Below are positions 1 to 64,000 of a DNA stretch of 64,000 nucleotides, piece after piece. The translations under genes and the position numbers were made by a program. The stretch is from Podarcis liolepis. Its lineage: Eukaryota. Each line of letters starts with the position of its first letter. Position 1 is the first letter of the stretch. Where the stretch lies: assembly GCA_965112155.1 (NCBI GenBank), contig OZ218111.1; one strand, given 5' to 3'. Below the pieces are notes generated by a model, which searched no databases, was not told the origin of the DNA, and saw only the letters and a program-made list of their open reading frames with translations.

Positions 1-353
1 CGTCCCCTTCTCCTTGTGCCCTCCATCTTTTCCAACATCAGGTTCTTTTCCAGGGAGTCATCTCTTCTCATGAGGTGGCCAAAATATTGGAGTCTCAGCT
101 TCAGGATCTGTCCTTCCAGTGAGCACTCAGGGCTGATTTCCTTCAGAATGGAGAGGTTTGATCTTCTTGCAGTCCATGGGACTCTCAAGAGTCTCCTCCA
201 GCACCAGAATTCAAAAGCGTCAATTCTTCGGCGATCAGCCTTCTTTATGGTCCAGCTCTCACTTCCATACATCACTACTGGGAAAACCATAGCTTTTACC
301 ATACGGGCCTTTGTTGGCAAGGTGATGTCTCTGCTTTTTAAGGTGCTGTCTAG
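1..353 (-). mobile_element. RTE-BovB LINE fragment (3' part of the RT region, 5'-truncated at about 353; runs off the window start)
   Basis: The sequence (e.g. GAGGTGGCCAAAATATTGGAGTCTCAGCTTCAG, CTTGCAGTCCATGGGACTCTCAAGAGTCTCCTCCAGCACC, AAAACCATAGCTTTTACCATACGGGCCTTTGTTGGCAAGGTGATGTCTCTGCTTTTT) is the characteristic antisense BovB sequence as recalled. ORF 16..468 is its antisense shadow. Confidence 0.9.
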
Positions 354-1188
354 CATCTTACATTGTAATCAATGTAGCTCTCCTATTTGCATTTTCTTTT
401 TCTCCTCTTTTAATATATGTTTATTAATTTTTGAGAATACAACTGCAAAAAAAACCCCAAAAGCATAACTCTAACCCTCAAAGCAAAGGGTATCTGTGGA
501 TTTAGGGAGAAGAAGGTGTGGGGCAGCAGTAGTTGGAGGGGAGTGCTGCGAAAGCTGTAAGCTGCACGGACGGGGGGAAATTAAAGGAGGCGGGAGGGAT
601 TAAGCCCTCAAGCTTCCTGGTCCTGCCCACCATGGTTGGGTTGATTGGTTTATGCCTCACGGCATAAACCTATCCAGGCAGCTTACAGTAAATAGCAGGG
701 GGAAATGTAAATATGAAGTTAACCATGAAACCACAAATGTCCTAAGTACAAAAAATGCAACCCAAAGCAGACTGAACCCACAAATGAAAAACCACAACTA
801 CTACATAGTTGTTTAGAAGGGCTGGGTGAGCAGAAAGCTCTTCTGGAGCCAAGATGACCACAAGGATGGCGCCAGGCAAGCCTCCCTGGGAAGATTGTTC
901 CATAAGCTGAGAGGAGTGGTCACTACCAAAAAGGCTGCCTCCCTGCTGGTTGCATGTGCCACAGGGACACTCAGGACCTGGCCTGCAGAACAGAGCTGAA
1001 GCTTTGGCAGGGTGCATATCGGAGAAGGCAGTCTTTCAGGTAACCTAGTCCCAAGATGTTTTTAAATGTAATTTGAAGGTAAATTGTGTCTGGAAATGAA
1101 CCTGGGAGCCAATGTCACTTACAGAGCACAGTGAAATATTGTCCCAGTTAATAATCTTGTGTAATCTGTAGTTTCTGGACCATTATAA

Positions 1189-3124
1189 CCATTATATGGT
1201 TTTACCCCAATCAGAAACCCTGGATGAATAGAGAGGTCCAGTGCCTGTTGCGGGAAAGGAACAGGGCTTTCAGGTCAGGCGAGGTGCAGCTTTACAGTGT
1301 AGCAAGAGCAAACTTGAGGAGGGGTATTCGACGGGCAAAATTGGATTATAGGCTGAGGATTGAGGATAATTTAAGGAGCAACAACACAAGACAGATGTGG
1401 CAGGGGATTCAGCATATTACCAACTACAAACCTAACCTTGGTGCTGTCGACGGTGACCCCTTGCTGGCAGAGGAGCTTAACCTCTTCTTTGCTCGCTTCG
1501 AGAAGGAGCCACCTGAGACGCCGGTATTACAGCCACCAGCCCATAGGGGCCCCTCATTTACGGTAGAGGAACATGAGGTGAGACAGGTTTTGAGGATGGC
1601 GAATCCGAGGAAGGCGGCTGGACCTGATGGCATCACTGGAAAGGTGTTGAAGGGCTGTGTGGATCAGCTGGCGAGGGTCTTTACTAAGATCTTCAATAAG
1701 TCCTTACACCAGTCTATTGTCCCACCCTGCCTGAAGTCGTCAACTATTGTCCCTCTGCCTAAAAAATCCACAATCAGTAGTTTGAATGACTATAGACCAG
1801 TTGCACTGACTCCAATCATCATGAAGTGTTTTGAGAAACTGGTGCGCCGTCACATTATTTCCTGTCTTCCATCAACTTTTGACAACTACCAGTTTGCATA
1901 CAGAGCAAATAGATCCACAGAAGACGCCATCAATACCACTCTCCATGCTGCTCTGTCCCATCTGGAGCAGCCGGGGAGTTATGTGAGGCTGCTGTTTGTG
2001 GATTTTAGCTCTGCTTTTAACACTATCCTCCCCCATAGACTGGTGTCCAAGCTAGAGGCGATTGGACTCTCCAACTCCACCTGTCTCTGGGTTTTGGATT
2101 TTTTGTCAGAACGTTCCCAGAGGGTTAGAGTAGGGTCACACATGTCCACAGCCCTTAGCCTTAACACCGGCTCACCACAGGGTTGTGTGTTGAGTCCCCT
2201 GCTCTACACTCTCTATACGTATGACTGTACAGCCATCTATTCCAGCAACAAAATCATCAAGTTTGCTGATGACACTACGGTGGTAGGGCTCATTTCAGGA
2301 GGGGATGAGTCCGCCTATCGGGACGAGGTGGAGCGGCTCTGTGTTTGGTGTGGAGAGAACAATCTGGCTCTTAATACGGCTAAGACCAAGGAATTGGTGG
2401 TGGATTACAGGAAAAAAAAGGCGGACATTCAGCCCTTGTATATCAACGGGGAACGGGTGGAGAGGGTGGCGGAATTCAGGTTTTTGGGAGTAGCTATCGA
2501 TCAGGGCATGACTTGGAGCGCACATACCACTGCTCTGGTGAAGAAGGCCCAGCAGAGAATTTATTTCCTCAGACTTTTAAAGAAGAACAATCTGAGTGAG
2601 AGACTGCTGGTGTCCTTCTACCGAGGCTCCATAGAGAGCATTCTTACATACTGTATCTGTGCTTGGTTCTCCAGTTGTACAGCTAGGGAGAGGAAGGTGC
2701 TCCAGAAGGTCATAACCACAGCCCAAAGGATTATTGGTCATCCTCTCCCATCTTTGGAAGAACTGTACGGTTCCCGTTGTCTTAGGAAAGCAAATAACAT
2801 CCTGCAGGATTCATCTCACCCGGGACACTGTCTGTTTGCACTACTGCCTTCTGGCAGGAGATATAGAAACATCAAGTCAAAGACAAATAGACTGAAAAAC
2901 AGTTTCTATCCAAGAGCAGTGGCCTTTTTGAATGCTGTAACTCGATAGTGTGACCTGGGAGTTTGATGGGTGTGGTGTGGGTGTGGCTGGAATGTGGTTT
3001 GTTTGGTTGTTGTTGTTGTTTTGCTTTTGTTGTTTTAAGGGATGGCATCCAATTTCGTTGCACTTTGTGCAATGTTGCACTTGTGTAATGACAATAAGGA
3101 ATCTATTCTATTCTATTCTATTCT
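1189..3124 (+). mobile_element. 5'-truncated non-LTR retrotransposon, Rex1/Babar-type
   Basis: Contains an RT ORF, a GT-rich 3'UTR and a (TATTC)n tail at about 3103-3124. Candidate TSD ATTATAA at 1182-1188 and 3125-3131. Confidence 0.85.
1224..2948 (+). CDS. Reverse transcriptase ORF of the Rex1/Babar-type LINE (no endonuclease domain)
   Basis: 574 aa without interruption. RT motifs KAAGPDGI, YRPVALT, FVDFSSAFNTI, GSPQGCVLSPLLY, KFADDTTVVGLI, followed by the Rex1-type C-terminus (KKAQQRIYFLR...SHPGHCLFALLPSGRRYR...RLKNSFYP). The upstream frame continues as YPNQKPW, so the Met is internal to the ancestral ORF. Confidence 0.9.
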   Translation: MNREVQCLLRERNRAFRSGEVQLYSVARANLRRGIRRAKLDYRLRIEDNLRSNNTRQMWQGIQHITNYKPNLGAVDGDPLLAEELNLFFARFEKEPPETPVLQPPAHRGPSFTVEEHEVRQVLRMANPRKAAGPDGITGKVLKGCVDQLARVFTKIFNKSLHQSIVPPCLKSSTIVPLPKKSTISSLNDYRPVALTPIIMKCFEKLVRRHIISCLPSTFDNYQFAYRANRSTEDAINTTLHAALSHLEQPGSYVRLLFVDFSSAFNTILPHRLVSKLEAIGLSNSTCLWVLDFLSERSQRVRVGSHMSTALSLNTGSPQGCVLSPLLYTLYTYDCTAIYSSNKIIKFADDTTVVGLISGGDESAYRDEVERLCVWCGENNLALNTAKTKELVVDYRKKKADIQPLYINGERVERVAEFRFLGVAIDQGMTWSAHTTALVKKAQQRIYFLRLLKKNNLSERLLVSFYRGSIESILTYCICAWFSSCTARERKVLQKVITTAQRIIGHPLPSLEELYGSRCLRKANNILQDSSHPGHCLFALLPSGRRYRNIKSKTNRLKNSFYPRAVAFLNAVTR

Positions 3125-3640
3125 ATTATAAAGGGGCAGGGGATGGGGATAGGGACCTCTTTTGGCCCAGTAGGCTAAATCCCTATCTGTCAGACCTCTG
3201 TGGGCCAAATTGTGGCAGCTGGGTGGGACAACCCACCTCCCAATCACCTAACATCATTATGGCAGCAGATGATTGACAAGTGGGTTGTCACGCCCAATTG
3301 TCAAAGTCTCAAGTGCCCCAGCAGACAGCTGGTTGATAGGTGCTTGAGAACCACAGCGCAAGGGCTCTTCCTCCAGAGAGTGCTCCCCATCTTCTTCTCA
3401 GGTGGCCTCCCATCCTGGCAGTTCATGGGCACAGATCTGCTCTCTTTCCATGTCTCCTTCATCTTCAGCTCATCCTCGGACCTCTCTTGTGGTAGCTTTA
3501 GACTAAGGATGCTTTTAAAGAGGGAGACGGACAGAGCTGTCTCTGCAGCCAGTATGCGACACTCTTCAAGAACAGTTGTGACCAGCAGCTCTTCCCTGCA
3601 AGGGGGGCTTGCTTACTTAACAAATTTTCTCCCTTTGTAG

Positions 3641-3686
3641 GAAACGCCTCACCATCCAAGAAGCTCTCACTCACCCCTGGATCACG
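3641..3686 (+). CDS. DAPK2: DAPK2 last kinase-domain exon, (R)KRLTIQEALTHPWIT
   Basis: tttgtAG acceptor and GTAAGC donor. Translation matches the end of the DAPK-family catalytic domain. Confidence 0.93.
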
Positions 3687-4956
3687 GTAAGCCTGGGGCA
3701 TGTGGTGTCACAGGGGAAGGGGGTGTGTTTTAATTTGGACAGAGCTTTGTATGGAGTTCTGCATTTTGGCATTTAAATGTCACCTGTCATAATTCTCATT
3801 TGCTTTTGCATATCTGACTTTAAACATTATGGCAGCATGGCAATGGCCTTCTAGTTTGGTTTCTCACAGTTTTAACCTCACTGGAGGAGGGAGATTAATT
3901 TTGCCAAACATTGTCAGAATCTTTGCAAAATAAAAATACATGTTGCCTTTTTTAATGCTTTCTTGTCTTAAGCAAGAGATAAAAAATATGCGATGCTGAG
4001 ATGCGTGTTGACAAGCATACAATTTTCCGTCATGGAATGTGTTGTGTGATGGTGATACATCTGCCTACTGGTTGCATGGACAGACATAAACCACATTCCA
4101 ACTGTGTTTGGCTGGGCTCTATCTGGTATGCGTTTGCTCCATCCAGTCCACCTTCAAATCTATAGGAGGTTGCAAAAGACACTCCATTTCATTTGTACAG
4201 CTTTTCAAGGGTGGCTATAGCCTAGAAGTACCCAGTGGACCACACGCCTCTCTGTGTCTTGCTATGTGTTTGTGGTGTTCTGCTGTGTAGAAGATACAGT
4301 GGATGTCCTACATTTGCCCAGTGTCAATACTCACATCTGAATGTTGAAGACCCCAGACAAATTTTGTGAATAATTGAGAACACAGTGATATGTGATATTA
4401 ATATGGGGCATCCATTAAGTTCATCTGGAATAGCCAATTATTTACAAGTGAAACGCAAAACATTTATTCAGTGCTGGACATCCATTGTAACATGGAATAT
4501 ATGCAGCTGGTCTTTGCATGCTGGAATCTGGAGTGCTGGACTCTTAAGATTTTTTTCACATCACAATGAATCAGGGGCTACCAACCTTTTTGGATCAGTG
4601 GGCACATTCTGAGAGAGTGCTGGGGCGCCAGTCACAAATAGCTGCTGTGGGGGGCATAGCACAAAATTAGAGAGACGGCCAGCCCCATCAACCTTACACT
4701 TACTGTGGGAAGTCAGCCATGTACTTCTGGCTCTGATTGTTGAGATCACACAATATTGATTATATATATATATAAAAATACACACAAACACACTGACACT
4801 CTTGCTTTCGAATGGCAACAGGGAGCATTCCTCAGTAACAGGAAAAATAGCCACACAACACTCACACTCATTTCACAGAAATCACTTAGAAAGGACCTGT
4901 TTGTTTTGTCCCATAACTTGCTTTCCAGGAGGGCTACAGACTTTGGTGACCCCAGT

Positions 4957-4963
4957 ACACACA

Positions 4964-5018
<55 letters not shown>
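4957..5018. repeat. Compound (CA)n(GA)n microsatellite
   Basis: Seen directly. Confidence 0.95.
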
Positions 5019-5022
<4 letters not shown>

Positions 5023-5355
5023 CTCAATAGTGTATTTTCTGAAATATTTTCTATTTTTTACAAAAATTGACCACTTTTGAAACTGTAAATGCACAGATGC
5101 CAGCATGCAGTCAGTCATAGTGCTCACAGGGATGTTTTTGTTCCACCAACCTTTTTTTTGTGAAAATAAAATAATGTCTGTGACATGCATGGAGGAATCC
5201 TGTTTTCACCCAGCACCGTGGATATGTGTTGTGTGTTTGCCTTCCTTTTGCCTGCTGTGTTGTGGTTGATGCTGTGGTGTCTATAGAAGCAGTTTGCATG
5301 ATTCTGCGGATCAGTAATAACCATGCCCTACTACTTCTGTCTGAAGACTCACCAG

Positions 5356-5997
5356 CCCAAGGAAGAAACGAAGGTCCCAGAAAGCAAAAGGGCTGAGAAC
5401 CAGCAACTGAAGACCAAGCGCCTGAAGGAGTACACCATCAAGTGCCACTCCAGCATGCCACCCAACAACACCTACATCAACTTTGAGCGCTTTGCCTATG
5501 TGGTGGAAGACATCTCCAGGATGGAGCAGAACTTCAGTGCTCTGGCAGTGTCCCATGATGCTTTGCAGGAGGACATTGACGCCCTCGTTTCCATCTACAA
5601 CGAGAAAGAAGCTTGGTACAAAGAAGAACATGAAAACGTGAGACATGAACTTTCCCAGCTGAAGTACGAGTATCGCAAGATTGAATCCCTGAAGAAGCAC
5701 CTGCAGGAGGACATCAGACTTGTGGGCAGCAGCCTCACTGGTGTTGCCAGCAAGTACATGGACCGGCAGTCCCATTACGAGTCCTTGAGTAAGGAATTGT
5801 CCGAAGAACTCAAGTGGATTCAGGAATTTACAGGCAGCTCTCAGCTGGAAGATGGAAGTGACGCCTACATCACTGGAAATTTTGGCTCCGTCTTTAACAA
5901 AGATATAAATGACTCTCTTAGGGAGCTGCTAAATAGATCCTGCTGTGAAGAATTCCTAGCTGCCTTGAACCCAGGTGTTACAAAATCAAGTCAGTAA
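5356..5997 (+). CDS. DAPK2: DAPK2 beta (DRP-1beta) alternative terminal exon encoding a ZIPK/DAPK3-like coiled-coil/leucine-zipper tail
   Basis: LKTKRLKEYTIKCHSSMPPNNTYINFERF...YNEKEAWYKEE...YESLSKELSEELKWIQE is collinear with the DAPK3 extracatalytic region. Phase-0 acceptor cAG at 5354-5355 (alternative AG at 5345-5346) is in frame with exon 3641-3686. Stop TAA at 5995-5997. Confidence 0.9.
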   Translation, partial: PKEETKVPESKRAENQQLKTKRLKEYTIKCHSSMPPNNTYINFERFAYVVEDISRMEQNFSALAVSHDALQEDIDALVSIYNEKEAWYKEEHENVRHELSQLKYEYRKIESLKKHLQEDIRLVGSSLTGVASKYMDRQSHYESLSKELSEELKWIQEFTGSSQLEDGSDAYITGNFGSVFNKDINDSLRELLNRSCCEEFLAALNPGVTKSSQ

Positions 5998-6880
5998 CTG
6001 TCTAAAATGGAGTTTCAGATTTATCTATTCATGCCACCTCAAGATTCCTGCACACTAATCGTGACGCCCCACTTGTTGACTTTATTTCTGAAAAACATAA
6101 TTGACCGTCGCTGTCGCAGTTGGCTTTTTGAACTCTGAAAATATATGTGCCATGACACAGGGCATATGAACTCTTGCCATTGTTTTACCCTTTTTAACAG
6201 GGAGGCTGTGAATTTTGCCAGTTAGAAATGAATTGAAATTCCTTTGAATAACACCCTGTTCTCTTTTTGGAGCGTACTTTGCATTTAGAAGTGAAAGCCT
6301 TTGCTGTCATTGTACTTTGGAAGATGGAAGCAGCTTACTGTTACCATGCGATACCTCCTAAATACCTGATTGTAGATAGTTAAGCATCCTTAACAGCCTC
6401 TCTTGCTGTCCTGTGAAAGAGTCAGTAAGAATGCATTGATTTGAAACTCAGTATGACTGGTGCTTTTAATAGCAATGGATTCAGATGGAGAAGCTCTTTC
6501 TTGCCCACAGCACCCTCTGCAATCCTGACCGCAGTCTACTTCAAACAGTAGCAGGCATTTCAGTTGAAAAGCAGAATTGTGAACGTGTTACGGAGTGAAT
6601 GGAGAGCTCTAAAATCAACTCTACTCTCAGCTATTGACTGGGGTGATGCGTAAGGCATTGTCAAGAGACTTGGCATTCTACCCCACCCCAAGCAAAGAAC
6701 ATGGTCCAGTGAAGGAACCAGATGACTGAAGACTCCTTTTATGGAACCTGAGACTTTGTTTTTGTTGCGGTTTTGACTCAGATTATTAGAAGGAGAAAGT
6801 GTGGGAGTGGGGAGTGAGATATAATTGAATTATGCACATTTTTGTTCCTGCCTTTGAACTAATTTCACACTTATAGAGAC

Positions 6881-6886
6881 AATAAA
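6881..6886 (+). terminator. DAPK2: Candidate poly(A) signal of the DAPK2 beta isoform
   Basis: AATAAA about 0.9 kb after the beta stop codon, followed by AT- and GT-rich sequence. Confidence 0.55.
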
Positions 6887-7967
6887 TATTTATTTAATAC
6901 AGTGTGGTTACTTGCAGCATCATCTGTCTGTATGCTACACAAAAGAACATAATAAGAGCTTGCTGGATGAGGCCGGTGGCCTGTCTGGTCCTTCTCAGAG
7001 CAGCTACCCAGAAGCCCGCAAGCAGGATTTGAGCACAAGAGTCATTCTCTCCTCCTGTGGTTTCCAGCAACTGGTATTCAGAAGCATTACTGCCTCTGAT
7101 TGTGGAGGCAAATCATAGCCTTTGTGGCTAGTTTTATCCTCCATTAATTGGCCTAATCCTCTTTTAAAGCCATCCAAATTTGGGGCCACCACTGCCTCAG
7201 CCCACGAATTCTAGTATTACTGGTGGGGCGGGAGGCATGGAATTCTCTAACTACTTTCGCCATTCCATGCATAATGTTCTGCCCTTCTGTCATGTCGCCT
7301 CTTACTCACCTTTCCTTGATGGTCCCAAACCCTGCACCCTAGGATTGGTTGAGTGAATAGTGTTTGCCCATTGGCTATTAATTCGTTTCTAGTGATGGTC
7401 TCAGCAAGATGAGGCTGTCACTTGATGGAGGGGGTGTGCTAAGTACTGGTTTGCGTTCAAGCCAGGGAAGTCCAGTAAGTCCAGCTTTTTCCAAGGTTTG
7501 AAGAAAGTAGCTTCCAAACTGACATGTGGGTCGGCTTTGAATATGCTTGGAAGCTCTCACTTGTGTGAGATAAGGTAGGTACCCTGAGGCCTGTCTGAAT
7601 TCTGCATAACCGGTTGTCCCATTGGAGCCAGCTAAGTCCTAAGATGTAAATTATTTGCTACCATTTTATTGCTGTTACACTTGGTTGTGCCAGTCTCATC
7701 ACTGTCAAACTTCAGACAGAGAGGATGATAATGTCAAAGACTTGAGGTCCAGATGGAGAGCCTGTGGCCTGCCTGATGCTGTTGAGTTACAGCTCCCTGA
7801 TACATGGCCGTACTGCCTGGGACAGATGGGAATTGAAGTCCAGCAACATCTGGATGGCACCACAATTGCCCCCCCCCCCCGTACTTAAAGCGCACAACCC
7901 ACATAATATATATTTAATGACCCAGGCTTTCTGAAGCACTGACCTTGTTCTCTCTTGTCTTTCCCAG

Positions 7968-8057
7968 CCAAAGGACAAATGCCAAGCCTTGGTGAGGCGG
8001 GAGTCGGTCATTAACCTGGAAAACTTCAAAAAGCAATATGCCCGGAGACGGTGGAAG
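7968..8057 (+). CDS. DAPK2: DAPK2 alpha exon PKDKCQALVRRESVINLENFKKQYARRRWK (calmodulin-regulatory segment)
   Basis: cccAG...GTACTG boundaries, 90 nt, matches the DAPK2 autoregulatory domain. Confidence 0.95.
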
Positions 8058-9176
8058 GTACTGTACTTGGAGTGTGGTTGCTGATGCATGTGTTGTGCTC
8101 TCTACAAAGAAGAAAGATTTCTGTTTTGTTTTGTTTTAAAGCAGGGATGGGCAGCCTTTGGTCTTCCAAATGATATTGGAGCAGGTGGTTGTTTACTCCA
8201 GCAACTTCTGGAGAGCCACAGGTTCCCCATCACCATTTTAAAGAAACAACATTATTTTTTTAAAGTGACATATATTGTACCTTTCAGAGCTATCTGCAGA
8301 ACTGGCTTCTCTCTCTCTAGAAGTTAGCTAGTAAGTGCAGGCCGGTCTTGTTAACATCAACACTATTTATTATTATTTTAAATTTATATGACTACCCATC
8401 GATAAAGTTATCCAAGCAGTTTGCAGTAAAACAATTTGCAGTTCAACATATAGCCACACTATAGAGTAATGTGTCATTAGGATAGATGCCTAGGCCACCC
8501 TTCCTGAACATGGTGGCCTCCAGATCTTGTTGGACTACAGCTCTCACCAGGCCTGTTCTTTGCTAGCTGAAGTTTTCAAACCATCTCCAAGGGTAGTCCC
8601 TAAGTAATCAAGATGGGAGGCTACATCAAACCAGGAATGGCCATAGCTGGCCTCTGATCACCTTCCCCACAGAGGTAGGCAGCTCTCAGGAGCAGGGGAT
8701 GGGTGGCTTCCCAACCCTCTCTTATTGCTGAGGAGCACAGCTGCCTGTCCCAGTTCAGACTGTCTTCAAGGATTAGCCCTATGTAGTCCCCGATAATCAT
8801 TTCAGCTATACTGAGCACTTTGTCTGAGCACTGAGACCTGCCTCCTTCTGACCCAGGTGAGCTCACAGTGAACTGGGTCAACCAGAGACAATAGAGTCCA
8901 GCTGAATCTTTTCTGTATTACTGCATTTTAGTGTATGACATTTTCCTGGTTTTGTTAGCTCACTAAATCCCCCATGCAGCTTTTAAAGGTCTCCCTGGTG
9001 CTGCTTCCAAACCTCACCTGTGTATTGGAGGCTGATGACAGGGCAGTTCTTGAAGATGCCCCTTGGTTGTGCCCATAAAATGCACTGGGGGTTGTGGGGA
9101 CATCCCATAAGTGGCTCTGCAGGGTCATCTTCTGCCTTTCAAGAGTATAACCACAATATCCTTGTTGTTCCCCCAG

Positions 9177-9260
9177 CTTACTTACAGTATTGTTGCACTG
9201 TGCAACCATTTATCTCGCACCTTGGTGAGAAAAGTTCGCCTAATGCAAGATGAAAGCTTG
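9177..9260 (+). CDS. DAPK2: DAPK2 alpha exon LTYSIVALCNHLSRTLVRKVRLMQDESL
   Basis: cccAG...GTAAGT boundaries, 84 nt, continues the CaM-binding helix. Confidence 0.95.
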
Positions 9261-10690
9261 GTAAGTACATGGGGGCAAAGGAAGTGGAAAGTTGACATGC
9301 CCAGTTGTTTGCGACAGAGGAGGGGAAGACAAGGCAGTACCTTCCAAATGTTGCTGGAGAGCCCTGTTCAATCAGGCAATCGGGCAAAGCTCAGCATTTT
9401 GCTTCCTTCAGCAGCTGGCTGGCCAACCAACCCCTGAGACGCCTATGCAATGCAATAGCCCTTCTCCCGTTGCTGCTTCTTAGTATTTGTCATTCAGGGG
9501 CCTAATGTGCCTGGTGGCTGCATAGAGCCATCGCTCCCCCTAATAATGGCATCAGGAGGTGAGCGCCATCCGAAATAGAGCCAAGACAGGGCTGCTGAGG
9601 AACAAGAGGTTGATATTGGCATGCTCTCTCGCGAATGCTGAGGAATACAGAAGTGCTACCTCGGCACTGCTATTGCGCATGCTGAACATCATGGTTAGCT
9701 ATGCAAGGCAAAGTTAAAGAGCTTTGAGCAGAGCTCTAGATTCTCCAGGTACAGGAGCATAGTGTGGGGGGTGCCAGAGGGGCTGTGGCCCTGTGCATGG
9801 ACTTTTGAGGGGGCACGAAACAGGCGCCCCCATGCAGGTGACTGAAGAGAGGCAGTCCTTGAGGTATGGCACTCCTGAGCCATTTAAGAGTTACCTCTCA
9901 CCCACTCCTCCATCTCCCCACTTGGGAACGTCTTTGTTGCTTGGGTCGTTCAGTGCAGGGGCAGACAGAAGACAGGTGGGGATCTGCTGGAAGAGAGAGA
10001 GAGAGATTCCTGAGCTGAGCGTGTGTGCAAAGGCACCGGGATCTGCAATTCAATGCTCATCACCTTGAGTGATTATTTTGTACCTTCTCTGTTTGGTGGA
10101 CCTTGGGTTTTGTAATGAAAAACAAAGTTGTTCATGCAAGCCAGAAGTCTGCCCACCCAGCAATAGAGCATGTCTCCATGTTGCCCTGGGTGGGTAGGTG
10201 GACCCATGCACATGCCCCCATGCCAGGGGTGGCGTGAGGGGCCAAGGACAAACGGACCCCAATGCACCTGTCCAGCCCCTGTTGGAGCTGGAGCGACACC
10301 AGCCCTGGCAGCCACGGCTGTTGCACCCTCCTCATGCCACCCTCCCCAGATCCTAGCCTTGCAAGGCTGCAGGGGGGGGTGTGGCAGCCACGCACCCCTC
10401 GATCCTAGCCTTGCACAATGCTGGGATCGAAGGGCTCAAGGTTGTCGCTCCCCCCCCCTTAGCCTTGCAAGGCTGGGATCCAGGGATGGTGGCACACAAA
10501 AAACATGTGCTGCGCCACCTGCCCCGGTGGGAGAGCATGCCCCCCCATGCCAGCACCCCCAGAGGGGCCTGGTGCTCCTCTCCATGAGTGTTGGTTCCTC
10601 CTTTGGCGGGCAGGGTTATTGTTACGGTTTATTACTATGTTAGGTCTTTTTATATTGTGAACTGCCCTGTGTTCCTCAGATGGTTGTATA

Positions 10691-10692
<2 letters not shown>

Positions 10693-10742
<50 letters not shown>
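10693..10742. repeat. (AAT)n microsatellite
   Basis: Seen directly. Confidence 0.95.
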
Positions 10743-10829
10743 TAGTGTGTGTATAAAAAGAGGGGCAAGGAAAAGTCTGCAGATGCTGAGCCTTGCCTGA
10801 AACGTCACCTATTTTCTCCTTTGTTCCAG

Positions 10830-10916
10830 CGCAATTGTGAAAGTGACCACGAGGAAGATCTTCCCAGCCGGCCAGCCCCTCACCATCTCTTGAGGAGGAC
10901 GAGCAGTATATCTTAA
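10830..10916 (+). CDS. DAPK2: DAPK2 alpha terminal coding exon RNCESDHEEDLPSRPAPHHLLRRTSSIS*
   Basis: ttccAG acceptor. Homologous to the human DAPK2 C-terminal tail (RNCESDTEED...RRRSSTS). Stop TAA at 10914-10916. Confidence 0.93.
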   Translation, partial: RNCESDHEEDLPSRPAPHHLLRRTSSIS

Positions 10917-11991
10917 CTCCGCCAAACAGAAACGGGTGTCGGACTGAGATTTCCAAGTGCCTAACAGCGCAGCTCTTGCACAACTGAACACTTTGTCTCG
11001 GGGGCTCTTTCTACCCCCAACGTATACGCAAGCACAGACCAGAAAGGCTCGTGCTGCCCCTTGGGGACTCTGAATCCTCCAAAGGCAGGAAGAAGCCACA
11101 ATGAAGTCCCAGACGCGTTTGGTGCACTATAAATTGTCACATAGAAGCCAAGATAGGAGTGGACTGTGGGATACGAGGTGTCATTTCCAGAGGAAAAAAA
11201 TTGACTCCATTATTTTAACTGCAAATAACAAGTGTGTGCAGAGCTGGTGATCCAGGGGAAAGAGCTGGGCAGGAAACTGAGGTGTTGGAGCAGGAGGAGG
11301 ACGATAAGGTAGGAATGGTGTCCATTCCAGGTGCCCCCCAGGCAGCCAGCTGATCATGGGCGCAGTGTAGCTGAGAGCAACCTCCCCCTTCTTCTTTGAA
11401 GCCCTTGAGGGCAACCCAGCCCCCAGATCTTTCTTGCAAAGAGACAGGAGATTGTTTCTATCAAGGGCAGCGGACAAGAAGAGCAAAAGCAGGCTGCAGG
11501 ATGTTCCTTTTTGACAAGCTACATTTCCCACCAGTCTTTGTTCTCCTGCAGAGTTGGGTGCATTTGGCAAACATTTGATCCTAATCAGTTTAATGTAGTG
11601 ATTGGGCACCAGCCCTCACCTCCTGGCGAAGGCCAGAGGAGGAAGCCTCCTTTCCTTGGCACCTGCTGCATCGTCCTTCTGCAAACACATCCTGCCTCCC
11701 CTGCCTTGCCCCTCTCAAGGATCAAAGCGACTTAGTCAATGGCACCCCTGCGCTCTTCTGGCCACTCCCCCCCATAGCAGGACAGCTTAGCCCAGAGGGG
11801 AGCAGTCACCAATTTATTTATTTATTTCACAAAATTTATAAACTGCTTGGTTGTTAAAAGAAAACCCTCAAAACGGTTTGAGCAAACAGGAAAATCTAGA
11901 AAAATGAATAGCCCTACTTTAAAAACATACAAAAAGTTAAAAAAATACTGAAACAGATTAAAATGACCTCAACTTTCTAAGCATCTAGGTA

Positions 11992-12346
11992 AAGGTAAAG
12001 GGACCCCAGACCGTTAGGTCCAGTCATGGCCGACTCTGGGGTTGCAGCGCTCATCTTGCTTTATTGGCCGAGGGAGCCGGTGTACAGCTTCCGGGTCATG
12101 TGGCCAGCATGACTAAGCCGCTTCTGGCGAACCAGAGCAGCGCATGGAAACGCCATTTACCTTCCCACCGGAGTGGTACCTATTTATCTACTTGCACTTT
12201 GACGTGCTTTCGAACCGCTAGGTTGGCAGGAGCTGGGACCGAGCAACAGGAGCTCACCCCGTCACGGGGATTCGAACTGCTGACCTTCTGATTGGCAAGC
12301 CCTAGGCTCTGTGGTTTAGACTACAATGCCACCCACGTCCCTTGTA
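11992..12346 (-). mobile_element. Sauria SINE, full length
   Basis: tRNA-related head on the minus strand (GGGACGTGGGTGGCATTG...), (ACCTTT)n tail, 13-bp TSD AAGCATCTAGGTA at 11979-11991 and 12347-12359. Confidence 0.9.
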
Positions 12347-14082
12347 AAGCATCTAGGTAGGTTTGTCTAAAAGGAATGTTTTCAGCAGGGGGCACTTTTC
12401 AGATTTAGAGAGAGTCACAAAATGGCTGCCCTGCAGCAGGTAGAGATGGCAGGCCAAACATGGTTGCCGTGGGCAGCAGGCATAACTCAAAAGTTTGAGA
12501 GGGCAGTCAATAATACTGCTCCCCCTCCCCTGCTCTAGCCAGCCTCATGCTTACTAGGGGAAATCAGATTTGTTCTGCTGGCAGAGATACAGCTGTTAAA
12601 GGCACAATAACCCTGTTTTCCCCTGTGATGGCCCTAAACCAAAGCCTAGGTTGCCATCCTGGACACAGTTACTGGGGACTAAGCCCCATTTAAACACAAA
12701 GAGATTTGCTTCTGAAGTAGACATATATATCATTGTTTGGTCAAGTGAATTCCTGACACACCTAAACATCAGCTCCTGCACAACCAGAGACATGCCTAAG
12801 TTTCTTTGCAAAGTTTTCACATTTTGCATTTGCCATTTGGATAGCGGATTCTTTAACATTGTCATGCACCTATTATGCCAGGATTACCTGATCTGAGAGG
12901 AACCCACCTCAGGGAAAATGCATCCTGGTTTCTAGGAAAAAAGGAAGGGCACACTATGGAGATTTCAAGTCAAGATGGTCAAACTTGTGCTGTAATTCCT
13001 GATGTTCTTCCCCCTCCCCTGTGTGATTTATTCCATTCCAATATATTTCATCCCATCCACCACATGTTTCTGCTCCTGAGTCCTGTTGGGATAGGCCTAT
13101 GGAGGCTCTGTTCTCAAAATTTATGTTCCTAATTCTTGGTTTCTCCTCCTTTTCCTTCTTCTTCCCTGCCTTCATCACCTGCCTGGAATGAAGACCAGCC
13201 TGCTGGGACAGCTTTACATGTCTTTTCATATATTATTAAAGGGAAAAGGGGGAACAGTACTTTGCTCCTAGTGAGTTATAATAAGCCATACTGCTGTTTC
13301 CACCAACATATTCAATATTATTTTGGAAATGTACTGTTCAGTTAAGCTAGTTGTATCATGTTGAAAAATCACTCTGCTGTGCTTTTATACTACCTTGTGG
13401 TCCTTTGGTCCTGTATCTCCATGTTTGGCCCAGATCTCCATGTTTTTTACTTAAGGGCTGTGTGTGGGTATATATTTTCAAACCTCATTATGGTCAGCAT
13501 TTTGCTTATGCACTTGTATTTTGGGTTTTGATATTCACTATGATGTATGCTGTGTTTTTGTTTTTCGTTTTTTGTGTGTGTTGCAAAAATTTCCAATGTG
13601 CGTTTGTTGGAATTACCCTCTCCAAAGACAAAACACCAGTGAGTTAAATGTTTGAGGGCAACTTCTTACATTCATTTTGATGTAGCAAATTATCCAAGAG
13701 GCAAGACCTGTGATCTATCACATCTGCGGGGTGGTGGGTGGTGGTGGTGGTAAAGTACTCCAGGACATGTTAAATCTCAGCTTTCACCAGAAGAAACACT
13801 AATGCAATCTGATTCAGACAAGGACGCTATTTCCTTGCCTGCTCTTCCGTTTTGAAGCTGCCATTCCTTTTGTCCTCGAGGCAGTTTCCCCCCAATCCGA
13901 TATCATCACATTGCAACATTTGTACCTATTGAGCAGCCCCTCAATACCTGCTTTTCTCATGTTGTGTTCAGCTGTATACCAAAATGTACCACCCCACTTA
14001 TCCTGAGGAACATTTTTCAGAATAAAACAGTTACACATTTGCTTTGTTAGGAGATAATGAGTTAAAAATTCTAAACTTGATA

Positions 14083-14332
14083 CAGTAGAACCTCTACTTA
14101 CGACCGCCTCTACTTGGGCCCGATCCAAGTTGCAACCGCAGCAAACCTGGAAGTAAATACTGGATTTGCTGTGATTCGTGCACGTGCAGAAACAGCTTCT
14201 GCCGTTTGCACACACGCAGAAGTGCGGCGCCGCCGAATGCGCCTGCGCAGAACGGCGCTTCTACCAGCGACCCGGATCGACTTACGGACGGACCTCTGGA
14301 ACTGATTACGTCCGTAAATAGAGGCTCCACTG
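14083..14332. mobile_element. Tc1/mariner (Tigger/pogo-like) MITE
   Basis: TA-CAGTAGAACCTCTACTTACG...CGTAAATAGAGGCTCCACTG-TA terminal inverted repeats with TA TSD. Confidence 0.85.
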
Positions 14333-15904
14333 TACTGTATTTGGGCATTAGATCTGTAGTACATATTGAAGAATATACAGAAGGTTTAAAAAAAAGAACT
14401 GATTTGCAGAAGATTCAGGAATTCTGGGGCTCATCCACTCCATGGAAGCAAGTTGCAGTTGTTCACTCCTACTAACATAGAACAACTGCACCTACTTCCA
14501 TCTGCAAAGGACACTTAAAGGATAGATAATGCAGGAAATAAAGCTCAGGTTTGCTATGTTCAGCTGGTCATGATGCAGAAAGGGGAAATTGTGTGCACGG
14601 TATTACATTAAGCTTGGCACCGTAATCTTGATCCCCTGCATCAGTGATTTTAACATGCGTAGCATCACTTGAGATTAATTGTACGGGAGATCATTCAGCG
14701 TTCAGCGGCTACATAAACCAAATCAATGCAATCTGCATTGCAAAGCAGTTTAGCTCATTGCAGTAATGGGAAATGTTTGAACCGTTTCCAATGTAAAGTT
14801 CACAAACTGCCTTTGATCTCTGGGTTTGAGGCAGTGGAAAGCTTTGACTTATTACAATATGTGCATCTCCTCGTGATTGGCGGCAACTCTCCACAAGGAT
14901 CATGGGCAGAGAGGAGGGTCTTTCCCATCACCTTGCCCCTGGATCTTTTTTTAAACCAGAGATGCTTAATATGAATTAGACTCGGAGGCTCCTGCTGGTG
15001 CTCTACCACTGAGCTATGGTCCTGAATTGGCTAGGGACTAACATAGTGTGTTCATTGCAACCACCTTCTCATTCCATGGGTAGAAAAAGCAAGTTACCTG
15101 CAGATTCCCTATCACAGGTAGCTGCTTTGCACTATCTGAGAGGCACATCCCACAATTCTTTGCAATGCTGGCATGTGAACCAAGCCAACTTGCGTATCTG
15201 ACATTGCAACACTCAGCAGCACCTTTGCTAGATGTTGTACAGTTGTAACAGCCCCGCCTTAAAAAGCAGTAATTCAAAACAGTCTATTGACGTGATTGTG
15301 CACTCAGGCTGGCCCTACACGCATGTTCCACCAAGCAAAAGAAACCTCTTCCCTTTCTTTAAGAATCTGTCTCCTGTGCCAAGTCACAGTTGTTGCTTTT
15401 TGAGGGTACAGCAAAGATCTGGGATCTGCATGTTTCCAATAGCAGCTACTTCTGCTAACTATCTGATACCTGCTTTGCATGGATGGAGTGGGCACAGGAT
15501 GTGTTGGTGATGAAATGGGCCTCTGCAGCCAAAAGCTCCTGTCTCAGTCTAGCGTTGGTGCAATGGAAAAGCCACCTATTGGTTTTAATGCTTGCTTTGA
15601 GGGTAGGACTTGGTGAAGCGCAAAGAGCTAAAGTCCTGGCAAGGTTCGGGTTGCACTGGATAGAATGGGTGGTGATTTGGAAAGGAACTGGAGGCTCCCC
15701 ATCCCAAGTGACTCAGCCACCTGCAAAAGGGTAGGGGAGATTCACAATCAGTGCAAGTGAGGGTTCAGGGGAAGGGATGATGGAGCTGGGTCAGGGAAAG
15801 TGGGTCTTGACGCACTTGTTCCCAGCCCAAGTGAAGCAGTAGGTGGTGGGGGGGTGACAGCAGCTGTAGCAGCCCCCACTGACCTTTCATCCTCTGCTCC
15901 CCCA

Positions 15905-16305
15905 GTATGGGTAAAACTAGGGTCTCAACTAGGGCCAGGGCCTTTTCAGTGCTGGCCCTGACTTGGTGGAACGCTCTGTCACAAGAGACTAGGGCCCTGC
16001 GGGACTTGACATCTTTCCGCAGGCCCTGCAAGAAAGCCTGGCCTTTTGTTTGGACTCAGTCTGACCCTTATGTTTCCCTCCCCTTATGGTTTGGATTTGT
16101 GGGCTACTATTAAAATGAGGCTGCATTTTAAATTGTATTTTAACCTATATTTTAATAAATTGATTTTGTTTGTTTGTTTGTCCCCACCCCCACTATTATG
16201 TTTTATTGTAATTTTATTGGTGTTAGTTGCCCTGAGGCCTGGCTCTGGCCACGGGGGGCAGGGTATAAATAAAAATATTATTATTATTACTATTATTATT
16301 ATTAA
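15905..16305 (+). mobile_element. L2-type LINE 3' end fragment
   Basis: RAFSV...WNAL...R...F motif of the L2 ORF2 C-terminus. Ends GGGCAGGGTATAAATAAA-(TTA)n. Confidence 0.75.
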
Positions 16306-17029
16306 AATCAGGCTGTGGATGTAAATTCAGCAAACCCATCAAAAGAGAAAAGTAGGATAGGAATGGACAAAGCTGGCATCAATCCATGAGGATGCCACAC
16401 CACACCTTTGTGGCAAATATTCATCTCTGGCCCTGCTTCAGTTCTCTGGGAAGAGGATTCAGGTGGCAGTGGGGTGGGTGGCCTCTGCCCTACCCACTGA
16501 GCTGTCACCAGATGGTTCTTTACAGCCAGCTCCGTGCATGACCAGGACTGTGCAGCTGGGCTTGCAGGTGTGGCCAGGCAGCTTCATTTGGTGCTCTGCC
16601 TCAGTTGGGCGGCACAGCATCCAGCCCCAGCTCTGCCCCTTCATCCAAACCTGTAGAAACCTTGATCTCCCAGAGGATTCTGCATGTAAAACCACTTAGC
16701 ATAATTGTGGGGTAGTGGTGGCTGCTGGCCAAGATGACTTTGAAAGGGGATTCAAGCCATTCTTGGGAGAAGAGGAGAGGCCTGTCAGTGGCTACTAGTT
16801 CTCATGGCTAATATGCTAGTTTATTGTTCAGAGGCAGTGACTATCTCTTGGGGTGGGGGTGGGGAAATAAGAGGGAAGGCAATTACCTTCATGTCCTGCT
16901 TATGGGAAGCTTTGACAGGCAGGTGTTAGAAAGAGGATCTTGAACTAGCTGGGTCTTTGGGGATCTGATCCAGATGGTCCCTCCACGTGTCCTTATATTC
17001 TCAAGGAGGAAGTAATTTTTTGTGCCAAA

Positions 17030-17720
17030 CATCGGAACTGGGCGTTTGCTTTCACGGAAGAGTGAAAATTCGCGACGCTGAAAGATGGCACGAATTCTTG
17101 GCCACACCCTTCCCCTGACAACCTCGGAGAGAACCTTAGGCAGGGCGTGTCTGAGCCCTGGCTGCCCGCCAGTGTCCTGGCATCCCTTGATTCGGTGGTT
17201 TCTCCTCTCTCTTTCCTCCTGGACAGCTCCCCTCTGCCTGCCACGCGCGCCTTGGTACCCAGGGAAGCTGCCCTTGCTCTGGCTGATGGCGCCTTTGTCA
17301 GCGAGGGAGCAGCAGCTCTTCCCCAGCGCTCAGCAACTGGACAGCAACTCTGCCGCTGGCGCCTCCCCAGCTGCTCGTGTCCGCGCTTTGGAAGCGCTTC
17401 TTCCTGCCTCGGGGCGCCTGGCAAGGATGGCCGGGGCGGGAGGGGCGCAGACGCAAACGGGAGGCAAACCAGCCGCTTCATAGTACTGGTATAGCGAGTG
17501 GGACTGGGAATGGGCTGCGGCGAGGGGATTGCCTGCCAGGCGACCACCAGCTTTTCCGCTCAAATTGGAATTGGCAGTTCTTAGCTTACGTCTCCCGATC
17601 CTTGATATCTCTTCCCCTCCCCTTTCTGCCTGTGTTTCCCCCCTTATCTCTCCTCCTCCCTGCAGAACTTCTCATTGCCGCCCCCCCCCCGCGCCGCCGC
17701 CACCTTTCCTTCCCAAGGTT
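17030..17720. promoter_or_regulatory. CpG-rich island not attached to any recognisable gene
   Basis: Locally high CpG against a CpG-depleted background. ETS CGGAAG at 17055, YY1-like AAGATGGC at 17082, GC box GGGGCGGG at 17433. Confidence 0.55.
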
Positions 17721-20700
17721 ACATTCATAAATAATCCTCCCCCTGGAACATCTCTCCTGCCTGGTCTAAGCAAGCTGATCCCGAGTCAGGCTGATGGTCC
17801 GCCGAGTCCAGGAACCGGCACTGGCTCTCCAGGGATTCGCCCAGGAGTCTCTCCCAGCCCTGGGATGATGATGGGTATCAAACATGGGAGCTCTTTCTTG
17901 CATAATTACATAGGACCAGGGCACCAGGGGTGGGGCATGGGCGGGGATTTCTTTTAGGCGGGGGCAGAACCTCAGATAATTGAGTACTTTCAATGCTTTG
18001 TGGATCTAGGGGGGCAGCTGCCCATGGGTTCTTTCATGCCAGCCTCCCATCCTCCAACCATGGGCTTAGCCCGAGGGGGCAGGGGGCAACTGTCCCCCCT
18101 AAATCAATACAAATCTGAGGTTCTGCCCCCTCAACAAAAATCCTGCAGGTACCTTTTAACTGCAACAGGGCTGGATGAACCTTTGTGGTAACTACATTAA
18201 GGGCTTAGAGTCCCAGTCTAACAGGGGAGACTGTGGTGGTGAGATTTTATGGGAGCTTCCACTGACGGGGGTGCACACATGCCCACCCCCTTTACACCTG
18301 GTTGCAATTCTTTGTAGCTCAGAACATCTTGGCCACACTGTCAGAACAAATATTTTTGTAACCTGCTTAGATACTATATTTGCAATCAAGCAGTATCTGC
18401 ATTTTTTAAAAAATTCTGAACACGGCTGCTGCTGCCGGCTGCTTCTTAAGGTATGTTTCATAACATGGGTCTTGGCATAATAGATCTCCTGGTTGGACCT
18501 CCTAGGACTCTAATCTGGGGATCTTGAAGCACTGTACTCTTTTTCTCTTGCTGCTGATGCAAGCTCTCTTATTCTCAGCTGCGTTGGGACATAATTTTGC
18601 AGGAAGTTCATGAATAAGCATTTCTGAAGCAACCCCACACCCCGGGCTGAGGCTGGAGAGAGCCAAAGGCTAAGTATAAATCATGACTGCTGGGAGAGAG
18701 GGGGAGAGGAAGTGGAGTCAAGGATGGATCCCTGCCCTAACCCTAGCACAACCTTTCACAGTCTGTTGCTTTTGACTGCCCAAGCATATGGGAGCATCTT
18801 TTTACTAACACAGGCCCCTTGGGACCGACCTGTCCCATCACCTGTGTGTGTGTGCCTCTTTGACCACAAATGCAATCTAGGAGACTTTCATTTTTTAAAA
18901 ATGCATTTCTAGTGGGATTGCTGTGTTAGCCTGTTGCAGGGGAAACAAGGTCCTGTGGCGCCTTCAAGACAATTAAGCTGATTAGGCCAACAAGGCTTTC
19001 GTGAACTAGAGTGCAAGACTGTGCTATGTTGCTAGACCTCATGGTTACAAGAGGTCAGGGATGGCTAAACCTTTTTGCTTGAGGATCATATTCATTATGG
19101 CAAACCAATGGGTGGGTGGCTGTGTCCCAAGGCGAGTGTGGTCATCTCACACTCTCACATGCACAGATACTTGGGAGACACACAGGCGGATGGGTTCAGA
19201 TCAGCTGAGGAGAGGAGTTAATCACCTAGCACTACCTCCCTCCTCTTGCTGCGGTTGCCAAATTTGGTGGTCTAGAAAAAAATTACTTGGGGCCCATATC
19301 AGGACCCCAAAGAGGGGACTGGCAACCCTGGTCTGTGTGCTCATGTGCATGTCATGGAGGCCTTATGAAGATGTAGTGGCCTATACCCACTTTCAAATTT
19401 TTGGATGGGGAAAGGAGTCCTACCTTATGTTAAAAGAAATGAACAAGATGCTTATAATATGGTATGAGGAAGCCTAATGGAATATTCAGTTCCCAAGGCT
19501 TTTCCTTAGGCAGCAACTGTTCATTTTCATTTATTTCTCAATTTCTCAAACACCTCAGCCACTTGCAAAGGAATGATTTTTCCAAAATTTCAAAAGCCAA
19601 GGCATGCCTGTGGGCTGGGCCAAAGGAAGCTCAAGCAGGTACACACAGCACTAGACAGGGAGTTAAGTTTTGCCCTGGGTTCTAGTGCCTTCACCTTGCC
19701 TTTGTCTTCTAGCCACTAGCTGTAAAATGGGTACAATTTTGATGGGGCTATGGTTGAAGCTCTTGAGGAGCTGAAAGTCAAAAAGATTGTACAAATAAAC
19801 ATGTAATTTGTGATATACAGTAGCTTTGGTCCAAAAATGAACATAAAATGAAATTTATTTGTCCCATTTCTTTAATAAAATGTGGAAGGCAATGCAATAA
19901 AAACAGCATAAAACAACCAATCCTGGGTGCAATAAAAATGATTGAAACAACATCAAAGAGAACAAGCAACCAATTAATATCAGCAAGGAGTGTCAATTTC
20001 CACCCTGTTGAACAAAACAATTGCACTGAGATTTATTACAATTTGAAACCCAATTTAAATTAGAGTGCCTGAGGGATTGGGGGGGTGGGGGGGATGAATA
20101 GGGTCGTCAACCCAATAAATAAATCTCCTAAAGCAATTCTATGCCTCAGTCCTTGTTAACCTGGGGCCTTCCAGGTGTTTTGGACTGCAATTCCCATCAG
20201 CCCCAGCCAGCTCAGCTATGCTGACTGGAGCTGATGGGAGTTGTAGTCCCAAGCAGCTGGAGAGACAATATCACTTTACTCAGAATCAAGTCCTACTTTA
20301 TTAAATGAGCCTCACTCACATGTAAGTATATGCAAATGAGTGGAGCCAACGGGGATTAACTGAGTGAATAATTTTGTAAGTCAAGAGTTCGAAAGCCAAA
20401 CAAACAAACAAATCTGCTTGCATTGTGATAGAAGAGGCATTTGCTCCTTTGACAGAGGAAAGAGAATGCTTCTTTTTATGCAGTGCTTTTTAAAATAAAC
20501 AACAGAGATAAAAATAATATTTGTAAAAGCTGGATCAGTCAGGGTACTTTCACCTGATCAATTAGGGACCTTTTTTTAGTAGAATAAAAACTTCTAGTAA
20601 TAATAATTTTTTATTTTACAAGTACTACTTGGCAATAGTCTATATAAGCAATGTTCTGGGACTGTCTTATCAGCGGCTGAACAAGAGACGGTAGCATGTT

Positions 20701-21267
20701 GTGGCTGCAAAAAATGGTTTATGGGATTTTTGGCAGCATTAATAAAAGTTTAACTTGAAAGTCAGAGTTGCCTTTATTTCACATTAGTCAGGGCTCATCT
20801 GGAGTATTGAGTCCAGTTTTTGAAATGAAGATGGAAAATGTCAGGCCTCTGAAGACATGTTGAAAAAATGGAGTGATGCAGGACGAGAAGGAGGACAACA
20901 TGTAAAGCAGCACTCTCTGCACACAACATGTAAACAGCAGCACTCTTGCTATTCATAACTCCTGGACACACTACTGCTTATCAGGCAGACACAATACTTG
21001 CCAGCCTGCCTGCCAGCCTGTTGTGGTCAGAGGAAACAGAAGCCCCGTAGAACACCCTTCCCCAGCCTGGTGCTGCCCATATTGGAGGAAGCCCCCATTG
21101 GACAATTTGCAGTGCCTCGTCACAATCTTGGATTTCCATGAAGAAAAACCCAAGAGGCCAGGAAAAGCGAGCTTAGTAGTTGCATGGGGTGGGAAAAGGA
21201 AGCTCTAGGGGTTAATGTGGGAGAAATGGCTGGGAGGGTTGGATAGTTGAGTGAGGAGGGGTACAGC

Positions 21268-21269
<2 letters not shown>

Positions 21270-21310
<41 letters not shown>
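21270..21310. repeat. (GT)n microsatellite
   Basis: Seen directly. Confidence 0.95.
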
Positions 21311-21314
<4 letters not shown>

Positions 21315-21361
21315 AAAGTCCTCCAACCTTTCTCCAATGAAAACAGAGACATCTTATTCCA

Positions 21362-21545
21362 TGATGATGATGATTTTATTATTTATACCCCACCCATTTG
21401 ACTGGGTTGCCCCAGTCACTCTGGGTGGCTTTCAACATATATAAAAACATTATAAAACATTGAACGTCAAAAAACTTCCCTATACAGAGCTGCCTTCAGA
21501 TGTCTTCTAAAGGTTCTATAGTTACTTATCTCCTTGGCTCAGGGG
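21362..21545 (-). mobile_element. L2-type LINE 3' terminal fragment
   Basis: Shares sequence with the L2 copy at 36411-36600 (ATACCC..CCCAT.TGACTGGGTT, CTGCCTTCAGATGTCTTCTAAA). Confidence 0.7.
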
Positions 21546-22989
21546 TCATATAATTCCACACCCTAAGGAAAAGTGGGGCATTCTGGGATCAAATTAGAAA
21601 ACGGGACAGCTTCTGTAAACCCAAGACTGTCCCTGGAAAAGAGGGATACTTGGAGGGGCTGATATACATCACTACAATTTCCATCATACTGACTGTTGAT
21701 CACGCTTGCTGGGGTTAATGGGAGCTAGAGCCCCACAAATATCTGGTGGGCACCATGTTGAGGAAGGCTAGCCAAGGCATTTGACATGAAACATACCCAA
21801 CAGGGTGTCCCACACAAGAAGCCAAGTATTTATTTTCTGCTGTGGCTCCAGAGGGCAAGGTGAGATCTAAGAGCTTGGGTAGATTTGGGTTGAAGATTAG
21901 GTGAAACTTCATGAGAGTAAGAGTGGCTGGCCAAGGGATCCGCTTCCCTGGAAGGATGGCGGGCTCTTTCTCCTGGGAGGCCTATGAAAGAGAACACCTT
22001 GGGAACACAATGGCTCTGGATTCCCTCCATGGAGCAGAGGGTATGGCTAGCCAGGATACAAGAAAGCCTACAACTCTATGATCAACAAGCCTTATCCACA
22101 ATGGCCATGTTCTGCTGCCACAGTCAGAAGCAGTACACCTCCGAACAGGGATGGCCTACCCATGAGGCAAAGTGAGGCAGTCGCTTCAGGCCACAAGATC
22201 TACATATGGGCAGTGTATCTTGGCTCCAAGGAATGCATTGTCCACTGTTGTCATCGCTTTACTCCTCCCTTGTTCCCAAAGTCAATATTTATCCCCAACC
22301 CCCTGTTCCTGATGTAGGTGTTCACTCACCTGTTCTTCCCTGTTGGGTGGAGAGGGCCATTTTGTGGTTTGCCTCAGGTGCTAAAATCTCTTGGGCAAGC
22401 CCTGCCTCAGGATACTGGATGCTAGGAATCGCAGGTGGGCAGAGGGCTGTTGCCCTCAGGTCCTGCCTTTGGGATTCCCTCTGGAGCATATGGTTGGCCA
22501 CAGACAACTGGACTGGATGGACTGATGATCTGATCCATCAGGCTCTTCATATGTTCTGATGATTCAGTGATAAATTAATAGCAGTTAATTGCTCTCCCAG
22601 CCCCACCTGGAGATGTTTTCCAGAGACTGGCCTTGGCACCTTCCGCATGCAAAGGAAGTGCTCTCCAACGGAGGCGCTACTGCTGCAGCTTGGGACCCCG
22701 CTGGGCTGGAGCTGCCCCTCAGCTTCTTGCTGGAGTAGAAAGTGCTTTCCCAACAACATGGTGTCTGGGGTTTGGGGGTTTTTTGTATTTTTTTGTTTGC
22801 TGATACGATTCCTTTAAAAAAATCACACCCTAAAGTGAAATATAAATGTATTAAAATAAATAAAAACAAACAAAAGAACCAGAAAACCACTATTAGTATA
22901 AAAGCAAGAAAACAACTATGATTATTATTGGTTGTTGAGATGATAATAATTGTACTTCTCCAAGCTTATGACAGGAATAGGATTTTGTT

Positions 22990-23680
22990 GATGGGTCGCA
23001 GACACCCCGGGAGGCGCCCACCGCCCTCCAGCAGGGGGCGCGCTGCCAGCCCCTCCCGCCGTCCCTCCCTGCGCCTGACGCTAGGGGGCGGCAGACAGCG
23101 GGAAGGTAGAGAGGAAAAACTGAAGCGGGCGAGTGCGCGGGGCGGGGGGCAGAAGAAAGAGGCGGCGGCGGCGGCGGATCTCGCGAGGCCCCTGCGGAAG
23201 TCCCGCGAGATCTCGCCGACTCTTTCCCTCCCCGCGTCATGTTTCCTCCCCTTTGACAAGCTGCTGCCGGAGAAGCAGGAGAAGCGGGGAGGACGGGGCG
23301 CCGCCGCTGCCGCCGCCGCCTCACGGGACCTCCCGCCGCGGGCCCCGCCAGCCTTGCCCGGACCGCGCCTTGGTAAAGGGGTCTCCTCCCGGCGCGCTCC
23401 TCGGCGTCCCCGCGGGCGCCCGCGCTGAGGGAAGGCGAGGCCTGAGGGGAGGGGGGAGGGGCAACCGCCGCCGGGGAGGGGCGGGGGGAGGGGAGCCGAG
23501 CGGGGAGGGAGGGGCCCCGCCCCCCGCGGAAAGGGAGGGGGCCAGGGCGACCCCGCCCGGCACCCAGGGGACTCCCGCCCCATTTGGGCGCCTTCCCCCA
23601 TTATTTGGGGCGCTCCTGCCCTCGACCTCGCCGCGACGCCGACGCCGCCGCTCTTCATCTCGCTCACGATCTCTTATTTA
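22990..23680 (+). promoter_or_regulatory. HERC1: HERC1 CpG-island promoter
   Basis: Very GC/CpG-rich. GC boxes, ETS/GABPA CGGAAGT near 23196, and TCTCGCGAGA-like motifs at 23179 and 23201. It is the nearest non-TE CpG island upstream of the first HERC1 coding exon. Confidence 0.85.
23220..23372 (+). other. HERC1: Probable HERC1 non-coding exon 1 (start approximate)
   Basis: Donor CTTG|GTAAAG at 23372/23373 inside the CpG island. The first coding exon has an acceptor upstream of its ATG, so a 5' exon must exist. Confidence 0.6.
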
Positions 23681-26677
23681 TTATGATGCTGTTGGTGTAA
23701 TAATAGATCTTGGACTTGGCTGTTCTTACGGCAATTCCGCCGCCGTCGCTAGTGGTCTTATTTGTGTCAGTGCCATCCATATTACGATAGTCTTGCTGCT
23801 GCTGCTGCTGCTCTTGCTGCTGGTTGTTATTGTTATGTGTGACAGTGCGCGTAGCAATTCGCACAGATCTGTAAGCAACGTTACACTCACACACGGCCCT
23901 TTCCTCTCCCTGTAGGCCCACACAATCTGAAATCAATTGTGAGGGAGACAGGATGGTTCCTAGGGCTGAACAGGAGCTTGCTGATGCCTTCTTCTGTTCT
24001 GTTTCCTCAGCAGTAAAATCCCTGCCTCAACTTCCAGTCTTGGAGCCTGAAAGGCAATTTGCTTAACCACGTGGAGTTATTCTTGATTTTTTCCTTTTCA
24101 ACAGGCTACATCAAGTGTCCCATAAGTGGGTTGCCTGAAATAAAAATCACAAGCAAAACCTGCAATTAGGCCCACATTAGTAAATGCCCCCCGGCATGTG
24201 TTGAGTGGTGGCATGTGGGTCTGCAACTTTTGCTCCTGATGGGCAGTTTGGGTGAATCATCTAGCCATGTGGGTGGAGTGCCACCTGGGCTGGGGGATGG
24301 TGGGAATGGCTGGCCAAGAGGGTTTGTGTGCATCTTCCCACAAAAGTGTATTATTTTGCAGTGGTTAATCTGAGATGCTCTCACTGTGAAAGCAGAGCAC
24401 TATAATTGCACCCATAAAGATATAATGAAAGAACAATAAGTAATCCACCCTTGAACAGCTCCTTGAAGTGCCCCATTAGTCTCCAAGCCTTACTGCAGCT
24501 GGTAGTAGCTCCTGTGTGCCAGGGAGGCTTTTTAAACCAGGGGTGGGTAGACTTGAGGTTATTCAGATCTACTTTGTTGTTTACTTGAACCTCAAGTTCC
24601 ACCAAAGCCAGTTGAAAAGACATACAATTAGAATTTAAAGAACAGGTTGCTTTTGAGAACATTCTGGGCCTAGGTACCAGAAATGAACTGAACTCAGTCA
24701 TTGACTCCTGGCTTATTCATTTCTGTGGCCTGAGATAGGAAAAAAAAGACATTGTTGTTAAAACAAATGGGAGTCAGAAGTTCTCCTGCAAATCACCCAA
24801 ATATCTACCATCCCTGATTTAAATGACCTACGTATCTGGGTCTTTCCAGCAAAATTGGCACACACCCCACCTGTTGCTATAGTCCGTTGTGTGCACAGGA
24901 TTTCTCTGTTGTTGGATATGTGAAGTGTGAAATATCCAGCTGTCAATTTGTTGTGAGCTGGCCTTCATTGCTGAGGACCTGTTTGTTATTCCACAGAATT
25001 ACAGAGCAAATATGGTGGCTCTTTTGGCTAGTTCTCTTCTTTTTCCAGGAATGCAACTGCTGTGTTAGATGTGCCCAGTGTTTTTTTCTTTCTAAAAAAA
25101 ATGTTTGGGGGGGACTCTCATTTTCCTACTCATATTGAAATACTGCCCCTCAAGGAGACCAAATTTAGATTCACAACATGTATACATGTATACATGTATA
25201 TATATGCATACCCCTGCGTCCCCCCAGAAAAAAGTACTGGATGTGCCATATATACATTTGTTACTTTTCTAATTTTCTCCTGTACACATCACTGGGCCTT
25301 ATATACCTGTTTGGCGTTAAATGAAACATTTGAGTTGTCCAACATAAAGCTGTAACAAGTGTTATGGTGTCAGAAAATTGGCAAGAGAGGTTCTTTTTCT
25401 TGTGTGTTCCTATGATAGTCCTTCATAATATTGTGAAGCTTCTTAGTATAAATAGCATAATTATGAATTGGGTTAATATTCCCAGCTTATTCATATACAG
25501 TATTGAAGGTTCTTTTCTAGGCTATTCTGTAGTTTCAAGCCTTTTTGTAACAAAGTTAAGTAACTGGAAAATAACTTCAAGTACCCCTATGCTGGCGCTG
25601 CATATTTAGGAACTGGACTCAGAAATTTGGGCACCAACATTGCCCTTATCTATGAACAAGCATCATAACTATATAGGTACAAAGGCAACCAAAGTCCTGG
25701 GACATTTCCTCTCCTCAGATGACCTTAGGCAGCTTCCAAGTCCCTCAGTGGTATAGTCTTTTCTTTGTGGTTTGATTAATTCCCATGTCTTATACAGGGG
25801 AATGATCATAAGGATTGCATGCATGCTTGGAATTGTCACATTGAACTTATATTCCATATTCCATGCAGACATTCATAGGATCAGGTTCTTTGTAACTTAT
25901 TTCAGTTCATAAATGAGTAGTGGATACCATGGATTTTACTTTGTGAAGAAAATGAACTCTTTATTTATCAAATAGCAAACTTTACAAAGGTAAGAGAAAC
26001 AGTATGTTATACTGCACGTAAAATCAGCCATATTGTCCAGTACGATGTTATGGATTTAGTGAAACCACCATACACTTCAATTTTTCTCATTTCAGTTGTT
26101 TAAACTTTTTAAGTGGCATTTGTCTGTCTTCCATGTCTCTTTAAACCAGGCGTGGGGAACCTTTCACCCTCCAGATGTTGCTGAACTACAGCTCTTGACA
26201 GACATAGCAAGTAGGGCCAGCAGCCAGCTATTGATTGATTGAGTAACTTTATTTATACGCCACTTTTCCACAGAGTGCTGTGCCCAAAATGACTTCCAAC
26301 AGATACCTGGAAGTGAATAAAAATATTTATTAAAAAACACCCTGCAGACATCTACTTATTATCAAATACACATGCACTGTTATAGGATTTAATCAACACG
26401 TAGGGGGCTAAAGGTTCCCCAAACCTACTTTAAACTACAGATTAAATTAAACAATGGTTTGAACTGAACAAAGCAATGTGCTGTGTATGCTGCACACACC
26501 ACATACTTTGGGGACTGATTATGATGGGGTTTTGGTCACAACATACCAACTTAAGACCAGTGCTTTAATGATTAATTCAAACTCCATCTATTGTGGTGAG
26601 GATATTTCTTTACCTATAAAGGGACTAGATTGACAGCTTGATACCAGTTTGATCTGTGTACTACTAGTCTTCTAGCT

Positions 26678-27705
26678 CAGTGTTTCCCAACCGGTGTTCC
26701 GCGGCACACTAGTGTGCCGCGAGATGTTGCCTGGTGTGCCGCGAGATGTTGCCTGGAGGGAGGCGGGCGAGTCCAAAAAAGGTTGGGAAACACTGAAGTT
26801 TCTCTTTCAAAAAGGAAACGTGGGTTAAAGCGGCGCCGCCGCCTCCCACTCACTTTCCTGCTCTGGCTTCCCTAACAGTTTTCCGAGTTGCGTCACTGGA
26901 TCCAGCCCCCTTTTCCACATGTGACACGGGGCTGGAGGGAGGGAAAGAGGGCTTTACGTCGCGCACAAAGGCAGCCTCCTAGAAGCGCTCTGGGCCGGCG
27001 CCGTTTCGCCGAAGGCGCCGGAGGACCCCCACCCTCAGCTCCTTCAGAAAGGAAGCCCCGCCCCTCGGCTCCCTACGCCGCCAGGCAGCTCAGCTGACTG
27101 ACGAGGACGTTCTGCGGCGGCGGCCACCGCACAACCACCGCAGTTGCTGGCAGCGTCCGCAGCGCAATAAGTAACAGCGCCTGGTGCTGCCAACTCTTTC
27201 TCTCTCTCTCCCGCCCCCCCCGCCCCCAAGCTCTCGCGCGCCCCGCGTCAACATCGCCGTACGCAGCTTCCCGAGCTCGAGGCTAGCCGCTGCACACACG
27301 CGCCGGCTCGTCATCGGCTCCGGTTGTTGCCTTTCTCCGCCGAGGTCGGTGGACCCCGAGCCTAGGCTTCCTTCCCGCACCCCGCTTTCCGAAGACCGCA
27401 CACCAGTTGGGCCAGTACATATTCCCCTCCCGTGACTGGAGCGGAATAGCCCTTTCTCTTCTTCCCCAACCCTTGTCGTTGGAGGAGTCCCTCAGTCCCT
27501 CGCTTTGCTGCCTCCTCCCCCCCCACCCCCAAAGCTTGGAGGTTCCCCGGCAAGGGGGAGGGAAAAAAATTGAAACTTACACTTTCGTGCGTCCCTCCCG
27601 GCGTGACGCTGCGCGCTGACGTGACGGGGCTATAATGGTGGTGTGCCTCGAGATTTTTTTCATCAAACAAGTGTGCCTTTGCCCAAAAAAGGTTGGGAAA
27701 CACTG
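26678..27705. mobile_element. Non-autonomous hAT (Charlie-like) element carrying GC-rich internal cargo
   Basis: TIR CAGTGTTTCCCAACC at 26678 and GGTTGGGAAACACTG at 27691-27705. Perfect 8-bp TSD TTCTAGCT at 26670-26677 and 27706-27713. A third, internal right TIR at 26781-26795. Confidence 0.92.
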
Positions 27706-27965
27706 TTCTAGCTAACCATATTTCTCTGGTGCCATGCAAATATTTTGGACCACAACAAGCCATGCTCCTGCCAGCCCCAGCATCATATGGCTGTGGTGGC
27801 TTGAGCTAATGAGAATTGTACGTAGTTCAAAACAACTGGAGGGCACAAGGTTGGTGCAGGCTGCTCTGAATATTTTTTCTTATATAAATAGGAGGGATTG
27901 CTGTTTTTAAAGAAGTTTGCTAGTGAAATGCTTGATTTAGGCTCAGGCTCATTTAACATTTATAT

Positions 27966-28354
27966 GGCCTGGTTTGCACATTGCCCTGAGCTTAAGCATG
28001 GCTTAGCAAAAGTATGTGGGCTCCAGGAGAGGAGATCCTGATTGCTTTGCTTCTCTCCCATGAACTAAGTCCTAGTTTGGCTTAGTATGTTGTCCAAACT
28101 AGGACTTATGATTTAGCTCTTCCTGACACACCACAAACTGTAAATCACAGGACAGATATTGGTTACAGCTTGTGGTTAGTTTTGGAGAGAGCTAAACCAT
28201 GAGCCTTGGACCACACACTAAGCCAAATGATGGTGTAGCTCAGCATAACAGCAAAATGAATGTGGAGTAACTAAGCAGACACAATCTCCTATCTGGGAGC
28301 CCGAGTGTTCACACTAAGCTGTGGTTTAGCTTAATGTGATGTGCAAACCATGGC
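27966..28354. mobile_element. PIF/Harbinger-like palindromic MITE (degraded)
   Basis: Ends GGCCTGGTTTGCACAT...ATGTGCAAACCATGGC, with internal imperfect inverted repeats. Confidence 0.6.
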
Positions 28355-28587
28355 ATTGTTTCTAGATTGACAATTATTTGTGAGGTTGCTGGAATGTTGT
28401 GTCACCATAGTATGGTTTAGGGCTCATCCAGACTTCCTTTTTTCATGTGTTTCTAGGCCAACGGCCACCTGTCTATCATGGCTGCCTCTTGTGACTGATC
28501 CAGTGTCATTGAACAAGTTGGAACGTTTCCAGGCGACTCTAGTAGGAATGTTCTTTTCTGGAACATTGGAGATGCTGTACAATAATA

Positions 28588-28801
28588 CAGTGATACCTCT
28601 GGATACGCAGACCTCTGGTTGCATATCCTTCAGGATGCAAACACGGCATACCCGAAAGTATTTTTCTGGGTTTCGCCACGCGCATGTGCGCAGAAGTGCT
28701 CTACCACACGCATGCGCAGAAGCGGCACCTCCGGTTGCGCATTCCTCGGGATCCGACCGGAGCTCTGGAACAGATCCCGTGCGCAACCGGAGGTACCACT
28801 G
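28588..28801. mobile_element. Tigger/pogo-like MITE
   Basis: TA-CAGTGATACCTC...GAGGTACCACTG-TA. Same family as 49049-49266, in the opposite orientation. Confidence 0.85.
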
Positions 28802-31800
28802 TATTTAAAAGAGTCTGCATTGCCCATGTTTGTTTGCACTTGTGGCACAATCTGTTGCCTGTGCTCAGTAGTGTGACATTTTGAATGCACCTTTGTGTTG
28901 GTTATGTAAAGTAGCATTAAATAAATTAAAAAGGGGTCTAGAAACCTGTGCAGTTTATAAGTTAAGGGTTGCCAGTTTTTATTAACTGAATTTCAGGGCA
29001 CTTGAGGGCTCTTTGATACATGTGGATTAAAAATGAAATCTGTCAATGCTTAAGAGAAGGGACTATAATGTCTAACAGCTAAAGTGAAGGTATGATAGCA
29101 GAATATGGAAGGTTTCAGGTTCAATCTTTGGCATGTCCCATTAAAGAACTGGATGTAGTAGGGCTGAGAGACCTCTTCCTGAGATGCTGGAAGATATATT
29201 TTCCTCAGGTTAGGTAGTGTGGGATGAGATGAGATGGATAATAGTCTTGGTAGATGTCTAGTGACCATTCTGCAAGTATAGGTGTTTATGGCTGCCATTG
29301 GAAACCTCCCCCTCCATCTCCCCAATTTGAGATGGGTTTGGAAACTCAGTAACCCTATATTCTGTCCCTTCTGTTTTGTTCCATGACCTGTTGGCTGCTG
29401 TTCTTCTAGTTTTCTTTTGAGTTGAAGAAGCACCTTTAATAATGTTATAATCTTGTCACTGAATGAACAACAGCCAAGTGCCTTTATTGAAATAGATGTA
29501 ATAGTATTTTTATATAAGCCAGAAGTTCAGTATGTTCTAAGCAAGTGATAGAGCAATCAACAGACTACAATGACAACATTTTTTCTTCAAGCTTCTTAAG
29601 AGTGTGTCTGTGTTTAACAAGGAGCTGCTGACAACAGTTAAAAATGGACATATATTTAGGGGCTGCTGAAGTGTTTATTTTTCTTGCTCCTCTCAAAACA
29701 TATCCCTGTGTTTCTGATTTTGCATGGAGAATATCTCCAGCAAATTTATTTTCTAACCTTCTGGAGAAGTGACAGCTTTTGTCAGCTTATCAGCATACTG
29801 GATTCTAAATTAGTGTTTGTTTTGCTGGTGACGACAAGGGTTCTAGAGTCCAACTCTTCTGTGGTGTGAGCAATTGTGAACCCTTGAAATATGCACACAG
29901 CTACCACTAGAAGCTTGGATATTTCCAGAATCACAAAACTGATTTTATTCGCTTTTCAGTTTTAAAGTCTTTGTCTGTTGCATGAGTCTCACATTGAAGA
30001 TTAAAGAGAAGGACACAGTTTTAGGAATTATAAACAGGAAAGCAAGATAAGATTATGTTGCTAGTATACCCCTCTTTCAGTTTTTCCTGGTTGTTGCTGG
30101 TGGTAAGACTGTGATTTGTACTAGGGTAGCCAGTTTGAGATGGCGTATGAGACTGATTGTCTGACTGCTTCAGTTTGTTGTGACTTGGGGACTGTGGTGC
30201 CTCAGCTTCCCTGGTGACTGTTCTTCAGAAAATGTTGAGTGGTGTTCTGCAGTTATATCACCACTGTACTTGAATGTTCACAAGTGTGATCTTGCCCCCA
30301 GAATTTACAACTCATCTGAGCGTTACTATGTTGTCATTGTTCATGTGAATTGGCCCCGAGCAGAGCAAAGGAATGCCGTGGTTCGGTGGTGCATGGACTT
30401 TACCTCTAAGGGCTGTGGTTGGAGCAAGCTTTGGGTTGTAGCCTTGTACACTGGGGCATTGCAGATTTAAAGTTTGTCTTCATTCACAGTTTGGGAAGCT
30501 GTTTTGTTTGTTTGTCAGCAAAAGGCAAATACTCCCAGAGAAGGCGAACACTCACCATCTACTTCAGATGTGTGTTTCAAGCCTTACAGTGTTTAAACAA
30601 GAAGCTATAGATTCTGTAGTAGGACTTGTAATTTTTTATTAAAATGTATAAAGTATAACAAAAGGAATACAGTAGCAGTAACAGCAGTAACAATAGGCCG
30701 TGCATTGCATTTAGACATTTGTGAACCAAAATTTTAAAAACGTGGCAGCAAATATTGGCAGTTGTGTTGAACACACAATTGATGGTGGTTCTTGTATGTT
30801 CATATAGCACAATCCATGTAGATGCAGAGCAAGATAGCAAAAAAGACAGTCTTGTCTTGTATTTATGGCCTAACTGTGAGCTCATGCAGATACTTATGGC
30901 AAAACTAGATGATTAGGAGAAAGTGTTGATGCATACTTGGTTCTCCTACTCTGATTATGTCTAGTAAATCTCAACATGTGATGTGATGTCAGCATGGGAT
31001 GTGAGTCCTATGTGGGAAGTGATGCCATCGTATCACAATCACACCTTTTGCTTTCCTAGACTTCACTAGAGGAGATATGGGATTGATGCTTTCAGTTGTG
31101 TGTTTCCTTTATTGTCTAGTTCACCCTTCACCATCCTGATGTCCTCTAGAGCTCCTATTAGACTGGAATCCAAGTCTACCAAAATGAAATACTAACTGTA
31201 TGCTTGTATTTTTAAATATCACTTTCTCCTCTAATGTGTTTTTTCCCTTAAAAATAATAGTAATCTTTGCTCACTTATCCCGATGTGTAGCTAACTATAC
31301 ACACACTTTTTTGTCTTTGTTTTCTTTAACCTTTTATTCATCAAGTAATCTTATTTTTGTAGTACATCAGTCTTTGTTTAATTAAGCCCCACCCCCACCC
31401 CCCAGGGATAAATATACTCAGAAGTATGTTCTGTTTGCCACATTTTTAGACAGTTCTGTGGCAAGAGGCTCTTGATGGCAATTACTCCTAGCTAAGCTTG
31501 CTAGAAAGGTCCTTGTCATCAGTGTTCAAAATTAACCAGTTGCCAGTTGCTTTCTGCGACTCAGGAGTAACCCCTGGTGACCAAACAGAGATTTCCAGTT
31601 GCATGGTTTGCTACCAAGACCACCTCTGGCTGGGAAGGAGATGTGCTGAGGAAGACAGAACCTTTTTATTGCTGTATGATTTGCATAAGTAAGTAAACTG
31701 AGAAGAAGCTCTTTCTCAGAGTTAAATGGACTGCAGTGGCAGTGGAGAGCAGAAAGGGAGATCTGGCTGATTTTCACCCCTCCTCTTAAATATCAAACTT

Positions 31801-32469
31801 TGCAGATAGAAACACATTGTGGTTTGCAAACAAATGGATTCTTTCTCTATTGCGGAGGTGGGGAGCAGGAAGGGAGATCTGGCTAATTTTCATCCCTTCA
31901 GTCTTTTTGTGAGACATGTTGTGGTTTTACTTGTGGGGCTTCTGATGCTGATTCCTATGTTGGCTGATTATTTAAGGCCTGCTAACGGTGACCTTGCTTC
32001 TTAAAGGTGAAATGGCTCTAGCAGTAAAGCAGTGCCTCTTTTCTTGCTTTGCCTTTCATTTAGTCTCATAATAATATTTTTGCTGGCTTGCTTGGAAGAA
32101 TAAAGGTTGGATTCATCTTTTTTAAAAAATAAATAAATAGGAATGCAGGTTGAGCATGGGGGTGGGGAGACCACACTGGAAATTATGACAAAAAGGAGGA
32201 TGGGGGTGGGGGAGGTTTCCCTTTGTGTATATCCCATTTTGAAATTTGATTTTGTGTATCTGATGGTGTATTTGGTGTGTAAGTCGAATAAACATTGTGG
32301 TGTGTAAGTCAAATAAACATTTTTATCTCTTGAAATAGATAAGAAACACTTTCAGGTCTAGTTCTTTGTTCCAGTCTTGCCCATGTGTGACAGTGAGTGA
32401 GATTTAATAGATGTGGGTTTTCTGCTTTGTGAACCCAAGTCTGCAGCATGAGACAGAACATCTTCCTAG

Positions 32470-32920
32470 CCTTTTCTGGAGACGAGTTAGCAAAATCTGC
32501 TGATGACACCAAGTTGTTCGGGGTAGTTTTTAACTAGAAGAGTCTGTGAGGTGCTCCAAAACCAAAAGGATCTCTCCAAACTGAGTGAATGAGTATTAAA
32601 ATGATAAATCTGATTCAGTGTTAACAAATGTAAAGTGATGCATGCTGGGGCAAAATATCCTGACATTACGTATATGCTATTGAGATCTGAGCTGCCAGTG
32701 GCTGATCAAGAATGAGATCTTAGACTCATAGAGGATAGCTCAATTAAGATGTTGATCCAGGTTGTGGTAGTGGTAAAATGGGTGAATTATAGTTATGTGA
32801 CCTTTAGGAAAAGGATTCAAAACAGAACTGGAAATACCATAAGAAGCCTATTGTGCAGCTACACATGGAATACTGTCCAATTCTGGTCACTACGTCTCTT
32901 AAAGGATATCATAATGCTGG
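32470..32920 (+). mobile_element. Degraded CR1 LINE RT fragment
   Basis: GCTGATGACACCAAG (ADDTK), TTCAGTGTTAACAAATGTAAAGTGATGCAT (F..KCKVMH) and GAATACTGTCCAATTCTGGTCAC are CR1-like motifs, with stops and frameshifts. Confidence 0.75.
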
Positions 32921-33744
32921 ATTTTTAAAAAGAAATGGTGGAGCATCACCAGTGCTATTTTTCTAGAAAAATAGGTGCCGGAACTCCCCGTGAACACCTC
33001 CCTCGTTTTCTTAGAATGGCAATGGCACCTACCTGAGAGGTTCCAGAACTGTGTTTCCGTGAGTTCGGCTGAGCATCCTACTTTTTTAAAGATTTGCTTG
33101 AGAGATCCTGTACCATTTACAGGAAAATGCTTTCCTTCACAGAAGTAAAATTGATATATAACTTTGAAAATAATCGCATTATGCCGTTCCAACTCTACAG
33201 GTCTATGATGGACAGAATGAGACTATGTCCCTCACTGGCAACTCCACTAATCACAGAAGCTATGACTTTGCATACTGAAAGAAAAAGGTTCTCCCCAGTG
33301 AGAGATAACAACAACAACATCACTACCACCACCACCACATTTCACCACGTAATTGTTACATTTCAATGCTGATTTTTCTTTCAAAAAATGGGGGGTGCGA
33401 CAATTATGTGCTGAATTATCAAAGGACACCCTTTCTTGCTAGGGAGTGAAAGAAACAAACCCTTTCTCACAGCCAGGAATGATAACACGGGGGGGGGGGG
33501 GGCTGGGTAAGAGCAGCATCAGCAACTAGTGACAATAAAAAGGAAGAAATAAGTGGTTTGTTTTTTGTTTTTTTTAAAAAAGTCATCACCGCCCTGCAAA
33601 AAAACCCCTCTTACACTGCAGCACAGCCTAGTGGACCTGAGAGCCACTTTCCTGACAAGGTGCTGGAGGTTCAAAGACAGCAAAGGCTCCCTTGGCAGAC
33701 GGGGAGGGGGAGACACACAACTCTCCTGTCAAGACAACAAAGTA

Positions 33745-34052
33745 CAGTGGTGCCTTGCAAGACGAAAAGAATCCGATTCTCTTTTTTCGTCTTGCGAAGC
33801 AAGCCCATTGAAGGATTAGCGCTATTAGCGGCTTTTAGCGGCTTATCTGCTGATCGGATCAGCTGATAAGCGGCTTAGCGGCTTAGAAAAAGGGGGGGAG
33901 GAAAAAAAACCCAGCAGGAACTCGCAAGACATTGTCGTCTTGCGAAGCAAGCCCATAGGAGATTTGTTTTGCGAAGCACCTCCAAAACGGAAAACTCTTT
34001 CGTCTAGCGAGCTTTCCGTCTTGCGAGGCATTCGTCTTGTGGGGCACCACTG
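33745..34052. mobile_element. Tigger/pogo-like MITE (copy A of an inverted pair)
   Basis: TA-CAGTGGTGCCTTGCAAGACG...CGTCTTGTGGGGCACCACTG-TA. Confidence 0.88.
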
Positions 34053-34610
34053 TACATTACCTCAAGTGTAAGGCAGCCATTACATAGGGAGATACTCCTG
34101 TCGTTTACCTACAAATCCCATGAATCCCAGAGGCTGCAACTCCCATGATTCCTCTTGACTACCCTCCTATTTTTTAAAAAAATATCCCTTAACCACACCT
34201 CCTTGGTGTGCAGTTGAACGTTTTAATATGGTAAATTCAACTAAATTCAACCTGCGGGAGGCCCCCACTTGTCTTGTTTATTGCTCCTGCAATGATTATG
34301 CTTTGGGATCACTTTTAGGGCCAGAAAGAGGGGTGCGACTATTATGCGGTGAAATACAGTAATAAATAAAGAAATTGATTATTATTAATAATAATTTTAT
34401 TATTTATACCCCACCCATATGGCTGGATTGCCAGTGTGGTGTAGTGGTTAGTGTGTGTCTGTACGACTAGGATCTGGGCAACCAGGGTTCAAATCTTGAC
34501 TCAACCATGAATTTTACTGGGTGTTACTATCCTATACATGCCTAAATTTAAGTCCTACAGTCCTCTTTGTATAACCTGTTTTACTGTGGCTGGTTACAAC
34601 CTTCCAAATA

Positions 34611-34929
34611 CAGTGGTGCCCTGCAAGATGAATGCCTCACAAGACGGAAAACTCGCTAGACTTAAGAGTTTTCCGTTTTGGAGGTGCTTCGCAAAACAAA
34701 TTTCCTATGGGCTTGCTTCGCAAGACGACAATGTCTTGCGAGTTCCTGCTGTTTTTTTCCCCTTCCCCCCCTTTTTCTAAGCCGCTTATCAGCTGATCCG
34801 ATCAGCAGATAAGCCGCTAAAAGCCGCTAATAGCGCTAATCCGTCAATGGGCTTGCTTTGCAAGACGAAAAAACCGCTAGACGAAGAGAATCACAGAACG
34901 GATTCTTTTTGTCTTGCGAGGCACCACTG
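34611..34929. mobile_element. Tigger/pogo-like MITE (copy B, reverse orientation to copy A)
   Basis: TA-CAGTGGTGCCCTGCAAGATG...GTCTTGCGAGGCACCACTG-TA. The interior is the reverse complement of 33745-34052. Confidence 0.88.
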
Positions 34930-36410
34930 TACCACAGATTGCAAAAATAGAAAAGTAAATTTTGTGTTTTAAAAGAAATTGTCTTTCGTGCACAGCATTT
35001 ATTCCATTTTCAGCTAGATACCCCATATTGTATTCATTTGCTTTGTAATCCTGTTTTTTAAAAATGTTTCAATTGTTGTGGTGACCATAACCTAGATTGA
35101 AGGTGCCATTTGGCTCCTATCTTTTATATCTCAGTTTCTAACCCTGCTTGTCAGTTTCTAACCCTTCTAACTTGGACGTTTTGGTTCCTGAACACCACAA
35201 ATCCGGAAGTGATTGTTATGGTTTGCGAACCCGAACATCCGACGGGGCTTCTGCAGCTTCTGATTGGCTGCAGGAGCATTCTGCAGCCAATCAGAAGCCA
35301 CAATTTGGTTCTTGAACGGACTTCCGGAACAGATTCCGTTCAGCTTCCAAGATTCGTCTACAGTGATTTTTCTCATCTAGTTCTGGCCATGAGTTGGTTA
35401 GATAAGTTGTAACAAAGAGTTCACAGGCCTTGGAACTTCCTGTGCCAGATAGTAAGGGTGTCCTGCGCATGTTTTGAACTACAGAGCCCATCACCCGCCT
35501 TGTAGTACTATATGGTCTGAACTGACTGGGACTCCTGAGAATTGCAGTTGAAAACATCTAGATTAGGGAAGGTGGGAAAGACTCAGAGGGACAGTGTGGT
35601 CATAATTCTTCCTATTTTATCCACTGTGTGACATCTCCCTGGCCATTATGGATAGAGTTCTAGGCAGCTGGGTGTGGTTCAGCTTGGCTGCTTTTCAGCA
35701 TTTAGAGATGATTGTGTTTATATCATTCTTTTCCAATTTTTGTGTGTCTGCCTTTTTATGACTTCTGATTTTCAGCAGGAAATCTCTATTATAGTACAGC
35801 TCAAATATTCAATTGTAGTTTTCTGGTTTGCTGAAGTTATTTCAAATATTTATTTGCTAGATGGTTCTCTGAAACATTTGCCATCTTTTAACATTGTATA
35901 TTACAATGCAAAAACAGATAAAAGAAAAAGGACAGCCTTAGTATCATGTAGTCCTTCAGGTCTAATATCTTCCTTCAGTTTTCTGAAATATTAGACTTCT
36001 TTGATTTTGTCTCCCATACACTGTCACCCCCACTCTCCATTACACAAAACAGAAATGAGGTAATGAGGCTTGTCCAGGTTGAACTGTTTGAGGACTGAAT
36101 TGCAGATTTCTTACCGCAGTGTTGCTATAGCAATGTATGTGACTGTTGTTCATCCTGCAGTAAGCTTCTCATGACAAGTGTTGGTATGCAGGACACACAG
36201 AAATCAGGAAAAGGAGGCTAATGTTGTGAGACTGTAAAATAAGTTGCTCTGGTATTGCTTCCAGGTATTATGTAATGTTTTTCTTTTATGGTATTTTGTG
36301 TGTGCATAGAGCAGCATACAGACATATATACTGTAGTTAAATCTTTTGATGTCTTATTTTTCCAACTCTACAAAATCACTCTGATAGTTGAAATGCATAC
36401 TGGGATGCTT

Positions 36411-37210
36411 AATAACAACAACAACAACAACAATAATATGTATACCCTGCCCATCTGACTGGGTTTCCTTAGCCACTGTGAGGTTTATAGCATATATAAA
36501 ACATAGTAAAATATCAAACAGTAAAAACTTCCCGATACAGGACTGCCTTCAGATGTCTTCTAAAAGTTATGTAGTTATTTATCTCCTTGACATCTGAAGG
36601 GAGGGTGTTCCACAGGGAAGGCACCACTACCGAGAAGGTTTTCTGCCTAGTTCCCTGTAACTTTGCTTTTCTCAGTGAGGGAACCAGCAAAAGGTCCTCG
36701 GAGCTGAACCTCAATGTCTGGGCTGAACGATGGGGGTGGAGATGCTTCTTCAGGCATACTGGGCCAAGGCTGTTTAGGGCTTTAAAGGTTAGCACCAACA
36801 CTTTGAATTGTGCTTGGAAGCATACTGGGAGCCAGTGAATATTGTTTAGGACCGGTGTTATATGGCCCCAGCGACCACTCCCAGTTACCAGACTAGCTGC
36901 CGCATTCTGGATTAGTTGTTGTTTCCAAGTCACCTTCAAATGTAAACCCCACGTATAGTGGATTGCAGCAGTCCAAGCAGGAGATAACCAGAGCATGCAC
37001 CACTTTGGCAAGACAGTCGGCAGGCAGGTAGGGTCTCAGTCTGCGTACTAGATGGAGCCAGTAGACAGCTGCCCTGGACACAGAATTGATCTGCACCTCC
37101 ATGGACAGCTGCAAGTCCAAAAGACTCCCAGGCTGCACACCTGGTCCTTTAGGATTATGGTTATGCCGTTCAGGACCAGGGAACCCCACCCACCCACCCG
37201 CCCCCTGTCC
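36411..37210 (-). mobile_element. L2 LINE 3' fragment, frameshifted
   Basis: Minus ORFs 36514..37011 and 36893..37336 give L2 ORF2 motifs (LRPYL, VHALVISCLDCCN.LY.G, QNAAA, HITPVL..IHWLPV, FKVLVLTFKAL, FSVVVPSLWNTLP). Simple-repeat tail at about 36411-36436. Confidence 0.88.
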
Positions 37211-37826
37211 TCCATTTAATGGGAGGAGGTAGTTGTCTTGTTGGCTCCAGAGAATGTGAATAGGCAAAGTAGGCAAAGCAGGGTCTTCAAGGGTTATTTC
37301 AAGGAGCCTTGTAGCTGGATAAGACCAAAGGTCCATCTTGGCATATTGCCATAGTGATTAGTAGCCATTCATAGTCTTCTGGGGAACCTGTTCTTTTAGC
37401 ACATGTATATAAATTTGAAAATGTCCATTTGCCTCCCATTAAAAACAAGGATTTAAGCCACCCTTATTGTCACATGTTGGCATAGGAGGCTCTGGACTTA
37501 CCTGGAAAAATATTTCTGTGTTTTCTGTTTTGTTTGAAAGCTTGCTAACTTACATCAATAGAAATTTGATTTGGTAATAGGCCTTGCTCTGTCAGTTTGT
37601 ATTTCTTAATTTTAACCAGTGTCTCTTGGTTGTAGTAGGAAGATGGAAAATGGAGTGCTATTCACAACAATATTTACTTCTTCTTTCTTCTGTTTTTAAA
37701 TAGAGCTTGTGATGAATATGTAATTATTGCACCCCATCCTCCATCTTTTGTTGATTAGTACTGGTGAGGTTTGGAAAAAGTTAGCACATTGCTATTCTGC
37801 CATTTGGTGACTATGGTTTATAAACC

Positions 37827-37827
<1 letters not shown>

Positions 37828-37869
<42 letters not shown>
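37828..37869. repeat. (GATA)n microsatellite
   Basis: Seen directly. Confidence 0.95.
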
Positions 37870-38000
37870 TTTCAAAGGCTAGCCATGTTTAGGGCATTTT
37901 GTGTATATATCTGTGTCAAGGTTGGGGCATCTGTGGCCCTCCAGATGCTGTTGGCTGGGGCTGGTATGAGTTGGAGTCCAGCATGGACAAGGATCAGGAA

Positions 38001-38089
38001 CATAGCTGTCAACGTTTCCCTTTTTTAAAGGGAATTTCCCTTATTCCGAATAGGATTCCTCGCAAGAAAAGGGAAAGTTGACAGCTGTG
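38001..38089. mobile_element. 89-bp hAT-type MITE
   Basis: TIR CATAGCTGTCAAC / GTTGACAGCTGTG, 8-bp TSD ATCAGGAA at 37993-38000 and 38090-38097. Confidence 0.88.
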
Positions 38090-38494
38090 ATCAGGAATGA
38101 CAGGAGCCATAGTTTCAACCATTCAACAGGTTCCCTACTTTCATTCATGTGTTTTAACATGTACCCAGTCCTATATTTTAATGTTAAAATATCAGATTCA
38201 AAAAAGGAATGATAAATCTCTTAGTGGGCTTTTATTTTAGTAAACATCAATTTTAAATGAGCCAGTTATGCAAGTTTTGAATAGCTGGGGGTAGAGAGCA
38301 GGCAAGATATCTGTGACCAGACAGTACATCCTTCTGACTAAATACTGAGAGAACCTGCAGGAGGATGTACGGCTCTGGCAGTAGATAAACACATCCAGGG
38401 CTTATTTCTAATAGGAAGCAAACAACTTTGGTGTGTAGGGTGGGGCTTCCTTAAACAGTATTAAAATATTTGTTTCTTCTCCTGGGGTAATAGT

Positions 38495-38553
<59 letters not shown>

Positions 38554-38554
38554 C
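38495..38554. repeat. (AAC)n microsatellite
   Basis: Seen directly. Confidence 0.95.
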
Positions 38555-39086
38555 TTCACTCCCTTCATAGGGTGAATGAGGTCCTTTATAGCAGGAGGTT
38601 AGCAAGTGGCAGATTTCCGTGGAACTGTTGCTAAACAAGTTAAGCCGAGTGTCTTGGTGATTTGGGGCTCCAAAATCAAAAGGGAACAATTTTCAGGATT
38701 GATTGAAAAATAAGTGCTTTTCTCCATTTGCTTGCTAAATGGAAAGAAGTCATTCTCTAGATAAGCCATCAACAGTGTGGTGTCCTTCAGATGTTTTAGT
38801 CTTCAACTCCCATCATTCTTAGCTAGCAAAGGCTGTTGTAATTGATAGAAGAACCTTAGGAAGAGGTGGCAAGGGCTCAACTCTGGTCATGTGCAAGCAG
38901 GTAGCAAATAAAAGTATTCAGTCTCCAGCAACTCTTGTGTTTAATTCTGTTATGGTAAGCTGTCATGACAAAAATAATATAAAAATAAAGCTATTACTCC
39001 CTTCAGTGTATATTGCATTAACTACTGCTATAATATTATGGTTAGCTGAAGGAAATCAAAATAGAGCTAAAGTAATAGTGGTTGTT

Positions 39087-39449
39087 AGGGACGCGGGTGG
39101 CGCTGTGGGTAAAACCTCAGCGCCTAGGACTTGCTGATCGTCAGGTCGGCGGCTCGAATCCCCGCGGCAGGGTGCGCTCCAGTTGCTCGGTCCCAGCGCC
39201 TGCCAACCTAGCAGTTCGTAATCACCCCCGAGTGCAAGTAGATAAATAGGGACCGCTTACTAGCGGGAAGGTAAACGGCGTTTCCGTGTGCTGCGCTGGC
39301 TCGCCAGATGCAGCTTGTCACGCTGGCCACATGACCCGGAAGTGTCTGCGGACAGCGCTGGCCCCCGGCCTCTTAAGTGAGATGGGTGCACAACCCTAGA
39401 GTCGGACACGACTGGCTTGTACGGGCAGGGGTACCTTTACCTTTACCTT
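39087..39449 (+). mobile_element. Sauria SINE, full length, CpG-rich (young)
   Basis: GGGACGCGGGTGGCGCTGTGG head with a box-B-like GGCTCGAATCCC, (ACCTTT)n tail, 14-bp TSD TAATAGTGGTTGTT at 39073-39086 and 39450-39463. Confidence 0.92.
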
Positions 39450-40733
39450 TAATAGTGGTTGTTGCTATAATTTCTTATTTTTATAGCACCATTGATGTAT
39501 ATGGCACTTTGTAGGGTATCAAAAGCAAAAGAACAGGTAGTGGATCCCTTGAGTCTCTTAGAATCTGGATTTGACGGTGGAGAAGACAACTGAGAGGAAA
39601 GGGGGCATATTCAGTGGGATTGAGAGAGGCAAATGCAGTTGCGTGTACTTGGTGGAGAGTTTTGCTCATTAAGAGCCAGAGAAGCCACAAAAGAAGGGTG
39701 CTTTTGAGGAGGGACTCAGAAGAAGTTACATCAAATAGAACTCCGGTGGGAGTTCTAGGCATCAGGGGCACCAAGGGAGACAAAGTGGGAGACTTGATAC
39801 CTGTTAGTCCACTCTTGGTCATTGCTTCTTTGCTTGACAGCCATGGGACTGCCAGTTGTACGAAAGTGATAATCAAAAGTTGCTTGATTATCAGTTTTCA
39901 CTTCATGGATTCAGGTTTTCCTGTTGGTTCTGATTAATGGTAAACTTAAAGGAGTAGGGAAATGAATAGATAATAGATCTATGTGTGGCTACTGGTCATA
40001 GTAACAAGGAAATTGCTGCCTTCAGAAGCATTGTTCCTCTGAACTACCAGAACCTGGAGGCAGCCTATTGAGAAGGGTTGTTGCGTCCACACCCTTCTTG
40101 TTCGCTTCCTGGAGGCATCTGTCCAGCCATCACTAGAAGCAGGACACCAGTATGTGGTTTCATCCAGCAAGCCTGTTCTTCTTTCTTTTTGCTGCAGTGG
40201 TTGTAAGCGTTGTTTAATCTTATTTTGGAAAGAGCACTATCCATGTGGTTATCCTTGTAGCTGGAGGTTATGAGAGTTTACAACTAGAAGGTGCTCTTTA
40301 TTGCTACCAGTTCTGAGAACATTGCTTGCTATACTTAAAATTATAGTCCTTAAAAACCTCTTGTGAATGTGTATCTTGACCCCTTCTTTTGAGGGCATTA
40401 CTGGTAGGGTTTTGAGGAACAAAATTGTGCGTGTTTATGGAAGAACCTTTGGGTAATGCTTGACATACTATCGCAGCAGATTTCCCTGAAATCATGGATG
40501 AGCTTATGCTCAGCTTTAAATATCAACAATCCTTAATTCAGGGAGAACAATGGCATGTAACATAGATCCTTTTCTCTTCAACTTTAAATAAGCATTAAGC
40601 GGATAATTTATGGCCCTGCATCCAGTGTTGATCTTTAAAAACTGGATTTTTGTACAACTTGTTTGTTTAATAAATATCTTAATAAATATCTTCTTTTCTA
40701 TTTGTAGGACTAATGGCAGGTGAATAAACCAAC

Positions 40734-41663
40734 ATGGCAGCCATGGTTCCACCAGTGAAGCTGAAATGGCTTGAACATCTAAATAGCTCTTGGATCACAG
40801 AAGATAGTGAATCTATTGCTACAAGGGAAGGAGTCTCCATCTTATATGCTAAATTAGTCAGTAATAAAGAAGTAGTACCATTGCCTCAGCAGGTTCTCTG
40901 TCTCAAAGGACCTCAGCTACCAGATTTTGAACGGGAGTCCTTATCAAGCGATGAACAGGACCACTATTTGGATGCCCTTCTTAGCAGCCAGCTGGCTCTG
41001 GCTAAGATGGTGTGCTCAGACTCTCCATTTGCTGGAGCACTTCGCAAACGTTTGCTTGTGTTACAACGCATCTTTTATGCACTTTCTAATAAATATCATG
41101 ATAAAGGCAAGGTGAAACAGCAGCAGCATTCTCCAGAAAGCAGTTCTGGGTCAACAGACATCCATTCCGTTAGTGAGCGGCCAAGGTCAAGTACAGACGC
41201 GCTAATAGAAATGGGGGTCCGGACTGGACTGAGCCTGTTATTTGCACTGTTACGGCAAAGCTGGATGATGCCTGCTTCAGGGCCTGGTATTAGCCTTTGC
41301 AATGATGTTATCCACACGGCGATAGAGGTTGTGAGCTCTTTGCCACCTTTATCTCTAGCTAATGAAAGTAAAATCCCACCAATGGGTCTGGACTGCCTGT
41401 CTCAGGTAACAACATTTCTTAAAGGAGTAACGATTCCCAACTCTGGAGCAGATACTCTTGGACGGAGGCTGGCTTCTGAGTTGCTGCTTGGCTTGGCTGC
41501 TCAGCGTGGGTCACTTCGGTATCTGCTGGAATGGATTGAAATGGCACTAAGTGCATCAGCCGTGGTCAACACAATGGAGAAGAACAAAATGCTGCATACA
41601 CAGGAGGGGATGATCAGTTTTGATTGTTTCATGAACATATTGATGCAAATGAGGCGGTCATTG
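40734..41663 (+). CDS. HERC1: HERC1 first coding exon (exon begins at 40708), MAAMVPPVKLKWLEHLNSSW...MQMRRSL
   Basis: Near identity to the vertebrate HERC1 N-terminus as recalled. tgtAG acceptor at 40706-40707, GTATGT donor, 930 coding nt. Confidence 0.97.
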
Positions 41664-41802
41664 GTATGTATGCAGAATGTATACTTCAAATTGATTTTTT
41701 TAATTCTTGGCTCTTACTTCCATTAACAGATTTATTGTTATCATTGAGATTTATAGAAGTTTTGGAGTCCCTGTGTGCCTGGATTGGCATGAGTTGTACT
41801 TA

Positions 41803-42106
41803 GGGCTCATCCAGACTGCATTTTATGTCATGTTTCTAAGCCCAGGTCCATGCATTAAAGCTCTCTGTGTGAATGTGTTTCCCTCCCTGTTCCAGTGTTT
41901 TCCCTGGGAAAACCCACATTTTAGTGCTAAATTGGAGCAAATGGCAGTCAGGTTTTCCATACATTGCCATTTATTCTGATTCAGTGGTAACATGATTTTT
42001 CCCAGGTAAAGCGCCAGGATGAAAAAAAAAAGTGCTCTGACATGGGATTTTAAAGCACGAACCTGTGTCAGGAAAGCTCAGCGCAAAAGGAAGTCTGCAT
42101 GAGGCC
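41803..42106. mobile_element. PIF/Harbinger-like MITE
   Basis: GGGCTCATCCAGAC...GTCTGCATGAGGCC imperfect TIRs. Confidence 0.6.
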
Positions 42107-42125
42107 AAAGTGGCATGACAGTATC

Positions 42126-42604
42126 CGAGATTTGGGAAAAGAAACAATGGAGGAGGATTGGAAAAAATTTAAGGATTACTTACAAAAATTTTATAAGTTA
42201 TATGAATGCTAAGAATTCGCATGATTTGGAAAATTTAGCTTCAGCAATAAGATTTGACGGTATGGGAAATTAAGTTATATTAATGAAAGGACTAATGTTT
42301 AAAACAACACTACATTTGTTCTAGAGTAAAAGTAAATTGATAATAAGTATTTTAAACCTAAAATATAATTATTTGAAAGAACAAAACAACGCACGAAACA
42401 AGGTTACAATTTGCTGATATATTTATTGTAAAGAATGCATGGTGAGGGAGACGTGGGGAAGTCCGGTTGGTTATGGAAAAATGTTTTGGAAGGATGAATT
42501 TCTTTTTCTTTCTTCTTTTCTTTTTCTGTTATTTCTTTATATATCTGACTTAGTATCTGTATCTGGAAAAAAATGTAATAAAAATTATTTTTTTTTAAAA
42601 AAAA
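42126..42604 (+). mobile_element. 5'-truncated L1-clade LINE 3' end
   Basis: 20-bp TSD CAAAGTGGCATGACAGTATC at 42106-42125 and 42605-42624. Begins with an ORF2-like tail RDLGKETMEEDWKKFKDYLQK...* and ends with AATAAA plus an A-rich tail. Confidence 0.85.
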
Positions 42605-43926
42605 CAAAGTGGCATGACAGTATCAGGAACATCTGAACTGGGATTGATTTGTCTTTAACTTTAACATACTTGAATATTTGTATAGGCTTTAACTTCTGTC
42701 CTTTTTATTAAACAGAAATGATAGACAATGTCAGGAGCAACTTGTAACACTGCTAAGTAGTTGTAATTATTCATTGCAAATAAAGCTAGCTGGGACAATC
42801 CAGTAATTCAATAATAAAGGATTTTAAGATTTTTGTTTTTAAAAAATACTTCCTTGAGATTTTTTCTCTGTGATACTTCTGCCCACTACTTCTGCTTATT
42901 TAGAGGAAGCAAATTAAAGTTTAATTGTCTGCTCCATTCTGCTCTGAAAATTACACTTGTTAATTCAAACCTGTGATTCCCTTCACGGTACTATTTTAAA
43001 GATCCAACAAAATTGTAACTAACTTTAAAATGTTGGTAGTAGGGCTGCAAATTAAAGGCTTATTCTTAAACTATGAAATAATAATGGTTACCCACATACT
43101 GTGTAGTTTCATTGCTTGGGGAGACGGGGACTCAATTGTGGCTTTATATTTTCTGTGAGATACTGGTTGGGAATAGGGAATGAGATCACACCTACTTCCT
43201 TATGTAGGCCCAATTTTCACTCCCAATGGCATGAAGATGTTAGGCAGACTTAAACAGAAGCATCCAGTGGCTTGAGCAAATGGTTGCAATCCTTTCCCCC
43301 CTTCCTCATATGTACACATTTTCAACCCTGACATGCCCCTTTGTTTTGAAATGTTTGTCAAATGGCTCACTTTTCTTTGTGAGTTTCAGCTCAGTGCATG
43401 GATAAATGTATTCAACAATTGGAGGGGGATGTGTAATCTTATACAACCCCCCAGTGGTTTTAAAGAATGCAAAACTTGTGAAGTAGATTTCATTAGTAAC
43501 TGGCTTGTTTTTCATTTTTCAAAAACATGAATTAAACATCTATCTTGGGGTGTTTTTGTTCTTTGCCTTTATTTTACTAGCAGGAATGCTTCTAAACTGC
43601 TCCTTTTGAGCAGCTTGGTGTATTTGGTGTATAGTTAAGAGCCTGACCTGTGACCAGGGGACTCTGAGCAGCTTTAGCCCATGCCACATTGTGTGTTTGC
43701 CTTCACCTTTCTCTGTAATGTGGGGATTTTATAACCTGCCTTAAGGATTATGGCAGGAATGTGCATATACTTATTTCAGCACTTGAGAAAGTACCAAGAA
43801 AGTGGTTGTTTTGAAGGAAACCATGTTCTTTTTGGTTTTATTTAGGGAAATCGTCTAATCTTTTCATAGAGGATAAAATAACAGTGTGCAGTGACATTAT
43901 TTCCTCTGTGATGTTTTACTTTGCAG

Positions 43927-44022
43927 GGCTCATCTGCTGATCGAAGTCAATGGAGGGAGCCAACAAGAACATCTGAAGGTTTATGCTCTCTTTACGAGGC
44001 AGCTTTGTGCCTCTTCGAGGAG
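43927..44022 (+). CDS. HERC1: HERC1 exon GSSADRSQWREP...LCLFEE
   Basis: AG/GT boundaries, 96 nt, in frame. Confidence 0.95.
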
Positions 44023-44821
44023 GTATGTCTATCTAACCTTTATTTAAAGAGTAGTTTCTTTCTTTAAATCTGCATTCTTCAGGTTGTTTATTTCTCACTC
44101 CTTTGGAAGTATGAAAATAGTCACACTGATGTTGTCCCAGTGCTTCCATGGATTTCTACCCTATATTTTGTCTTGCGGTTCACCTGAATTTCAGTCCCGC
44201 CTCTATCTAAGGCTCAAAGCATTTATGAGTTTAATAAAAGAGTAGCAGAATAAAAAAGATATAAAAAAGGAATTTCAGAGGTGAGGGCAGTCTCAGAGAA
44301 CAGCTGTTGATGTGCCTGTGCTGTTTGATTTGGTCAGGAAGGTGCTCTTGGCTCATGCTGAGGGCTATGAGGAAGCAACGGAGTATAATATGTGACTCCC
44401 ATTCTACAAAAGGGAAGCATGAAGTGGAAAGCTAAGCAGCAGATCACAGAATTATAGAGTGAAAAGGAACCCCAAGTGCCACCTAGTCCAAGTGTTGTAA
44501 TATCTTAATTTCCCACCCTGGACTATCATATTTAGTTTTGTGATCAAGAACACAAAAGAGCCTGGCTGCTGGATCAGCCCAGTGTCCTGTGTCCTGTTTT
44601 CACAATGGCCATCCAGATGCCTCTGGGAAGCCTGCAAGCGGGACCCGAGGGCAGTGGCGCTCACCCCACTTGTGATAGCTGCTAGTCTTCAGAATATATA
44701 ATTTACAGATTGGACACGTAGTCCCATGTGAATCTAGACTTGGTGCTTGAAATAAAGTGATAACATGATAATTGAGCACAGCGTTCCTTCTGTCTCCTGA
44801 AATGTATTTCTATTTTGCTAG

Positions 44822-45016
44822 GTTTGTCGCATGGCTTCAGACTACTCTAGGACATGCGCCAGTCCAGATAGCATTCAGACGGGTGATGCTCCTGTTGTTT
44901 CTGAGACCTGTGAAGTGTATGTTTGGGGCAGTAACAGCAGCCACCAACTTGTGGAAGGAACACAAGAGAAAATTCTTCAGCCCAAGTTGGCTCCAAGTTT
45001 TTCTGATGCTCAGACA
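44822..45016 (+). CDS. HERC1: HERC1 exon VCRMASDYSR...SFSDAQT (start of RCC1-like domain 1)
   Basis: AG/GT, 195 nt, VYVWGSN RCC1 motif. Confidence 0.95.
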
Positions 45017-45251
45017 GTGAGTGACTGGGGTTTTTGTTTGTATGTGTGTTATTGGTGTAGTGAAAAAGAAGAGGTGAAGCTTTCACTGTTGAAAAACTTT
45101 GTATATCACTGCCAAACTTGAAAAATGCATGCTACAAGTTTGTGGTTCCTGAGCTATATATGGATCCCTTGTTCTAAAAATTAAAATAACCCTTTATAGG
45201 CAGTTCTAAATAAATTATTTTTAATGTTCTCTAATTTTCTTCCCACAATAG

Positions 45252-45563
45252 ATTGAAGCTGGCCAGTACTGTACATTTGTAATATCTACAGATGGCTCTG
45301 TTCGAGCTTGTGGCAAAGGCAGTTATGGCAGGTTGGGACTGGGCGATTCCAACAATCAATCTACACTGAAGAAGCTGACTTTTGAGCCTCACAGATCTAT
45401 CAAAAAGGTGTCATCATCTAAAGGTTCTGATGGCCACACATTAGCATTCACAACAGAAGGAGAAGTCTTCAGCTGGGGTGATGGTGACTATGGGAAATTA
45501 GGCCATGGAAATAGCTCAACGCAGAAATATCCAAAACTTATCCAGGGCCCTTTGCAAGGAAAG
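45252..45563 (+). CDS. HERC1: HERC1 exon IEAGQYC...GPLQGK (RCC1 repeats)
   Basis: AG/GT, 312 nt, FSWGDGDYGKLGHG motif. Confidence 0.95.
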
Positions 45564-46454
45564 GTATGCTTACACAAAGGAACTGAATGGCACTTTCCCT
45601 CTTTCATAGTGTTGCTTTGGAGACTTCATGTGTTTTAAGGTTTCTTGTTATCCATTTTTGCCTTTGTCCCTTACTGCTGTGGACTATGGGGTGGAAACAG
45701 TGGAGTTCTCTCTTTTCAATTCACAGGGAGGCAGAATGTTTTCCAAACTCAAGATTGAGCTGGGGGCTGGCTTAGGAGGCACCTTCCACATCCTCTTTAG
45801 GTGTTAAGAAATGACTACCCTAACCCAACTGGCCTTTAAGCATGATTTGAGCTTTTGGTGCTGTCTAGAAAGCTGCAGTCGTACTAATTTATTTATTTAA
45901 AACATTTATATACTGTGGGGGAGGGGTCACAGTGAATTAGAAATACCAGAAGAAAATGTGCTTATCATAAAACCACAAAGTAGGTTATTCACTTTGTGTG
46001 AAGGCTGGCGGAAAAATGCTTCCAGCTGACAATGGTGTAATGTTGGTATTGGACTTGCCACTTGAGTCAGGCCAGGTATGTAGAATGATGGTGCCAGTCA
46101 TGTCTGTGAGAGTTTGGCTCTGGCATGGGGATGTTCACCTTGAGTGGATTGATGCTTGTGGCAAGCCCAAGACACCTGCTGCTTGGAGTGCAGCCATGCA
46201 GAAGGATGTGTAGGGACTTTCATGTTTGGTTTGGCATTTGAGTGATTTTTCTGAATTTGGACCGACTTCAGCTGAAATTTGAGGCTTTGTGATTAGTGGC
46301 AGTTACAAGGCCTTGGTGCAGTTCTCTCTTCCTTGTAGAGTTCACGGGGAAGGGGAGAGGAATGAGGAAAGTCTCATTTTGTCTCCTGTGTTGAAAGCAG
46401 CATTTCCAGCAACAGTTTAGTTTTAACTCTCTCTCCCCTTTGCATGCAATGCAG

Positions 46455-46551
46455 GTCGTGGTCTGTGTGTCAGCTGGATACCGGCACAGTGCTGCTGTCA
46501 CAGAAGATGGTGAATTATATACGTGGGGAGAAGGAGACTTTGGTAGACTAG
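46455..46551 (+). CDS. HERC1: HERC1 exon [12 protein letters not shown]...FGRL
   Basis: AG/GT, 97 nt, RCC1 repeat. Confidence 0.95.
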
Positions 46552-46659
46552 GTAATGGAAACAGTTTGACTTGCCCAGTGATTTTAGGAATATAATTAAT
46601 ATTTCATTGAAATAAAATCTAACGTTAAAGAAAGGTACTGGGATTTACGTAAGACAGTA

Positions 46660-46829
46660 CAGGCGGCAACCATTTTAGGCACGTCCAATTGATGCTCAAT
46701 CACTTGGGTCCTTTTGGACCCGGAAGGCGGCATAATGAGGGTGAAACAGGGTGGGACATGCTTATATGCACTCTGTCGACACACCCCGGGGCTAGGAACA
46801 GTACCCCCATGCAAAATGGTCGCTGCCTG
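46660..46829. mobile_element. Tc1/mariner-type MITE
   Basis: TA-CAGGCGGCAACCATTTT...AAAATGGTCGCTGCCTG-TA. Confidence 0.8.
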
Positions 46830-47317
46830 TACAAAATAAACTTTACTATAAACTTTTAACCAAGTAATTGGACAGAGCTAAATAGTAGCAAGACACACTT
46901 CGATTTAATGGTATACTATTTATCATGCATGTTTCTTGTCTCTTTACTCATAAGTCTAGGGTTTTTATTTTTTATTGATCATTGATAGGACAGTATAGGA
47001 CTGTATACACATTTAATTAATAATAATAAACTGTTAAAACTGTTTCTTGGATGTTTACTACATGTATACTGGCTCAAAGTGTTCACTAAAACAGTTCTAA
47101 ACTGTTTTAATTGTGCTTTTATATGCTGTAACATGCTGTAGATCTTCTGGTGAAGGGTAGGTAAGAGAAGCTGATGCTGATGATAATAAGTGTAATGCAT
47201 TCATCTTTGGTGAGAAATTTATTTTCTTTACTACATAACCCAAGTTTTCATGTTGACAGAAATAATTATTATTTTCTTTAATGCATAAATAATGTTTCCT
47301 TTTTCTTTCTTTCCAAG

Positions 47318-47461
47318 GTCATGGAGACAGCAACAGCCGTAACATTCCAACTTTAGTAAAAGATATTAGCAATGTCGGAGAGGTTTCTTGTGGCAGTTCG
47401 CACACCATAGCTTTATCCAAAGATGGGCGAACAGTTTGGTCATTTGGAGGAGGAGATAATG
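47318..47461 (+). CDS. HERC1: HERC1 exon GHGDSNSRNIP...FGGGDN
   Basis: AG/GT, 144 nt, RCC1 repeat. Confidence 0.95.
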
Positions 47462-48364
47462 GTAATGTTTTTTCCATGCAATTTCTCCTAGGTTGTGCTT
47501 GAGATTGTACAGAACATCATCTGTTAAGGGCATGGTGGGGGCAGAAGGTCCATAAAACCTCCGCTTCCTTGTTCTGCCTTTCTGACCATATTCAAGTGCA
47601 GAAACAGCCAATGACTGCATTTGGATGGTCGCCCATGGTTTCAGAAACCTTGGTTGACAAAGTGGTGACCATTTGCTGTAGTCATATGCTCCTTTCTCAC
47701 CCTACTCTTCCTTTCCTATCTTCACACACCAGCTTGTGCTAGGCCTATTTGTGTCTAAAGTGGGGGACTCTGGCAATTTCAGCTAATATCCTGGCTGGTT
47801 ATCCTGGTTTGTTATCTCAGTTCAATCCATAGTTTCCTGGTTTGACCATGAGAGGCAACTCTGACTTGATGAAGCCAGGATCTTGCATTCCCACATTCAA
47901 ATGTAACAGAGCTTAATATAAGCCTGGGTGCGGGAGGAACATGCTGTTGCAGCTTCATAAACCATGGTTTATGGAACTGTGGATGATAGTCTAAACCTCT
48001 GTTGCTACGATGCTTAGGTCTGCAGGCTTTGTTTGTGAAGGCTCCTCTCACAACTCTCTCTCACTCTGTGTGTGTGTGTGTGTGTGTGTTGCTGGCCGTG
48101 GTAGAAGATTGTGTGGTCTCTTTGAGTTTATGGATTGTGCCCTAAATCAGTAAACTAGTATGTGGTAATGATTCATGTCCTTATATGTATTTGGAGAGGT
48201 TTCTTTGTTAAATTGTAGCTGTTATGATAAATTTTGTATGCAGTTCACTTTAAATATTTGCAGTTTAAAACTGCAGATTATGTTAGATTTGTGGTCATTG
48301 AATGGCCCAAGAGGTGCAGGAGGCAACATAAAAATTATTGATCTCTTGTGTATGATCCCAACAG

Positions 48365-48492
48365 GCAAACTTGGTCATGGTGACACCAACAGAGTGTACA
48401 AACCTAAAGTTATAGAAGCCCTACAGGGAATGTTCATTCGGAAAGTTTGTGCAGGAAGTCAGTCTTCACTTGCTCTAACCTCAACAGGGCAG
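48365..48492 (+). CDS. HERC1: HERC1 exon GKLGHGDTNRV...STGQ
   Basis: AG/GT, 128 nt, RCC1 repeat. Confidence 0.95.
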
Positions 48493-48756
48493 GTAAGATG
48501 CAAGCAGCATTGCCAATTTCACAAAAGTTCCTAGCCCAGAAACCATTCTTACTATCCATTTGTGACAGTGCAAGTCATTTGTGGTTTATCAGCAGTCTGA
48601 GGAAAAAAGAAAATTAAGTAAGTTTACAAATGTTTCTCTGCCTACTCACTGTAGGCAAGGGAGTGTTTACAAGTTTGACAATAAGACATTTGTATTTTGC
48701 TGTACTTCTTTCTTTGCTGTGTGTTTTTATACTTTAAAAGTAGCCAAAGTGATATA

Positions 48757-49006
48757 CAGTGGTACCTCGGTTTTCGGACATCTCTGTTGCCAAATGTTTC
48801 GGTTTTCAAACGCCAAAAACCCAGAAGTAAATGCTTCCATTTTCGAACTCGCCTCGGAAGTTGAACGCTTTCGCTGCGTGTATCTGTTGTTTTCCACAAT
48901 TTTCTCTATTGACCTGGCAAACTGTCTTATGCGCCTCTGTTTGGCACGTTTTGGAAGTCGAATGGTCTTCTGGAATGGATTACGTTCGAAAACCGAGGTT
49001 CCGCTG
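48757..49006. mobile_element. Tigger/pogo-like MITE
   Basis: TA-CAGTGGTACCTCGGTTTTCG...CGAAAACCGAGGTTCCGCTG-TA. Confidence 0.85.
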
Positions 49007-49048
49007 TATTTAAAAAAATCAAAGAATAGAAAATAAAGTCTTAAAATA

Positions 49049-49266
49049 CAGTGGTCCCTCCAGTTGCGTGCGGGATCTGTTCTAGAGCTCTGGTTGGATC
49101 CCAAGGTGTACGTATCTGGAGGTGCTGATTCAGCGCATGCGCGCGGCGCAGTTTAGTGCTTCTGCATATGCGTGCAGGGCGAAACCTGGAAAAATACTTC
49201 TGGTTTGCCACGCACGTATCCTGAAGGATACATAACCGGAGGTGAACATAAGTAGAGGTTCCACTG
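49049..49266. mobile_element. Tigger/pogo-like MITE
   Basis: TA-CAGTGGTCCCTC...GAGGTTCCACTG-TA. Reverse-oriented relative of 28588-28801. Confidence 0.85.
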
Positions 49267-49770
49267 TATTGCAGTCTAATAAAACTCACATCCTAAATAG
49301 CAGCTGTATGCACATGGTTCATATCTAACATCCTTTCAAAGGGAAACATTGTTGAAACCTTAGATTTTCCTGTAAGAACTCGTAAGAGAAAATGGTCAGC
49401 CTCCACTTCAATGGTGAAGAATGAAAAAGAATGCAGTTTAGTGCTATGTGGATTTTACTGATTGTAGATAGAAATTATGAATACCACCTCCCAAACCTAG
49501 CAATTGCTTGCAGTATTCCCAGTATACAAACTGAAAGCTATGCCCAGAGGGTCTTTTTACTTTGCTTCACTTCATTTTGGTTGCAGTACTCTGTGCTTAC
49601 ACAGGATGCCCATGAGGAGTTCTCTCTCCATTGGTGTGAAATGAGGATGGGAAATCCATTTGAATTTGAGAACCATATATGGTTTGGTGTAGGACTGCAA
49701 CTTTTAATTGCTGAAACAACTAAGCAGTTTTAAAACCTTGCAATTCACCTTTTAAGTGAATTTATTTCTT

Positions 49771-50106
49771 TTTAAAAAAAAATTATTAAAGAGTTCTTAG
49801 TTTACAAAAATACGTGCATTGCATCTTTTTTCAAGTTGTGTTTTCTACATATCAGTTACATTTGTAGTGAGACATTAGTGTTGCATGCAGTATTAGGTTG
49901 GGAAGAAAAGAGGGGGAATGAGGGGGAGGGTGGGGATGGCTCGTGGGGTGGCGTGGCAATACTTCTGTTTTTTCTACTTAGTGAATGTGTAGGGTTTTAT
50001 GTAAGCATCATTTGTGTGGGTTCTCTTTCTATTCACATATTATATTTCCTTGGTGGTGATAGAGGTTTGGGGTGGCCTAGGGTGTGGTAGGCTGTCTTTG
50101 CTTGGC
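49771..50106 (-). mobile_element. Probable LINE (L1/Tx1-like) 3'UTR insertion
   Basis: Flanked by a 17-bp near-perfect direct repeat AAGT(G/T)AATTTATTTCTT at 49754-49770 and 50107-50123, with an A/T tail at the left end. Confidence 0.55.
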
Positions 50107-50433
50107 AAGTTAATTTATTTCTTAAAATATTTTTCATAGATGTACCCTAAAGATGCATCACCTTTAAAGAGGCTTTCCCTGCTGTCTTTCACATTGGGCA
50201 GAAAGCTCTTCCAAGATGATGCCTGCTATGACTCATATTCTTCATCTAAAGACAAAGAATATAACCAGCTTCAGAGTAATTGTGTTTTCCTGTATGCAAA
50301 TTTAATTGACTCGTCATCAGTTAGTGACCAAGATTTCTTGAACAGTGTGACAATGCTAACCGGATTGCAGATGGGGCTTTTGGACTAATAACAATGATAT
50401 TTTGTGTATTAAATTCTGTATATTTTGATCCAG

Positions 50434-50578
50434 GTGTACGCTTGGGGCTGTGGTGCATGTCTCGGATGTGGGTCTTCAGAAGCTACAGCGCTCAGGCCCA
50501 AGCTGATTGAAGAGCTGGCTGCAACGCGGATAGTGGATATTTCAATTGGGGACAGCCACTGTTTGGCACTTTCTCATG
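50434..50578 (+). CDS. HERC1: HERC1 exon VYAWGCGACLG...LALSH
   Basis: AG/GT, 145 nt. Confidence 0.95.
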
Positions 50579-50682
50579 GTAAACTATAATGCTTATGTAA
50601 TACTAAAGCTTATGGCAAATGCACATTGGTTTTCAAGTGTGTTCAACACTGTTATTATTACTATTACTTGTTTTTTATTTAG

Positions 50683-50854
50683 ATAATGAAGTTTATGCTT
50701 GGGGTAACAATTCCATGGGACAGTGTGGCCAAGGGAACTCCACAGGTCCCATTACAAAACCAAAGAAAGTGAGTGGCTTAGATGGAGTAGCAATTCAGCA
50801 GATTTCAGCTGGAACATCCCATAGTCTTGCCTGGACAGCCCTTCCCAGAGACAG
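50683..50854 (+). CDS. HERC1: HERC1 exon DNEVYAWGNN...ALPRDR
   Basis: AG/GT, 172 nt, last RCC1 repeat of RLD1. Confidence 0.95.
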
Positions 50855-51090
50855 GTAAGTAATTATATACTGATAATAACCAAACCATTTAATGTTTATG
50901 CATACCTAATGGAATGGGTCTTGGCTCCATCATGTTATGGTGCCTTTGAATCACAATGCTTTGTGCTTAACCAGATCCTCTCACTTATATATTCTTGGCA
51001 AGAAGAGCTTATTCTGTTTTTAACGAGTCATTATTTATTTTGATTGATGTTTAATTTTTGCTCCATGATCATCTTCTATTTGATTTGCAG

Positions 51091-51225
51091 ACAAGTTGTT
51101 GCCTGGCACAGACCATACTGTGTGGATCTTGAAGAAAGTACCTTCTCCCACCTCCGTTCTTTCCTTGAGCAGTATTGTGACAAAATCAACAGTGAGATTC
51201 CTCCTCTTCCTTTCCCATCCTCAAG
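51091..51225 (+). CDS. HERC1: HERC1 exon QVVAWHRPYC...PFPSSR
   Basis: AG/GT, 135 nt. Confidence 0.95.
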
Positions 51226-51269
51226 GTATTTGTTTATGTGGCATATATGCTATCCTGTTGATTTTTTAT

Positions 51270-51270
51270 A

Positions 51271-51313
<43 letters not shown>
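51270..51313. repeat. (ATT)n microsatellite
   Basis: Seen directly. Confidence 0.95.
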
Positions 51314-52720
51314 GGCACATTCATGGATGAAAAGTCTTGGCTTGCATTTCCAGAATGAGAGTTCAGATTTGTGTAATAGTATTAGGGCTGGGCAATATAT
51401 ATCAATATATCATCCAAAACTGGTTTGAAGTCAATATAGTTTTATCAGTTTCATAATTTTTGACATGACAATATATCACGAATCATGATATGTGTGTGTC
51501 CATGTCTGTGTGTGTGCTATGCAAAAATCACAATGTGGGAAAAACCATGAAGGCAGTCAGTGCTTCTCTTGATTTCTGCAACCCCTGTTAACTGCCAGCT
51601 CAGCTCTCCCCTGCCTTATGCAGGGGTCATCAAATCACAAGAGCAGACACCGGTAAAAATCATCATGCAGGAAAAACTGTGAAGCTAGCCAATGCTTCTG
51701 CATAACGCCATCCTTATTTCAGACATCATGATATATTGGTTCAGTTACCTCTGGAAGCAGCTCTGCAGTTGAAACCTCCCATTTGGTGGGATTTGCCATC
51801 AAATGCTTGCGCCTGTGTGGACCCAGCAGGATCTTTCCTTCACTTGGAATATGGTGTTGGTTGCCAAGGGCAATTGGAAGGGTTCTTTCAGTTTTACTGT
51901 AGCTCTTTACGTCAGGCTGGATGGAAGGACCAATGAGTCAGCTTATTTCTGGGAAAGAGGAAAAACTAACAACATTTGATCAGCTCTGTGTGCAAAGTCT
52001 TAGAAACTTCTTCAACAGTAAAGTCTCTCTCCTCTTAAAACTCATTTTCGGGGTATTGGCATTTAGATGTTTGTAGGGAAAACATTTAAACCCTCAACTC
52101 AAGAAAATTAATCTGAAAATACAATTGAAACTATATATATACATTTAATCAAAGGTGTTCTTTCTTTATGATAAACATTATTATCAAACTTAAGCATAAT
52201 GCATAACAATATTTCACTGGGTGGTTATACTGCTCTGTCACATCCCACTGCTGCCCAGCCGGTGTTAGGTTTGCTACGATAAAGAATTAAAATTACAAAA
52301 AAGTAATAACCAATGCAAAATCATTCTTAAGCAAAGCAGTTGAAATCAGCAGCAGATAAAACCGGATAAAACCAAATAAACAGCAGAAGAAAAGCCAGTC
52401 TCAGCAGAACAGCAGAAAAGCCACAAGCCAAAGGCACAATGAAACAAAAAGGCTCTGTTTCTTCTGAATTCTAAAAGCAAAGGGTCCTGGTGGGTTTTCA
52501 TGGGGTGTGTTCCTCATTGTCTGTGCTATTGCTGAGCCCTGAATGTTGTTTGGTTGTATTGTGACAGTTACACCAACTAAACCATTGTAAGACTATTGTG
52601 ATATGTGAAACTTTTTGTTCAGATGCTGGGCATGAGTACTGTAGAAGGGAAAATGTACCTGATAGCAATAACTGGAGATCACAGGTAAGCCTGGGTTAAT
52701 GGCAATCCCTTGTTTTTCAG

Positions 52721-52886
52721 GGAGCATCACAATTTCCTGAAGTTGTGTCTGAAGCTGCTCTCAAACCACCTTGCTCTTGCATTAGCTGGCGGAGTAGCTA
52801 CAAGCATACTTGGAAGGCAGGCTGGCCCGCTTCGGAATTTATTGTTTAGATTGATGGACTCTTCTGTTCCAGATGAAATACAGGAG
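52721..52886 (+). CDS. HERC1: HERC1 exon EHHNFLKLCL...PDEIQE
   Basis: AG/GT, 166 nt. Confidence 0.95.
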
Positions 52887-53589
52887 GTAAATCTCCAAAG
52901 TGGACCACACTTGCTTGTGTTTTTGGGTTGTGTGCCCTATTAATTCAAGTTGGGAAGGCAGTCTAAAAATCTGACACCTAGAAACTCAGATCAATATTCT
53001 GCCACAAGTTCTCTAACTTACCTGACTGTTTTATCACACTCTGTTAAGCTGAAGCTAAAGTGTGTGTGTCCACAGCTTTGTTCCCAAAGCAACACCACAC
53101 TCACAGTCACCCTCCAACTTAGGGAATTCCCAAAGTTTGTTAAAATACAAAAATACTTACACATAACTGCTCCTGCACCCTGTTGTACACTAAATGCTTA
53201 CTCTTGTGCAGGAGAGCTGTTCAACAGTGGAACAGTCATGCTCAGGAGGTTGTGGCCTGTCCTCCATTGGATGTCTTTAAGCAGAGGTTGGATGGCCATC
53301 TGTGATTGATGCTTTAGTTGAGACTCCTGCATTGTAGGGTTTGGACTAGATAATCCTTGAGGTCTCTTCCAACTCCTCAATTCTATGATTCCAGGAGATA
53401 GGGAAGGAAGTAAATGTTGCACAGCTTATAGCAGTTAATGGGCATCTAGTCTTTTCAGTTGATACATTGAAACTAGTGTGCAGAGTGGGTGCAGAGCTAT
53501 AATTTCAAAATGCGTAAGGTGAAATGTTTCAGAAATGCTTTCCAGGGTAAGTTGAAATCGTCTCAGCAACCTCTCATTCCACTTCTTAG

Positions 53590-53715
53590 GTTGTAATTGA
53601 AACTCTGTCAGTTGGAGCCACAATGCTACTGCCTCCATTGAGAGAGAGGATGGAATTGCTGCATTCCCTTCTACCCCAAGGTCCTGACAGATGGGAGAGC
53701 CTGTCAAAGGGGCAG
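53590..53715 (+). CDS. HERC1: HERC1 exon VVIETLSVGATMLL...SLSKGQ
   Basis: AG/GT, 126 nt. Read manually; it is not in the ORF track. Confidence 0.95.
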
Positions 53716-54605
53716 GTAAAAAGTCTCTTGGAATTAGCATTTGCTTGAACATTCTTCCATAGTAGCCACTATGGAGGATAACATGGTGTTATTCAGCTGA
53801 GGACATAAATTCTATGCTGCTGTGTAGTGTGTAGGTTGGGGATAAGTAAGCAAAAAAAATCTTCATTTTGTTTCCAGAGTAAGATGTAATTATGTGGGTC
53901 AGAGGGACAATGGGTGACTTTGCTGGTGGCCAACTGAATTACAGGGATATCACACAACAGGATGCTGGACTGAAGACTCTAGCAGGCTGGGAGAGGGGGG
54001 TAGTATTGGAACTGTGCTCCCATTCTGAAGCTGTTCTCTACACCGCTACTAGGAACAAGGTGGGGCTTCTGAATAAAGAGTTTTACTGGACAAGTTTGAT
54101 ACAAACATCGTCTAGTTGCAATACAGAGAAATGTATCTTTGGTTTTTCTTAAACCATTATGAGATCCTACTCTGGGACAATCGCTTAAACCATAGTTTGG
54201 CAGTTCAGATGCAATTGCTAACTATGGTTTGAATGATATAGAAACAAAGAAGCTTGTGAAAGAAAGCACAGTTATATTTCTTCTTCAGGTGTATAGTTAC
54301 TTTCCTATTTATAGAATTAATTTTGCTATTTTCAAAGAACAAGTTACATTTACCAGTATTATGTCCCAGTTATTCAAAACATTAGGTTAACATTGCTAAA
54401 TATGATACACAAATCATATTACTTGCATACAGTGACAATATATAAATTAAGTGCTATCTGGTTGCCCTTTATATTCCAGTTTGCCCTTCGATCCTTAACA
54501 AGTTTCATGTTCATGAAAATAAAACATTTTCATGTTGATTTTCTAATTGGGTTTTTCTCTCTCAAGAATTATAAATGAAGAAAATTGCCTATTTTTTTTC
54601 TTCAG

Positions 54606-54827
54606 AGAATGCAATTGGATATTATTCTGACGAGTTTGCAGGACCATACTCATGTAGCCTCCTTGCTTGGCTATAGCTCACCACCTGATGCTCCAGATGT
54701 TTCCTCACTCTGTATTGCCTATGGGACTATTGCTGATCCAACATATGATGTCCAGAGTAATCATCCAGATACTCATCTGGCTGAAATTTTAATGAAGACC
54801 CTTCTGCGAAATTTAGGATTTTATACA
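54606..54827 (+). CDS. HERC1: HERC1 exon RMQLDIILTS...NLGFYT
   Basis: AG/GT, 222 nt. Confidence 0.95.
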
Positions 54828-55771
54828 GTAAGCTTAGAATTTGAATTTTATTTCTGAATACCAATTAAGTTGGAATTGTTTCATACAGTCGTTCCCAGTT
54901 GGTGCTCTGCGGACCTCCTGGGGTCTGTGGCACCATTCACATAACAAAAACTTCCATAGTGGTGTCAAAGTAGGGGATCCATGGCTTGACTTTTGAAAAA
55001 TGGGGGGTCTACAGTACTTAACCAATTGGAAACTTGATTTAATACAACAAACTAGGACAGAGGTGAATTGGAAAGGGATTTGCCCATCCCAAAAACGCCC
55101 TCACTTTACAGCAACGTTCAGTGGGGACTATAAACTATGCAACAACCATCACCTATTCAGAGTAAGGGGTGCAAGTAATTGTCCTCACTCTGAATTGGCT
55201 TTTTGACATTGCCATGTAGTCATATCCAACTATATAGTTCTGCAGTATCATTGCACTGACTACATGATTCCTGATTGGCTAGGATCATGTTGCCAGCACA
55301 AATATGACAGTATTCTTTAAAAATTGTGTTGAAGCAGTTGTCAAGAGAGGCACAAACCTGGCGTTGTTCTTGAAAACTCATTTTTATATGCAGAAGCTAC
55401 CAGCTGCTTGGTCCTTTTTTTCTTTAGTCAGCTCCTTTTTAAAGTTGCATATTAGTTGGATTTCTTTCAGACTCTTCTTCCTTCAGCTTATTTGGGGGCA
55501 AAACTGAAACTTTTAGTTATTACTGGAAACTACCAGTGGCTTTCCATTAACAAAAGCATTGGGTTGTATCTAATGCTAGTCCTAGACCCATTGAAGCTAA
55601 TAAACATGACTAACTTAGGTCCATGGATCTTTCACTTTGACTGGGACTTAATTGAACCCATAGTTTATAAGATTCTGAGTAAGAGGAGCCAGGTTGAAGT
55701 TGCCTAGGCATAAAAATAAGAAAGATGAGAATGATATGAAAATGTACATGATTATTCTTGTAACTGTCTAG

Positions 55772-55924
55772 GATCAAGCATTTGGGGAGCTGGAGAAGAA
55801 CAGTGACAAATTTTTACTTGGAACATCATCATCAGAAAACAGCCAGCCTGCTCATCTACATGAGCTGTTGTGTTCCCTGCAGAAACAACTTCTGGCATAT
55901 TGTCATATCAACAGTGTTAGTGAG
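55772..55924 (+). CDS. HERC1: HERC1 exon DQAFGELEKN...INSVSE
   Basis: AG/GT, 153 nt. Confidence 0.95.
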
Positions 55925-56434
55925 GTTAGTGCTGTGACTTTTCATATGTATTGATGAGTATACTTGCTCCATAATGGGTGGAACAAAAAGGACCAATAAG
56001 GATATTTGGCTCTGACTTTTAGAAATCTGATTCTGTGAACAGAAGTTCATCATTCCCTCCTATTTTCAGTGTTCAGAGGTAAGTGGTGGTGCTTATGCAG
56101 CCAAAACAACACAATTCATGCGCAAGAGAGAAGTATTAGCAAGTGCAGGGAAAACCCAAGATTTGCAGTACAAAAAACCTTTTTTTAAAAAAACCTAGGG
56201 GGGAGAACCCTGCTCAAATCATCCCAGGGAGAACTGATCATACTCAGTGGCAAGAGAATGGTGCCTAGCTTTTAGAGGGGAAAATGGAGAAATTGTGTGG
56301 GAGGCAAAGTAATGGAATGGAGTCTCCAGGAGTAGGGCCATAGCTAGTTGGCTTGAACCCTAAACTCCATGCTGCAACATATTGTTGCAAGTTTCCATTT
56401 GTAAGCATATTTAGAATGTTTCTTTTGTTCCCAG

Positions 56435-56567
56435 AATTCAAGTAGTGTGTCGCTCCTGCACAAGCACCTTCAACTTCTACTGCCTCATGCTACAGATATC
56501 TATTCCCGCTCTGCTACTTTGCTGAAGGAGAGTTCTTGGAATGGTAGTGTTGGGGAAAAACTAAGAG
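56435..56567 (+). CDS. HERC1: HERC1 exon NSSSVSLLHKH...VGEKLR
   Basis: AG/GT, 133 nt. Confidence 0.95.
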
Positions 56568-57411
56568 GTGTGTGTTACTTATTAGATCATGCGTAATATA
56601 AGGAATGTGAGCAGCAGAACCGAACAAGTTTGTTTTTTAAATGAGTCCATTTGCTGCTCAGGTTTTTTGCCAGTTGTCTCTTCTTTTGCCAGATCTTGTA
56701 CTGGTATATTTAGATGTCTTTGCAATCTGAGAATTTAGGTATCAACTCTTAGAAGGAAATACAACAAAACAGCACATGTCTTTCAAGACCTCTTCCTCAC
56801 CTTTCCACTCCTTTTTGGGAGTTCTCTAGGTGCCTTTCATCATAAAAGCAAGTTACACAGTTACCCTAAAGCCAGTAAAAATGCAACAGAAAAAAGCAGC
56901 AGTGAATAAACCAGAATAGGGGGTGCACACCAAAAGGGGGGGGGGACAGTGGTCAAGCCAAAAGATCTTTATGCGTTGACTTAAGACTATCCAGGAGGGG
57001 AGGAGGTGAATTTCTCTGGCTGGAAGTTCCACATTGTGGCACTGCTATAGAAAGGCCCTTGCCCTCATTCCCACCAACAGCGCCTCAGATTGTGGTGCAG
57101 TGGGGAACACAGAAGAGTCTTTCCTGCGGGCCACAGTGAATGGGCAGGCTATAGCCTGTCAATTCAGTATGAATTAAAATGGCTCCACCAACCTACCCTT
57201 GTTTGGGAACTATATTTAGTTTTGGAGACCCTCATTATCCCTTTGCCACAGAGCGGGATAACAAATAACAATAAGAATCTCACAAAGATTTATATTGCAA
57301 TACAGTTGTTAGTCTTTAAGATGCCACATCATTTGCTGCTGTTGAAAAATCCAACCATGGTTTCCCTTTTGGAATTTATTAATGAAGTTATCATTTCCCC
57401 CTCCATTGCAG

Positions 57412-57603
57412 ATGTAATTTATGTCTCTGCAGCCGGAAGCATGCTTTGCCAAATTGTCAATTCCTTGCTCTTACTGCCTGTATCAGTAGCCCGACCTTTA
57501 TTGAGCTATCTGCTGGATCTGTTGCCACCTCTGGATCGCCTTAACAGACTGTTGCCAGCTGCTGTTCTCTTAGAAGATCAGGAGTTACAGTGGCCTCTTC
57601 ATG
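57412..57603 (+). CDS. HERC1: HERC1 exon DVIYVSAAGS...LQWPLH
   Basis: AG/GT, 192 nt. Confidence 0.95.
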
Positions 57604-58360
57604 GTAAGGCATTCAGTGCAGTACTTCTGCCTTCTGAAAGATAGGAATTGTAGAATGCAAATATGCTTTATGAATTTTGGGTAAAATGTGTTGTTCACCT
57701 GAACTTACCTTGGTTTATGTGCCCACTCCCCCCCCCCATTTTTCTATGGTCAGCCCTCACCAGAAACAGCATCACCTCCTAGTTCTGGTGTACCAGTTAC
57801 TTGTGAGTACAGAGAAAGGATAGCAATTTCACAGTATGCTTTCACAGAGGTTCAGCTCTAGGACTTCTAAAGTAATCTGGAGGCCCAGTTGGCTAATTGC
57901 TGCTGCTATACCTACCACCTTTGTTAACGTGAGCACCAGCCCCTTAGGAATTAGCCTTGTTTTTTCCTAATCAGACCCCTGGTACATTTTGCTGTAGACA
58001 TTTTAAGGAGTATTTTTTAACCACTTCGGACATTACTAAGGTAATTGCGCTGAGTGTAAATCCCCAAGGGGGTCCTCCCTTGCTGAAGAGTTTTCTCTGA
58101 AATGAATTCTTCAATTAGGTCATGTGCCTTCAAATGTTTTTCATCCTGATCTTCATTCAGCTCAGTGGAGGTAAATGTATGTGAATGAATACATCCGTAG
58201 GTTGGTTCCTGCCACTGAAATGGGTGAGGAATTTGTTTTGGGAACTTGTGTAGACATTGGAACTTGCATGCTCAGTACAGATCACAGGATGGGTGGGTGG
58301 GCTTGCATATTCTATTCAGAAAAAAATGACTATTAATATTTCAGCTATTAATATTTCTAG

Positions 58361-58582
58361 GTGGACCTGAACTGGTTGATCCAGCTGGGGTGCCCTTACC
58401 ACAGCCTGCACAGTCATGGGTGTGGCTAGTTGACCTTGAGAGAACTGTGGCTCTGCTTATTGGACGCTGTCTTGGTGGAATGCTTCAAGGATCACCTGTG
58501 TCACCAGAAGAGCAAGATACTGCTTATTGGTTGAAAACACCACTGTTTAGTGATGGAGTTGAAATGGACATTCCCCAGTTAG
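58361..58582 (+). CDS. HERC1: HERC1 exon GGPELVDPAG...MDIPQL
   Basis: AG/GT, 222 nt. Confidence 0.95.
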
Positions 58583-60194
58583 GTAATCTCTTCAACTGCT
58601 TTATTGATGTGTGAATAAGTGGGCACACATGTGGATGCAAAGTTGTGGTTTGTTAGAATAATTATCTTGCTAACTCAGTCCAAAAGTCCATCTAGTTCGG
58701 CTTCCTGTCTCTTCAGAGTGGGCAGCCAGATGCATCAGAGAATCTCACAAGAGGACCAGGGAATTTCTGGCTTTAAAACCCCAAAAGGCAGGGCTTTAGG
58801 GAGAGTTCCACATGAGAGGGATGGTTCAGTGGGTTAGAAAGTGATGGGCTTGCAAAATTTCAAACTTTGGGTGTGTTTTTCTCTTTTCCTTTCTCAGTCT
58901 AGACTGAGGAAAGTGGGAAGACGTCATTCCCATATCCGGAGTAGTGCAGTCACTTTGCTAGTAGCAGAGAGAGCAATTTGCTTTTGTGCCCAAAAGGACA
59001 ATGACTATCTTCTAAATGGGGCGGAGTTTGTCTTAACTTAAAGCTGTCTTTCCTTGCTGCACTTATGCTTAAAATTTCCTTTTGGAACACAAGCACAATG
59101 CCACTTTGTTGGCTTTCTTCAAATTCCTCCTCCAAACCCACTTTTTTCAGGAGACTTCGGTATTGTCTTTCCCCCCACCATGTTCTACTGTAACTGTGTT
59201 GAAGCATATGTGACTGCAATGTAAATGCCTGTTTTTTCTCTTGTTTGTCTCCATCCTCTCCTTTCCTCTATGTTGAATTCTGCATTGTAAGATTCTCAGG
59301 ACACAGACCTGTTGTCTTGTGTTCTCTAAAGTGGCAAGCACATTGATGGTGCTGTATAAATGGTTAAGACCAGATTATCTTAGGGACTATACACAAGCCT
59401 ATCCCAATCTTGAGATTGTCATTGGTGATGCTTCTCCCTGCCCTGTCATTAATGACGTTCCAGTTGATGAGAACCAGAAACAGAACTTTCTCAGTTATGG
59501 CCCCATATTTGTGGGAGATTTGCCAGACCTGCTCCTTCCTTCAAAAGAAAAAAAGTGTGTATTCGTTTTTAGGAAGATTTATCAATTGCTTTGTTTAATT
59601 GCTAGCTTACTGCTGTTTGAATTGAATTTTTTTACTGGTTTTTAAACTGCATTTATACTTTCTTAGTAGTATTGCTTGCTGCTGTACAAATACTTTTTGC
59701 ATTGAAAAGACATCATTTGCCAATCTAGTGCCCTCCAGATGTTTTGGGCTTCATCTCCCATCAGCCCCAGCTAGCACAGCCATGCTCCTGTCAGCCCAGC
59801 ACAATATGGCCACGCTTGCTGGAGCCCAGAAGATCAGGAGGGCACCAGGTAGGCAAAGGCTGGTCTACACTAATAGCATTCTCTGAGTGCTGTTCATTGT
59901 GTAGCCAAAACACCATCCACACACGAGAGGAGGTATCAGTAGCCGTGGGGAAAGTACAAAAAAGGCTTCAGAAGAAAGTGAGGGGAACCCTCAGAAGGAC
60001 CTCCTGAGGACTGAGCATGCTTGCTGGCCATGGAATGCTTGATGTATTTGGGCTGCTGGGAGATGTATATGTATGGGGTGGCAGCAGTAGAATGGAAAAC
60101 AACATGGCTGGCTTGTTGGAACCCTTTTGAGTCAGGCCCCACTTGCAAGTACCTAAATAGATAAATAATGACATGAATTTTCCTCTCATTTTAG

Positions 60195-60368
60195 ACAAGT
60201 CCATGAGTTCCTTGTTAGAGGTAGCTCTTTCTGGAAATGAAGAACAAAAGCCGTTTGATTACAAGCTTTGCCCAGAAATCTCTGTCTTTGTGGATTTGGC
60301 TTTGGGGTGTGCGAAGGAGCCTGCTCGTAGCCTCTGGGTCAGCATGCAGGACTATGCAGTGAGTAAAG
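60195..60368 (+). CDS. HERC1: HERC1 exon DKSMSSLLEV...DYAVSK
   Basis: AG/GT, 174 nt. Confidence 0.95.
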
Positions 60369-61205
60369 GTAAGTTCTTGGAAGCAAAAGAGCGACCTCCC
60401 ACAGTGACAATAATTAAGCTTATCTGTGCTCATTTTGGAGGAGGGGCTCTTTCATTATTTGTTTAGTTAAAACAAAAACCCAGGGTGTGGATCCACCTAG
60501 AATTCTTAAAATTTCAGTGAAGTCCTTGGGTTGGGGCACACCATTTGAGAAACCACTTTGTCATGGCCATTTTAGTTTAGAAAGGATTTGTATTTTCTGC
60601 AATTAGTTGCATTTCTGTTGTAGTCAACTTGCTTATTAAAATAACTGTACATTGGGCATCTGCTGGCACAACCATATTGTTTAAAGCAGTTTTAGACATA
60701 ATAAATAGCAACTAGCATAGAACTACATAACCTTCTGCCTGCTGACCACACCTCATGGCAATGAAGTGTATCTGCCATTACTCTGAAAAACCCATCCCAA
60801 TTTGATAGCCCACTTCATATAACTTGGTGCTATTTCATGGTGTGAGTGGGTAGGAGTGCAATATTTTGGGGTGAAGTCCTTATTGAGGCTTTTAGCAAGC
60901 TCTGCTCACTGATCATGCCACATGGCTATTGCAAAATGAAAAAAGGAAGTTCCCACTAGCAAGACAGCAGAGCTTCATGTGAATTTAGGGCCCACTCTTA
61001 CCTCTGGCTCCGCCCACCACTGGCATTCATCCCCAGAAGGTTTTCCATTGAGGGAATGCAGCCCTTGGGGTGAAAAAGATTCCCCACTCCTGGTTTAAGG
61101 CAAAAATGCAGGCTGAATTATGGAAATACGGCTGAATAATTTGATGCTGTTTTAACTGTGAATATTTCAGGAAACTGATCAGTTCCTTTTCCCCTACCTC
61201 TTCAG

Positions 61206-61320
61206 ATTGGGATAGTGCCACCCTGAGTAGTGAGTCGCTTTTGGATACTGTGTCTAGATTTGTTCTTGCTGCCCTCCTGAAACATACAAATTTGCTTAGT
61301 CAAGCAAGTGGTGAGAGCAG
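61206..61320 (+). CDS. HERC1: HERC1 exon DWDSATLSSE...QASGESR (GC donor)
   Basis: 115 nt. The frame is maintained only with the CAG|GCAAGT donor. Confidence 0.9.
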
Positions 61321-61412
61321 GCAAGTACCCAAAAAGCATTTTGAGACCTTTCCCCCTTGTGTTAGAGAGATTTCCTGTACTCTTAGCCTTATGTAACTTT
61401 TGTGTCTTTTAG

Positions 61413-61533
61413 GTATCAGCCTGGCAAAGCCTTAGTAGAAGTATATCGGTGTGTGTATAAAGTGCGGAGTCGTTTGCTTGCTTGCAAGAATATGGAACTT
61501 ATTCAGACTAGGTCGTCTTCAAGGGATAGATGG
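61413..61533 (+). CDS. HERC1: HERC1 exon YQPGKALVEV...SSRDRW
   Basis: AG/GT, 121 nt. Confidence 0.95.
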
Positions 61534-62548
61534 GTAAGACTAAAGACTGGCACTTCAGCTCCTCTTTCTTACGTAGTGCAGGAAAATTGGTTTAACATGA
61601 AAGACTGCATAGTTGATTATTGTTTTGAGGCCAACAATTATGTGAGCCTTTGTCTACAGTTTTGCTCACTTTCAATCCTATTTAGATGTGCCCCAGTATA
61701 TTTATTTCAGTTTCAAATTTTTGCTTGGTTCTGTTTTCTCTGTAGCTAGGGTTTTGTTTTTTAAAAAACATTCCTTTGTTTTACAGCATGTTTTACTTTT
61801 GGGGGGGTGGGGGGGTTCTATGAATAACACTGTGTTTTTAAATTAATTTGCCTACTGCTTTGAATTGTGGGGCAGTGGTTTATAAGGCTTATGTTGGTAG
61901 CTGTTTCTTCCGTTAACTGGACTTGTGAGAAGCTTCTCTGCTTCCTGGTCAAACTGCTTTGAGAAGGAAGAAAAGGGATCTTCTAGCTCTAAATTAGGGA
62001 GGCTTTTCTTGCCTGCTTTCCTATCTTCCTTGTTCTTAAGAAGGAGGTTGCTGAACTAGTTGAAGTTTCCTGATTTGATTCATCATGGATCTTTTTCTGT
62101 TCTTCTGCTCCCGCCAAAGCAGTTACAGACTTGGCATGTTGGTGCCATTCCTCTTGCATTGTCCCTCCCCTTAGAAGGTTCCACAAAAAGCCTTGTCATT
62201 ATTGTCACAAGTATAAAATGGTTGTCTGCATCCACTCACACAAGCACAGATAGTGGAATTATTACTCCATCGCTTCAAAATTTTTTGCAGAGGCAGTCAT
62301 CCTGTGACCTGTGCTTATGGTGAAGCAATTTTACCACTGCCATTTTACTATGAATTCAGCTCCACAGCCTGAAAGGACTCTGTGAGTCCACTGCTGTTCA
62401 GCACAATCACTACTGTTTCCTGTTTTAATTATGGGGCAGATTTTTTTCCAGCTTGAAGCCAACCTTCCAGGGGCCTTGTGCCAGTGGTGGATGGGGTCAG
62501 AGGCAGAAGTGGGTGGATGTGATTCTTACCTCCGTACAGAACACTATA

Positions 62549-62764
62549 CAGTGGTACCTCGGGTTAAGTACTTAATTCATTCCGGAGGTCTGTTCTTAAC
62601 CTGAAACTGTTCTTAACCTGAAGCACCACTTTAGCTAATGGGGCCTCCTGCTGCCGCCACACCGCCGGAGCACGATTTCTGTTCTCATCCTGAAGCAAAG
62701 TTCTTAACCCGAGGTACTATTTCTGGGTTAGCAGAGTCTGTAACCTGAAGCATATGTACCACTG
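62549..62764. mobile_element. Tigger/pogo-like MITE
   Basis: TA-CAGTGGTACCTCGGGTTAAG...GTACCACTG-TA. Internal TTCTTAACCTGAA subrepeats; the right TIR is partly deleted. Confidence 0.8.
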
Positions 62765-63013
62765 TATTCCATCCATACAAAAGTCAGGTTTCTACTTACC
62801 CTCCAGGCAAACAAAGTGCTATCATAGTTCAAGGACACATTCCAGCTGTGCTGCGGGAAAGGGTGTGTGACTTAAGGAAGAATCCTAGGGACCAGGCATT
62901 TGGCCCCCAGGCCTGAGGAACCTCTCCCCTGATTTTATTTAAGAACATACTTCTTATTAAGCAATGAATTCTTCATATCTTTGAACCTTACCCTCTCTCC
63001 TCCCCTATCCCAG

Positions 63014-63185
63014 ATGTCAGAAAATCCAGACTCTTTGGACATTGATGCCCAAGAGCACCCCTTTACTCGGACCATTGATGAAGAAGCAGAGATGGAAGAG
63101 CAGGCAGAAAGAGAAAGAGAAGAGGGGCACCCAGAACAAGAAGAGGAAGAGGAAGAAAGGGAGCATGAAGTTATGACAGCTGGCA
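63014..63185 (+). CDS. HERC1: HERC1 exon MSENPDSLDID...HEVMTAG (acidic segment)
   Basis: AG/GT, 172 nt. Confidence 0.95.
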
Positions 63186-63360
63186 GTAAGTAAAGTTTGG
63201 AAAAGATTCCACAGAAGCTTGTTCAGAGAGAGTCCTATTGAAATGAATGGGGCCTTCAACAGGAGTTTTAACTGTGATAAAAAAGTCACCTGAATAATTT
63301 TTACAGCCCTTGAGCTCTGCCTAGAAGTTAAGACCTTTGTTTTTGTGTTGCATGTTACAG

Positions 63361-63667
63361 AAATCTTTCAATGTTTCCTATCAGCCCGTGAAGTAGCTCG
63401 CAGTCGAGACCGAGAGAGAATAAATGGTGGGGCAGGGGCTCGAATGGATGACCAGGCCCCTCAGTCCCAGCAAGAACGCAGAGTCAGCAGAGACCTTCCT
63501 GAAGGACAAGATGTGTACACAGCTGCCTGCAACTCTGTGATCCATAGGTGTGCTTTGCTGATTCTGGGAGTCAGCCCCGTTATTGAGGAGCTGCAGAAGC
63601 GAAGAGAGGAAGGGCAGTTGCAACAGCCATCAACTGGTACCGCAGAAGGGATTGGACTCATGACCAG
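63361..63667 (+). CDS. HERC1: HERC1 exon KIFQCFLSAREV...IGLMTR (gene continues past the window)
   Basis: AG/GT, 307 nt. Confidence 0.95.
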
Positions 63668-64000
63668 GTGCGATTAATGAACTGTGCACAAGAGCAGCCA
63701 GCAGCTCTTGAAACCTTGCTAAGTAATCTGCTAGAAACCTGCTTGAAACCTAGCAGTAATCTACCTAAGGTAGGGTGAGCCTGCCAAATCCTAACAATAG
63801 GCGCCAGAGGTCCTACTGTTTGTTCCAGAGCAGTTGGTGGTACATTGGGCAGGTCTTAGAGTCAGGCCCTTTCCTTTGGTAGTGCCTAATTTGTGCAATG
63901 AGCTCCAAGGGATGGGGGTGGGGGTGGTGGAATATGCCAGGCTTTGTCTCTGGTGAAAGGGGAAGTCCTTGTTTGAGAGAGCATTCTGTTGGCACATCAG

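Follow-up and report, generated by a model that had tools for sequence, protein, structure and literature searches.

The window, by which we mean the whole 64,000-nucleotide stretch of DNA analyzed here, includes an exon with an ATG at 40734 whose product shows 96% identity to named HERC1 proteins. A sequence-only reading of this DNA had placed an insertion in HERC1 intron 1; the gene assignment is firm, and the intron we infer from a CpG island at 23000-23700, which likely comprises the HERC1 promoter and noncoding exon 1, together with a donor-like site near 23373 within that island. The element lies 3.3 kb beyond this site and ahead of the exon in which HERC1 coding begins. The features on which the argument depends are as follows (o/e, observed/expected ratio; TSD, target site duplication; TIR, terminal inverted repeat).

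23000..23700, plus strand: host CpG island, GC 0.74, CpG o/e 0.89
26670..26677: left 8-bp TSD, TTCTAGCT, with TA at positions 4-5
26678..26772, plus strand: left arm, with the 15-bp TIR, subterminal GTGTGCC-type repeats, and a GC-rich spacer
26712..26755, plus strand: exact 22-bp tandem duplication (units 26712-26733 and 26734-26755), absent from many family copies
26773..26795, minus strand: inner 23-bp right end, which closes a 118-bp unit and is without the subterminal repeats of the outer end
26796..27486: 691-bp core, GC 0.64, CpG o/e 0.94, a multicopy, subfamily-specific filler
27487..27682: right arm, with far more copies than the core, carrying a donor-like hexamer and three CRE half-sites
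27683..27705, minus strand: outer 23-bp right end, used in the HERC1 insertion
27706..27713: right 8-bp TSD, TTCTAGCT, an exact match to the left TSD
40734..41666, plus strand: HERC1 first coding exon, from protein identity

Several other features share the window. A second CpG-rich stretch (16900-17700; GC 0.59, o/e 0.63) lies 6 kb upstream of the HERC1 island and has no match to the element. Two similar elements of ~320 bp with TA-flanked inverted ends (33745-34054 and 34611-34929) stand in inverted orientation ~550 bp apart. A 597-aa open frame at 1155-2948 is a putative reverse transcriptase of a non-LTR element, and a 231-aa open frame with a coiled-coil look at 5302-5997 may resemble an alternative last exon of DAPK2.

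The insertion is a hAT-type element of 1,028 bp (26678-27705) between two exact copies of TTCTAGCT, a TSD with a central TA (nnnTAnnn) and one mismatch to NTCTAGAN. Its 15-bp TIR is found at 26678-26692 on the plus strand and at 26781-26795 and 27691-27705 on the minus strand, the only exact matches in the window (n = 3), and it begins with CAGTG, which fits the YARNG start motif (PMC3014272). The two right ends, inner and outer, match letter for letter across 23 bp (26773-26795 and 27683-27705). None of five third-order Markov copies of the window contained an exact 8-bp TSD with a perfect 15-bp TIR. The interior as originally delimited, 26796-27630, has a GC content of 0.64 and a CpG o/e of 0.91, versus 0.29 for the window. 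Every coordinate that the sequence-only reading had given for the TSD, the TIRs, the tandem duplication, the CpG-rich interior, and its named motifs proved correct. A self-search of the 64-kb window found no second copy of the ends or the core, the interior showed no significant duplication within itself (12 and 18 of 200 shuffles), and no Pfam family matched the 14 frames submitted of 31 stop-to-stop frames. Most likely, this is a noncoding, nonautonomous hAT element of the Buster/Charlie type.

Four of 24 listed public runs were used, with 26400-28000 compared at 90% likeness; among them are X1 (organism A) and X3 (organism B), which are DNA-type runs, and X15 (organism B), which is RNA only by guess. 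Among the runs listed as matching, none is on record as RNA. In X1, a contig of depth 20.7 joins 26669 to 27706, skipping 1,036 positions with 8 shared letters, and in X3, a 1,460-bp contig of depth 9.89 has the same joint, again with 8 shared letters. Thus, an empty site bearing a single 8-mer, which had been put forward as something to look for in related organisms, is present in both DNA-type runs (2/2), and the insertion is therefore recent. The joint skips the whole element as far as 27706, in agreement with the earlier proposal that mobilization used the distal right end. The four longest window-like flank pieces from organism A are identical to the window; if the window comes from organism A, the HERC1 insertion is polymorphic. 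The depth of the X1 empty contig fits one haplotype, and rare forms drop out of contigs. Organism B has 29 additional letters at 27948 relative to the window.

Depth is not copy number, but the core is clearly repeated. Its contigs in X1 (26921-27206 at depth 2166 and 27310-27514 at depth 3310, against a flank of 20-32) and in X3 (26845-26930 at 855, 26901-27338 at 543, and 27352-27436 at 1146, within an overall range of 543-1160, against a flank of 9.89) stand individually at 55-116 times flank depth, for which the safe reading is tens of copies or more. These copies are close to the window, with 1 of 286, 0 of 205, and 5 of 434 letters different in core contigs. In organism B, a single 546-bp contig (X15 record 12) spans 26736-27287 without a break and includes the inner end; the junction between the inner end and the interior is therefore a trait of the subfamily across organisms. 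The suggestion that the whole might be a transposing, multicopy unit is thus borne out, both by interior depth and by the inner-end junction common to copies.

The arms belong to something larger. Summed depth over the left arm reaches 2e5-8e5 in X1, against a flank of 20-32, and toward the right end depth climbs stepwise at 27350, 27487, and 27633. At 27487, summed depth rises ~40-fold, and at 27623 it amounts to an overlap-inflated 6,000-9,600 times flank. Other copies part from the alignment at 27487 and 27478, going over into sequence rich in GCC or GAG, and at 27633, going over into AT-rich sequence (118 RNA reads); a major variant joins only at this last position. On the left side they depart at 26741 and 26773 into G-rich sequence, with loose ends behind 26741, at the tandem duplication, in both X1 and X3. 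Based on the depth jump and these departures, we assign 27487-27632 to the arm of a much larger family, whose interiors, given the departures into GC-rich sequence, are GC rich in general. The cargo described in the sequence-only reading accordingly shrinks to 26796-27486 (691 bp), which stands as a candidate, and its last ~145 bp turn out to be a very-high-copy family arm; to that extent the interior is what the same reading had named as evidence against itself, namely, ordinary hAT sequence. Averaged over RNA reads (98 and 72), the flanks of family ends give an NTCTAGA-type target. One X1 contig of depth 20.9 joins a right end to a left end over a single 8-bp central-TA spacer, so that elsewhere in the genome two family members stand head to tail.

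The 118-bp unit has a life of its own. X15 record 11 covers 26686-26795 and continues into 218 other letters, which we place behind 26795 because of the minus-strand numbering convention set by X1 record 1, the only X1 record that crosses a stretch end. Thus, in one contig, the free-standing 118-bp miniature element (MITE) that had been postulated exists. X3 record 18 (26695-26795) likewise ends at 26795, at 9 times flank depth. The 8 bases that follow the inner end are without a central TA in both length variants, and among 50 metagenome loci that carry this 23-mer, 7 of its 23 distinct flanks likewise have none. Those loci (L001-L050) have only the 23-bp end in common with the element, and since the 23-mer terminates several unrelated elements of 176-511 bp in metagenome contigs, we regard it as a generic hAT end and not as a family marker. 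A near-identical TIR is listed for insect hAT MITEs (PMC3845634). None of nine frames of at least 200 aa at the metagenome loci was recognized by eye as a transposase; viral contigs gave no match to two end patterns, and plasmids gave none.

Does the interior look like gene 5' DNA, as had been argued from its CpG content and motifs? The core, at 0.64 and 0.94, exceeds the composition cut-offs for host CpG islands (GC >0.55, CpG o/e >0.65). The CpG o/e is 0.96 in the left arm, 0.74-0.76 in the right arm, and 0.67-1.08 in six other repeated stretches of the window; because these are equally CpG rich, CpG retention indicates youth and not host origin, and it loses its value as a sign of capture. 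The alternative that the CpGs persist in an unmethylated state fares less well than youth: in all DNA depth, at least seven bases depart from the window (those listed are 27126, 27260, 27261, 27284, 27296, 27623, and 27632), and four of these seven, at three CpG sites, are CpG-type transitions. Such CpG-type decay in the window copy suggests a methylated history.

Motifs, which were picked after the fact, give a mixed answer. CRE half-sites number 7 in 26796-27630 against 1.1 expected (0/1000 shuffles) and 4 in the core against 0.96 (P 0.009), an excess that makes the interior promoter-like beyond its composition. GC boxes, also cited as promoter-like, show no excess over chance in the interior (P 0.35), and the two donor hexamers are marginal (P 0.04, again picked after the fact). 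The TGACGTGACG motif sits in the right arm, as do three CRE half-sites at 27604-27626. All family depth carries C at 27623, which yields a full CRE palindrome that the window copy is without; the change must accordingly have taken place in the window copy. The donor-like hexamer GTAAGT at 27575-27580 has another letter at 27579 across 22-55% of contig depth. With its full CRE palindrome, its CpG richness, and its thousands of times flank depth, the right arm is itself a candidate source of CREs genome-wide.

In one raw RNA run of organism B, of which 12% was read, the core has a depth of 0-9 in both orientations, with no start pile-up and no listed splice joint; the arms reach up to ~300, and the HERC1 flanks have almost none. 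The core is no more similar to the HERC1 CpG island than shuffles are (44 and 30 of 100 reached as high a score). Within HERC1, this copy probably rides along as a near-neutral passenger. On the sense strand of the gene, a pyrimidine tract followed by AG can be made out by eye at 26848-26878, and a donor-like site lies at 27345; together these could possibly define a cryptic noncoding exon in the filled allele, although a strict pattern scan did not list the acceptor.

A host-gene donor for the interior had been predicted, and no TIR-free donor of the core was found in the 64-kb window or among the listed contig pieces. Pfam, Rfam (0 matches), and protein searches placed the core in none of the known families of proteins or RNAs; the best score in the Atlas protein search (0.82) was at chance level, and the frame at 27283-27576 had no protein match. 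In a phmmer search of the longest interior frame against 1.84 billion proteins, there was one match, a 78-aa hypothetical protein of Podarcis lilfordi (CAI5779939.1). This singleton maps to 27076-27314, crossing a frameshift; in its first part it matches the family letters at three residues where the window differs, and over ~42 codons 5 further residues are unlike those of the window. Protein searches found no relatives of the 78-aa protein, longer ones included. The match shows that the core is present in wall lizards, and the P. lilfordi locus may represent either the donor or a further copy. In the mainly open literature, Repbase and Dfam aside, we found no description of this hAT family.

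The reading we favor, at somewhat better than even probability, is a composite nonautonomous hAT: a longer GC-rich relative received a 118-bp MITE, and the product amplified as a 1,028-bp unit. The MITE would have inserted ~910 bp from the right end of that relative. Its 23-bp inner end, lacking subterminal repeats, would be a poor substrate, as short ends are in the related Buster element AnBT (PMC12637253), and would often be bypassed, and the left end of the MITE and the right end of the relative could then move as one unit and amplify, mobilized in trans by a transposase not seen here; one copy would have landed in HERC1. We infer this order of events. At 26795/26796 the interior sets in precisely where an end has its last base, the outcome expected of integration, and the junction at 27487 has neither a left TIR nor a TSD, for which reason we read core and arm as one preexisting piece. 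The core is thus best read as filler already carried by the transposon family. Several observations weigh against this composite: the longer parent, with core and arm behind another left end, is absent among the listed pieces; the 8 bases after the inner end are without a central TA; the depth steps could reflect GC bias and contig overlap; the CRE half-site excess of the core is what a host promoter would be expected to show; and no autonomous partner was found. Among the loose ends listed, none leads left from 26796.

It is possible, though we think it rather doubtful, that the element is a multicopy Pack-hAT whose 691-bp core derives from the promoter or 5' exon region of a host gene, acquired by end bypass or template switching and then amplified; this amounts to the model of the sequence-only reading with a shorter cargo. 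The CpG-island composition of the core, its (CT)n and GCC tracts, and its excess of CRE half-sites and E-boxes are in keeping with such an origin, as are the precise junction of an end to foreign DNA and the existence of a free 118-bp MITE. TcBuster, whose target is nnnTAnnn, inserts preferentially at start sites and in CpG islands (PMC3499496). A tendency to GC richness is described for multicopy Pack-TIRs, and a frog hAT carries a 5' UTR (PMC8277862). Yet the family arms are equally CpG rich and contain the strongest CRE, the core is without a known protein or RNA family, no donor appears in the 64-kb window or among the listed contig pieces, and a second event would be required to join core and arm at 27487. 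The P. lilfordi homologue, with its 5 further residue differences, could be the donor, but a 78-aa singleton reading over a frameshift is also what a second transposon copy would yield.

A third order of events appears improbable: the long element came first, its inner 23-bp end arose by template switching in gap repair, and excision at that end later gave rise to the free 118-bp MITE. This would suit an inner end of just 23 bp that has no subterminal repeats and no typical target after it, and in X3 the free form seems rarer (9 times flank) than the long form (at least 55 times). However, a template switch has no reason to end exactly at a terminal base, and in the Buster element AnBT, 24-bp ends are nonfunctional and a 58-bp right end barely worked (PMC12637253), so that excision at the inner end would be unlikely. 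A one-off capture at or near HERC1 by gap filling from nearby, or host DNA flanked by ends by chance, has a negligible chance of being right: most animal Pack-TIRs are single copy with the parent nearby (PMC8277862), but here the whole 1,036 bp is missing at the empty site, no parent lies inside the window, and capture at HERC1 is excluded because the core is multicopy in organism B, whose DNA run is empty there.

If the composite of MITE and relative is correct, this is one more family among the young, structurally variable lizard hATs. Finding a donor would make the case weightier, since multicopy Pack-TIRs are rare in vertebrates: in 100 animal genomes, 208 of 370 Pack-TIRs have hAT ends and 4 cases are multicopy, one with a 5' UTR, and the lizard genome of that screen had 0 Pack-TIRs and 0 hAT library entries (PMC8277862). 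We would then be dealing with an active vertebrate Pack-hAT that spread a host promoter fragment to roughly 50-100 copies across wall-lizard species and is still polymorphic, an outcome that we consider less probable than not. Such a case would go far beyond the three-copy frog example, would provide a natural presence/absence test of mobile promoter cassettes, and would involve a cassette riding a family whose arm carries a full CRE, set in CpG-rich DNA, to thousands of sites. Whichever reading holds, a promoter or enhancer role of such CpG-rich, CRE-bearing elements is open to direct testing where presence/absence alleles lie close to the 5' end of a gene.

By its ends, the closest comparison is with the Charlie-related hATs of Anolis carolinensis (hAT-HT3N1/N3_AC and hAT-N3_AC; Novick et al., PMC3014272), which have an 8-bp TSD of the NTCTAGAN type, as here, are tabulated with an NTCTAGA-type target, and carry 14-16-bp TIRs beginning with CAGTG that are near-identical to the present TIR, with 1-2 bases different in those listed. 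At 0.3-1.5 kb and tens to hundreds of copies, they are comparable to the present element; the comparison extends to the ends only, and neither an inner end nor a CpG-island-like interior is described for them in the parts of that article that treat them. The hobo-N_AC elements of Anolis are likewise young nonautonomous lizard hATs with shared ends and interiors altered by recombination and DNA uptake, but they belong to a different hAT clade with a different TIR and TSD, and their filler consists of old TE fragments and not of promoter-like DNA (PMC3014272). Pack-hAT-N8_XT, with 291 bp of the CAPSL 5' UTR (Tan et al., PMC8277862), similarly places hAT ends around GC-rich noncoding DNA, and both it and the present element have moved by repeated transposition; it differs in having an identified parent locus and three copies, whereas ours likely has tens or more, an inner end, and no parent found. 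With TIR ends and a TSD, our element has what the Pack-TIR definition asks of termini, and, multicopy by depth, it appears to behave like the multicopy Pack-TIR class (PMC8277862), apart from the defining parent, which was not found in the window or among the listed contig pieces. The multiple-TIR MULEs and Pack-MULEs of plants (Ferguson and Jiang, PMC3310237) also carry an extra internal terminal repeat and still amplify; they are members of the Mutator superfamily with long, mostly tandem TIRs, whereas here a short right-type end lies behind the left arm.
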